The notes beneath the pieces are model-generated. The model was not told the DNA's origin and ran no database searches. It saw nothing but the letters and a program-made list of their open reading frames with translations. From Oscillibacter sp. ER4 (GTDB lineage: Bacteria > Bacillota > Clostridia > Oscillospirales > Oscillospiraceae), in NCBI GenBank assembly GCA_963623615.1, contig CAVFND010000001.1, positions 1-45,132 on the forward strand: 45,132 nt of DNA, read 5' to 3'. The translations under genes and the position numbers were made by a program. Positions 1 through 45,132 of this stretch are shown in pieces. Numbering within the stretch: the first letter of the stretch is position 1; the number at the start of each line of letters is the position of its first letter.

Positions 1-55
1 GCGAACAAAAGCGCAACCTCCTCTGTCCATTCAATGTAGTAACCCGCCTTACCGT
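1..55. repeat. Terminal direct repeat identical to 45078-45132 (circular assembly overlap)
   Basis: First 55 nt are identical to the last 55 nt, and the replication initiator ORF reads through the junction. Confidence 0.95.
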
Positions 56-179
56 AAATCTCTTGCAGCAAGTGAACGACTACACCAAATCCTGTCAAGC
101 CAAATTCTGCCTCTATCAGTTCAAACTTTGCGTTCAATGTGACATCAAGCGGAAAGTAATCGATCCCGCTCTTTGCCAT
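1..179 (-). CDS. Replication initiator (DUF4373-like), 5' part; continues across the circular junction into 45077..44450
   Basis: ATG at 179 gives MAKSGIDYFPLDVTLNAKFELIEAEFGLTGFGVVVHLLQEIYGKAGYYIEWTEEVALLFA, in frame with the 44450 ORF. Confidence 0.85.
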   Translation of the reverse strand, partial: MAKSGIDYFPLDVTLNAKFELIEAEFGLTGFGVVVHLLQEIYGKAGYYIEWTEEVALLF

Positions 180-182
180 CAC

Positions 183-359
183 TTATTCCCCCTCGTGAGG
201 AATAATGCAGTGTCTTACCCCGAACTCGGAAAGCGTTCCGGAGAGTTTAGCTGCGTCAATCATGAGAATGTCTTCTACATAGATCAATGCAATGCCCGGT
301 TCCGTGAGGGCGGCAGCCAAATCGTCGCCCTCGTAAATCAAAACGTCATATTTGTTCAT
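183..359 (-). CDS. Small hypothetical protein (58 aa, not in ORF track)
   Basis: GGAGGGG RBS; MNKYDVLIYEGDDLAAALTEPG...; fills the gap between ssb and the initiator. Confidence 0.65.
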   Translation of the reverse strand: MNKYDVLIYEGDDLAAALTEPGIALIYVEDILMIDAAKLSGTLSEFGVRHCIIPHEGE

Positions 360-371
360 TTTGCCCCTCCA

Positions 372-773
372 TCAGAACGGCAGCTCGCCGTCATCCTCGC
401 TGACCTCCGCAAAGCCATCTGTCGTACTCTCTGCGGCGTTTTGCGCCGGGGCGCTGTTACCGGCCCTGCTGTCAGCAAAATAGATGCTGTCGGCCTGCAC
501 TTCGGCGCTGCGGCGCTTGTTGCCGTTCTTGTCCGTCCAGTCGCGCATCTGCAAGCGCCCCTCGACGACGATCATGCGTCCCTTGTCGGCGTAATTGCAG
601 AGCACTTCCGCCGTGCCGCGCCATGCAACGCAGTCGATCCAGTCCGTCCCGGCGTCCTTGCCGTTGCGATCAACGGCAAGGGAAAAACTCACAACGGATA
701 CGCCGCTGTTCGTCTTCTTGAGTTCCAGATCGCGCCCGATGCGCCCCATCAGGCAAATTCGATTCAGGCTCAC
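372..773 (-). CDS. ssb: Single-stranded DNA-binding protein
   Basis: LNRICLMGRIGRDLELKKT OB-fold start and acidic DDGELPF tail. Confidence 0.95.
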   Translation of the reverse strand: MSLNRICLMGRIGRDLELKKTNSGVSVVSFSLAVDRNGKDAGTDWIDCVAWRGTAEVLCNYADKGRMIVVEGRLQMRDWTDKNGNKRRSAEVQADSIYFADSRAGNSAPAQNAAESTTDGFAEVSEDDGELPF

Positions 774-1588
774 TGCTCGTCACCGTCGCTTTCGATGACC
801 TCGCCCGTCGTCTCATCGACGGTGTAGTTCTCCGTCTCAATGACCGTGTCATCGCCCACGGAATACATGTCCTCGCTGATCTTCGTCTTGATGGTCTCAT
901 CCTGCGCCACCGCACGCACAAAGTCGCTCTTGAGCGGCGCGTATTTCAGCACGCGCTTGAGCACGGTCTTCTTCGCCATTTCGGGGAAATTCGTCTGCCA
1001 CGGGCCGTTGTTGAACGCCTTGGAATACTTGCGTGCGTGGGTCCTCACATCCTCCATGCTCATCACGTCGTAGCCAAAGCCGCCATCTTTCGTGCGGAAC
1101 ATCGCGTAGACGAATTTCGGCTCGCCGCGCTCACCGCTCGCGGGCTTGTGGCTCAACTTCGGGTCGAGGCCGAAAGAATACTCGAATTCGTCGTTCTCAT
1201 AGACGATCTGCGCCTGAATGATACTGACCTCGCCGCTGCGGTATGCCAGGTCGATAAGCCCCTTGTACCCGATTTGGAACTGTGTTTCGAGCGTACCATG
1301 ATTGCGATAGGGGATAAGATACGCCTGCCCGAGTGGGGTGTTCGGCTCCAAGCCGAGCTGCGCTGCGGTCATCATCGCACCGAGGAAACTCTGCGGCGTC
1401 GTCTGCGCGAGCTGCTTGTTCGCGCTCAACGCGGAAAGCGTGATGCGGGTAAAGCGTTCCGGCGTGATGACGCTCGGCAGCGCCTTCGCAATTTCGCCCT
1501 CCATCTGCTTGATGTACTGCTGCATCGTGGGATTGCCTTTCTTTACGGCCTGTGCGCCCTGTGCGTTCTGAATAAGTCCTTCCTTCAT
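770..1588 (-). CDS. recT: RecT-family ssDNA annealing recombinase
   Basis: LGLEPNTPLGQAYLIPY, QIGYKGLIDLAYRSG and PWQTNFPEMAKKTVLKR motifs. Confidence 0.92.
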   Translation of the reverse strand: MKEGLIQNAQGAQAVKKGNPTMQQYIKQMEGEIAKALPSVITPERFTRITLSALSANKQLAQTTPQSFLGAMMTAAQLGLEPNTPLGQAYLIPYRNHGTLETQFQIGYKGLIDLAYRSGEVSIIQAQIVYENDEFEYSFGLDPKLSHKPASGERGEPKFVYAMFRTKDGGFGYDVMSMEDVRTHARKYSKAFNNGPWQTNFPEMAKKTVLKRVLKYAPLKSDFVRAVAQDETIKTKISEDMYSVGDDTVIETENYTVDETTGEVIESDGDEQ

Positions 1589-2571
1589 CTTTCGTGCTCC
1601 TCCTTCACCGCAAATTTGCGGAATGTCGTCGTTTTGTAGTAGCTGCTCAGATCCATATCGGGGTGATCCTTCGCGAACGCCCTCGCGTCGAACGTCTGTC
1701 GGCTCTGGCTCTTCCAGTCGACCGTGAAGCGCCCGCAGTAGCCGCGCTCGTTGTCGCCGAGGTCTTTCATCAGCGTCTGCTTGATGGCGTCCGCATCCTT
1801 CTCGATGGCCTTCTTGCGGCTCATCAGGTATTGATACTGCTCGACAAGGCTCTCGCGCCCGAACAGCTCCACGTCACCGCCGCCGCCCTCGTAGATGCTC
1901 TCAAGCGCTTCGGTCGTGCTCGCGTCGCCGTCCATCGGCGGTGGACTGTCTGCTTCCACGTAGTCATGCCAGAAGTCCGCAGCGCTGCGTTTCAGCGCTT
2001 TAATTTCATCGGGACTGACATACACGCTGCTCTCGCACCATTCCGGAACGTCATCGTCGGGAACCGTCGTGATCTGGTAGCAATAAAAGCCCTTGCCCAG
2101 CACCAGCGCCGCCAGATACCAGCGCTGCCAGCCCGTCACGGCAAGATACGTCACGCACTGCGCGTAATAGCTCGCGGGGAACTCGCCGCCCGCGTAGCGC
2201 TTCATGTTCAGCACGTTCGCGGTCTTGCATTCAAGGCCCTCGTTGCGCCCGATGACCCTGCGGTCGATGTTGGCGTGCAAACACGGGCAGTCTTCATTGC
2301 GCAGGATGTAATTCATCCGGCACACCAGCAGGCGGCTCGCTTCTTCAAAGCGGCTCGCGACGTACTGTTCGAGGTCGCGGCCCTGCCGCATTGCCTCGTT
2401 TTCCGGTTCTTCGCCGATCCTGCCGGTCTTCTCCGCCCACACGACCCACGGCGAGCGGTATTTGTTCAGCCCCAGCACCGCGCCCATGTCGCTGCCGCCG
2501 AGGCTCTTTTTGCGCTCTTTAAGCCACTCCTCGCGGCTCATCCCGCGCGTCGATATCTTCTGAATCTTCAT
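1585..2571 (-). CDS. YqaJ-like viral recombinase exonuclease
   Basis: WLKERKKSLGGSD, ANIDR...LECKT and YYAQC motifs; adjacent to recT. Confidence 0.9.
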   Translation of the reverse strand: MKIQKISTRGMSREEWLKERKKSLGGSDMGAVLGLNKYRSPWVVWAEKTGRIGEEPENEAMRQGRDLEQYVASRFEEASRLLVCRMNYILRNEDCPCLHANIDRRVIGRNEGLECKTANVLNMKRYAGGEFPASYYAQCVTYLAVTGWQRWYLAALVLGKGFYCYQITTVPDDDVPEWCESSVYVSPDEIKALKRSAADFWHDYVEADSPPPMDGDASTTEALESIYEGGGGDVELFGRESLVEQYQYLMSRKKAIEKDADAIKQTLMKDLGDNERGYCGRFTVDWKSQSRQTFDARAFAKDHPDMDLSSYYKTTTFRKFAVKEEHER

Positions 2572-2731
2572 CTTTCGTTACCTCGATGTCCTCCGCCCCG
2601 CAGAAGGGGCAGCATAATATCGTTTGCGTCTCCACGCCGCGCTCACCGTCAAGGTTCTCGCGCCTGCGCAGGACGTCAGGCTCGTCAAAGGTCAGCCCGC
2701 ACCATTCACAGCGCCGCTCGTCTTCTCTCAC
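2519..2731 (-). CDS. Small zinc-ribbon hypothetical protein
   Basis: CEWC...CPFC; start overlaps the upstream stop. Confidence 0.6.
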   Translation of the reverse strand: MREDERRCEWCGLTFDEPDVLRRRENLDGERGVETQTILCCPFCGAEDIEVTKDEDSEDIDARDEPRGVA

Positions 2732-3258
2732 AGGTCCGCCTCCAAATACGCCGCCGCGCTCTGCACGCCGAACTGACGCGCGTCCTCGTGGCTGTCCAGG
2801 TAAATGTCGATGTGACGGCCATTCACGCCGCTGCCGCAGTCCTCGGCGGTGTAGGTGTGCTGTGTGCCGTCAGGCCAGATCAGCAGCACGCGCGAGCCAT
2901 ACGGGATGATGTCGGGGTCAACCGCGATCGTGCGCCCTTCGGTCGCTTCCGTGCCGGTGGCGGTGTAGCCGTTCGCCCATTTGCCGCAGCAGCAGCTTCC
3001 GGCGCAGTACGCCGTGAGCGTGTACTCCCCAAGGTAAATGTCGTTGCAGTAGGCGTATTCCTCTGCGGGCTTGTCCCACGCGGGGTCATACGCCTCAATA
3101 ACCGGTTCTTCCGGCTCGCCTCGGTCTTCCGCTCTCGCGCCGGTCAGCAGCAGCGCCGCCGCCAGAAGGACCGTCGCCGCGCCGAGGCACCCAGCCGCGA
3201 TCTGCGCGGATTGGTCGGCCCTGCGCTGCTCGCGCGTCCGTCTGTCGTGCTTTCTCAT
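2728..3258 (-). CDS. Membrane-anchored 3D-domain (MltA-like, peptidoglycan-active) protein
   Basis: Basic N-terminus plus hydrophobic helix; TAY...TATG...TIAVDP..IPYGS...AEDCG...HIDIY 3D motif; start trimmed to MRKHDRR. Confidence 0.8.
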   Translation of the reverse strand: MRKHDRRTREQRRADQSAQIAAGCLGAATVLLAAALLLTGARAEDRGEPEEPVIEAYDPAWDKPAEEYAYCNDIYLGEYTLTAYCAGSCCCGKWANGYTATGTEATEGRTIAVDPDIIPYGSRVLLIWPDGTQHTYTAEDCGSGVNGRHIDIYLDSHEDARQFGVQSAAAYLEADL

Positions 3259-3350
3259 CGTCTGCCCTCCAACGCATCCAGCACGCGGGAGAATGCCAAC
3301 CCCAGCGCCACAGCGCCAACCGCGGCGAGAAATGTCGTAAAATCGATCAT
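3255..3350 (-). CDS. 31-aa hydrophobic peptide (not in ORF track)
   Basis: MIDFTTFLAAVGAVALGLAFSRVLDALEGRR; GAGGAG RBS; ATGA overlaps at both ends. Confidence 0.6.
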   Translation of the reverse strand: MIDFTTFLAAVGAVALGLAFSRVLDALEGRR

Positions 3351-3553
3351 GCGTCAACGCTCCTCTCCTCGATCCACTGGTCGAGCAGCGCCGTGAAGAT
3401 CTGGAACACGCGCCGCTTGCCGCCGACGCACACGCCGAAGGGGTAAACACCCTGCTCGATGCCGTCAGCCAATGTTTCATGTGAAATGCGCAGGCCGTGA
3501 TCTCTCAGATACGCCGCGCACTCGTTCAAGTCCATCGTTGCGATTGTCTTCAT
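3347..3553 (-). CDS. Excisionase-like HTH DNA-binding protein
   Basis: MDLNECAAYLR...LDQWIEER winged-helix pattern; early-operon position. Confidence 0.6.
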   Translation of the reverse strand: MKTIATMDLNECAAYLRDHGLRISHETLADGIEQGVYPFGVCVGGKRRVFQIFTALLDQWIEERSVDA

Positions 3554-4272
3554 CTGCGTTCCTCCTTCTCTCCAAGAAACTTCTGAATGAAATACTGCTG
3601 GCCTTTGCCGGTCACTTTCGTTGTCTTGCTCACCGTCACCGTGCCGTTAGAGTGTGTGATTGCCGTTTCCTTAACGGTGAAAAGCCCCAAATCCATTGAC
3701 TTCTGTGTCGGCATATTGAAATCCGTGCCGTTTCGGCGAATCAGATATCCGTTTTCGCGCATCCAGCGGAATAGCCGGTGCTGCCCGATATCCACGCCGT
3801 TCTGGTTCAGCAGCTTCGCCAGCTCGCCGACGAGGATCGAAGTCTTGCTTGCGCTGACCGCATCAGCAAAAAGCACCTTCGGTGCATCGGCCTCGACTTT
3901 GCTTTCAAGCCTTTTGAGTTTGTCCCCTGCAATTTGCAGCGCACGAGCCATGACTTTCTCAGGACTGTTCCAATCCTTTTCAATCTGGAGAAAATACTGG
4001 CGAGCCTGTTTGCCCTTTTCGTTGCGCTGGATCATACAAATCTCTTTCGCCATGTCGATAGTAAGCACTGCATCCTGCCGAGGCTTTCCAGATAGCCCGT
4101 CGGCCCTATTACTCAAAAATGAGTAATAGTCTTCGCCCTCAGTAAAGCCGTATTCGCACATACGGGGGAACCAATCGTTAAACCTTGCACCGACCTCCAA
4201 GAAGTCGTGCAGGTCTCGCGCAGAGACCGCAGGGTGGTCGTTGTTGTAAGTGATCTTGATTAGCTCGTTCAT
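3550..4272 (-). CDS. Phage antirepressor (AntA/AntB N-domain + KilAC C-domain)
   Basis: VSARDLHDFLEV, DMAKEICMIQRNEKGKQARQYF, PKVLFADAV and KVTGKGQQYF motifs; start trimmed to MNELIKI. Confidence 0.9.
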   Translation of the reverse strand: MNELIKITYNNDHPAVSARDLHDFLEVGARFNDWFPRMCEYGFTEGEDYYSFLSNRADGLSGKPRQDAVLTIDMAKEICMIQRNEKGKQARQYFLQIEKDWNSPEKVMARALQIAGDKLKRLESKVEADAPKVLFADAVSASKTSILVGELAKLLNQNGVDIGQHRLFRWMRENGYLIRRNGTDFNMPTQKSMDLGLFTVKETAITHSNGTVTVSKTTKVTGKGQQYFIQKFLGEKEERR

Positions 4273-4310
4273 CTTTTGCGCCCCCTCTTCTCTTTCATCT
4301 GTGCTCCTCC

Positions 4311-4517
4311 TCACTCTTTCGGGATCAGCCGCGTCACCGGCACATTCAGGTGCTTCGCAATGCGCACTACCGTGTAAAGGCTCGGGCTTCTCCCCGCTTT
4401 CCACTTCGTCACATTGCTTTTGCTCATTCCCAGCGCAAGGCACACCGCGCTCGGCGACGTGTGCTTCTTCTTGCACACTTCTTTCAGCAGTTCGTAAAAC
4501 AAGTCATTCCCCCCCAT
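4311..4517 (-). CDS. Cro-like XRE HTH regulator
   Basis: Short basic HTH (SAVCLALGMSKSNVTKWK), divergent from cI; true start may be TTG at 4502. Confidence 0.8.
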   Translation of the reverse strand: MGGNDLFYELLKEVCKKKHTSPSAVCLALGMSKSNVTKWKAGRSPSLYTVVRIAKHLNVPVTRLIPKE

Positions 4518-4526
4518 TCAAATAGT

Positions 4527-4555
4527 TTGAATTAGAGAACCTTTTGTGATAGAAT
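4527..4555 (+). promoter_or_regulatory. Sigma-70-type promoter TTGAAT-N17-TAGAAT with extended TG
   Basis: Direct match with 17-nt spacer, just upstream of the structured region. Confidence 0.6.
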
Positions 4556-4822
4556 GAAGCTGCACGTGCGGAAAGGGGTGGTGCCCATGCAGGCCACGTC
4601 GGCCATCGCAGGCTTCATGCCTAATTTCCTGTGTTCCCGGTAACTGAACGGACAGCGGTGCGGACAGCGCACCCGTTTCTCATACGAAGCCGTTCAACCG
4701 CGCCGAGGGGTGCTCGCCTGCACCCGCAACGCGGCGGAAACAAAGTGTGACGAGATACGGCGGGAAGGCGACCCGCCGTCTTCTCAACCGCACGCTTGCC
4801 TCACCCTATCGCAAAAGGCTCT
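4535..4822. ncRNA. Candidate structured RNA cassette with an 18-codon ORF (4587-4643), bounded by an imperfect inverted repeat
   Basis: Ends pair (AGAACCTTTTGTGATAG / CTATCGCAAAAGGCTCT); internal stems TGAACGG/CCGTTCA, GGTGCG/CGCACC, GGGTGC/GCACCC, ACGGCGGG/CCCGCCGT. Confidence 0.5.
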
Positions 4823-4849
4823 TGACAGTTCCCCAAAAAGTACTATAAT
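4822..4849 (+). promoter_or_regulatory. Lysogenic (cI) promoter TTGACA-N16-TATAAT
   Basis: Perfect consensus hexamers upstream of cI. Confidence 0.75.
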
Positions 4850-4954
4850 GTAAGTACCACCAAACATTGATTAGTACTCGATGGGGTATCGCCATGTTTA
4901 GATAATAGCACCCAGCTGGGTACTTTTCAAGAAGTTTTTTACCCAGCAGGGTAC
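4828..4954. promoter_or_regulatory. Four 16-bp operator-like sites, consensus GTAC-N8-GTAC (4828, 4874, 4908, 4939)
   Basis: GTTCCCCAAAAAGTAC, GTACTCGATGGGGTAT, GCACCCAGCTGGGTAC, TTACCCAGCAGGGTAC; two lie in promoter spacers. Confidence 0.65.
4902..4930 (-). promoter_or_regulatory. Lytic (cro) promoter TTGAAA-N17-TATTAT with extended TG
   Basis: Minus-strand match; the most palindromic operator fills its spacer. Confidence 0.7.
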
Positions 4955-4988
4955 ATTTGTATCCTTGCACAATTTTAGAGGGTCTATT

Positions 4989-5318
4989 ATGTTTAATCTG
5001 TACGAGAATATTAAGGAACTATGTGATGAGAAAGGCGTAAAGCCCGGTAAAATGTGCACGGAAGCAAGCGTCAGCAAGGGACTTATTACCGATTTGAAGA
5101 TGGGGAGAAAGAAGACCGTCCGCGTTGAGACCGCCCAAAAGATCGCTGACTACTTCGGGGTGACTGTTGACCGCGTCCTCGGCACAGAAAAAGAGACCGC
5201 CGCCCAGAAGGGCGACGGCCTAAACTATACCGATTCCGAATTGCTGCAGGCATACCATGATGCAGATGCCCGCACAAAAGAAGCGATCCGCACGCTGCTC
5301 GGGATCAAGGGGGTCTGA
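4989..5318 (+). CDS. CI-like XRE repressor (no peptidase domain)
   Basis: N-terminal HTH (KIADYFGVTVDRVLG) and C-terminal ELLQAYHDAD helix; divergent from cro. Confidence 0.85.
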   Translation: MFNLYENIKELCDEKGVKPGKMCTEASVSKGLITDLKMGRKKTVRVETAQKIADYFGVTVDRVLGTEKETAAQKGDGLNYTDSELLQAYHDADARTKEAIRTLLGIKGV

Positions 5319-5320
5319 TC

Positions 5321-5689
5321 GTGTCTGAATTCGACGTACTGAAAGCCCTCTCTGAAAACGGCGGTGAAATGGAATGGTCTGCTCTGCTGAATTCTGACGG
5401 ATCCGTGCAGGAAACGTCCGGCGTTTTGCAGCTGCTGCTGCACGGCGGGTATATCTCCGGGTCGCTTTCCCCACATTCATCAGTAAGAATTACACCTATC
5501 GGGCGCGCTTATTATGCGAAACTAAATGCAGAGCATGAGGAGAAGTGCCGCGAACAAAAGTATATCCGTGAAGAAAATGCAAAAATGGAACACCATACTA
5601 TTGTCAACACGCGGATATCCTTCGCGTCGATGCTCTTCGCCGGTGGTTCTCTTCTGCTGGGGATATTGGCTGCGCTCGAGCTCATTTAA
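5321..5689 (+). CDS. Winged-helix-like protein with C-terminal membrane anchor (lysogeny operon)
   Basis: GYI...RITPIGRAYY pattern, coiled coil and hydrophobic tail; directly follows cI. Confidence 0.65.
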   Translation: MSEFDVLKALSENGGEMEWSALLNSDGSVQETSGVLQLLLHGGYISGSLSPHSSVRITPIGRAYYAKLNAEHEEKCREQKYIREENAKMEHHTIVNTRISFASMLFAGGSLLLGILAALELI

Positions 5690-5785
5690 CCGGTCTCTCA
5701 TTTTGCGCAGATTGATTTGTCCGAGAACGGCCCACACGCTAAAGATCATGGATAATGCTGTGCAAATGCAAAACAGAATCTTCAT
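5522..5785 (-). CDS. Small protein with N-terminal hydrophobic helix, antisense-overlapping 5321-5689
   Basis: GGAAGGAG RBS; ATGA coupling to the 5782-5916 ORF. Confidence 0.45.
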   Translation of the reverse strand: MKILFCICTALSMIFSVWAVLGQINLRKMRDRLNELERSQYPQQKRTTGEEHRREGYPRVDNSMVFHFCIFFTDILLFAALLLMLCI

Positions 5786-5916
5786 CTTTTCGCTCCTTCC
5801 AGCAGTTCAATGACTGCTCTCCGTTTTTCTTCATCCTGAATGGCCTCGAGGAATGCGCGGTCTTCCGCCGTGGTATTATCGGCTTTGGCCTGTGCATCTT
5901 GATCTAAGCGTTGCAT
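5782..5916 (-). CDS. 44-aa hypothetical protein (not in ORF track)
   Basis: GGAGG RBS; MQRLDQDAQAKADNTTAEDRAFLEAIQDEEKRRAVIELLEGAKR. Confidence 0.55.
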   Translation of the reverse strand: MQRLDQDAQAKADNTTAEDRAFLEAIQDEEKRRAVIELLEGAKR

Positions 5917-5947
5917 TATAATATCCTCCGTTCAAGTTATTTCACCT

Positions 5948-5981
5948 ATTATCTCTCATAAACTCATCGTATTCACCACGG
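5948..5981 (-). promoter_or_regulatory. CCGTGGTGA-N19-GATAAT promoter-like motif (copy 4)
   Basis: Same 9-mer and spacing as at 11342, 32114 and 36506. Confidence 0.5.
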
Positions 5982-6051
5982 AAATAGTGTATCGAATACT
6001 GCCAATCTATCGGATATCGTGCTTGCCCGGTGTGCTGGGATTAAGTTTTGA

Positions 6052-6091
6052 AAAAGCCCTCGCCGCCTCTGCAACATCGGCGAGGGCTTTT
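6052..6091. terminator. Bidirectional hairpin upstream of the integrase
   Basis: AAAAGCCCTCGCCG-loop-CGGCGAGGGCTTTT. Confidence 0.65.
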
Positions 6092-6164
6092 CCTACATCC
6101 GCGGGGAGCGGTCGCGGCCTGTATCCGTACTGTATCACCACCACCGTGAAAAGAAGGTAGAACC

Positions 6165-7280
6165 ATGTCGATGAATTGCATCAAATGTAAAGCAGCGCTG
6201 CCGGATGGCGCGCTGTTTTGTCCTATGTGCGGCAAAAAGCAAGTGCCGGAAAAGCGCAAGGCGCTCAAGCGCGCCAACGGTACCGGCACGGTCTATAAGC
6301 TGCAAGGCCGAAGAACGCGCCCGTGGGTCGCCGCAAAGAATAAAGTCATCATCGGATACTACCCCAAGAAGGCCGACGCTCTGGAAGCGCTGGAACGCCT
6401 CACAGGCCGTTCCCTCGACGAGCGCTACAACATGACCTTTGCCGAAGTCTGCGAGGCTTGGAAAGCGGAGCACTTCCGCGATTTAAGCAAGTATGGGGTT
6501 CGCGCGTATGAATCCGCGTATAAAGCCTTTTCCCCGTTGTACGCGAAAAAATTTCGGGATTTGCGCACATCAGACTTTCAGGCCGTCATTGATTCCAAAT
6601 CCGATACCCCGGAAGCGGCGAAAAAATGCAAGCAGTTGATCGGCCAAATGTCGACGTGGGCCATGCGGGAAGAGATCATTCTGACCAATTATGCGCAGTT
6701 TGTCTCACTGCCCCAGAAGGAGAAGCATGAAAAAGAAGTCTTCACCCCCGGTGAAATTAAGATGCTCTCGGAAGACGGCAGCGAAGCGGCGATGATCGTG
6801 TTAATGCTGCTCTCTACCGGGATGCGAATCGGGGAATTGTTTTCGCTCAAACGCGCGGATTATCACGAGACATATGTCGTGGGAGGGGAAAAGACCGAAG
6901 CCGGTCGTAACCGTGTCATCCCGATCAGGCCCGAAGGGCAAAAATATTTTGCCTACTTTGCAGCCCGTTCGAAAGGCGAATTGCTCCTGTCGGGGTACAA
7001 GGGGCAGCACACCCCCGAAAATTACAGGAACCGTGATTATTACTCCCTGCTTGCCCGTCTCGGCATAGCGAAGAAGACCCCGCACGCCACACGCCACACT
7101 TACGCGACCCGCGCTGTCAAGGAAGGGTTAGCTCCCGAGATATTGCAAAAGGTGTTGGGCCACGCAGATTATGCCACAACGGCAAACGTTTATACCCATA
7201 TCGACGCGGAAACGATCATCACCGCCGTTACAAACGCGTTACTAACAAATCAAAACGAGAGCAAAAAGAAAAAGCCTTGA
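6165..7280 (+). CDS. int: Tyrosine integrase with N-terminal zinc ribbon
   Basis: TGMRIGE (R), PHATRHT (HxxR), LGH and catalytic Y in NVYTH; CxxC...CxxC N-terminus. Confidence 0.95.
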   Translation: MSMNCIKCKAALPDGALFCPMCGKKQVPEKRKALKRANGTGTVYKLQGRRTRPWVAAKNKVIIGYYPKKADALEALERLTGRSLDERYNMTFAEVCEAWKAEHFRDLSKYGVRAYESAYKAFSPLYAKKFRDLRTSDFQAVIDSKSDTPEAAKKCKQLIGQMSTWAMREEIILTNYAQFVSLPQKEKHEKEVFTPGEIKMLSEDGSEAAMIVLMLLSTGMRIGELFSLKRADYHETYVVGGEKTEAGRNRVIPIRPEGQKYFAYFAARSKGELLLSGYKGQHTPENYRNRDYYSLLARLGIAKKTPHATRHTYATRAVKEGLAPEILQKVLGHADYATTANVYTHIDAETIITAVTNALLTNQNESKKKKP

Positions 7281-7486
7281 AACCATTGAGATTTCAAGGC
7301 TTTTTGCCCCCTCGCGCAACGCCCGCAAACCCCCGACCGCGTCTCGCTTGAAAACCCAATCTAATACTTTCCGTCGCATTTGTTGCAGTTTTTACAGCAT
7401 AGCACGGCATATCACGTATATTCGCAATCAAAAAGTTGCGCTATGCAGCGCTATGCCGTTGCAGTTGCTAACAAAATACTAACAAG
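7228..7486. other. Probable attP region
   Basis: Pairs of arm-type repeats (TACTAACA-like, 11-nt period) at 7228-7249 and 7465-7486 flank a hairpin (7269-7305) and a noncoding segment just after int. Confidence 0.6.
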
Positions 7487-7493
7487 GTCAGGT

Positions 7494-7805
7494 TCATCCC
7501 TCGCGATACATTTCCTGCATCATCCTTATCTCGGCAGCCCTCTCGATTTGCTTTTTATGCAGATAGTCGTAGAGCGCCTTCATGCCCTCGGGCGGCTCGC
7601 CGTGCTCCTGTTTGTACTTCTGGATGACGCCCGCAGCCTCGGCGTGCAGCCTCATCATGTGGTGCATCTCCTCGCCGGAAAGCTCGTAAAACGTCTTCGC
7701 AAGGGCCGGGCACTCGTCCTTGTACCCAAGAGCGCATTTGGCGTACTTCTTCGCGTCCTCGATCTCATCGTCGACCATCGCCGACAGCTTTTCGATGAGC
7801 TTCAT
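7494..7805 (-). CDS. Ferritin-like helical-bundle protein
   Basis: EIEDAKKY...EEMHH metal-ligand-like pattern; helical composition. Confidence 0.6.
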   Translation of the reverse strand: MKLIEKLSAMVDDEIEDAKKYAKCALGYKDECPALAKTFYELSGEEMHHMMRLHAEAAGVIQKYKQEHGEPPEGMKALYDYLHKKQIERAAEIRMMQEMYREG

Positions 7806-7813
7806 GGCACACC

Positions 7814-8212
7814 TCACAGTTTTTCGACCGTAACCGCAAGGTTGTTGATGACCGATGCCACGCCGCCGAGCACCAGCGACAGCAGCGAGCCGTCACAGCC
7901 GCAGGCGTTGCGTACGATGCCCGTGATATTGAGATTCGCCACGCCGGATGCCGCGACTGTCTGAGAGGCCGTCGCGCCAATGATGGCGACACCGTCCTTC
8001 TGCGCGGTCAGGCTGACCGTACCGGCAGCAGAGGGCGCGACCGTCGCGCTGGCATTGACGAGGTAATAGCCCTGCCCGCACAGCGTGATCGCATTGCCGT
8101 CCTGACGGACATTGCAGCCATAGCGGCGCGTCGTCGAGCCTACCGGCACGATGCCGCCGACCTCGACGGCGGGATTGCTTACGTTGGTGGTATAAATTGC
8201 AGACTTACTCAT
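7814..8212 (-). CDS. Beta-sandwich protein (BclA-C/C1q-like pattern)
   Basis: Alternating beta pattern, GYYLVNASATV, C-terminal VTVEKL; GGAGG RBS. Confidence 0.55.
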   Translation of the reverse strand: MSKSAIYTTNVSNPAVEVGGIVPVGSTTRRYGCNVRQDGNAITLCGQGYYLVNASATVAPSAAGTVSLTAQKDGVAIIGATASQTVAASGVANLNITGIVRNACGCDGSLLSLVLGGVASVINNLAVTVEKL

Positions 8213-8283
8213 ATCTTTACCTCCTAAAAAATTGAAAAGCGGAGCGACTATTGCCGCCCCGCTTGCCTCGCCGTTAGGGCGTC

Positions 8284-8311
8284 AGCATTTTCGTGACCTC
8301 ACGAAAATGCT
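8284..8311. repeat. Perfect 13-bp inverted repeat AGCATTTTCGTGA-CC-TCACGAAAATGCT
   Basis: Seen directly, intergenic. Confidence 0.85.
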
Positions 8312-8919
8312 CAGATGTTGCCGCCGCTGTAAGCGCCGCAGCCCGCGAACTGCGGCACGATACCGTAGCCGTATGGCGTGGTGCGCGGGATCCCACACAG
8401 CGCTGCCTGAAGCTGGAGCTGGTTGATCTGGTTCTGCATGTCCGCCATGCGGTTGCCCGCAATAGCGTCGAGGATCTTCTGCGTCTGCGCGGTCGTGTTG
8501 GCATTGATGCTCGCGGTGTTGATCGCGCCGTTGTAGTTGACGCTGTCGATACCGCGGAGCACGTTGCAGCAGCACTCCTGCTGGCGTGCGAAGCCCTCAG
8601 CCGCAGCCGCCTGCAAATCGCGCAGCTCGCCGAGGATGTTGTAGTTGCCGTCCTTGACTGCGGCCTGGTTGTCATAGGCAGCCTGACGCACAGCGGCGAC
8701 GGTTTCGTTGTTCTGGCGTTCAAGCGCCGCGAAGTCGGTGGCGCGCTGAACGTCGCCGACCGTGGCGTTGCGATCGCCGGTGCCGCGGTTGCCCCAGTTG
8801 CCAAAACCGCCGCCCATCAGGGCGAGGATAGCAAAGAGCCAAAGGCCCTCGTTTCCGAAGCCGCCGAAGCCACCGCCCTGAACAGCGGCGATGTCAGCAG
8901 GGGAAAGCCCTTCCGTCAT
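8311..8919 (-). CDS. Gly-rich/hydrophobic N-terminus plus long coiled coil with CCC motif; hypothetical
   Basis: GGFGGFGNEGLWLFAILALMGGGFG, heptad repeats, QQECCC; GGAGG RBS. Confidence 0.8.
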   Translation of the reverse strand: MTEGLSPADIAAVQGGGFGGFGNEGLWLFAILALMGGGFGNWGNRGTGDRNATVGDVQRATDFAALERQNNETVAAVRQAAYDNQAAVKDGNYNILGELRDLQAAAAEGFARQQECCCNVLRGIDSVNYNGAINTASINANTTAQTQKILDAIAGNRMADMQNQINQLQLQAALCGIPRTTPYGYGIVPQFAGCGAYSGGNI

Positions 8920-8970
8920 GGTGTGTACCTCCAAGGATAATATTTCCGAACGGTGTGCACCCCGTCAGGA

Positions 8971-9249
8971 TCACTGGAATTGCGAGAGGATCGTCTGCGG
9001 GTCTGCGCCCTTCTGCCGGCAGAGCTCGAAAAATGCCCCGCGCATATCCGTCCCGCTTTGCTGCGCCTGCTTGAGCTGGGCGAGCATTGGGTTTGATTGC
9101 GCCATCTGCTCGAGTGCTGCAATGGGATTGCGGGCCATTTGATAAGCCTTGTACAGCCCGACGATGCTGCTGAGATCAGGACTGCTCGGCGCTGTCGGCG
9201 CGGCGCTTCCCTGCGGGTTTAACAGGCTCAAGATCGGATTGGCGTTCAT
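8971..9249 (-). CDS. Hypothetical Q/M/P-rich helical protein
   Basis: NPMLAQL...FFELCRQKGADP; GGAG RBS. Confidence 0.75.
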   Translation of the reverse strand: MNANPILSLLNPQGSAAPTAPSSPDLSSIVGLYKAYQMARNPIAALEQMAQSNPMLAQLKQAQQSGTDMRGAFFELCRQKGADPQTILSQFQ

Positions 9250-9568
9250 TCAGTATCTCCTCCAATTTAGAAAGCCTTGCGTTGAGGTCATCCATGCTTA
9301 CCGCAGGAGCCTCGACGTGCTGCGAAATGTCAAACGGCGTCGGCGTCAGATATCCCGCCCCGTCAGTCTGACACAGCCAGACGATTGGAGCCGTATCATC
9401 AAGCACAAGCGCGGAACTGTTAGGAGCCATTTGCAGGGCCTCTGCGCCGCGTCTGCCCGTCACGTGGATAATTTCATACTTGGACGCGTTAGGAACTCTC
9501 ACGGCCTGTGCAGCGGGCGCAGGATAGGGAAAATACGGCTGGTATGCCGCCCCGGCAGGATAATTCAT
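9176..9568 (-). CDS. Hypothetical protein with Y/P-rich N-terminus
   Basis: AAGGAGGGG RBS before MNYPAG; VWLCQTDGAG core and C-terminal coiled coil. Confidence 0.75.
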   Translation of the reverse strand: MNYPAGAAYQPYFPYPAPAAQAVRVPNASKYEIIHVTGRRGAEALQMAPNSSALVLDDTAPIVWLCQTDGAGYLTPTPFDISQHVEAPAVSMDDLNARLSKLEEILNERQSDLEPVKPAGKRRADSAEQS

Positions 9569-9653
9569 CTCGCGCCCCTCCTTTGTTGCCTCAATCATAA
9601 CGAAAAAGAGACCCCGCAAAGAGCCTGAAAAAGGTCTTTGTAGGGTCTCTTCT

Positions 9654-9893
9654 TTATGTGTTTTTGATTCCATCCGCGATTTTGCTGTACGCCCTGTGCC
9701 GCCGCGTTTTCACGTACTCCGGCGAGACGTGCAGCGCCTCCGCGACCTCGACGCGGCTCTTTCCTCGCACGTCGCATTCAATGAGGCAGTAGGCCTCATC
9801 CGGCGGCAACTCAAAGGATAGAACGTACGATACTGCCCGCTTTGGGGCCATAGAGGATAATTGCGCGCGGATTGACCTGTGCTGACTGTTCAT
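9654..9893 (-). CDS. Sigma-70 region 4 / LuxR-like HTH protein
   Basis: GKSRVEVAEALHVSPEYVKTRRHRAYSKI. Confidence 0.7.
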   Translation of the reverse strand: MNSQHRSIRAQLSSMAPKRAVSYVLSFELPPDEAYCLIECDVRGKSRVEVAEALHVSPEYVKTRRHRAYSKIADGIKNT

Positions 9894-9970
9894 GCCCGCG
9901 TAGGGCTTGCAGAGGCGCTTGCGCGTGGGCTTTCGCCGCCCGCTCCTTCCCGTGCCCGATTAGGGCACCG

Positions 9971-10579
9971 TTATTTTGTCGCTCTCTGGATCATTGTCAC
10001 GGCCTCCTGCCGTGTGATAAGCCCCTGCGGGGCGCTGCCGTCCGTGATGCCCGCCGCCTTTGCCGCCGCCCAGCCCTTCGCCGCCCACGGCGAGACGGTC
10101 TTCGTCTTGAGCTGCGCAAGGTACGCGTCAGCCATCTTGTTAAATGTTGCCTGATCCATGTATTCCTCCATTTCCGGCGGGAGCTTGCCTGCCAAGATCA
10201 TCGAGCCTGTGTGCTTCTGGTGGTTGTCCCACTGGATGTGCGGTTTGTCGGGGAAGCTCTTCCAGTCCCCGCCCCAGCTAAAGCCGACCTGCTTTGCGAT
10301 CTGCCCGCAGCGGGCAAAGAATGACGAATCGTCATACTCATGCCCCTTGACGTTTTTGCAGATGTCAAACGCAAGCCCTGCCTTGACGCTGTGGAACGTC
10401 GGGCGCGTTGCGTTCTTCGACGCATAGCCTTTTGCGGCCAAATAGCGCTGGTACTCATCGTCTCGCACCGTCTCCGTCACGAGCACGGGCAGCCCCGCCT
10501 CTTTGCAGAGATCTAGGAAGATGACGCAGTTGGCCCGAACGTCCGCCCGCAGGTCAGCAATGTCCCTACTGTGATACAT
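9971..10579 (-). CDS. Endolysin, peptidase M15 family (L-Ala-D-Glu type), with SLH-like C-terminus
   Basis: R..EYQ..L, TFH...GLAFD and WGGDWKSFPDKPHIQ motifs. Confidence 0.85.
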   Translation of the reverse strand: MYHSRDIADLRADVRANCVIFLDLCKEAGLPVLVTETVRDDEYQRYLAAKGYASKNATRPTFHSVKAGLAFDICKNVKGHEYDDSSFFARCGQIAKQVGFSWGGDWKSFPDKPHIQWDNHQKHTGSMILAGKLPPEMEEYMDQATFNKMADAYLAQLKTKTVSPWAAKGWAAAKAAGITDGSAPQGLITRQEAVTMIQRATK

Positions 10580-10784
10580 CGCCGTCACCCTTGCTGTCGA
10601 TCACGTCCTGCGTCTTCTGCGACTGCGTACCAAAATAGAACGCGATGATGACCGCATAGATGGTCATAAAATCCTGCGAGATGCTTCCCGTCACCGCCAT
10701 ATAGGCAAAAACGGCGGTCAGCACCAGTGTCACAAGGCTCTTGACACTGAGCAAATTTGCCAGTCTCTTACGAATCAGTTCCAT
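10566..10784 (-). CDS. Holin
   Basis: Two transmembrane helices, IIAFYFGTQ motif; directly upstream of the endolysin. Confidence 0.8.
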   Translation of the reverse strand: MELIRKRLANLLSVKSLVTLVLTAVFAYMAVTGSISQDFMTIYAVIIAFYFGTQSQKTQDVIDSKGDGDVSQ

Positions 10785-11010
10785 TGTCCTTCTCCTTTCG
10801 ACCAGATAATTTGTCCGCGATGGCGACGCCCGCCGTCATCACGTCTGCAATGCCGCCCACTCCCAGTACGTAGGGGAACATGGGATCCCACTGCCACCCC
10901 TTCACGCTGTAGAATGCGACGGTATACACGATAAACGCGCTCAGGAACACCGCAACCGCGCAGAGAATGCGGTTGCGCGTCTTGAGCTTTTTCTTTTTCG
11001 GCGCGGTCAT
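10768..11010 (-). CDS. Membrane protein (holin/antiholin-like)
   Basis: Basic N-terminus and two hydrophobic segments, within the lysis cluster. Confidence 0.65.
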   Translation of the reverse strand: MTAPKKKKLKTRNRILCAVAVFLSAFIVYTVAFYSVKGWQWDPMFPYVLGVGGIADVMTAGVAIADKLSGRKEKDNGTDS

Positions 11011-11309
11011 GCCGCACCGCCCGCCAGCAGCCACGCGACGAACGCGCCCGCGAGCGCCGCGAGGATTTTATCGACCAGACTGTCCCAGCGTCTTCCAGCC
11101 TTGCCCGTGATGGTCTTCACGTCTTCTTTGATCTCCTTGACGTCGCTCTCGACGGTCTCCTGCTTCGTGGCGAGCACCTTGACCGATGTGGCCAGCTCGT
11201 TCAGTGCTTCCTGCTTCTCCGCCATTTCATCGATACGGTGCGTGTTGCTCCTGCACCGCGCGTCGATCATCGCGATCTCCGCGTCGTCGTAATGTTTCAG
11301 CTCTCCCAT
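11007..11309 (-). CDS. XhlA-like coiled-coil membrane protein
   Basis: RSNTHRIDE coiled coil and C-terminal TM helix; start trimmed to MGELKHY. Confidence 0.7.
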   Translation of the reverse strand: MGELKHYDDAEIAMIDARCRSNTHRIDEMAEKQEALNELATSVKVLATKQETVESDVKEIKEDVKTITGKAGRRWDSLVDKILAALAGAFVAWLLAGGAA

Positions 11310-11341
11310 GTTCCCGCTCCTCCGTTGGTGTTCTTGCCGCA

Positions 11342-11375
11342 AGCGTAGCACGCGCATTTCCGTTTTTCACCACGG
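11342..11375 (-). promoter_or_regulatory. CCGTGGTGA-N19-TACGCT promoter motif upstream of the lysis genes
   Basis: Conserved 9-mer and spacing; TG extension. Confidence 0.65.
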
Positions 11376-11383
11376 AACACGAG

Positions 11384-11419
11384 AAAAAGAACCTGCCGGA
11401 GATCCGGCAGGCTCTTTTT
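11384..11419. terminator. Intrinsic terminator after the polyvalent gene
   Basis: CCTGCCGGA-GA-TCCGGCAGG stem with A and T tracts. Confidence 0.8.
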
Positions 11420-11421
11420 CT

Positions 11422-14400
11422 TCACGCCGCCTTCTTCCGTGCGATCGCAAGCTGTTCGTCCACCCGCGCGCGGTTCCAGTGGCGGATCTTCTTCGGCACG
11501 TCCAGATATTCATACATCGCCGTGCGTTGCTGCTCGTTGAGCCCCGAGCGGAACAGCATTTCCATGACCTGTAAGCCCTTGCTGTAGTCGATGGAATCAC
11601 CGTTCTTGTCTTTCAGGCTCTCGCACTCGCTCGCCGCCGCCTTGCAGGCCGCGAACACGCCCGGGTCGATGCGGTACTGCTTCTGCGCCTCCTGCGCGTT
11701 CTGGATCCATTTCGTCGTGATCTCATACTGCCCGCCGGAGTTGTCTTTCAGCGCCATCGCCTTAGCATAGCTCTCGACGTAGCCGAGAGCCTTGTCCTTG
11801 CCCTCGTCAGAAAGCCGCGAGAATGCGCCGCTGCCCGTCGCCTTGTCAGCCTGCGCGCGGTAGGTCTCGCTCTTCTGCGTTTCGTACTTGCTGAACGCGC
11901 TCGCGTCAAGGCTTGCCGCGCTGAACTTCTCCTCGTCCTCTCCGCTGTCGTAGGCGTACTTCCCGCGGATGCCCAGCAGGTCGAGCGACTTCTGCGGGAG
12001 CGAATAGTTTTCTTCGCTCTCGGTTTTCTTATTGTAGCGGGTCTTAAGGTTGCTCTGGATGCTCTCGCCGTCAAGGCCCATCTGCTCCATCAGGTCGCGG
12101 CGGATGTGCTCATAGGTCGTATAGTCGCCCTGTTCCAGCGTGTCGTAGAGGATAGAGATAAACCGGCTCTTGTTGCTACTGTTGGCAAGGTTATAGCTGA
12201 ACTTCTCCACCTCATACTGATATGCAAGGCTCCCGCTCGCCTGTGCAACGGTGCGGATCAGCGCCGTCACGTCGCGCTTGAGGTTGGCGACCGGCAGGCC
12301 GAACAGTTTGCTTGCCGCCGCCAGCATCGAGATCGTCGCTTCCTTGCGCGTTTTCGTGCCGCTCCCGTCCATGCTCTTGGCGAACGTCTGCCCTGCCTCG
12401 ATCACGTCCATGAACACCTCCATGTCCGGTCGCGATACGTCATAGCCCTGAATGATCGACAGGATGTCCTTTGCAAACGGGATTTGCCCCACGATGTTCA
12501 TGTTGCTGCCGACGTTGCCGTTCAGCACCACGTTTGCGATCAGCTCCGCCGCGCCGTTCTCGTCCCCCTCCACGCCCGTAAAGGCGGAGAGAAATTTCTC
12601 CCAGTAGTCCTTGTCGCGGTCGTCGTCGCGCAGGGCGTCAATGACGCTCTGTGCCAGCGCATTTACCACGTTCGTGACCACCAGCGCCGTTGCCGCGCGT
12701 CCCACGGCCTTACGCGCCTTGTTCCGCTTTGCGGGGTTCTCCTCGTAGCGGAATGCGTCGTAGCTGCGCAGCAGCACATTAAGGCTCATAATGGGCTCGC
12801 CCATGAAGGCCGTCGCCTGTTGGGAAAGATCGCTGCGGCCTCTCATGATGTTCGATCTCTGCAAAATGCCGTCCACGACCTGCGTCTGGTCGATCATGTC
12901 GGTGAATGCCTCGTTGACCGCGCTGTAAAATTCGTTGCTGCCCGCTCGCACGTCGGGCTTCTCACGCTTCACCTGCCATTCGCAGGCGTTCCACAGCTTC
13001 CCCCACGTCACGGCGTCCGCCTTGCCCGCCGCCGCGCCCGCAAGGTCGTTCAGCTTGCTTGCCGCGCCCTCCTTGCCGTAGAAGCGCTCTTTCAGCGTGT
13101 ACGGCGACGAAATGTCAAAGCTGCCGACGTCCTTGCGCATCGCGATCGGGGAGTGCTTGAGCGCTTTCTCCCATCCGCTCCCCTTCGTCACGCCGCCGGT
13201 CATGCCCTTTGCCATGTCCTTCGGGTCGAGCACCGCAGCCGCGCGGAAGAACGCCGTCGGCTGCTGGATAACGACGCGGATATTCGCGCCCACGGACGCG
13301 CCCTTGAATTTGCCGACGAATTTTGCGGCCTTGCCGGTCGCCGGTTCAAAGTCCTTGCCGCCGATGCCGTTCTGAATGTCGCCCATCAGCTTTGTCCAAT
13401 ACTGTGACGCGCCCTGACCGCCCTTTTCGTCGAGCAGCCCCTTCACCGTCACGCCGGTTTTGATCCCCGCATCGCTGCGGTACTGGAAGTTGAAAAAGCG
13501 GTTCATGTCCTCCATCGGCGCGAGCCATGCCGCGTAGTCGATCATGTCTGAGGCGTGAGCGGCAAACGTGTCGAACACGCTGTGCAGCTCCACGGCATTA
13601 TTGGCTTTCTGCTGCGTCTGCTGCGCCATGCCGATATTTTTGATCGAGCGCACGTTGCCGCTGTCCTTTTCGAGGTTGCTGTGCAGACCCTCCCTTGCCG
13701 ACTTGATGGGCCAGTAGTTCTTGTCGGTGAATTTGCGGTAGCCGTAGGCCTGCATGCTCGCCTCGTTGCCGTACTTGGCAAGCGTTGTCGCGGTAAGCTC
13801 CTGCAAGCCGTCCGCCACGCGCTTCTGCTCGTCCGTCAGCTTGCCCGTGATGCGCTCGATGTCGCCCTCGGTCAAAAAGACCGCCTGCGTCCCGCGCTTC
13901 ACCTTGACAAGCCCCGTGTCCGCGCTGCGGATCTCCGGCTGATACACGCCGCCGCCCAGCAGATGGCCGAGCGCCTGATCTCGCTTGCTCAAAAGGTACA
14001 GCTCCATCACCTGCGGCGTTGTCAGCGTCAGTTTGCCGCCGTTGGCAACGGTGATATCGTGCGTCTCCGCCTCCCACTTGCCGATGGCGCTGCCGCGCAC
14101 ACCGCGCCACGCCTCGCGCAAATTGCCGTGGCGCGCCTTGTTGAAGATTTCCTTCACGCCGTCCGCGCCCAGCTCGTCGCCCAGCACCTTCTGCGCCTTT
14201 TCGGCAACGTCCCGCGCCATGACCTCCTGTGAATCCTGCGCGTTGCGCAGCAGCCGGTAAAGCGCTTTGCCCGTCTCGCCGTAGTGGGCAAAGAACGTGT
14301 ATGGCGTTTCCAGGCTGATCGCCGTATTGCCGCCGAGCTTCTTCCTCCGCGTGCGCACGTCGGTCTTGAAGGCGTCCGCCATCTGCTTTGTGGTCTCGAA

Positions 14401-17400
14401 TTTGCTCTTCGACAGCACCTTGCCCGCCGTCGAGACGGAGTGCTCCACCGCGCGGACCGTCTTCCACATTGTCCCAAGTTCTTCCCGCGTCAGCTCGGAG
14501 AGCCGACGGTCGCCCATCTGGATCACCTGCTCCAAAAGGCCATCCGTTCCGACCAGCGCCTCATCTACGACCATTTCCCTGCCGTTCTCGTCCTTACCCT
14601 CAAGGATCTCGCCGTACTGCTTCTGCAAGGCGCGGAACGCCTCGGTGCGCTGCGTCGGCGTGCCGCTGCCGTCATAAACGCGCTTGCCGCTCTCGTCCAC
14701 GGTGTAGGCGCTCTCCTGATTGATGCTGTTCAGCAGTGCCGCCACGCTCGAGCGCATATCCTCGGGGATGTGGCGCGTGTCCGTCGGGCGCAGCAGCTTT
14801 TTGGAAAGCTCCTTGGAGTGGCGCACGATCTTCGCGCGCAGCTCGCGCTTTGCCTGCCCCTCGCGGCGCGTTGCGTCCTTCTCGCGGTAACGGTCTTTCA
14901 GCGCATCCAGCTTTTCCACCTGCTGCGTGCGCGCCTTCTGCAAGGCCTCCTGCGTATGCCGCAGCCGCACCGCGTCCGCGCGTCCCTGCGCCATCTGACC
15001 TGCGAGCTTTGCGTCCGCCGCGGCCTTGCGCCCTGCCGCCTTTGCCGCGTCCAGTTTTTCCGCCTGCACGTCGGCGAAGGTCTTCTTCGCCTGCGGCAGA
15101 TCGAAAAACCGCTCCATGATGTCGTTCGAAATGGCGCTGACCGCCTGACCCATGTAGCCCTCAAACGGGTTATACTCGCCCACATTGTAGAGCTCGTTCG
15201 CCACCTCGGCGATACGGCTGATCTGGTCGCTCACGTTGTTCTCGCGCGTCTCGCTGAAAAACTCGGGGTAGTTCTCCGCCAGCTCAGAATAGACCTGATC
15301 GACGTTCGTGTGCTCGCCCTTGACAAGATTCACCTTGCCGAAAAGCCCGCGGCGCAGGTCGGCGTAGTCCGTGATGCCCGCCGCGTCCTCAGCAGAAAGC
15401 GTCAGCTTCGTATCCTTGAGGAACTTTCGCAGCTCGCTGTACTCGCGGTAAACCTCGTCATCCTTTGCGATGGAGCTCTCGGCGATGCGCTCGGCAATGG
15501 AATCTGCGCGGCTTCTTGCCTCGGTATAGGTGAGCTCGCCGGTCTCGTCGCCGCCGCGCGCGATGTAGTCGTACAGGCTCGCGAGGTCGCCCGCGATCTC
15601 GCTGCTGTCGATCTCCGCGCTGTAATCCTTCACGAGCTTCTTTGCCGCCTGCTGAACGCCCTTGCTGTCGGTGCGCACGCCGTCGCTGCGGCGCGTCTGC
15701 CCCTTCCAGTAGTCCACGCGCTGGCGCAAGGTCTCGTTCTCACGCTTGAGCGCCGCGAGCTCCTGCGCGTTCTCCGTGCCCTTGAGGGACAGGAACTGTG
15801 CAAGGCTCGACACCTGTGGCGTCGTACCGTCTTCAAAATAGGCCTTGATATCGGCAAGTACCTTGTTCGCGTGCGTGCCGCGCGGATATTCCGTGCTCGA
15901 TACCGTCTGCCCGTCAGGCGTATCAAGGTCAAGGATGACCTCGCCACGATTGTGGCTGATGAAATCGGAAAGAGAATCGAGCTGATTCTTTGTCGGCATG
16001 ACAGAAAGGTTGATGCCGCCGCTTTCCGGAGAAATGCGGATATTGCCCTCGCTCATAAACTGGACCATGCTGCCGCTGTAATCGCTGCCGCCGTAGTCGC
16101 CGCCCAGCGCGTCGCGGATATCTCGATGGTCGACCGTGCGATATCCGCCGGGGCCGCCTTCATGTCTGCCGGAGAAGTCGAGCTTTTTGCCGTTCGTCAG
16201 GATGTAACCGGTCTCCGACCACTTATAGGTATGTCCGAAATACTCGTCCGCATCCTTGCGGTGCTGCTTCTTCTCTTCGTCGGTGTACTCTTTCAGCGAA
16301 TAGCGCTTCTTGGAGTTCTCCTTTGTCAGTCTGCCGCTTTCACTAATAGGCACACCCGCTTTGCGGAGCTCCTTGAGCAAGTCCGGCGTTACCACATTAT
16401 CGGGAACCGAAATGCCGGAATCGCCCAGCAACTCTTTGTACATCTGTGCCACTTCCGAATTAGGAACGATGCGTACAGGCTTAATCCAGCGGGAAAGAAA
16501 TACTTTCCGCTCAATGCCTCTTGCCTTTCGCACCTGCCCCGCGACAGTGCCGGTATGCCATGAATGCCAGCCGGTAGAATCCTTTGCACCCTCTGCGCGG
16601 TATCCGCTTGTGTCTTCGCTCACAGGTACTTCGCATTCTACCGTGACAAGGTTGTCGCGCGTATACGCCCCACTGAACTGATCGTTGATAACAAGATTGG
16701 ATGAATGCATATAGGGGTTATACGCAGCGATAACATTGCCCTGTCCCTTGCCCTTATCCAGCTTGAATTTGCCGTCTTTCACAAGGTCGGGGCGCTCAAC
16801 CGCCATTTCCCACGCGCCAAGCTCGCTTGCATCCTCGTATTTGCCATCGACACGCGCAGCCATCGGCGGGTACAGCTTCCCGTCAACCACCTGCATTGTC
16901 TTGTAGGTCTTGAGCGTCTTTTGCTTTTCAAGGTAATCCAGAGTGTCTTTATCGGTCACGCGAAGAGAGTATCGGGCATCGTCATATTTAATGTCGTCGC
17001 CCTTCCGAGCAGAATGATCGACCCTATTGACATTTTCCTTGCTTTGGGGTACACTACGTTCAGAAAGTCTACCACCATTTAGAGCGCTGCTCTCCCGAGC
17101 AGAAGAGCCATTACCGGTGGTAGGCTTTTTGCGTTTCTGAATGTTCCCGATGCTGTACGCCGTTTCTTCGTTCCCGTTCAGCGCAGAGACAAACGAAACT
17201 CGGTAATACTGACCATCGCTGTCTTCAAAATACGACACATACGAATTGAAGCCATCTTCGCCAATGTCGTTCTCGTGCACGCCGCCGATGTCCTCCATAT
17301 TGTGTGAGAACTCGCCAGTGAGGATAATCTCGTCAATGTGCGATGCCGCCGTTTCTTTCAGGCGATATGCTTCGTCGGAGAGCTGCGTTTTTTGATGCGT

Positions 17401-19815
17401 TTTCAGGTCGGTGGACTTATCGTCCGCCAGTTTGTAGGCTGAGCGCTCCGTCAGGCGCACAAGCCCGCCGTCCGTTGTCGGCAGCACGATATCGTTGCCC
17501 TTACGGATCTCGCTGTTGATGTAGTTTTGCAGCTGTACGCCCCATTGCTTCGGGTCGTCCCCTTCCAGAACCTGACGGTCAGCCTTAACGTAAGAACGCC
17601 CATCATCCAGCGTCTTGATCTCGAATCTCGACTTGCCGCCCTCACCGGCGGCATTCTGGCTGTTTTTCGCCGCCGCCTCAAACGCCTGCTGCAAAAGCCC
17701 CTCCGCCGTCTGCGCCTGCGTCTTGGCCTTGCCCGTCAGCTTGCCCACGATCTCGCGGATGGCGTCGCGCAGTTTTTCAAGCAGCGTGCGGTCTTCGCTG
17801 TGCCTGCGGATAAACTCGTTCAGCACGTCCGTGTTGGCGATCATCTCGCCCGCGTAGTTCGCCGCGGCCTCGTCCAGCGCTTCATCCATGCTGATCTCAA
17901 CGCCCATGCGGTTATACTGCTCGTGCAGAATGTTCGCCGCCTCGGCGACGTCGGTGTCTTCCATGATGGCGTTGCGGAACGCCGTGTACTGCTCAGGCGC
18001 GAGCTCCTGCACTCGGTGCGTCCACTCATGGCCGACGACCTGCATCACGGGGTCCTGCGCGTCCTTCGCAATGCGAATTTCGTTGCCCTCGATAACGCCG
18101 TTGGCCTTGCCGCCGAGCACTTCATCTGCCATGCGCACGCGCACGCCGAGAGCCTTTGCAACGGTGTTGATCTCGTCCGCTGTCGCGTTGTCCATGCTGC
18201 GCGAAACGTAGTCATCATAGACAAGGCCGCTGCCGCCGTCGCTCTCCTGTGCGAAGGTCTTCTTGCGCGCCTCGGTCTTCGCGTCGTTCTGTCCCGCGAC
18301 ATAGCCCGCGTAGGCCGTCTCATTCGTCGGGTTCGGATTCGCTTTGCCCTCTACGCCCGCGTTATAGGCGGGAATAAAGTCCTTCACGTGCTCCGCCGTG
18401 TCCTTGCCCTCCTGATACGAGCCGCGGATCGCCTTGCGCCCGCTCTCGCCGATCATACTGTCATAGCGGGCAAAGAGCCGGTCGGCGATGCCGTTCACGA
18501 TGTCCGCGTCGCTGCGTGTCTCCGTCTGCGTGTTCGGCAGCTCAGTACGACTACCATAATAGCGCCCGCCGCGGTTGCCGATGGCTTCCACGCCGCCGCC
18601 AAGCCCGCCGAGGATACCGCCGACGAGGAAGTCGTTCAGAATTTCCGATGCTTCCAGCTCGCTATAGCTCCCGCCGAGCGTCTTCCCGTTATAGATCATC
18701 TGCAAGGCCGGCTGAATCAGGTCTTCGATAGCCTCCTCGCCGCCCTCTTCGAGGAACGACAGCGCGATCTTGCCCGCCGCGCTGCTGTTAAGCCCCTGCA
18801 TTGTCCGCTCGATGACATCATCTAAGAAGCCTTTGCCGAACATCTTCTTGAACGGAGCCGCCGCGTTGCCGATCTTTTCGGTCGCCACACTGAGCGCGCC
18901 GCTCGCAAAGCCATAATTGACCTGCTGCTCGTGCGTTGCGCCCTGCCTGCGCGCCTCCTGCGCGCCACTGCCCATGCTGCGAATGGCCATAGGGAAAAGT
19001 GCTGTTCCAAACATAAAGGGCGATAATGCAATGTCTTCTGCCATTTGCGTGCCTGCAACACCCGCATCAACGGCAAGCTGCCCGACTTTGCCCAGCCCAC
19101 TTTTCGCCTTATTGATATCCTTTGCGCCACTGTCGGCCAGCCTGTCAGCGGCCTTGTAGATCGCGCCCGCCGTGCGTTCGACCTCGCCACCAACGCCGTA
19201 TGCCTGCTGATACGCCGCCTTGCGCGCTTCCAGATTGGTGATGACGGTGCGCGCCGTGTCGCGCTCGCTCTCGGTGCTGCTCGGGTCGTTCAGCACGTCG
19301 CGCTGCGCCTTGATATCCTGATCCCACAGCGCAATTTCTTTCTCAGCCTCGTCGCGGCGCTGCAAGCCGCTTCCGGTCTGCGCCAAACCGACGGCGTTCG
19401 TGAAACCCGCGCCGTAGGTCTTCGTTGCACCCTTGAGCGTATTCCCGACGCGCTGTGCGACCGTCGGCGTCTTCACGTCCTGCACGTGCTGGTTGAAGGC
19501 GTTCTCACTCTGGTAGTTCTTCGCTTCCTGCTGCTGCAAAGCGCCCTGCGCTAATCCCTGCGCAAGCGTGCTCTGGTTCTTCGGCGTCACGACATTCTGC
19601 TGCTGGCGGAACATCGGGGAAGACGCGCCCGTCTGCTTCGTCGTTCTCGTCTGCTGCGGTGTGCTCGCCTTCGGCGTCGTGCCGAATGGCTTTACCTGCT
19701 GCGTGCTCTCTGCCTTCGGAAACGTCACCTTGACACCGCTCGTTTTCTCCTGCGTAGGGGAAACCGGCGCAGTTTCCTTCTGCGCCGGTTTATTGTTGAA
19801 TGTGACTTTAACCAT
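11422..19815 (-). CDS. Large polyvalent virion/ejection protein (~2800 aa)
   Basis: Follows podoviral tail genes; HEWTH zincin motif; internal modules delimited by RFEI/RYSL/RYSL/FLSL linkers. Confidence 0.8.
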   Translation of the reverse strand: MVKVTFNNKPAQKETAPVSPTQEKTSGVKVTFPKAESTQQVKPFGTTPKASTPQQTRTTKQTGASSPMFRQQQNVVTPKNQSTLAQGLAQGALQQQEAKNYQSENAFNQHVQDVKTPTVAQRVGNTLKGATKTYGAGFTNAVGLAQTGSGLQRRDEAEKEIALWDQDIKAQRDVLNDPSSTESERDTARTVITNLEARKAAYQQAYGVGGEVERTAGAIYKAADRLADSGAKDINKAKSGLGKVGQLAVDAGVAGTQMAEDIALSPFMFGTALFPMAIRSMGSGAQEARRQGATHEQQVNYGFASGALSVATEKIGNAAAPFKKMFGKGFLDDVIERTMQGLNSSAAGKIALSFLEEGGEEAIEDLIQPALQMIYNGKTLGGSYSELEASEILNDFLVGGILGGLGGGVEAIGNRGGRYYGSRTELPNTQTETRSDADIVNGIADRLFARYDSMIGESGRKAIRGSYQEGKDTAEHVKDFIPAYNAGVEGKANPNPTNETAYAGYVAGQNDAKTEARKKTFAQESDGGSGLVYDDYVSRSMDNATADEINTVAKALGVRVRMADEVLGGKANGVIEGNEIRIAKDAQDPVMQVVGHEWTHRVQELAPEQYTAFRNAIMEDTDVAEAANILHEQYNRMGVEISMDEALDEAAANYAGEMIANTDVLNEFIRRHSEDRTLLEKLRDAIREIVGKLTGKAKTQAQTAEGLLQQAFEAAAKNSQNAAGEGGKSRFEIKTLDDGRSYVKADRQVLEGDDPKQWGVQLQNYINSEIRKGNDIVLPTTDGGLVRLTERSAYKLADDKSTDLKTHQKTQLSDEAYRLKETAASHIDEIILTGEFSHNMEDIGGVHENDIGEDGFNSYVSYFEDSDGQYYRVSFVSALNGNEETAYSIGNIQKRKKPTTGNGSSARESSALNGGRLSERSVPQSKENVNRVDHSARKGDDIKYDDARYSLRVTDKDTLDYLEKQKTLKTYKTMQVVDGKLYPPMAARVDGKYEDASELGAWEMAVERPDLVKDGKFKLDKGKGQGNVIAAYNPYMHSSNLVINDQFSGAYTRDNLVTVECEVPVSEDTSGYRAEGAKDSTGWHSWHTGTVAGQVRKARGIERKVFLSRWIKPVRIVPNSEVAQMYKELLGDSGISVPDNVVTPDLLKELRKAGVPISESGRLTKENSKKRYSLKEYTDEEKKQHRKDADEYFGHTYKWSETGYILTNGKKLDFSGRHEGGPGGYRTVDHRDIRDALGGDYGGSDYSGSMVQFMSEGNIRISPESGGINLSVMPTKNQLDSLSDFISHNRGEVILDLDTPDGQTVSSTEYPRGTHANKVLADIKAYFEDGTTPQVSSLAQFLSLKGTENAQELAALKRENETLRQRVDYWKGQTRRSDGVRTDSKGVQQAAKKLVKDYSAEIDSSEIAGDLASLYDYIARGGDETGELTYTEARSRADSIAERIAESSIAKDDEVYREYSELRKFLKDTKLTLSAEDAAGITDYADLRRGLFGKVNLVKGEHTNVDQVYSELAENYPEFFSETRENNVSDQISRIAEVANELYNVGEYNPFEGYMGQAVSAISNDIMERFFDLPQAKKTFADVQAEKLDAAKAAGRKAAADAKLAGQMAQGRADAVRLRHTQEALQKARTQQVEKLDALKDRYREKDATRREGQAKRELRAKIVRHSKELSKKLLRPTDTRHIPEDMRSSVAALLNSINQESAYTVDESGKRVYDGSGTPTQRTEAFRALQKQYGEILEGKDENGREMVVDEALVGTDGLLEQVIQMGDRRLSELTREELGTMWKTVRAVEHSVSTAGKVLSKSKFETTKQMADAFKTDVRTRRKKLGGNTAISLETPYTFFAHYGETGKALYRLLRNAQDSQEVMARDVAEKAQKVLGDELGADGVKEIFNKARHGNLREAWRGVRGSAIGKWEAETHDITVANGGKLTLTTPQVMELYLLSKRDQALGHLLGGGVYQPEIRSADTGLVKVKRGTQAVFLTEGDIERITGKLTDEQKRVADGLQELTATTLAKYGNEASMQAYGYRKFTDKNYWPIKSAREGLHSNLEKDSGNVRSIKNIGMAQQTQQKANNAVELHSVFDTFAAHASDMIDYAAWLAPMEDMNRFFNFQYRSDAGIKTGVTVKGLLDEKGGQGASQYWTKLMGDIQNGIGGKDFEPATGKAAKFVGKFKGASVGANIRVVIQQPTAFFRAAAVLDPKDMAKGMTGGVTKGSGWEKALKHSPIAMRKDVGSFDISSPYTLKERFYGKEGAASKLNDLAGAAAGKADAVTWGKLWNACEWQVKREKPDVRAGSNEFYSAVNEAFTDMIDQTQVVDGILQRSNIMRGRSDLSQQATAFMGEPIMSLNVLLRSYDAFRYEENPAKRNKARKAVGRAATALVVTNVVNALAQSVIDALRDDDRDKDYWEKFLSAFTGVEGDENGAAELIANVVLNGNVGSNMNIVGQIPFAKDILSIIQGYDVSRPDMEVFMDVIEAGQTFAKSMDGSGTKTRKEATISMLAAASKLFGLPVANLKRDVTALIRTVAQASGSLAYQYEVEKFSYNLANSSNKSRFISILYDTLEQGDYTTYEHIRRDLMEQMGLDGESIQSNLKTRYNKKTESEENYSLPQKSLDLLGIRGKYAYDSGEDEEKFSAASLDASAFSKYETQKSETYRAQADKATGSGAFSRLSDEGKDKALGYVESYAKAMALKDNSGGQYEITTKWIQNAQEAQKQYRIDPGVFAACKAAASECESLKDKNGDSIDYSKGLQVMEMLFRSGLNEQQRTAMYEYLDVPKKIRHWNRARVDEQLAIARKKAA

Positions 19816-21049
19816 CGATCGACCCTCCATAATTCGCTACGAGCTTGCGCACCTGTGCTTTCTGCGCCTCGCTCAGCTTGTCCCAGAAGGATTGGATTCC
19901 GCTGATTGCGTTGTCGGTCTTGCCCTGCGCCAGTAGCGAGCTTAGGCTGCTCATCGCGGCTCTGAAATAAGCGGGATTGTACTCGGATTCTCCGCCGCTT
20001 CCGCCGTTTTGACCTTCCAGCCAGTTTTCATAGTCGGAATAAAGCCCGCTCGACGACGTGAAGCCGTACTTCTGGTAATTGACCTTCTGCGCAAGCCAGC
20101 TCTTGGGATTGCCGCTTGCCTGTGCCGCGGCAAACAGGCCTTCATAGTCCATCGTGCCGGTGCTGCCAGAGCTGCTGCTTCTGCTGCCGCCGGTGCTGCC
20201 GGAGCTTCCGCTGCTTGCGGCCTTTGCTGCCGCCTGCTGCAGCTGATACTGCCATTCCGCATCATAGCGCGCGTCCTCGATGGCGTCGCGTTCCTTCTGA
20301 TAGTCATAGTTGAGCTTGCCCTGCTGCTTCTGATACGCCAGCGCATCCGCCGTCTGCTGGTCGCTCACCTGATCGCGCGCGAGCTGATAGAGGTAGTTGC
20401 GGTCGGTCAACCAGCGGTTGTAGTTATTGTCCTCAAGGCCAATGAGCGTGCTCAGATCGGCGCGGTCGGCGCTCAGGTCGTCCTGATACATACTGTAGGC
20501 GAGCTGCTGCAGCTCGGGGATCTTGTCCGTCATTTGGCTCATCTGGTAGTCGCTCGCCTGTTGGCTCGCCATCACCGCCGCCGTGGATGGCATTCCGCCC
20601 GTCATCACTGCCGCCTTGCCCAGCGCGTTTTCGGCGCTGCGGTCTGCCTCGCGCGTATACTGCTTGCGATACTGCTGGTAGAGCGGATCACTCGCCGCGT
20701 CGTAGCTGAATTTTTCGCGGTTCAGCAGCGCGTCGAGCTTTGCGCTGATCTGCCCGCTCGAATCGTAGGTATAGCTGCTGTCGCCCAGCTTATCGAGCCA
20801 GCTCGTGTCAGCCTTTGCGGGGCTTGCGCCCGTGCCGAGATTGATATACTCGCTGCCATCCACGCCGCCGGAGTAGTCGTACTTCGCACGGATCTTCTCA
20901 GCCGCGTCATGCGCCGCCTGCTGCCCCGCCTTGTCTCCTTCGGCATAGGCCTTGTTGTAGGCTTCGGTATACTGCCGGATGAGATCAAGGTCGCCCGAAT
21001 CGCTGATGAGCGTCAGGTCTGTGTTTTTGTGTTTGAAATTATCTGCCAT
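19808..21049 (-). CDS. Internal virion (ejection) protein
   Basis: FSYDAASDPLYQQY, Q/A-rich helices, S/G linker; position after the tail nozzle gene. Confidence 0.65.
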   Translation of the reverse strand: MADNFKHKNTDLTLISDSGDLDLIRQYTEAYNKAYAEGDKAGQQAAHDAAEKIRAKYDYSGGVDGSEYINLGTGASPAKADTSWLDKLGDSSYTYDSSGQISAKLDALLNREKFSYDAASDPLYQQYRKQYTREADRSAENALGKAAVMTGGMPSTAAVMASQQASDYQMSQMTDKIPELQQLAYSMYQDDLSADRADLSTLIGLEDNNYNRWLTDRNYLYQLARDQVSDQQTADALAYQKQQGKLNYDYQKERDAIEDARYDAEWQYQLQQAAAKAASSGSSGSTGGSRSSSSGSTGTMDYEGLFAAAQASGNPKSWLAQKVNYQKYGFTSSSGLYSDYENWLEGQNGGSGGESEYNPAYFRAAMSSLSSLLAQGKTDNAISGIQSFWDKLSEAQKAQVRKLVANYGGSIDG

Positions 21050-21056
21050 TGTCCCC

Positions 21057-22643
21057 TCACTTTCTGCCGCCCGTCACGTATTCGTATTCGAGCGCATAGA
21101 GCCGGTATTCTCCCGTGGCTTTGATTTTCAGCTTAAAGTGGTCGCAGCGGCGGATCGGGCAGTTGAGCGTGAAAACGTCCTTTTCCTGCGCCCCGCAGCG
21201 GTCGACCTCTTCCCACGCACCGCTATCAAACTTGACAAGGAACACGACCGTTGCGCCCTTCTCGCATTCCAGCCGCGCCCGCACGCGCTGCACGTGCTTT
21301 GCGTCGAACGAGCCGCCGTCATAGTCGGCAAACTCCGCCTCGCTGCTGACGGCTCCCTCGCGCGTCGCGCCGGTTGGGATGTCTGCCGGATTCCCCAGCA
21401 GCACGCATCCGCCATCCACTAAAGCCATGATACCGCCCGAATAGGCCATTTGCACCACGGCGAGCGCGTCTTCCTTGTGCCACACGCCGTTTTCGCTGCT
21501 GTAGCAATACAGCGCCGCCTTGCCGTCCTCTTTCAGGCTCACATAGTAGTTGAGGCCGTCACTGCCGCCCACGGCGTCAGAGAGCCGCACGTCGTCGCCC
21601 AGCGCGCGGGAGATGCACCGCGGCATGCCGCCGCTGTATGCCATGATGCCGACCTTCGAGAGGTAATAGAGCGTTTCGCCCGCTACGGCAAGGCTCTTAT
21701 GGCTGCCCTTCATCACGCCGAGCACCGCGCTCGACATGAGCTGGAAGTTCGTCGGGATCGTGCCGTACATCTTGAAGATTTTGTCCTCTTTGAAAAAGCA
21801 CGGATAGCCGAGGTAGCTCACGCACGCCGTGAACGCCCCCGCCGTGCCGCTCTCCACGCTGAACGCGTCCGTGGACAGCCCATCAAACACGTTCCAGTTG
21901 TACGGGTCACCGAGCTTTGAGGCAAAGATGCTGTCATCCTTGCAGCCCCACACGCGGTTTTCGTTCGTGCAGACAAAGTCCATGTCGGGCACGGTGCGCT
22001 TGAGCGTGACCTCGCCGGTCTCCGTGACGCTCGTGCTGCCCTCCGGCAGACGGAAGGTGTTCTCGTAAAAGCGCAGCGTCTTCTTGTCCTCGCTGATCTC
22101 ACGGATGATGGGCGTGCGGTTGTTGTATTCCTCCACCGTGCAGCCCTCGATCGTCACGGCGTCGCCCACGTTGAAAGGGAAGGCGTCGCCGCTCGTCGTG
22201 ATGCTGTTTGCCTCGGCGCTTTCGTCAGCATACGTGCCGTTGCCGAATTTCAGCCCCGCCGCAGCGTAGCTTGCCTCCATCGGCTTGATCGTGCCGTCCT
22301 TTTCGCACACGATCTTGTCGGGGAAGATGAGCACGCGCTCGCCCAGCGCGCAGAAGGTCTTTTCGCTGTCCGCGACCGTCGTCTTCTCCTCGCCGTCGAT
22401 GTAGAGCTTCGTGCCGTATACCTCGTAGAGCTTGCCCGCGCTGAAAATGCCGTTTGCCGTGCCCATCCCACTGCGGACGGTATAGCGCCGCGCGCGGGGA
22501 GCGAGCAGCGGATAGTATCTCGCCGACAGGTTTTTCATGTCGTACAGCTCGCCGCCCGCCGCGCCGAACGTGTGGTTGATGCCGCCGAATTTCTCCTGCT
22601 GCACGCGCCGGTTCGTATACGCCGTGATCTCAGGCAGTCTCAT
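21057..22643 (-). CDS. Podoviral tail nozzle/stabilisation protein (P22 gp10-like)
   Basis: FGGIN...MKNLS, NRVWG...SKLGDPYNW beta-propeller-type motifs; start trimmed to MRLPEIT. Confidence 0.7.
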   Translation of the reverse strand: MRLPEITAYTNRRVQQEKFGGINHTFGAAGGELYDMKNLSARYYPLLAPRARRYTVRSGMGTANGIFSAGKLYEVYGTKLYIDGEEKTTVADSEKTFCALGERVLIFPDKIVCEKDGTIKPMEASYAAAGLKFGNGTYADESAEANSITTSGDAFPFNVGDAVTIEGCTVEEYNNRTPIIREISEDKKTLRFYENTFRLPEGSTSVTETGEVTLKRTVPDMDFVCTNENRVWGCKDDSIFASKLGDPYNWNVFDGLSTDAFSVESGTAGAFTACVSYLGYPCFFKEDKIFKMYGTIPTNFQLMSSAVLGVMKGSHKSLAVAGETLYYLSKVGIMAYSGGMPRCISRALGDDVRLSDAVGGSDGLNYYVSLKEDGKAALYCYSSENGVWHKEDALAVVQMAYSGGIMALVDGGCVLLGNPADIPTGATREGAVSSEAEFADYDGGSFDAKHVQRVRARLECEKGATVVFLVKFDSGAWEEVDRCGAQEKDVFTLNCPIRRCDHFKLKIKATGEYRLYALEYEYVTGGRK

Positions 22644-22815
22644 CGGGGTCCTCGCTTTCCTTCTTCTCCGGCGCCTCCGAGCCATCGCAGATCATCGTAA
22701 TATTGCGCAGCGATTGCCGCACCGCCGCCACCACGTCGACGGCATCGCCGTTGACGTTCAAAAGGCCGACAAGGCGCATCGCGTGCGCCGCTTCCTGCTT
22801 GATCTTCTCTTTCAT
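22630..22815 (-). CDS. Small hypothetical protein
   Basis: GGAGG RBS; in-operon position. Confidence 0.65.
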   Translation of the reverse strand: MKEKIKQEAAHAMRLVGLLNVNGDAVDVVAAVRQSLRNITMICDGSEAPEKKESEDPDETA

Positions 22816-22821
22816 ATCCTT

Positions 22822-23301
22822 TTACCTCCAATTCGGGTATTGATAAGTCCCGTAGTTGCTGACCGGCCGGATCGACAGCCAGCTCGGGTACATGTATGAC
22901 CCGACGTTGACGATCGCGCGGTAGCGCTTCCAGTTCGGATAGGTATACGTCCCGACGTTGATGACCGCCTTTCCGCTGCCTCCGCTGCTGCCGCCGCTGT
23001 ACGTCGTCGCCGTGCCGGAATCGCTGTAATCCGATACGATCCACGAGCCGCCCCAGTAGTACATGTTGCAGATCCACTCGTATGCCGTGCCCGGCGACAA
23101 GCCTGTGATCGTGCCGACGAAAGTGCTCGCCCCGCCGCCGACCTCGCTCGAATCGAACGAGAATGTCCCGACGCCCGTGATGCGGATGTCGATCGAGCGC
23201 TGATAGGAATAATCCGACGCGCCGCCGGTAAAGCGGGCGTAGACGCTGAGTTGCGTCCCGTCTCCGTCGACCGGCGACAGCGTGCAATAAAAGCTCGCCA
23301 T
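22822..23301 (-). CDS. FN3/Ig-like virion protein with triple C-terminal repeat
   Basis: TITGLSPGTAY FN3 motif; three NxGxYxYPxW repeats. Confidence 0.65.
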   Translation of the reverse strand: MASFYCTLSPVDGDGTQLSVYARFTGGASDYSYQRSIDIRITGVGTFSFDSSEVGGGASTFVGTITGLSPGTAYEWICNMYYWGGSWIVSDYSDSGTATTYSGGSSGGSGKAVINVGTYTYPNWKRYRAIVNVGSYMYPSWLSIRPVSNYGTYQYPNWR

Positions 23302-23304
23302 GCC

Positions 23305-24210
23305 TTACTCCTCGATGAAGAACACCGTGCCATACGGCGCGTAGCTCGGCGCGGACGGTCCGAACATATAGTTGCCACTCAGCACCAGATAGCCGCCGCC
23401 GAGCGAGACGACGGGATAGCTGCTGTTGTCGTCACGGCCCGCCAGAATGAACGGGCCGAGTTCCGATTGGAGAAAGACGTTTCCCGCCGCTTGCATCTTC
23501 ATTCCACCGTAGGTCGTCGTCAGGCCGACGCCGATCTGCCCCGTGCCCGTGTAGGCAAGGTCCATGCTGCCGACAGGGGTATCCCCGACAAGAAGACTTA
23601 CACTCCCGCCTCGCAGCGCTCCCGCCGTCAGCGTGCCGTAGATGTTCACCGCGTCCACGCACAGGTCAACGCTGCCCGTGCTCGCCACCTGCACACCGTT
23701 GTAATTCAGCTTGAAGACCGTGCCGCTCTCGCCGCTCGTCGCGCCCAGCGTGAAGCCGGTCGCGCTCTGGTCAAAGATGCTCTGTGCCTCCTGCGCGTCG
23801 ATCTTCGTCGATACCGTCGTGCGGATGCCGTTGACGTCCGCTGTCAGGTTCGTCACGCTGCCGTTGAGGCTCGAAATGCTCGCCTGCAAGCCCTGCGCCG
23901 TTACGCCGAGTTGCGTGATATCTCCCTCTGCGTTGCTGAGACGGCCTGCAAGCCCTTCCGCCGTGATAGACAGTTCGTTCACATTCTTGTCCGTGTCCTC
24001 GATCTTGGCGTAGATCGGCTCGGAAATATTCTTGATAAACTCGCTCAGCGCGTTCTGGTTGATGTTGCTCCCATCCAGATTGAAGAGCGTATACCGCAGC
24101 TGTTCCAGCAGTACAAAGAGGTAGTCATAGACCCCATTGATCTGCTCCTGCGTGTCTTTGCCTTCTCCGTTCGGGAAGGTCGTCTCCACCAGCTGAAATG
24201 TCGTCGGCAC
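23305..24210 (-). CDS. Tail needle/fibre-like coiled-coil protein
   Basis: DYLFVLLEQLRYTLFNLD, heptad repeats, then a beta-rich C-terminus. Confidence 0.65.
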   Translation of the reverse strand: MPTTFQLVETTFPNGEGKDTQEQINGVYDYLFVLLEQLRYTLFNLDGSNINQNALSEFIKNISEPIYAKIEDTDKNVNELSITAEGLAGRLSNAEGDITQLGVTAQGLQASISSLNGSVTNLTADVNGIRTTVSTKIDAQEAQSIFDQSATGFTLGATSGESGTVFKLNYNGVQVASTGSVDLCVDAVNIYGTLTAGALRGGSVSLLVGDTPVGSMDLAYTGTGQIGVGLTTTYGGMKMQAAGNVFLQSELGPFILAGRDDNSSYPVVSLGGGYLVLSGNYMFGPSAPSYAPYGTVFFIEE

Positions 24211-24216
24211 TCGTCA

Positions 24217-24582
24217 TCACACCTTCCAGTTTCCCTTACTTTCTTTGCGGTTCTCGCGCCTCCACCATGCCATCGCGTCGGCCACCGCCTCGTTGGCGAT
24301 GGCGTGGTCGTTGGCGTAGAGCGCGCTGTCCTGATTGTATGCGTCGAGCTGCGCGGCCAGATACAGGTGGTAGCACTCGTTGTGCCCGTCCGGCAGCAGC
24401 AGTTCCATGTCCTCAACGCTCGCGGTGTCGTCCTCCACGCTCACCTTGAGGGCGGGGGCTTCCGCCCCCATCATCTCGGCGATTCGGTGCTCAAGCACCA
24501 TGAGGATTTCCGCCTTGCGCGGCGTGCTCAGTTTATTGGGCCGCAGCGCGTCCGCGTCGCGGATAGCTTTCAGCAGCTTCAT
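24217..24582 (-). CDS. Probable head-tail adaptor
   Basis: DALRPN...YLAAQLDAYNQD...YAN pattern; position. Confidence 0.55.
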   Translation of the reverse strand: MKLLKAIRDADALRPNKLSTPRKAEILMVLEHRIAEMMGAEAPALKVSVEDDTASVEDMELLLPDGHNECYHLYLAAQLDAYNQDSALYANDHAIANEAVADAMAWWRRENRKESKGNWKV

Positions 24583-24594
24583 GCTCTGCCCTCC

Positions 24595-24897
24595 TTACTC
24601 CGTCCATTCGACCCATTCTTCCATCCACACGTACACCTTGCCGTCCTTGCGGTAGAACGCGTTGTTGATGAGCGGCACGCCGTCCGCGTACTCGATGGGG
24701 CTTTCCTGCGTGCCCACGGGATTCTCCTGCACGATGTACTCCTTGCGCACCTCGATGCCGTTGACGGTGTAGACCGTCCAGTCGTAGCCCAGCTTGTCGC
24801 TCTGCCCCTGCGTCACGGTGATGCCGCCCGCCGCCTGTGCGGCCTTGCCGTCTCGGATCGCGCTCTTGATGGCGTTAAATTTCTCACTGTTCATCAT
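24595..24897 (-). CDS. Hypothetical tail-associated protein
   Basis: GTQESPIEY...YRKDGKVYVW aromatic module. Confidence 0.6.
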   Translation of the reverse strand: MMNSEKFNAIKSAIRDGKAAQAAGGITVTQGQSDKLGYDWTVYTVNGIEVRKEYIVQENPVGTQESPIEYADGVPLINNAFYRKDGKVYVWMEEWVEWTE

Positions 24898-25264
24898 ATG
24901 CCGCCTCCAATTCCGCGAGCTGTGCGCTCATCTGTTCCGCCTCTGTGGGCTTGCCCATCTTGATGGAGCAGGTACCGTCGCGGTAGTCCGTGATCTGCCC
25001 TGCGAGGCAATATGCGCTGTTGTCGTACTCGGTCACGGTCTCTTTGGTCTCGCCCGTGGGCTGACCCTGCTCGTCGTACACAGGCGAAGTCTCGCGCATG
25101 ACGATGCTCCACGGCGTGCCGCTCGGCAGCAGCGCCGCCACGGCGTCGTGGGACATGCTCAGATAGATGGTTTTGGTATCACGGCCGTTCCAGTTGCGGT
25201 CAGTGAGATTGCCGTTGACCGTAGCCGGGTACTCCGTGCCGTTGACTTTTACGTAGATGCTCAT
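24884..25264 (-). CDS. Hypothetical tail-fibre-associated protein
   Basis: AAGGAG RBS; in the fibre cluster. Confidence 0.65.
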   Translation of the reverse strand: MSIYVKVNGTEYPATVNGNLTDRNWNGRDTKTIYLSMSHDAVAALLPSGTPWSIVMRETSPVYDEQGQPTGETKETVTEYDNSAYCLAGQITDYRDGTCSIKMGKPTEAEQMSAQLAELEAAYDEQ

Positions 25265-25276
25265 AAATAAACTCCT

Positions 25277-26095
25277 TTATGCTGCAATGATGTTCATGCT
25301 TTCGTCGACGGATGCGTCAAACGGAAGAATTAAAGCAGGGCGAATGCCGATACTAAGCATTGGCGAACCACTTCCGGAGGCACCTGTCGAATCAATGTAA
25401 TAAACATTTGTCGTGTTGCGTTTACTTGGGGATCGAAGATGATATGCTTCGGCTTCCCCGTTCAATTGGGCGATTCTTTTCTTTTTTGCCGAAGTGCCTG
25501 TCCCGTAGGAAAAATAATCTAATTTGGTGCCGTCTACTGGTAAATAGTTTGCGGTAGCGGTACTATCACTATCTCGATACCCGGCTTCTCGTCCGCCAAG
25601 TAAAAAGGCTGTGCACGTCAAACCGTTCGCTCCGCTCTGATCTGTTCCAGCCGAGCCGCCACCTGCTCTATACGGAATCTTGACTTGCTTGAATAGCGAT
25701 CGGATGTCGCTATCAAACAGATTAAGAAAGTCTCCGTTAAGATAGTCGTTTATCGTGCTGGTTTCGTATGTGTTGAGCATTGTGGAGTGCCACGCACGTT
25801 TCTCGTAGATGTCCTTCATCAACAGCCACGTCCCGTTGCAGCTGTCATCATACATACTGCTCGGAAGCCCCTGATGCACCACAAGAAACGCTTTCCGCAC
25901 ACCGCCGACGTTCATGTAAACCGATGCGCCGACTGCTAACTCACTGATGGGGGTTCCGTTTTGAAATTTTATCTCTGTCTCCGTACCGTCGACACGTGTC
26001 CACCCCCCCCGAACCTCGTAGCCCGTGCCTTCAATGAGCGTCAGCCCGTGCTTGATGTCGTAGGCCGTGCCGTCGACTAAACATTTTTGTGCCAT
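25277..26095 (-). CDS. DUF6273-like receptor-binding/tail protein
   Basis: FLVVHQG, YETSTINDYLNGDFL and HLRSP...GIRPALIL motifs. Confidence 0.7.
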   Translation of the reverse strand: MAQKCLVDGTAYDIKHGLTLIEGTGYEVRGGWTRVDGTETEIKFQNGTPISELAVGASVYMNVGGVRKAFLVVHQGLPSSMYDDSCNGTWLLMKDIYEKRAWHSTMLNTYETSTINDYLNGDFLNLFDSDIRSLFKQVKIPYRAGGGSAGTDQSGANGLTCTAFLLGGREAGYRDSDSTATANYLPVDGTKLDYFSYGTGTSAKKKRIAQLNGEAEAYHLRSPSKRNTTNVYYIDSTGASGSGSPMLSIGIRPALILPFDASVDESMNIIAA

Positions 26096-26116
26096 GTGCG
26101 CCTCCTTACTGACAAA

Positions 26117-27151
26117 TCAAAACGTAACATAGATATTGCCGCTAAGATAACCGGGGCCAACTGTTCCATAGGCGAGTTCGATTGAAATGTCGGATGCGAT
26201 GGTAAAGGTAAGGTCTGCACTGTAATCGCCAGACGTAGATGCGGCCTGAGCTATTTCCCCGTTGAAGAAAATGCCCGTTCCGCTCATTGGATAGCTGTTT
26301 TTTGTGTGACAGTTGATTTGTGCGTCTTCTTCGACTTCGACCGTGGCTGGCCCCGTATACTTAATGCCGTTAATTGTTACATAAGCGTAAGTCTCATTTC
26401 CTGTTCCGGTAATAGCAACTCTCAGCTTTTTTTCGAACGTGATATCGTATCCCGTTCCATCAACTAATGTGCGCCCCTTTTTGATTCTGTAAGTAACCCC
26501 GTTAACAAGCGGAACTCCGGCTTTGACATCATAGGAAACGCTATTGATGAGCGTCTTTTGCTTTGCAATGATCTCCGCTCCTGCTGTAAACGTGCCGCTT
26601 CCCGCGTTGGAATAGAAAACGCTGTTTGCGTCATCCCAAAGGCCGATGACACCGGAAGCATTTTTGCAGGGGATAAAGTCTCTGACGAGGGCGTCGTTGT
26701 CGTAAATCTTGAAGGATTCAAGCCTCAGACGCGCGTGGCTTCCGGCTGCGCCATTTGTGTTGCACGCGAACAGGAGGAACGGGAGCGATGCAAGCAGCGG
26801 TGATGTATAGGAAAACGTATGCGTGGCCCCGCCTATCGTCAATGCCAGTGCGCCGTTGTTTGCCGTCAAGTCATAGTCTGCGACTGTCCCAGCGGTTGGA
26901 ATAGACCCCAAAGCAAAACTGTTCGACAGGCCGCAGTTGGCGTATAGCGCCGCACCATTCGTCCACAGCATAAGCATCCACGCGCTGTTTGTTTGCGCGC
27001 CAAATGGGCTTTGTACTCCTGATGCGTCCTTAAAAGCCAGCCGTCCAACAAGCCTAACTTTTTGTGAGGTTGGCTTGAACCCCGTATCGATGTACTGCGT
27101 CCCCGTGCTCTCGATATACTCAAGCCGCGTATATCCGCTTGGTAAGCTCAT
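26117..27151 (-). CDS. LamG/concanavalin-like receptor-binding protein
   Basis: LPSGYTRLEYIESTGTQYIDTG and LVRDFIPC...GLWD...FY.NAGSGTF motifs. Confidence 0.7.
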   Translation of the reverse strand: MSLPSGYTRLEYIESTGTQYIDTGFKPTSQKVRLVGRLAFKDASGVQSPFGAQTNSAWMLMLWTNGAALYANCGLSNSFALGSIPTAGTVADYDLTANNGALALTIGGATHTFSYTSPLLASLPFLLFACNTNGAAGSHARLRLESFKIYDNDALVRDFIPCKNASGVIGLWDDANSVFYSNAGSGTFTAGAEIIAKQKTLINSVSYDVKAGVPLVNGVTYRIKKGRTLVDGTGYDITFEKKLRVAITGTGNETYAYVTINGIKYTGPATVEVEEDAQINCHTKNSYPMSGTGIFFNGEIAQAASTSGDYSADLTFTIASDISIELAYGTVGPGYLSGNIYVTF

Positions 27152-27163
27152 CGCCGCACCTCC

Positions 27164-29101
27164 TTAACCATAAACCCAATTTATCGAAAAATTCTCCGTC
27201 GGCGTGGTCTCCGTGCTCACAAGCGTCTGCTTGGTGATGTTGCCGGTTGCGATGTAGTCGCTGCCCGCCACCGCCGTGCTGACGCCGCCCGAGCCATTGC
27301 CCTTGAGTACGCCGCTTGCGGTGATCTTCGCCTGTCGCGAGGTATCGGTCGGGTGAACGTGGTCGCCGCGCGCAAATGCCGCCGCGCTGCCCGCACTGCC
27401 CGTACCGTCCATTTTCGGCGTGGACGAGGACGCGGAGGGGATGCTCGTCGTGTCGGGGAGCGCGCCCACCTCAGAGGCCGTGTAGCTCGGCTTTGTCGCC
27501 GCCTTTGCCCACTCAGGCACGGTCGGGTCGGTCTCCTCGTAGCTTTGCAAAGCGCTGTCCGCCTTGCCGAGGCTCGTCTGTACGTCCGACGCGAGGTCTG
27601 ATTTGGACACCGTGCTTTTAAACGCCAGACTGCCGAGGTCGCCGAGCCATTTTGCGATTTTGCCAAACAGCACGGAGAGCTTTTCGCCTGTCGCAATGTT
27701 CGCCCGCGTCGTTGCCGCCGCAAACGCCGCCGTGACGTTGCTGCCGTCTCCGGTCTTGTCCAGCTTGCCACTGATGTCGACCTTCTCCGCCGCTGCCGCC
27801 GCGATCTCGTCGACGTCGCTGTCCGTGAAGTAGTCCGTGCCCTTGACCGGCGTCTTGCCGTCCGCGCCCGCGGGGCCGGTCGGTCCTGTCGCTCCCGTCT
27901 CGCCCTTTTCACCGGCGGGACCCTGCGGGCCTGTCTCACCCTGCGGACCCGTCTCACCCGTATCACCCTTTTCGCCCGTGTCGCCCTTCGGACCCTTGAG
28001 ATTCACGGTCTGCGGATTCGCCTTGCCGCCGTCGTTGCTCCACGACAGGTCGCCGTCGTCGCTCATGCTCGGCGTGAACGTCACGCCGTCCTTACCCGCC
28101 GCACCGTCCGCGCCGGCAGCTCCGGTATCGCCCTTCGCGCCCTGCAGCGGGCCGTTGTTGACGAACTCGCCGGTAATGCCGTCGAAGATATAGATGTCGT
28201 AGGGCTCTGCTGTGCCCACGCCGTAGGCGTCGCCCGCTTCGGCGCTCGCCTTCTGCGCGCTGTCGAGCGCGGCCTTCGTGCCGTAATAGCCCAGCACCTT
28301 GAAGCCGCTGCCGGTCTCGCCCTTGGGCCCCTGCGGGCCTGTCTCGCCGGTCGCACCCTGCGGGCCGGTCTCGCCCTTCTCCCCCTGTTCGCCTTGGGGG
28401 CCGGTTGCGCCGGTATCGCCTTTCAAACCCTGCGGGCCCTGCTCGCCCTGCGGGCCTGTCGCACCCGTCGCGCCGGTCTCACCTTTGGGGCCCTGTGCAC
28501 CCGTCGCGCCCGTGTCCCCCTTGGGGCCAGCCGCACCCGTGTCACCCTTGGGCCCCTGCTCACCAGTGTCACCCTTGGGGCCGACTTCGCCCTGCGGGCC
28601 GGTCGCGGAAACGCCCGTGTCGGCGAACGCGTTGTTTGCCGCGTCCCACTTGAACCAATGTCCCGTCTCACCGTCGACGTAGGGCATCTTGGAAACCGCC
28701 GTATCCACGCCCGCCGCAGCCGTCAGCACCTCGTCCACCCAACTCTGATAGGCTTCCGGCGGCGTCTCGCCGCTGTCTTCCAGCGTTTCGCGCACGCGCG
28801 TCTTATAGATTTGGCTCTTCACGACGGTATCGCCCACGGTGTAGCGCAGCTCTGCCGCGCCCTCACCGGCGACCGCCGTGTCGGCGCTTGAGACCAGCCA
28901 TACGAGCACGCCGTCCTCTTCCGTCAGCGTTACGGGATACGGCTCTGCATCGCCGTTTCGCTGTACGATCAGGCTCGCGGTGCCCTCGCCGTAGCCCTCG
29001 CGCCACTTTTCCAGCACGTCAAAAACGACCTTGCGCGCCTGATTCTCGCCTCTGCGCCCGAGCTTGATCTCTTCGAGCGCGTAGGCATTTTCAATCACCA
29101 T
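27164..29101 (-). CDS. Collagen-like tail fibre with BppU-like N-terminus
   Basis: Long Gly-X-Y tracts; LGRRGEN N-domain; FARGDHVHP fibre motif. Confidence 0.85.
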
Positions 29102-29120
29102 GTTGTCACCTCTCTTATGG

Positions 29121-29165
29121 AAAACGGCGCAGCAAGAGCGACTGTTCCGTCCCTTGCTGCGCCGT
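29121..29165 (-). terminator. Terminator after the capsid operon
   Basis: ACGGCGCAGCAAG stem followed by a T tract on the minus strand. Confidence 0.7.
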
Positions 29166-29202
29166 GTCGCAACTCATTTTCGTGTCTCGCGGTCGTATTC
29201 AC

Positions 29203-29553
29203 TTATGCGTTATGGGCCTTCGCGCTCTCAACGTAGTCGCTGCTCATCGTCTGAATGAGATTCGCAGTCGAGGCGTCCTGTCTCATCTGGTTCTGGATGG
29301 CCCACAGGAATTTTCTCTTGATCTGCACGGTCACGCCGCGCTGGATCAGGCAGCTTTCGCCGTTCACGCACACCAGCAGGTCATCCTTGTACTTGCCGTT
29401 GTCCTTGAACAGGCGGACGCTGACGTACTCTTCGCCCGCACGGGCGGCATTCGCAGCCGCGGCGGCGTTTTTCGCTTCGCTCATCGGTCTTTCCTCCGTT
29501 TCAGTGTCGGGGGCGGCATTCGCAGCCGCGGCGGCGTTTTTCGCTTCGCTCAT
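29203..29553 (-). CDS. Small head-associated protein with duplicated N-terminus
   Basis: VRLFKDNGKYKDDLLVCVNG core; MSEAKNAAAAANAA occurs twice. Confidence 0.75.
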   Translation of the reverse strand: MSEAKNAAAAANAAPDTETEERPMSEAKNAAAAANAARAGEEYVSVRLFKDNGKYKDDLLVCVNGESCLIQRGVTVQIKRKFLWAIQNQMRQDASTANLIQTMSSDYVESAKAHNA

Positions 29554-29598
29554 CGGTCTTTCCTCCGTTTCAGTGTCGGGGGCGGCATTCGCAGCCGC
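29442..29598. repeat. 69-bp tandem duplication (~2.3 copies)
   Basis: GGGCGGCATTCGCAGCCGC recurs at 29442, 29511 and 29580 with identical intervening sequence. Confidence 0.9.
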
Positions 29599-29610
29599 CC
29601 CCCTTGGTGG

Positions 29611-30870
29611 TTAGGTCAGCGGGGTCTCATCGAACGTAGAGCAGCACTCAACTCTCACCATGTAGGCCTCGACCAGACGCTCGGCGACCTTCGTGGCCTT
29701 CCAGCCGACGGTAGCGCGCTGGTTCAGCGGGTCAGCCGTACCGGCAGAACCGAGCGGCTTGACGATATGCTCAAGACCGCCGCCGGTCAGCTCGGTCGTG
29801 CCGTAAGCCTCCGCGCCCATGATAAGGGTGGAGTAGACGTTGCGGCCCTTCGCGCCAGCCTCGCCGGGGTAGATGGCGGTCGATGCCGTCGGGGAAGTAG
29901 CAGGAGCGTCTTTCAGCGTGATCGTGGCGCTGCCAGCAGCCGCGGCCGTGGCGCTCTCGATCTCAAAGAGCTCGCCGCCGATGACGACCTGACGGCCCGC
30001 CAGCTTTGTAGCGTCGGCAGCCGTAATGACCTCGTTGACGGTCAGGACCTTGCTGCTTGCGCTCTTGACGGTCAGGTCACGTGCGCCCTCGGTCAGGTCA
30101 TCCGCGTGGAACACCTTCGCCTCAGTCGTCTCGATAAAGCGGACGCCCGCGATCTTGCCGATCTCGTCGTCATAGATGTTGCTGGTGTCCTTGTACTCGT
30201 GCGGGCGCTTCCAGTCGGGGTCATCCTGAATGTCGTAGGAGCAGTCAGGGTGAATGATGGCCCAGTAGGAGCCCTCATAGCGCGGGGCGTTCATGGTTTT
30301 CAGGAAGCGGACCGCCTTGCGGACGGCGCGCACCGTGAAATAGTGGTTGCCCGTGGTCTCGCCGCCGACGAGCAGATGACGGCCCGTCACCTGACCCTCG
30401 CCGTACTGGACGTTCGAGCCGCCATTGATGACCTCGCGGGTAATGGTGTCCAGCGTGCGGCCCGCCTGAGAGCCGAGCAGCACCGTCGCTTCCTGCAGGT
30501 TGTTGTCGATGGCGGTCAGGTCGAGGATATCGGAAATCTCGACGAAATCGCCGTACTGGTCGACCTGCGCGGTCAGCGTGGTCATGGACAGCTTGCGGCC
30601 CTTGGGCGTCACGCCTTCGGTGATGGGCGTTAAGGCCTTGGGCAGCGGATCATACTTGCGGAACTCGATCTCCTTGCCCTTGCCCTTGGGGATGTTGCGC
30701 TTCTGCGCAAAGCGGTCATGCACCAGCTCGGGCTCGGCGTTGTCGATCAGGGTGTCGCAGTAGTAGGTCTTCATTTCGCCCGAGAGACCGGCATCGGTCG
30801 TCACGTTCGTCTGACCTTCAAACAGGTTCAGAATGACGGGCAGAATGAAAATGTCTTTGAACTTCTTCAT
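29611..30870 (-). CDS. Major capsid protein (N4-gp56 family) with insertion domain
   Basis: IPKGKGKEIEFRKY, QYGD...SD and GTADPLNQRATVGWK motifs. Confidence 0.9.
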   Translation of the reverse strand: MKKFKDIFILPVILNLFEGQTNVTTDAGLSGEMKTYYCDTLIDNAEPELVHDRFAQKRNIPKGKGKEIEFRKYDPLPKALTPITEGVTPKGRKLSMTTLTAQVDQYGDFVEISDILDLTAIDNNLQEATVLLGSQAGRTLDTITREVINGGSNVQYGEGQVTGRHLLVGGETTGNHYFTVRAVRKAVRFLKTMNAPRYEGSYWAIIHPDCSYDIQDDPDWKRPHEYKDTSNIYDDEIGKIAGVRFIETTEAKVFHADDLTEGARDLTVKSASSKVLTVNEVITAADATKLAGRQVVIGGELFEIESATAAAAGSATITLKDAPATSPTASTAIYPGEAGAKGRNVYSTLIMGAEAYGTTELTGGGLEHIVKPLGSAGTADPLNQRATVGWKATKVAERLVEAYMVRVECCSTFDETPLT

Positions 30871-30913
30871 AGAGTTTTGTCTCCCTTCTTACAGTCGGTA
30901 AATTAGGCGGGCA

Positions 30914-31951
30914 TCAGAATACGATGCGCTCGCCGCGTCTCACGCGCCGCGCGATTTCCTCGCGGTCGGCCTTCGTGAACTTGCTCGGGTCACTCTTGAC
31001 GATGACCCCCGGCTGGGAAGTGGTTCCGTTCTCGTTCGGGCGCATTCCTTTCGCGCGCACGTTGTCTATCACGCGTTTTTCCATCTCCGCCGCAGCCTTC
31101 GCCGCGTTGCGAGCCTGAATGTCGCCTAAATGGGATACCTCGTAAGCGTCCCGCACCGGAACGCCTGCACGCAGCATCGCAATGAAACGCGGATTCTCCG
31201 CGACCTCGCGCTTGAGGTCGAAGTCAGGATAATCGCCCGGGGCATCCTTCGTGCCCACAAGCGCCGCAGCCTGACGGATCCAGTCGTTGTAGGTCTCGTC
31301 GGCGCGCTGCTGGCGCTGCCGGTCTTCTTCCTGACGCTTGAGCGCCTCGTTTTCCTGCTGCATGCGCGCATACTCGCGGTACTGTTCAACGCTCATGCCC
31401 ATGCTTTCCGCTTCCGCGTTGTAGAGCACGCCGTTGAGCGCCGCGTCGCCCTCAAAGGCCGCGCGCAGCTTGCTCATGTCGCCGTCTGCCACGCCGTAAT
31501 GGCGCATCAGTGCGTCAAGAATAGGCTGCGAATCGGCGATCTTCTGATCTTTGGCCTTCTCTTCGCCGAATCTGCGGTTGATGATGCGCTGCGTCTCCGC
31601 GGTGTACACGTCCTTATACTTGCCGTTTACGAGATCAAGGAACTCCTTTTTCAGGTCTTCCCCGCCTTTTTCGCCAGAACCGGCGGCGTTCTGCTGCATC
31701 TTCGCGCCCTCGCCCTTCGGCTCGCCGGAAGAGGTCCCCGTATCGTCAGGTGTCTCCTGCTTGCCGAAAACGACGTTGGCGTATTCGCCCGATTTGCCCT
31801 TCCGGGTGGGAGAAGAGCCTGCCTTCGTGGTATCGCCCTGGGCGCTCGCGCCTCCCTCAGCGCCGCCCGATGCCCCGGCGGCGGCTCCCGCAGCGGCAGC
31901 GCCGCCGTCAAAGAGGCTCAGGATCACGCGAAGCGTGGTTTTGAGGTTCAT
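30914..31951 (-). CDS. Capsid scaffolding protein
   Basis: Directly upstream of the capsid gene; flexible N-terminus plus helical core; AGGAGG RBS before MNLKTT. Confidence 0.75.
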   Translation of the reverse strand: MNLKTTLRVILSLFDGGAAAAGAAAGASGGAEGGASAQGDTTKAGSSPTRKGKSGEYANVVFGKQETPDDTGTSSGEPKGEGAKMQQNAAGSGEKGGEDLKKEFLDLVNGKYKDVYTAETQRIINRRFGEEKAKDQKIADSQPILDALMRHYGVADGDMSKLRAAFEGDAALNGVLYNAEAESMGMSVEQYREYARMQQENEALKRQEEDRQRQQRADETYNDWIRQAAALVGTKDAPGDYPDFDLKREVAENPRFIAMLRAGVPVRDAYEVSHLGDIQARNAAKAAAEMEKRVIDNVRAKGMRPNENGTTSQPGVIVKSDPSKFTKADREEIARRVRRGERIVF

Positions 31952-32113
31952 GGTATCCCTCCTGCATGTCAAATCGCGGAACATTACGCCCTCCGTGTGG
32001 GCGGCGCGCCGGTGTTCTCCGTGCGTCCGCAGCGGTCGGGGCAGCGGGGAAAGATGAAGAAAACCGCCGCCCCCGCTGCGAATGAAAAGGAGAGAAACGC
32101 CCAGCACGCTTAC

Positions 32114-32147
32114 ATCGTACCCTGCGATTCTCTCCATCTCACCACGG
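32114..32147 (-). promoter_or_regulatory. CCGTGGTGA-N19-TACGAT promoter motif upstream of scaffold/capsid
   Basis: Conserved 9-mer and spacing. Confidence 0.65.
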
Positions 32148-32162
32148 ATTTAAAAAAAATTT

Positions 32163-32474
32163 TCAGGCTGTCTCATCCTGTACAGAAATTGCGTCCGGCC
32201 TCGCGCTTTCAAGCTGCTTGAGCCCGATACAGGCCGCGAAAAATGCCGCCTCGATGCGCTCGTCGCCGCCGCAGTGGATGAGGAAGCGCGGCGTGCCCTC
32301 GTCGATCTCGAAGCCGTAGACCTCGCAGTCTCCCTCGGCCTCCATGTTCTTCACGTAGCCGCCGAAGGCGTACATTACGCCCGTGATATAGTTGCAGCAC
32401 TTCTCATCCGCTGAATGCCCCTCGCACAAGATCATGCAGCGCCCGGGCTCGTGCTCGATGTATACCGCCGTCAT
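32163..32474 (-). CDS. Prp-like (ribosomal-processing-type) cysteine protease
   Basis: ~100 aa; GHS...CC His/Cys dyad pattern; GLKQLE..PD.I C-terminus; between portal and scaffold. Confidence 0.65.
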   Translation of the reverse strand: MTAVYIEHEPGRCMILCEGHSADEKCCNYITGVMYAFGGYVKNMEAEGDCEVYGFEIDEGTPRFLIHCGGDERIEAAFFAACIGLKQLESARPDAISVQDETA

Positions 32475-32485
32475 GTGTTAGCTCC

Positions 32486-34483
32486 TCACATCCCGGGCAT
32501 CGCCGCGCTGCTGCCCGTGTCCATGTTCGGCTTCGACTTCTCGGCGAGCTGCTGCATGTACGGCGTCTGCGTGCTCTGCGCGTCGGCGTTCCTGCTCTCA
32601 ATGCCGCCGCTGCTGCCGCTCTTGCGCGTCGAGCCGCCGCTCTGCGCGCCGCCCGTCATGCCAAGCCCCATGTCCTGACCCGTCAGCTGCTGGATGACCG
32701 CGAGTGCCTTTTGCAGCTGCTCGCTCTGCTGCTGTACGACGTTATAGAGCGTCGCGCCCTCGTTGACCTGGTTCTTGATCTTGTCGATGCCCTCAAAGTC
32801 CATCATGTCAAGCGCGATCATGCTCTCCTGCGCCCTGTCGGGGGAGAAGAAGCCTAGCGAATAGAGTTCCTTTGCCCGCTCGTTCTGTTCCGCGCGGGAG
32901 AAGGGGTTCTTCTTCTGCGCCTTGATCTTGATGTCAAAGACCGGCCTGCGGAACAGGTCGTTGCCGAGGCTGTCCACGCCCGTCACCTGATCGCCGAGCT
33001 GATTCACGCCGATCTGCGCGTACTCGTAAGGCATTTCGTTCGTGATGCGGAACGTGCGCGCCGCGTCGTAGAACTGCCGCATGCGCTCGACGCACAGCTT
33101 CACGATCTTCGTCTGCGCGCGGTAGCACGCCGCGATCATGTCGCGGCTCGCCTTATTGCCCGCCTCCTGCAATGCGGAGATCGCCGCCGCAGCCGTCGCG
33201 CCGCTGGACGTGCCGCCGTTGGACACGTCGCGGTTGGAGCTCGTCTCCTTCATCTCGTCGATCTTCATCTGCACGATGTTCGCGTAGATGGAATCGAGCG
33301 GGCGCGTCGTCACCTCGCGCAGCTTCGAATCGTCGATGCTGCCGGACACGTGGATGATCGGCTTCTGCCAATCGAGAAATTCTTCTTCATTGATGTTCAG
33401 GCTCTCACTCGCGAAATACCGACGCTTGCTGCCCATCATCGACGTTTCAAGGATGTTGCCCCACAGCTTGTCAATGTAGAGCTGCGGATCCTTTGCAATG
33501 GCCGTATAGCCAAAGCCCGCGGGCGTTCCCTTCTCGGGGAACAGCACGTCGAACACGAACGGATATTCGCCGTCTTCGTAGAAGCCCGCCTCCGCGCACT
33601 CAGGATCGTTCTCACTGGCGTAGATGATGTGCTCTTCGTCGATGAACTTCGCGTAGTGCAGCACCGTGCGCCCGTCAATGGTCTTCTTGCGGTAATACCA
33701 GTCGATCACGGCGACCTTTCTGCTCGTGTCCACCGTGTCATCGTACTCGTATTTCGCCGTCTCGATGCTGCTGCCGCTGAGTTTGTCCGCAAACTGCGGG
33801 TATTCGTCCTCGATGATATCGCGGTCGACGAGCGCCACCGTGAAGACGTTGCGGCTCTTCTGGATGTCCTCGACACCCGGCTCCCAAAAGATATTCAGCG
33901 GGTCAATGCCCTCGATGGCGATGTCGCCAAGCCCGTTGTCCTTCTCCTTGTCCCAGAACACGCCGTAGATCGCCACGCCGTGCTTGAGCTTTTCCCACCA
34001 CTCGAAGCTGTACGTGCTGTCAAACTCGTTGTACTCCATGATGACCGGTAGCACGGACGAGAGCGTCTTTGCGCTCTCCTCGTCGCTCTGTTCGCGCGGC
34101 AGGCACACGGGCTCAGGATAGTTGTCCATCGCGTCGGCGTGCTTATTCATGATCGAGTTGAACAGCCACGCACTCGCGGGCTCAGGCCCCTTGTCGTCGT
34201 TTCTCGAACCACGGCGAATGTCCTCCCAGTGCCGCAGCTTCCACCAGCGTTCCTCACTGATGATGCGGTTTTCAAAGTTGCTTTTGCCCTGCTTGTACTT
34301 TTGCAGCGTTTCCACGGCGTCGCCGATCTCCTTGCTGCCGATGGCCGCGCCGCTGCTCATCGCTGCATCGCTGTCGCGGAATGCACCCACGAGCGGGGCC
34401 TCCGCCTTTGCGCCCAGCATCGCGGCAGCGCCCGTCGCATCGGCCTGCTGCTGCGTCTGCGGGAATTTTCTCATTCCTGCCAT
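32486..34483 (-). CDS. Portal protein (podoviral type)
   Basis: Follows terL; GEYPFV, TAAAAISALQE and long C-terminal helix. Confidence 0.85.
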   Translation of the reverse strand: MAGMRKFPQTQQQADATGAAAMLGAKAEAPLVGAFRDSDAAMSSGAAIGSKEIGDAVETLQKYKQGKSNFENRIISEERWWKLRHWEDIRRGSRNDDKGPEPASAWLFNSIMNKHADAMDNYPEPVCLPREQSDEESAKTLSSVLPVIMEYNEFDSTYSFEWWEKLKHGVAIYGVFWDKEKDNGLGDIAIEGIDPLNIFWEPGVEDIQKSRNVFTVALVDRDIIEDEYPQFADKLSGSSIETAKYEYDDTVDTSRKVAVIDWYYRKKTIDGRTVLHYAKFIDEEHIIYASENDPECAEAGFYEDGEYPFVFDVLFPEKGTPAGFGYTAIAKDPQLYIDKLWGNILETSMMGSKRRYFASESLNINEEEFLDWQKPIIHVSGSIDDSKLREVTTRPLDSIYANIVQMKIDEMKETSSNRDVSNGGTSSGATAAAAISALQEAGNKASRDMIAACYRAQTKIVKLCVERMRQFYDAARTFRITNEMPYEYAQIGVNQLGDQVTGVDSLGNDLFRRPVFDIKIKAQKKNPFSRAEQNERAKELYSLGFFSPDRAQESMIALDMMDFEGIDKIKNQVNEGATLYNVVQQQSEQLQKALAVIQQLTGQDMGLGMTGGAQSGGSTRKSGSSGGIESRNADAQSTQTPYMQQLAEKSKPNMDTGSSAAMPGM

Positions 34484-34497
34484 GTCTTCCCCTCCTG

Positions 34498-35948
34498 TCA
34501 GTTGTGTTGGAACCACGCATATCTGTCGTAGCTCGGCGTATTGATGTCCAGCGGGTCATAAATGACCAGCTTCGGCGGCTTGTTCTCTCGCGCCGCAATA
34601 GGATTCTCCATGCACACATAGCGCGTCATGTCGTAGATATGATCCTCCTGCTCGGTGTTCACGTCCTCGACGTCCTTTTCGTCGTAGACGAGGTTCGGCA
34701 CCGTGCGGATGAAATTCTTGCACGTGTTGAAGATATACAGCATCGGCACACCGTTTTCGTCGAATGCAAACCGGTTGTGCAGCTGCATCTTGCCGTCGAT
34801 GCGGGCATTGTCACCCTTCTCGAAGTAGACGCGCTCTCGTTCAAAGAGCGATCCGATGCTCTCCGTGCCCTGCGTGCCCCAGATGGCGGGGTCGCCCACG
34901 CGAAAGATGTGCCGCCCCTTGAGATTCGGGTCTTCGGCCTCGATGCGCTTCATCTCGCGCGCCACCGCCGTCGGCTCCATCTTCACGCCCTCGTTCGGCG
35001 TGCCCGTGCAGCCGTAATACTCGCGGATGTGGTAGAGCCTGCGGTCATGGTCGACCGCAAACCAGCCGATGGCAAACGGCCTTGAATAGCCCCAGTCCAT
35101 CGCGCACCAGATCGGCCACTCCTTCGGCACCTGAAACGGCGCAATGACGTGCGTATTGATGCGGTCTCGGTAGTGCTCGCTGTCGTTGCGCCACTCGGTA
35201 AACACCTGACCCGAGAACGTGTCCCAGTCGCCGTAGAGCAGCGCGTTCTTCTCCGCCTCCGGCATCGACGCGAGGCGCGTCAAGTAGCTTTCGTCGTTCT
35301 TGAGCAGGATCTTGTTGTCGAACACCGTGCTCGGGACAAAGATACGGCTCTTCTTCCTGTGTTCCTCGTGCCCGTCCGGAAAGCGCACGACCGCGTCCTC
35401 GCGAATGGTCCGCATCGGTGGCGCTGCCGTGATGAACCGTTCCTTGACCCATCCGTGCCCCACGCCGCCGGGATTCGCCGTGCTGCGGATGTACACCCGT
35501 GTCCCAGGCCCGTTCGGTCGGTTGCGGGAAAAGAGGTAGCTGTATTCCTCCCACGTGAAGTGTGTCAGCTCGTCGAATGCGATAAAGTCATAAGCTTGAC
35601 CCTGATACTTGATCTTGTCCTTTGCGTACTGCATCGAGCCGAAGATGATCTTTGCCCCGCTCGGGAATGTCCACGTGTGGCTGCTGCCGTTGTAGCGCGC
35701 GCCCGGATAGATGCGCGGGTAATAGTTCAGCGTCTTGTCAATGAGCTCGGCAAGCTGCGGGAAGGTTTTTCGCAGAATGATCGCCTTGTAGTACGGAACA
35801 TCCACCTGCCGTAGCGCCTCGATGACCAGCGCATCAGATTTCCCCCCGCCTAACCGGCTGCGCCGCCGTATAGAGCCTCGTCCTCCCAGCGGCTCATAAA
35901 GAGCGCCTGCTTAGGCTGCGGCTTCCATACCACGCTACGCTTCGCCAT
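34498..35948 (-). CDS. terL: Terminase large subunit, interrupted at codon 33 within Walker A (35948-35850 then 35850-34498)
   Basis: QPKQ...YGGAAG | GGGKSD Walker A, FDELTHF Walker B, STANPGG, DWGY and EDHIYD nuclease motifs. Confidence 0.9.
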
Positions 35949-36405
35949 TCGCATCACCTCCCGCATCCTGCGGAACAGGCATTACGGCGGGCAGCTCTGC
36001 CACACCGCACACGCTCTCTCCGCCGTCGTCCTTCTTCTCGTCATTTACCCAGCGGAAGTTGTATTTCAGGCTGAATTCCGCGCCGCGCTGACCGTCTCGG
36101 TCGAATAGCCGTTCTTCCGCGTAAGCCTCGATTCTCGCCTTCGCGCGCAAAACCGTGTGAAGAAACTCTCCCTTGCCCTGATAATCCAAAAGCGCCCTGC
36201 GCGAGGTGAATCCCAACGCCAGCGCAAGCCCCGTCACCGTCGGCGGGTGCTCGTTGATGATAAACGGCTTGCCCCACTTGTCGCAGATCGGGAGCCCGTC
36301 GTCGCCGATAATAGGATCTCCCTTGCAGTCCTCAAAATACTGGTCAATGACGGCCTGCATCTGTTCCACCGTCGCATATTTGGGAGGTCTCCCTGTTTTC
36401 GCCAT
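35935..36405 (-). CDS. terS: Terminase small subunit
   Basis: GRPPKY, PPTVTGLALALGF.SR..LLDY and FSLKYNF motifs; upstream of terL. Confidence 0.85.
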   Translation of the reverse strand: MAKTGRPPKYATVEQMQAVIDQYFEDCKGDPIIGDDGLPICDKWGKPFIINEHPPTVTGLALALGFTSRRALLDYQGKGEFLHTVLRAKARIEAYAEERLFDRDGQRGAEFSLKYNFRWVNDEKKDDGGESVCGVAELPAVMPVPQDAGGDANGEA

Positions 36406-36505
36406 GCCGCCACCGCCTTTCTTTTTTATGCTGCACCCCCCCAGCCCTCGGCCATATCACGCAGCATTCTTATCCCCGCTCGGGGAACCGAGCTTCCTAT
36501 TTCCG

Positions 36506-36539
36506 ACGGTAACACGCCATCTTTTATTTCTCACCACGG
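36506..36539 (-). promoter_or_regulatory. CCGTGGTGA-N19-TACCGT promoter motif upstream of terS
   Basis: Conserved 9-mer and spacing; TG extension. Confidence 0.65.
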
Positions 36540-36661
36540 GCGCGGAAACTTTCTCTCGCCCTTTGTCTGTATAGCAACATACACATAACATAGATACATC
36601 CTGCGTATAGCTCCTTCTCTCCCTATCCCCCTATAATCCCCCTTCCCCTCTCTCCCACGGC

Positions 36662-36696
36662 AAAAACAGAGGCAGGGCAAATGCCCTGCCTCTGTT
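36662..36696 (-). terminator. Terminator ending the early/middle region
   Basis: AACAGAGGCAGGGCA-TT-TGCCCTGCCTCTGTT followed by a T tract. Confidence 0.8.
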
Positions 36697-36738
36697 CCGC
36701 CGTCGCATATTTGGGAGGTCTCCCTGTTTTCACCATGC
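36691..36738 (-). pseudogene. Duplicated 5' fragment of terS (~15 codons)
   Basis: 48-bp copy of 36360-36407 with 2 mismatches (MVKTGRPPKYATAEQ). Confidence 0.8.
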
Positions 36739-37464
36739 TCATCGCCTTTGTATAGAATCCGCATTCTTAATTCGTTTGCTTGCAATCTGAAAGTATTTTT
36801 CATTTAATTCAATCCCGATAAATCTTCGATCCAAATTAACGCACGCAACCCCCACTGATCCGCTACCCATGCAATTATCCAACACGGTTTCTCCCTTTGC
36901 AGTATAGGTTCGAATCAGATATTCCAAAAGTGGCACCGGTTTTTGTGTAGGATGCAGCAATTCGCTGTTAGGCACGCCAGGAAACGAAAGAATGTCTGTC
37001 GGGTAGTACAAATTATTTCTTGCACTTACTTTTACCTGTCTGCCGTAACATTCGCTTTTAGCCGTCCCACCATCCTTGTTTCGATATGGCCCAACTCTCA
37101 TTTCCGGATTGTATGTGCATTGTTTTTCGTAAAACACGCATATGTTTTCTGTTTTTTTTAGAGGCTGCTTTTTTGCGTTCAGAAAGTTCCTGCAATAATG
37201 CTTGTCCCAAATCCACATATAGTGAAAATCGCTCAAATTGCTACATACTAATTCAGCAGTAAAGGGCATCGCTCCAAACAAAACGATTGCCGCGTTCTTT
37301 TTGGTAATCCGTTTATATTGCATCCACAAGGGGGCAAATGGTATTACGGTATCCCATTTATTCTGTGTAATGCCATACGGCAGATCACACAATATCATAT
37401 CGACGCTGCTATCGGGGATTCCACGCATCAATTCTAAACAATCACCGCACTTTAAATCGATCAT
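36739..37464 (-). CDS. DNA N6-adenine/N4-cytosine methyltransferase (beta class)
   Basis: GDCLE, DLPY, HPTQKP and VLDNCMGSGS motifs; visibly AT-richer than the rest of the genome. Confidence 0.9.
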   Translation of the reverse strand: MIDLKCGDCLELMRGIPDSSVDMILCDLPYGITQNKWDTVIPFAPLWMQYKRITKKNAAIVLFGAMPFTAELVCSNLSDFHYMWIWDKHYCRNFLNAKKQPLKKTENICVFYEKQCTYNPEMRVGPYRNKDGGTAKSECYGRQVKVSARNNLYYPTDILSFPGVPNSELLHPTQKPVPLLEYLIRTYTAKGETVLDNCMGSGSVGVACVNLDRRFIGIELNEKYFQIASKRIKNADSIQRR

Positions 37465-37499
37465 TATTTACCATCCCAAAACCAAGTATTTTGTTTCTC

Positions 37500-37937
37500 T
37501 CATGCCTTGCACCCCAGCTTTCTCTTGATCCACGCCCACAGGTTGCGCCACGGGTGGTTCTTCGCGTAGTACGCCTCGAACGCGGCGATCTTATATCTCT
37601 CGACCATCGCGTCGTATTCCCGCTTATGGTATTCCGCAAATGAGGTTTGCTGTGCAGCATCCGCATTCGCCCGTCCAAGCGCTGCCTCGGTGTCAGCGAG
37701 CTTGTTCCGCAGCACATCCGCATCCGCCTTCAGGTTTGCGATCTCGTTTGCCTTGTTGATGGCCTCGCCCGTCATCTGCTCGAGCATATCTGCCTGTACG
37801 GTAATTTTCCGTTTCAGCTCGGCGATCTCTGCGCGCATCCTGTCTTCCAGAATCGCGGATTCTCTCGCTTCCGCCCGCGCTTCCTCCACCATCTTCGCCA
37901 TCTGCTCTTTGGTGTACTCCTTGATGTTGATGCTCAT
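37500..37937 (-). CDS. Coiled-coil hypothetical protein
   Basis: Heptad-rich; AAGGAGG RBS. Confidence 0.7.
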   Translation of the reverse strand: MSINIKEYTKEQMAKMVEEARAEARESAILEDRMRAEIAELKRKITVQADMLEQMTGEAINKANEIANLKADADVLRNKLADTEAALGRANADAAQQTSFAEYHKREYDAMVERYKIAAFEAYYAKNHPWRNLWAWIKRKLGCKA

Positions 37938-38455
37938 TCGTCGTCCTCCTTAGGAAGATCGAGCGCCGGAACGCCGCTCACGCCGCCGACCGCCGTTTGC
38001 AGCAGGAAGCCCAGCAGCTCCCAAACCTTGTTCATGATTCGCTCCATGCAGACCTCTTCGCCCAGCTTCTCGTCGTAGTTCTCCGCGCTCACACAGCTCG
38101 AGCTCTCCACGATCACAAAGCCGTTTTTCAGCACCGCGCGCACAACGGTCGTCTTGCCGCCCATTGTCACGGTCTCGTGATGGTCGATGAATCGCTCGAC
38201 CATTTCCGCGCTGATGCTCGGCGCCGCGGTCTTGAGCTTGCCGTTTACCTCGAGCGGCAGATAGGCGCGCTCGAAAACCTCCGCCGGGCTGAAACTCTCA
38301 TACCCGTCCGCATAGCGCACCTTGTAGCCGCGCTCGGCGACCTGTTCAGCGACCTTTTCGGCAGTGGTGGTCAAATCATCGGTAGAAAGGGTCTCCCCGT
38401 TCACGCGATACGCCTTTTCCGCCTCAATGAGTTTCGTTCCTATGTACTGTTTCAT
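37934..38455 (-). CDS. Two-domain protein: YIGTK/GY.V.Y.DGY.S.SP domain + N4 gp49/Sf6 gp66-family domain (candidate anti-defence sponge)
   Basis: TTVVRAVLKNGFVIVESSSCVSAENYDEKLG...KVWELLGFLL matches the gp49-family signature. Confidence 0.7.
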   Translation of the reverse strand: MKQYIGTKLIEAEKAYRVNGETLSTDDLTTTAEKVAEQVAERGYKVRYADGYESFSPAEVFERAYLPLEVNGKLKTAAPSISAEMVERFIDHHETVTMGGKTTVVRAVLKNGFVIVESSSCVSAENYDEKLGEEVCMERIMNKVWELLGFLLQTAVGGVSGVPALDLPKEDDE

Positions 38456-38488
38456 AGCAAAAATTCCTTTCTTTTTCGCCCGTAGGCG

Positions 38489-38644
38489 TTATTTCATTCG
38501 CAGCTGTTCTTCCTGCCCTCTGTCGCTTGTGATGCTCACGACCTTGCAGTCGCCGTATTGCTCGATATCCATTGCGATACGCTCTTTGATGCCCTGCGCA
38601 TCAGCGGCGGGGACGTTGGCATTAATCGTGATCGTTAGCATCAT
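38489..38644 (-). CDS. Small hypothetical protein
   Basis: AGGAGG RBS before MMLTITINANV. Confidence 0.6.
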   Translation of the reverse strand: MMLTITINANVPAADAQGIKERIAMDIEQYGDCKVVSITSDRGQEEQLRMK

Positions 38645-38969
38645 TTCCTCCTGTTCCGCCGCGCATCTTCGCGCCGCAGTGGGGGCAATGACCCCATGCC
38701 GGGCGCCCCATAACCTCCGCGACACGGGCCTTTTCATTGCAGGCGGTACAGCGATAAATGTCTTCCGATGCCCATTCCCACCGCCCATGTACCACCGGCG
38801 CAACGTCAGCGGCAGGCGCATTTTCGATGCTCGCTATAATATCTTCCGGCTCAAACAAACCATCCGGCAGTTTCTGCGCGCCGCCATAGTAGCCGCCGGC
38901 ATCTGCCCGCCATGTAGGCAAATCCTTGATATGTGCAAGTAGTGTTTCGCGCTCAATGTATTCAGCCAT
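38622..38969 (-). CDS. Zinc-ribbon hypothetical phage protein
   Basis: PAADVAPVVHGRW...CTAC...CPHCGAKM. Confidence 0.8.
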   Translation of the reverse strand: MAEYIERETLLAHIKDLPTWRADAGGYYGGAQKLPDGLFEPEDIIASIENAPAADVAPVVHGRWEWASEDIYRCTACNEKARVAEVMGRPAWGHCPHCGAKMRGGTGGNDANDHD

Positions 38970-38982
38970 TGTCAGCCCTCCT

Positions 38983-39183
38983 TTACTGCAAATACCCGTG
39001 GTGTTTTTTCTTCGCCTCGATGTTGCTTAATATGATGTCCTGCAAATCGAATACGTTAAAATAGCATTTCCACTCGCTCGGGCTGTACAAATGCAAGATG
39101 CAGTTTTGGCACCCTTGCTGCTCACCGCAATACTTTGTGAGTGTTTTTATCGCTTCCACGACTTTCTTGTCACTGATTGCCAT
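38983..39183 (-). CDS. Small Cys-containing hypothetical protein
   Basis: GGAGG RBS before MAISDKKV; YC...CQNC. Confidence 0.65.
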   Translation of the reverse strand: MAISDKKVVEAIKTLTKYCGEQQGCQNCILHLYSPSEWKCYFNVFDLQDIILSNIEAKKKHHGYLQ

Positions 39184-39676
39184 TCTGCGCCTCCAATGCT
39201 TTCTCCGCTGCCTCGCGGGTGAGAAATACGGTTTTGCCAAATGCCCCAAATGGCGCTCCATACGAGCCACACGGATCGCCGACGGGTGTAATAAAGAAAA
39301 CTTTTCGCCAGCCGGCCAAAACCGCGTGTTTGACCTCACACTCTCTCACGTGCTTTTGGTCATCAAGTAGCGCAAATACGTGCTCTCCTGATTGGCACGG
39401 CAGCACGACCACGCGCCCGGCCTTGTCGGCCTCAGCCAGCTCCTTCACTCGGTCAAGGCCTCCGCATTCTCCGATTGTCGTGCAGAGATCGCTCCAATCC
39501 TTTTGAAGTGCTTCCACGCTCTCCGGCGTCAGACCTGTCGCCTCGTAGGCGCGCAAGCCCTCCCGATTTCTCAAATAATCCTCAATGAGCTGCTGCACCA
39601 CAAACCGCTGTGTCATCGGCCATGCCGCGATCTGCTCTTGCAGCTTTTTCAATGCCTCGTCCGAAATCATGCTCAA
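39170..39676 (-). CDS. Hypothetical phage protein
   Basis: LRAYEATGLTPE...GRVVVLPC...GKTVFLTREAAEKAL common phage motifs. Confidence 0.75.
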   Translation of the reverse strand: MSMISDEALKKLQEQIAAWPMTQRFVVQQLIEDYLRNREGLRAYEATGLTPESVEALQKDWSDLCTTIGECGGLDRVKELAEADKAGRVVVLPCQSGEHVFALLDDQKHVRECEVKHAVLAGWRKVFFITPVGDPCGSYGAPFGAFGKTVFLTREAAEKALEAQNGNQ

Positions 39677-39832
39677 TACCTCACTCCGATAAAATCCAGC
39701 ACCCGGCCATAGCCGAGGCCCTTTTCATTGGGCTTCCATAGCCCGTCAGCGGGGTCAAACTCGCCGCCGCCGATGCAGAAGTCATAGTGCTTTGGGTGCG
39801 TCTGCTTCATCCGCTCGAAGCGGTTTTCGCCT
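39673..39832 (-). pseudogene. 3' remnant of a PAPS-reductase-family-like phage gene
   Basis: GENRFERMKQTHPKHYDFCIGGG...GLGYGRVLDFIGVRY resembles the C-terminus of that family; no N-terminal part present. Confidence 0.55.
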
Positions 39833-40139
39833 TGTCGGCCTTTAATAGCTCTCGAATCCGCTCTGCCTTTGACGTATCATCATTAAAGGCAGATTCGACG
39901 ATGGCCTTCGCGTTGGCACACTGCTCCGGCGTCAGCTCCGTGTCCTCATAGGCGGCAAGCGCGCTGTAAAGCTGCCGAATGATCTGCCGCAGCACATCCT
40001 TCGAAACGCCGTTCAGCGCCGGGCCGTTCAGAATCAAGTCCAGCAGCTTCGGCTTCATACCTTCAAGGTCGGCGAGCGGCCCGAGATATTTGCCCACGCT
40101 CTCGTCCACTCTGACCATTTCATTCGTTAATCGTTTCAT
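39807..40139 (-). CDS. Hypothetical protein, probably 3'-truncated
   Basis: MKRLT...LAAYEDTELTPE; ends shortly after ELLKADK. Confidence 0.7.
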   Translation of the reverse strand: MKRLTNEMVRVDESVGKYLGPLADLEGMKPKLLDLILNGPALNGVSKDVLRQIIRQLYSALAAYEDTELTPEQCANAKAIVESAFNDDTSKAERIRELLKADKAKTASSG

Positions 40140-40145
40140 CTGGTG

Positions 40146-41637
40146 TCATTCCTCCCCAAATCTCAATTTCGTCACGGCGATGGGAAACTCTTCGATCTCG
40201 CTCGCCCAGCGCGCCGTGCCTTTGCCGTTGCATCGCTCGAACACCAGCGGAAAGCCGCCGATGCCGTCAAACAGGCTGCCCATCGTAACGGGGCGCAGAT
40301 ACTGCGCGCTGATGCGCTTTGCAAGGAACGACCAGAACGGCAGCGCGATTGAGTTGCCGCAGGCCTTATAGCGCGGGCTGTCCGCGCTGTCGCGCAGCTT
40401 GCCCTTACTGTCGCGCCACTCGCCGATGTCCGTCCATCCGTCCGGATAGCCTTGCAGCCGCTCGCATTCCAGCGGTGTGAGACGACGCACAACCATGTGT
40501 GTGCGAACAACGTTGTTTAGATTCAGGCTTTGCCCGTCGCTCTCTTTAGCTTGCAAGGTCCCGTTGATCTCGCCTCCCTCTGTGAAGTTGCGGCAATCAA
40601 CGCTGCTGATCACTAAATCGGTGCTGTCCTTGTAGTCGCGCTGCTTGCAGCTGCTCGCGACGTCGCCCTCGCGATAATCGCCGAAGCCCTGCATCTGATA
40701 GCATACCACCGGAACCTCGCCGAAAGTATGCAGCGCAGGGCACGGCTTGTCCGGTCCGACGGTGCTGCGGTTGTCCGGTGATGTGATCTGCGCGCGGTCA
40801 AACACCAAGACCGCAGGACATTGATTCAGTCCGCTTAGCACCGCGCCCAGCGTCGGTGCTAATTCCTCGGCGTAGCCGATGCCGTTTGCCTTTGCGCCCT
40901 GCCCCACCTTAAAGGCTGCGCAGATGACCGGCTGGTTGTTTCCGCTCATGCCCGCCGCAGCGGGCAGTGTAGGGGCGTTGTCGTCCGTGCGGATCTCCGC
41001 GCCGCCCTGCTGCGTCGCCATGCAAATCAAGTCATCGCCTGCGCTATCAGCACCCGCTCTAAAATCTCCGGCAGTTTCTTCCCCCGCCGCTCCGCGCGGC
41101 GTAGGATGCCCTGACACGCTTTTCCGCTCAAACGATATTTCTCCTGCGGTGTCTCCTCCAAAATCTGCGACAATCGAGATTCGACGGCGGCGTTGGGGCA
41201 CTCCCCAACGTTGCGCATCGTGCACTCGCCAAGCCACGCTCCATCGTCCGCCCATGCAATCGTGGTAGCCCCCCCCAGGTAGGCCATCCCTTTTCAGGCA
41301 CTTCAATATTGGGGGCTTCCGGCTCGACGATGCGGATGATCTCTTCGAGGACTGCCGCGAAGTCTCGCCCTCCGTTTGAGCTAAAAACTCCGGGGACGTT
41401 TTCCCAGACCATATACCGAGGTCTGACCATGTCACCTGACCGTCCACATGCTCGGTCATGCTCTCTCATCTCCTTTACGATGCGAATCTGCTCCATAAAC
41501 AGCCCGCTGCGCGCGCCCGCAAGACCGGCGCGCTTGCCCGCGACGCTCAAGTCTTGACACGGCGAGCCGCCCGTGATGACGTCCACCGGCTCGATCTCCG
41601 CGCCGTTGATCTTCGTGATATCGCCGAGGTGCTTCAT
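40146..41637 (-). CDS. Circularly permuted C5 cytosine methyltransferase (alpha chain), frameshifted at the G8 tract 41269-41276
   Basis: GGSPCQD, WENV, GVPQRRRR, RRLTPLECERLQG, GNS; motif I SLFDGIGG at the C-terminus; deleting one G yields a 497-codon ORF. Confidence 0.85.
41027..41459 (-). CDS. Overlapping alternative-frame beta polypeptide of the methyltransferase, broken by the same G8 tract
   Basis: MTEHVDGQ...RDGLPGG joins ATTIAW...LSQILEETPQEKYRLSGKACQGILRRA when one G is removed. Confidence 0.6.
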
Positions 41638-41879
41638 TTCCTTCCCTCGCATTCTCCAAACAACTCACGAAACGACATTCCCGTCAAATCTTCCAGCGCC
41701 AGCAGCAGCCGCACCGTTGTGTCGCGGTCGCCGCGCGTCCATGCTGACACCGTAAACTGAGACGTGCCGAGCGATTGCGCCAGCGTGGTCTGGTTGTAAT
41801 TCTCCGCCTCAAGGCACTCCTTGAGCGCCGGATAAACGCAAAACTCAAATGGCGTCTTCGGTCGAACGATCTTGCTCAT
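41634..41879 (-). CDS. XRE HTH protein
   Basis: NQTTLAQSLGTSQFTVSAWTRG. Confidence 0.8.
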   Translation of the reverse strand: MSKIVRPKTPFEFCVYPALKECLEAENYNQTTLAQSLGTSQFTVSAWTRGDRDTTVRLLLALEDLTGMSFRELFGECEGRK

Positions 41880-42316
41880 GCGCGCACCTCCCCGTAGATC
41901 AGTGCGTCGAGCGATATGCCGAGCGCTTCGGCGATGTATAGATATGTCGGCATTTTCGCGTACCACAGCCCCGTTTCAAGATTGTGGATCGTGGTCAGGC
42001 CGACGCCTGACTTGTCCGCGAGGTTTTGCAGTGTCATCTTGCGCAGCTTGCGCCATGCCGAAATGCGCTTGCCGATCTCGCGCTCGGTCGGGATGCCCTT
42101 CGGCATGCCTTCCTCAAGCAGCAGCGCACTCATCGTCACGCCGAGGCCCTTTGCGCACCGGTCAAGCAGCTCTAACGTGGGATATCTCAATCCGGATTCC
42201 CACTGCGTAAGGCTTGTCGTGGCGACGCCGATATCGGCGCTGAAATCGAGCTGTGACAGCCCTTTCTTCTTTCGTAAATCGCGAATGCGATGGCCTAATT
42301 CCAGTTCTGTGATCAT
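41876..42316 (-). CDS. Tandem XRE HTH regulator
   Basis: Two HTH_3 repeats; start trimmed to MITELELG. Confidence 0.85.
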   Translation of the reverse strand: MITELELGHRIRDLRKKKGLSQLDFSADIGVATTSLTQWESGLRYPTLELLDRCAKGLGVTMSALLLEEGMPKGIPTEREIGKRISAWRKLRKMTLQNLADKSGVGLTTIHNLETGLWYAKMPTYLYIAEALGISLDALIYGEVRA

Positions 42317-42332
42317 CTTTTCTTGCTCCCTT

Positions 42333-42512
42333 TTATCTTTTCCTGCGGCGCCGCGCAGCGACATAATCGTCTCTCTCGACGTAATACGCTTTCAGCGCCT
42401 TGTTCCGTTCCTCGCATTTGGCTTTGTCTGCCGCGTAGTGCGGGCAATGGCTTTGACAGCCCGGATGCCTCACAGGCGGCTTGCAGCGGCGGCAATGTTC
42501 AAATGCTGCCAT
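42333..42512 (-). CDS. Small Cys/His-rich protein (59 aa, not in ORF track)
   Basis: GGAGGTG RBS-like; MAAFEHCRRCKPPVRHPGCQSHCPHY... Confidence 0.65.
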   Translation of the reverse strand: MAAFEHCRRCKPPVRHPGCQSHCPHYAADKAKCEERNKALKAYYVERDDYVAARRRRKR

Positions 42513-42513
42513 G

Positions 42514-42960
42514 TTACACCTCGCGGATCGTGATGCCGTACTTGTCCTGCATCAGCTTCTTTTTCAGCTCGTATGCCTGCGTGCGCATCCCTTTCGCGTC
42601 CTCGACCTCGCGCAGCCAGTGCACCGCGCCCGTGATATCCGGCTCTGTTGCCCGCTCGTAAGTAAAATCCGCGCGGTAAACCATCGGCTTGATACGCTCG
42701 CCCTCGATGGTCGTATAGCCCTCCACGAGGGTGAAATTGGCTTGCAGCCTCAGATTGCGAATCTTTCCCATCGCACGTAGAACTTTCAGCTCGCCGAATC
42801 GCGCCGCCTCGCGCTCGGAATCAAACCTGATCCCGTCTCGCACGACCTTGCGATTGCCGTACTTGCTCTTCTTCGGCTTCTGCGCGCCTGCCAGCCTATC
42901 AAGCACCTGCTTCTGCGCCGCAGGCCCGAGCCGCGCGAGGTCAGCCGATGTCAGCGCCAT
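42514..42960 (-). CDS. DUF1064-family PD-(D/E)xK endonuclease
   Basis: SKYGNRK..DGIRFDS..EA, YRADF, EDAKG. Confidence 0.85.
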   Translation of the reverse strand: MALTSADLARLGPAAQKQVLDRLAGAQKPKKSKYGNRKVVRDGIRFDSEREAARFGELKVLRAMGKIRNLRLQANFTLVEGYTTIEGERIKPMVYRADFTYERATEPDITGAVHWLREVEDAKGMRTQAYELKKKLMQDKYGITIREV

Positions 42961-43429
42961 CGTTTACCTCCCGCAAATCGCCCCGAGACGCGCTCTGCGC
43001 ATTTCCATCCTCCGGGGACGTCATTTCACGTTTTTCACCTTTCGAGCGCTCCTGCGCGCTCTCAGAGGCATTTGCGGTGGTTTCCCGCTTGCTGTCCGCG
43101 GGGTCGTCACGCAAACCGACGCCGATGACGTAGTTCTCGCCGTCCCTGCGGGCGTGTACCTCGTACTGCCGGTAGACCTTCCGCACGTCGAATTTCGGCA
43201 GCGTCAAGCGCATCCCGATCGTCAGCCCCGTGTCCTCGTCGATCACGTCCTCGCCGTAGATGATCGCCACCTGCGCAAGCAGCGCATCCGTCGCCATGCT
43301 GATCTCCGCAACGCCCTCCGCGCGGCGTGCGAGCTGCGCGTTGGCCTTCATCAGCTCGCCGACTTTTTTCTGATATCTGCCGAGCTCATGCTCAAGCCGC
43401 TTCACCTTGTCTCTGTTTCTTTCGCTCAT
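42941..43429 (-). CDS. Hypothetical protein
   Basis: GGAG RBS before MSERNRD; coiled-coil N-terminus. Confidence 0.65.
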   Translation of the reverse strand: MSERNRDKVKRLEHELGRYQKKVGELMKANAQLARRAEGVAEISMATDALLAQVAIIYGEDVIDEDTGLTIGMRLTLPKFDVRKVYRQYEVHARRDGENYVIGVGLRDDPADSKRETTANASESAQERSKGEKREMTSPEDGNAQSASRGDLREVNDGADIG

Positions 43430-43632
43430 CGGTTCTCCGTCCTTTCGTAGTGCAGCGTCAGTGCCCGCGCAATGGGGCAGCGCCGCCATTCTTCGCTGGC
43501 GCAGTAGCGCCGCGTGTAATCGTCCAGCTCTTCCTTCGGCAGCGTGAGCTTCGCGCCCTCGCAGTTGAGATGCTCGCGGTAGTCCCGCGAATAATACGGG
43601 CACTTGAAAATCCCCCCGCGATACCCGCTCAT
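43426..43632 (-). CDS. Small Cys-rich hypothetical protein
   Basis: CPYY...CEG...YC...RCPIA; ATGA overlaps on both sides. Confidence 0.7.
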   Translation of the reverse strand: MSGYRGGIFKCPYYSRDYREHLNCEGAKLTLPKEELDDYTRRYCASEEWRRCPIARALTLHYERTENR

Positions 43633-44453
43633 GGCGCACCGCCCGCCAACACCGATTTGACGTGCCGCATGCGCTGGTTCGCCTTATCGCGTCTCAGGCT
43701 GCCGCCCTTGAATACCAGTGGCGTGCACATCTCGAGAATGCGGTCATAGATGCGCTGATAGGTCATGTCTTTCGGCCTGCACAGCTCGTCCAGCGTCAGA
43801 TTCGTCGTGACGATCAGCGGCTTCTTGGCCTTGTAGCGCTCGTCAATGACCGTGTAGACGGTTTCCATCGCATACTCACTGCTGCGCTCTGCGCCGAGAT
43901 CGTCGATCACCATCAGCGGGTAATAATGCACCTGCTCAATGATCTCCTGCTTGTCGTACCTGGCGTTGAGGATGCGGGGGAAGCTCGTAATCATCGCCGG
44001 AATGCCGCGGTCGATAAGCTCGTTGGCGATGCAAGCCGCCGCGAAGGTCTTGCCGTTTCCGGTGTTGCCCCACAGCAGCAAGCCTTGATTTTCGCGCCGC
44101 ATATCGTCCCATGCGTCGGCATAGCGCTTGCACTTGACGATTTCTTCGCTCATCGTTGCCGCATCGAACCGGCACGCCGTCAGGCTCTTGTCTCGGATGC
44201 CGTCAGCACGCAGCGTTTCGATACGCAAGCGCTTCTCGCGGTCAGCACGGGCTTTCTTCTCCGCCTCGTACTCTCGCGCCGCACAAGCGCACTGACAGCC
44301 GACAAGGCGAACGTCTTTGCCGAGCGGGATACGGCACTGCTTCGGCGTGTTGCAATGGCCGCAGTACAGCAGCCCGTCTTTCTCGTAGTCGACCGGATCG
44401 CGCACAGGCCCGGCCTTTTTCGCGATGCTGCCAATCAATGCGTCAACGTTCAT
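43629..44453 (-). CDS. DnaC/IstB-like helicase loader ATPase
   Basis: GNTGNGKT Walker A, IDDLGAE Walker B, IVTTN and RIYDRI motifs. Confidence 0.92.
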   Translation of the reverse strand: MNVDALIGSIAKKAGPVRDPVDYEKDGLLYCGHCNTPKQCRIPLGKDVRLVGCQCACAAREYEAEKKARADREKRLRIETLRADGIRDKSLTACRFDAATMSEEIVKCKRYADAWDDMRRENQGLLLWGNTGNGKTFAAACIANELIDRGIPAMITSFPRILNARYDKQEIIEQVHYYPLMVIDDLGAERSSEYAMETVYTVIDERYKAKKPLIVTTNLTLDELCRPKDMTYQRIYDRILEMCTPLVFKGGSLRRDKANQRMRHVKSVLAGGAP

Positions 44454-45132
44454 AGGCTTCCCTCCGTGTTGCCGTAGTCGTAGACAAATGGCTTATTCTG
44501 CGGTGCTTTGCCCCCCTTGTCCTGCTCCCTCGCAAGCCAAGAAGTGATAAAGCGTTTTATCCCGCCGCGCGTCTTTCTCTTCGATGGGTTCGCATCGCAC
44601 CATCCCACCATGTTCCTGAGCTGCTGCAGAACGTCAACGTTCGGATAGAGCTGCGACCATTTGGCCCTGTCGTTCTCCGACACGTCGAAAAAGGTTCCGT
44701 CATTCAGCGGCAAAGAAATCACCGGCGGCGCGCCAGCCGCTTGCGGTTCAGCGCATAATATGTACTCTTCTTTACTCTTCTCTACTCTACTTTTCTCTAC
44801 TTTACTTTGTCGCTCGATGTCGGTATTTTGGGAAAAAATGTTTACATTTTTCGCAGAAATGTTTACATTGGGCAAAATTCGGGCAACATCGACCAGAAGG
44901 ATGTTGTAATCGACTTCAAGAGTTTTACGGCGGCTGACTGCCTCGAAGTACCTTTCCTGTATGCCCTTAGAAGTCAATACGTGGTACTTGTCATACTTCT
45001 CTTTATCGAACATCCCTCGCCTGATAGAAGCCTCTATTATTTCGGAAACGACGCTCCCACCCAACCCGACCTTGCGAGCGAACAAAAGCGCAACCTCCTC
45101 TGTCCATTCAATGTAGTAACCCGCCTTACCGT
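44450..45132 (-). CDS. Replication initiator (DUF4373-like), 3' part
   Basis: VLTSKGIQERY motif; C-terminal WCDANPSKRKT...FITSWL domain; upstream of the loader. Confidence 0.85.
   Translation of the reverse strand, partial: GKAGYYIEWTEEVALLFARKVGLGGSVVSEIIEASIRRGMFDKEKYDKYHVLTSKGIQERYFEAVSRRKTLEVDYNILLVDVARILPNVNISAKNVNIFSQNTDIERQSKVEKSRVEKSKEEYILCAEPQAAGAPPVISLPLNDGTFFDVSENDRAKWSQLYPNVDVLQQLRNMVGWCDANPSKRKTRGGIKRFITSWLAREQDKGGKAPQNKPFVYDYGNTEGSL
44763..44869. repeat. Probable replication origin repeats inside the initiator gene
   Basis: AAATGTTTACATT twice (44836, 44857) plus 5/10-nt periodic TACTC(T/Y) repeats, AT-rich. Confidence 0.5.

What the first reader, a model, noticed from the sequence alone, without database searches (positions are those of the whole stretch)
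35836..35948. terL split inside Walker A by GGT-TA-GGC: candidate programmed 5-nt ribosomal hop over a stop codon
Seen: a 32-codon ORF with a strong RBS ends YGGAAG-GGT-TAG. The rest of TerL continues in another frame as GGC GGG GGG AAA TCT GAT (GGGKSD). If the tRNA-Gly on GGT (35855-35853) re-pairs with GGC 5 nt downstream (35850-35848), the product is exactly YGGAAGGGKSD. Established: GGU and GGC are read by one tRNA, and matched take-off/landing codons with an adjacent stop define T4 gene 60 bypassing. Bypassing has also been proposed for some Streptomyces phage terminases. Inference: terL is essential and the genome otherwise looks intact, so this may be recoding that limits TerL relative to TerS. 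A -1 shift through TTA (GGAAGLGGGKS) is the alternative.
Basis: partly seen in the sequence, partly recalled or inferred. Interest (0 to 1): 0.85.

Follow-up and report, generated by a model that had tools for sequence, protein, structure and literature searches.

The report
Five-base stop-hop gap in terminase
The only DNA-packaging motor gene of this gut phage is broken in its ATP-binding loop by five extra bases containing a stop codon, a break that many related phages keep and that seems to have been spread by a selfish nuclease gene, so ribosomes most likely hop over it, a way of reading genes known from very few natural cases.

Summary
It is not an error or a dead gene. All 80 best viral relatives keep the gap, and both halves are under purifying selection (dN/dS about 0.04). 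Other terL lineages carry 5-, 6-, 8- or 18-nt gaps in the same loop, two frame classes, always between glycine codons of one tRNA class. That favours a stop-hop over a -1 shift or readthrough. New here: in three lineages the gap lies just downstream of an I-HmuI-like HNH endonuclease gene. In one of them the block from start codon to gap has moved between phages, and an HNH-only search found a further gapped terL. It works like T4 mobA/gene 60 but with a minimal, unstructured gap and a very strong ribosome-binding site. The window has no such endonuclease gene. Hopping is inferred; no RNA or protein data exist. This scan noted similar terL gaps before on other DNA.

The parts
35935..36405 (-). 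terS, small terminase; its last codons overlap the terL start
   Evidence: Pfam GP3_package, PHROG 606
35953..35961 (-). Very strong Shine-Dalgarno (GGAGGTGAT) of terL; resembles the 3' end of the HNH gene that precedes terL in relatives
   Evidence: -17.2 kcal/mol against a recalled anti-SD motif, next best minus-strand gene -14.8; similar motif at HNH gene ends in L417, L278, L418, L096, L543
35853..35948 (-). terL part 1: 32 codons, N-terminus to the first half of Walker A (YGGAAG)
   Evidence: dN/dS 0.042 over the 24 codons before the take-off codon, 21 haplotypes of 82 close sequences
35853..35855 (-). Candidate take-off codon GGT (Gly)
   Evidence: GGT in 82 of 82 close sequences; GGT in only 5 of 75 uninterrupted homologues at this codon
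35848..35852 (-). 5-nt coding gap TAGGC: A-site stop TAG overlapping the candidate landing codon GGC (35850-35848)
   Evidence: TAGGC in 80 and TAGGT in 2 of 82 close sequences; no purine-ending landing codon found for 5-nt gaps in viral contigs
34498..35847 (-). terL part 2: resume codon GGG, then GKSD to the nuclease domain (449 codons)
   Evidence: dN/dS 0.044 over the first 410 codons, 57 haplotypes
32486..34483 (-). Portal gene, intact, directly downstream
   Evidence: Pfam P22_portal, PHROG 156

Best explanation
Functional TerL is made by a short translational bypass (stop-hop). The ribosome pauses with peptidyl-tRNA-Gly on GGU (a wobble pair) and UAG in the A site. In a minority of ribosomes the tRNA lets go, re-pairs on GGC 5 nt downstream, and decoding resumes at GGG GGG AAA, giving YGGAAGGGKS. 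The rest release a 32-residue peptide. The gap most likely came as part of a homing cassette: a free-standing NUMOD4-HNH (I-HmuI-like) gene between terS and terL, plus its own copy of the terL start, whose gap makes the conserved Walker A DNA resistant to the nuclease. The window's clade has lost the nuclease gene and kept the gap and the strong ribosome-binding site, which would offset low hop efficiency. Shown: the gap, its conservation, selection on both halves, the variants, the HNH association and one conversion tract. Inferred: the hop itself, its efficiency, the nuclease target, compensation by the SD, and that the window's own gap arose this way.
For: 80 of 80 close viral relatives and 4 of 80 genome loci carry a gap. 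dN/dS is 0.042 upstream and 0.044 downstream. Gap scans with no stop codon in the pattern gave 15 stretches; the 8 that are interrupted terL all have a stop in the gap: 6 nt (L278, L290), 8 nt (L283; L282 group of 4), 18 nt (L292). In 13 of 13 lineages take-off and landing codons share the third-base class, including one GGG/GGA pair. HNH_3+NUMOD4 genes lie upstream in 9 gapped loci of 3 lineages and in L096, against 0 of the other 145 ungapped loci with at least 600 nt upstream. An HNH-only search returned L543, a different terL (47% to its nearest seed) with GGC-TAG-GC one codon later and a -18.3 SD. L417 (gap+HNH) is 96-97% identical to ungapped L429 downstream of the gap but 76% in the 72 nt before it, where L416 and L419 match it at 100% and 94%. 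Gapped genes are not one clade (p-AU 1.8e-61, 13 against 50 rows). SD at or below -14 kcal/mol in 14 of 14 interrupted against 7 of 48 intact rows. Precedent: mobA/gene 60 (bioRxiv 10.1101/2022.08.31.505936); low-level stop hopping without stimulators (bioRxiv 10.1101/2024.12.09.627546).
Against: No RNA, ribosome or protein evidence. No conserved stem-loop at the junction: z around the gap +0.3 in the window and between -1.6 and +1.8 in the 15 gapped rows; one 5' fold at z -2.6 is not shared. So no stimulator is known and the hop could be weak. The search patterns required GGN at the landing position, and a duplication origin would also give matched codons. The window and its close clade have no HNH gene nearby; 9 gapped loci had an HNH hit, against 100 gapped loci with at least 600 nt upstream. 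The SD association rests on at most 5 independent pairs (sign test p 0.0625) and the SD travels with the cassette, so it need not be compensation. L292 has a sense codon (TTT) before its stop. L096 (a lone in-frame TAG three codons before the Walker A Tyr) and the second TAG of L309 are not explained by a matched hop and suggest that plain UAG readthrough also occurs in this family.
Confidence: 0.72

Rival explanations
1. The 5 nt are removed at RNA level, as a relic of a group I intron spliced in trans or by an unknown micro-intron activity.
For: A Rfam group I intron sits at exactly this position in L187/L413: it starts with TAG right after GGT and ends in G before GGT GGT AAA. L584 has a group I hit starting inside its Walker A codons. 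GGT take-off fits the U needed at a group I 5' splice site. ICP1 terL is spliced and has an adjacent endonuclease (PMC10055350 passages).
Against: No register of the window's 5 nt gives U|...G| ends (read from the sequence). L283, L543 (GGC) and L282 (GGG) lack the U. Five bases cannot fold a ribozyme, and Rfam finds none in the window.
Confidence: 0.1
2. A -1 frameshift at or before the stop, or UAG readthrough followed by a slip in the G run, gives TerL with two extra residues in the P-loop.
For: 5- and 8-nt gaps are both -1 class. The -1 frame is open through TTA at the junction. The window has a G run after the stop. L096 and L309 hint at UAG readthrough in this family.
Against: The -1 codon is CGG or AGG, unreadable by tRNA-Gly. 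The G run is not conserved. 6- and 18-nt gaps are in frame. No terL with a stop-free in-frame insert in this motif was found among the 15 stretches, the 75 ungapped genome loci or the 117 stretches.
Confidence: 0.1
3. The hop is real but is kept mainly as a regulator that sets TerL low relative to TerS, or ties packaging to release-factor-1 supply.
For: The gap persists in a large clade with no nuclease gene nearby, and an exact 5-nt deletion was not seen in 80 of 80 close relatives. All Clostridia-type cases use UAG, the rarest stop in the assembly (143 of 1340 long ORFs).
Against: Close sister phages package with ungapped terL and weaker SDs. The patchy, mobile distribution fits a selfish element. 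Once the SD is strong, losing the gap might overproduce TerL, which would keep it without any regulatory origin (inference).
Confidence: 0.2
4. terL is dead or an artefact and the phage relies on a helper.
For: A stop codon splits an essential motif.
Against: dN/dS about 0.04 on both sides; fixed in 80 of 80 relatives; no other terL in the assembly; head, tail, lysis and integrase genes look intact.
Confidence: 0.03

Closest known systems
Phage T4 gene 60 bypass cassette with the MobA homing endonuclease (bioRxiv 10.1101/2022.08.31.505936; seen: abstract, passages, sections 7 and 12)
   Same: Gap at an invariant Gly codon of an essential gene; stop next to take-off; matched Gly landing codon; linked to a free-standing endonuclease that brings its own copy of flanking host-gene sequence; endonuclease can be lost while the gap stays.
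   Different: Target is terL, not topoisomerase. Gap is 5-8 nt, not 20-50. No take-off stem-loop found, no room for a mini-SD. The gene is not split into two proteins with tails. The nuclease is NUMOD4-HNH/I-HmuI-like. Hosts are gut Clostridia-type, phage temperate.
Candidate bypass in the large terminase of Streptomyces phage phiHau3 and two prophages (PMC10732093; seen: passages only, supplements not read)
   Same: Short non-coding insert (10 or 7 nt) after a Gly codon just before the Walker A lysine of TerL; bypass supported there by mass spectrometry of a UAA variant in E. coli.
   Different: [quoted passage not shown] No endonuclease link appeared in the passages read. 3 of 100 genes there, against a large gut clade plus about 12 other lineages here.
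Synthetic stop-hops in E. coli (PMC5009743 passages; bioRxiv 10.1101/2024.12.09.627546 passages)
   Same: Matched codons flank a stop; 9 nt specify one residue in the 6-nt variants (L278, L290, L309); no stimulators needed; low level.
   Different: Those were constructs. The 2016 review says no natural in-frame stop hopping was known. That +5 hops were also seen in such constructs is recalled, not from a call.
Collaborative homing: intron-split terL of phage ICP1 with an adjacent T5orf172 endonuclease (PMC10055350; seen: passages)
   Same: Short N-terminal terL piece, an interruption, and a free-standing endonuclease next to the first piece.
   Different: ICP1's interruption is spliced from RNA; here it is too short to be a ribozyme. 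L413 shows the intron version at the very same site.

Membership tests
Programmed translational bypassing (gene 60 type) | Non-coding gap whose exact removal restores the conserved protein | tested here: met
Programmed translational bypassing (gene 60 type) | Take-off and landing codons read by one tRNA | tested here: met
   GGT/GGC or GGT/GGT in 82 of 82 close sequences; class match in 13 of 13 lineages; GGN at landing was required by the patterns
Programmed translational bypassing (gene 60 type) | Stop or hungry codon in the A site at take-off | tested here: met
   TAG in the window; stop adjacent in 12 of 13 lineages, one codon later in L292
Programmed translational bypassing (gene 60 type) | Take-off stem-loop and other RNA stimulators | tested here: not met
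   no conserved or unusually stable fold
Programmed translational bypassing (gene 60 type) | Nascent-peptide stimulator | not testable with these tools
   the upstream peptide is constrained by TerL function, so the two cannot be told apart
Programmed translational bypassing (gene 60 type) | Gap present in mRNA and skipped in the protein | not testable with these tools
   no RNA holder on record; no proteomics
MobA/gene 60 mobile element | Insertion in Topo2L with MobA, CTE/NTE tails | tested here: not met
   target is terL; nuclease is NUMOD4-HNH. Works like it, is not a member.
Free-standing homing endonuclease cassette | Endonuclease gene adjacent to the altered target | tested here: inconclusive
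   met in L278, L417, L418, L543, L096; not met in the window or its clade
Free-standing homing endonuclease cassette | Co-conversion tract around the target | tested here: met
   L416/L417/L419 against L429/L423/L481; no such close ungapped sister was found for the window's clade
Free-standing homing endonuclease cassette | Nuclease cuts the ungapped allele and spares the gapped one | not testable with these tools
   needs a nicking assay
Group I intron | Catalytic core, U at the 5' splice site, terminal G | tested here: not met
   no Rfam hit in the window; no U|..G| register in the 5 nt
phiHau3 UUA-dependent bypass | In-frame rare UUA codon in a Streptomyces host | tested here: not met
   the A-site codon is UAG; TTA occurs only out of frame

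The most novel reading that the evidence does not exclude
A family of free-standing HNH homing endonucleases spreads through gut and environmental phage terL genes using the smallest possible protective insert, a stop codon plus 2-5 bases between matched Gly codons, with no intron, intein or RNA structure. It relies on the ribosome's basal stop-hopping and a very strong start signal to keep an essential enzyme made. These would be natural, selected uses of +5/+6/+8 stop-hops, possibly the end point of shrinking group I introns at the same site, and they may make phage packaging sensitive to release factor 1.
Probability: 0.5. Interest if true: 0.85.

Novelty: new variant of a known kind. Interest (0 to 1): 0.74.

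Why it matters
Natural translational bypassing is established for T4 gene 60 and yeast mitochondrial byps, and is a candidate in phiHau3 terminase. A 2016 review (PMC5009743) knew no natural in-frame stop hop. This locus gives a minimal, structure-free case in an essential gene of a common gut phage, with natural variants in gap length, stop codon and tRNA class. That makes two questions directly testable: whether basal stop-hopping is enough to support an essential gene, and whether coding gaps arise as shields for homing endonucleases or as shrunken introns. In practice these terL genes will be annotated as truncated or as pseudogenes, and the phages wrongly called defective.

Tried and rejected
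No RNA holder listed; X10 and X11 are only guessed to be RNA, so says nothing on splicing. The pattern search in 401 genomes of the host's family found only the window's own terL among 16 matches; an HNH search in 399 scored genomes of the class gave 13 loci, none beside a terL within the 1.5-kb flanks. A protein search with the 32-aa peptide was not possible. No solved structure matched an intact homologue by sequence. A single-sequence fold had pLDDT 35 and was discarded, so the place of the gap in Walker A rests on the motif and family profiles. The careful tree did not finish; quick trees were used. The 60 best of 1576 annotated phage records were under 63% identical and their junctions were not examined. 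Junction RNA structure: none conserved. Start-codon type did not separate gapped from intact genes. GT..AG ends of one 5-nt register are treated as coincidence: they fail for 6- and 8-nt gaps. TAG recoding: the window has long standard-code ORFs and genes ending in TAG, and no tRNA. Literature searches for a description of this gut-phage gap found none; subscription journals are largely outside the library.

Full report
Observation. On the minus strand terL starts at 35948, reads 32 codons to YGGAAG (GGT 35855-35853), meets TAG (35852-35850), and continues as GGG GGG AAA TCT GAT from 35847 in a frame open to 34498. The five bases TAGGC are extra relative to the family motif YGGAAGGGKSD. The window is a whole 45,132-nt contig with a 55-nt terminal repeat and holds the only terL of the assembly. 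terS, portal, capsid, tail fibre, endolysin, integrase, repressor-like and recombination genes look intact: a temperate phage whose relatives lie mostly in gut Clostridia, Oscillospiraceae above all (record titles).

It is real and selected. All 80 viral relatives returned (best 80 of 366; 92-98% aa) carry the gap. Among 82 close sequences the gap is TAGGC in 80 and TAGGT in 2, while 19 of the 24 upstream codons and the Gly codons just downstream vary synonymously; dN/dS is 0.042 upstream and 0.044 downstream. One nearby Gly codon is also invariant, so invariance within this clade alone proves little. Wastewater contigs X10 and X11 (one study) bridge the site without a deletion. Of 80 genome loci, 4 are gapped (L081, L102, L105 with 5 nt; L103 with 8 nt), 75 are ungapped and one is cut off. 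In a sample chosen by an upstream motif that excludes the window's clade, 3 of 117 stretches were gapped, one was cut off and the rest were ungapped. The gap is thus a minority state in the family.

Variants point to a hop. Scans of viral contigs for 6-33-nt inserts, with no stop in the pattern, gave 15 stretches. Eight are interrupted terL: GGT-TAG-GGC (L278, L290; 6 nt, in frame), GGC-TAA-AT-GGC (L283; 8 nt), GGG-TGA-CT-GGA (L282, L286, L287, L291; 8 nt) and an 18-nt in-frame gap with a stop in its second codon (L292). The other seven are not interrupted terL. The metagenome scan added L309 (6 nt). For 5-nt gaps no take-off other than GGT (0 hits) and no landing other than GGC or GGT (2 hits) was found in that motif. 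In 13 of 13 lineages the codons flanking the gap share the pyrimidine or purine class read by one tRNA-Gly (tRNA classes from established knowledge). At that codon 48 of 75 intact genes end in a pyrimidine and only 5 use GGT. Caveats: patterns demanded GGN at landing, lineages are not fully independent, and duplication also yields matches. Two frame classes and three stop codons at one loop fit one mechanism, re-pairing of peptidyl-tRNA-Gly past a slow A site. A -1 slip would need tRNA-Gly on CGG or AGG and would add two residues to a loop whose length never varied in the intact genes seen. No conserved RNA structure was found, so I expect a basal, low-efficiency stop-hop of the kind described for synthetic constructs (PMC5009743; bioRxiv 2024.12.09.627546). 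The efficiency is unknown.

Where the gap comes from. Gapped genes are scattered among ungapped ones: 8 changes on a 63-row quick tree, 5 forced by well-supported branches, one clade rejected at p-AU 1.8e-61 (63 chosen rows, not all loci). A 175-aa NUMOD4 + HNH_3 + I-HmuI-like gene lies directly before terL in three gapped lineages (L278, L417 group, L418; 9 loci, some the same contig fetched twice) and in L096, which has a lone in-frame TAG. It was found in none of the other 145 ungapped loci with enough flank. L419 keeps only the last codons of that gene. A search with the HNH alone returned 80 loci, 6 with terL. Four are the L417 type, one has group I introns in terL, and L543 is a new terL, 47% to its nearest seed, with GGC-TAG-GC one codon later. 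L417 matches ungapped L429 at 96-97% downstream of the gap but 76% in the 72 nt before it, where gapped L416 and L419 match it at 100% and 94% despite 75-93% identity downstream. This is a conversion tract ending at the gap, the signature of homing. The same logic is documented for mobA and gene 60, where the insert blocks self-cleavage and outlives the nuclease gene (bioRxiv 2022.08.31.505936). The window has no such HNH, so its history is inferred from the shared anatomy. A full group I intron occupies the identical site in L413, beginning with TAG after GGT. The gap could therefore be a shrunken intron or an independent shield at a homing hot spot; I cannot separate these.

The start signal. 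terL has the strongest predicted SD of the window's minus-strand genes (-17.2 against -14.8 next, anti-SD motif recalled). All 14 gapped Clostridia-type rows score -14.3 or lower against a median of -11.45 for 74 ungapped rows; on the tree set it is 14 of 14 interrupted against 7 of 48 intact. Only 5 independent pairs exist (p 0.0625), some intact lineages also have strong SDs, and three of the four distant gapped genes do not. Compensation for a leaky hop is plausible, but the SD may simply ride with the cassette.

What does not fit. L096's single TAG and L309's second TAG in place of an aromatic codon cannot be matched hops and suggest UAG readthrough, or decay, in the same family. L292's stop is not adjacent to the take-off codon. 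There is no RNA or protein evidence.

Known and new. It works like the T4 gene 60/MobA cassette and resembles the phiHau3 terminase bypass (PMC10732093), but is a member of neither. Seven library searches found no description of these gut-phage gaps; Benler et al. (bioRxiv 2020.10.07.330464, passages) discuss frameshifts only in a reverse transcriptase. Earlier notes of this scan report terL Walker A gaps of 5 to 59 nt in other genomes, some beside endonucleases. They are unchecked; they agree, and they led me to the MobA preprint. Verdict: a real, selected coding gap, most likely a stop-hop (0.72), probably of homing origin; new variant of a known kind; interest 0.74.

Noticed in passing
L413:889-1500 (same contig as L187): Group I intron (Rfam RF00028) inserted at exactly the gap position of terL, starting with TAG after GGT and ending in G before the GGK codons; it holds what looks like a decayed endonuclease remnant.
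   Followed up: partly
L096:867-1500: HNH gene and very strong SD before a terL whose Walker A is intact but which has a single in-frame TAG inserted three codons before the Tyr of the motif.
   Followed up: partly
L309 (minus strand, about 1430): Besides a 6-nt gap, a second in-frame TAG replaces the aromatic codon of LRKT(F/Y)PQL; the rest of terL is open.
   Followed up: no
L292:2016-2045: 18-nt in-frame gap whose ACCCC stretch can pair with the downstream exon-like GGGGT, recalling an intron guide sequence; stop is one codon after the take-off.
   Followed up: partly
L421:670-1500 (minus strand): Close relative with the 5-nt gap and a second, about 830-nt insertion with an ORF after the ANPG motif of terL; intron-like ends, but no Rfam hit.
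   Followed up: partly
L081:2610-3020: Intein-like insertion (C...HN/C) in the nuclease domain of a gapped terL, apparently with a frameshift inside.
   Followed up: no
L584:1859-2577: Two group I intron hits in a distant terL, the first starting in the Walker A codons, with an HNH gene between them.
   Followed up: partly
window 11422-19815 (minus): 2797-aa virion-module protein of unknown function (PHROG 22978); no tape measure or tail tube was recognised among the genes scanned, suggesting a short-tailed phage.
   Followed up: no
window 40146-41637 (minus): Cytosine methyltransferase-like sequence appears in two overlapping ORFs (41637-41128 and 41459-40146); a second methyltransferase lies at 36739-37464.
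   Followed up: no
window 36700-36790 and 36340-36410 (minus): The start of terS (MAKTGRPPKYAT) appears duplicated about 340 nt upstream as a short remnant.
   Followed up: no
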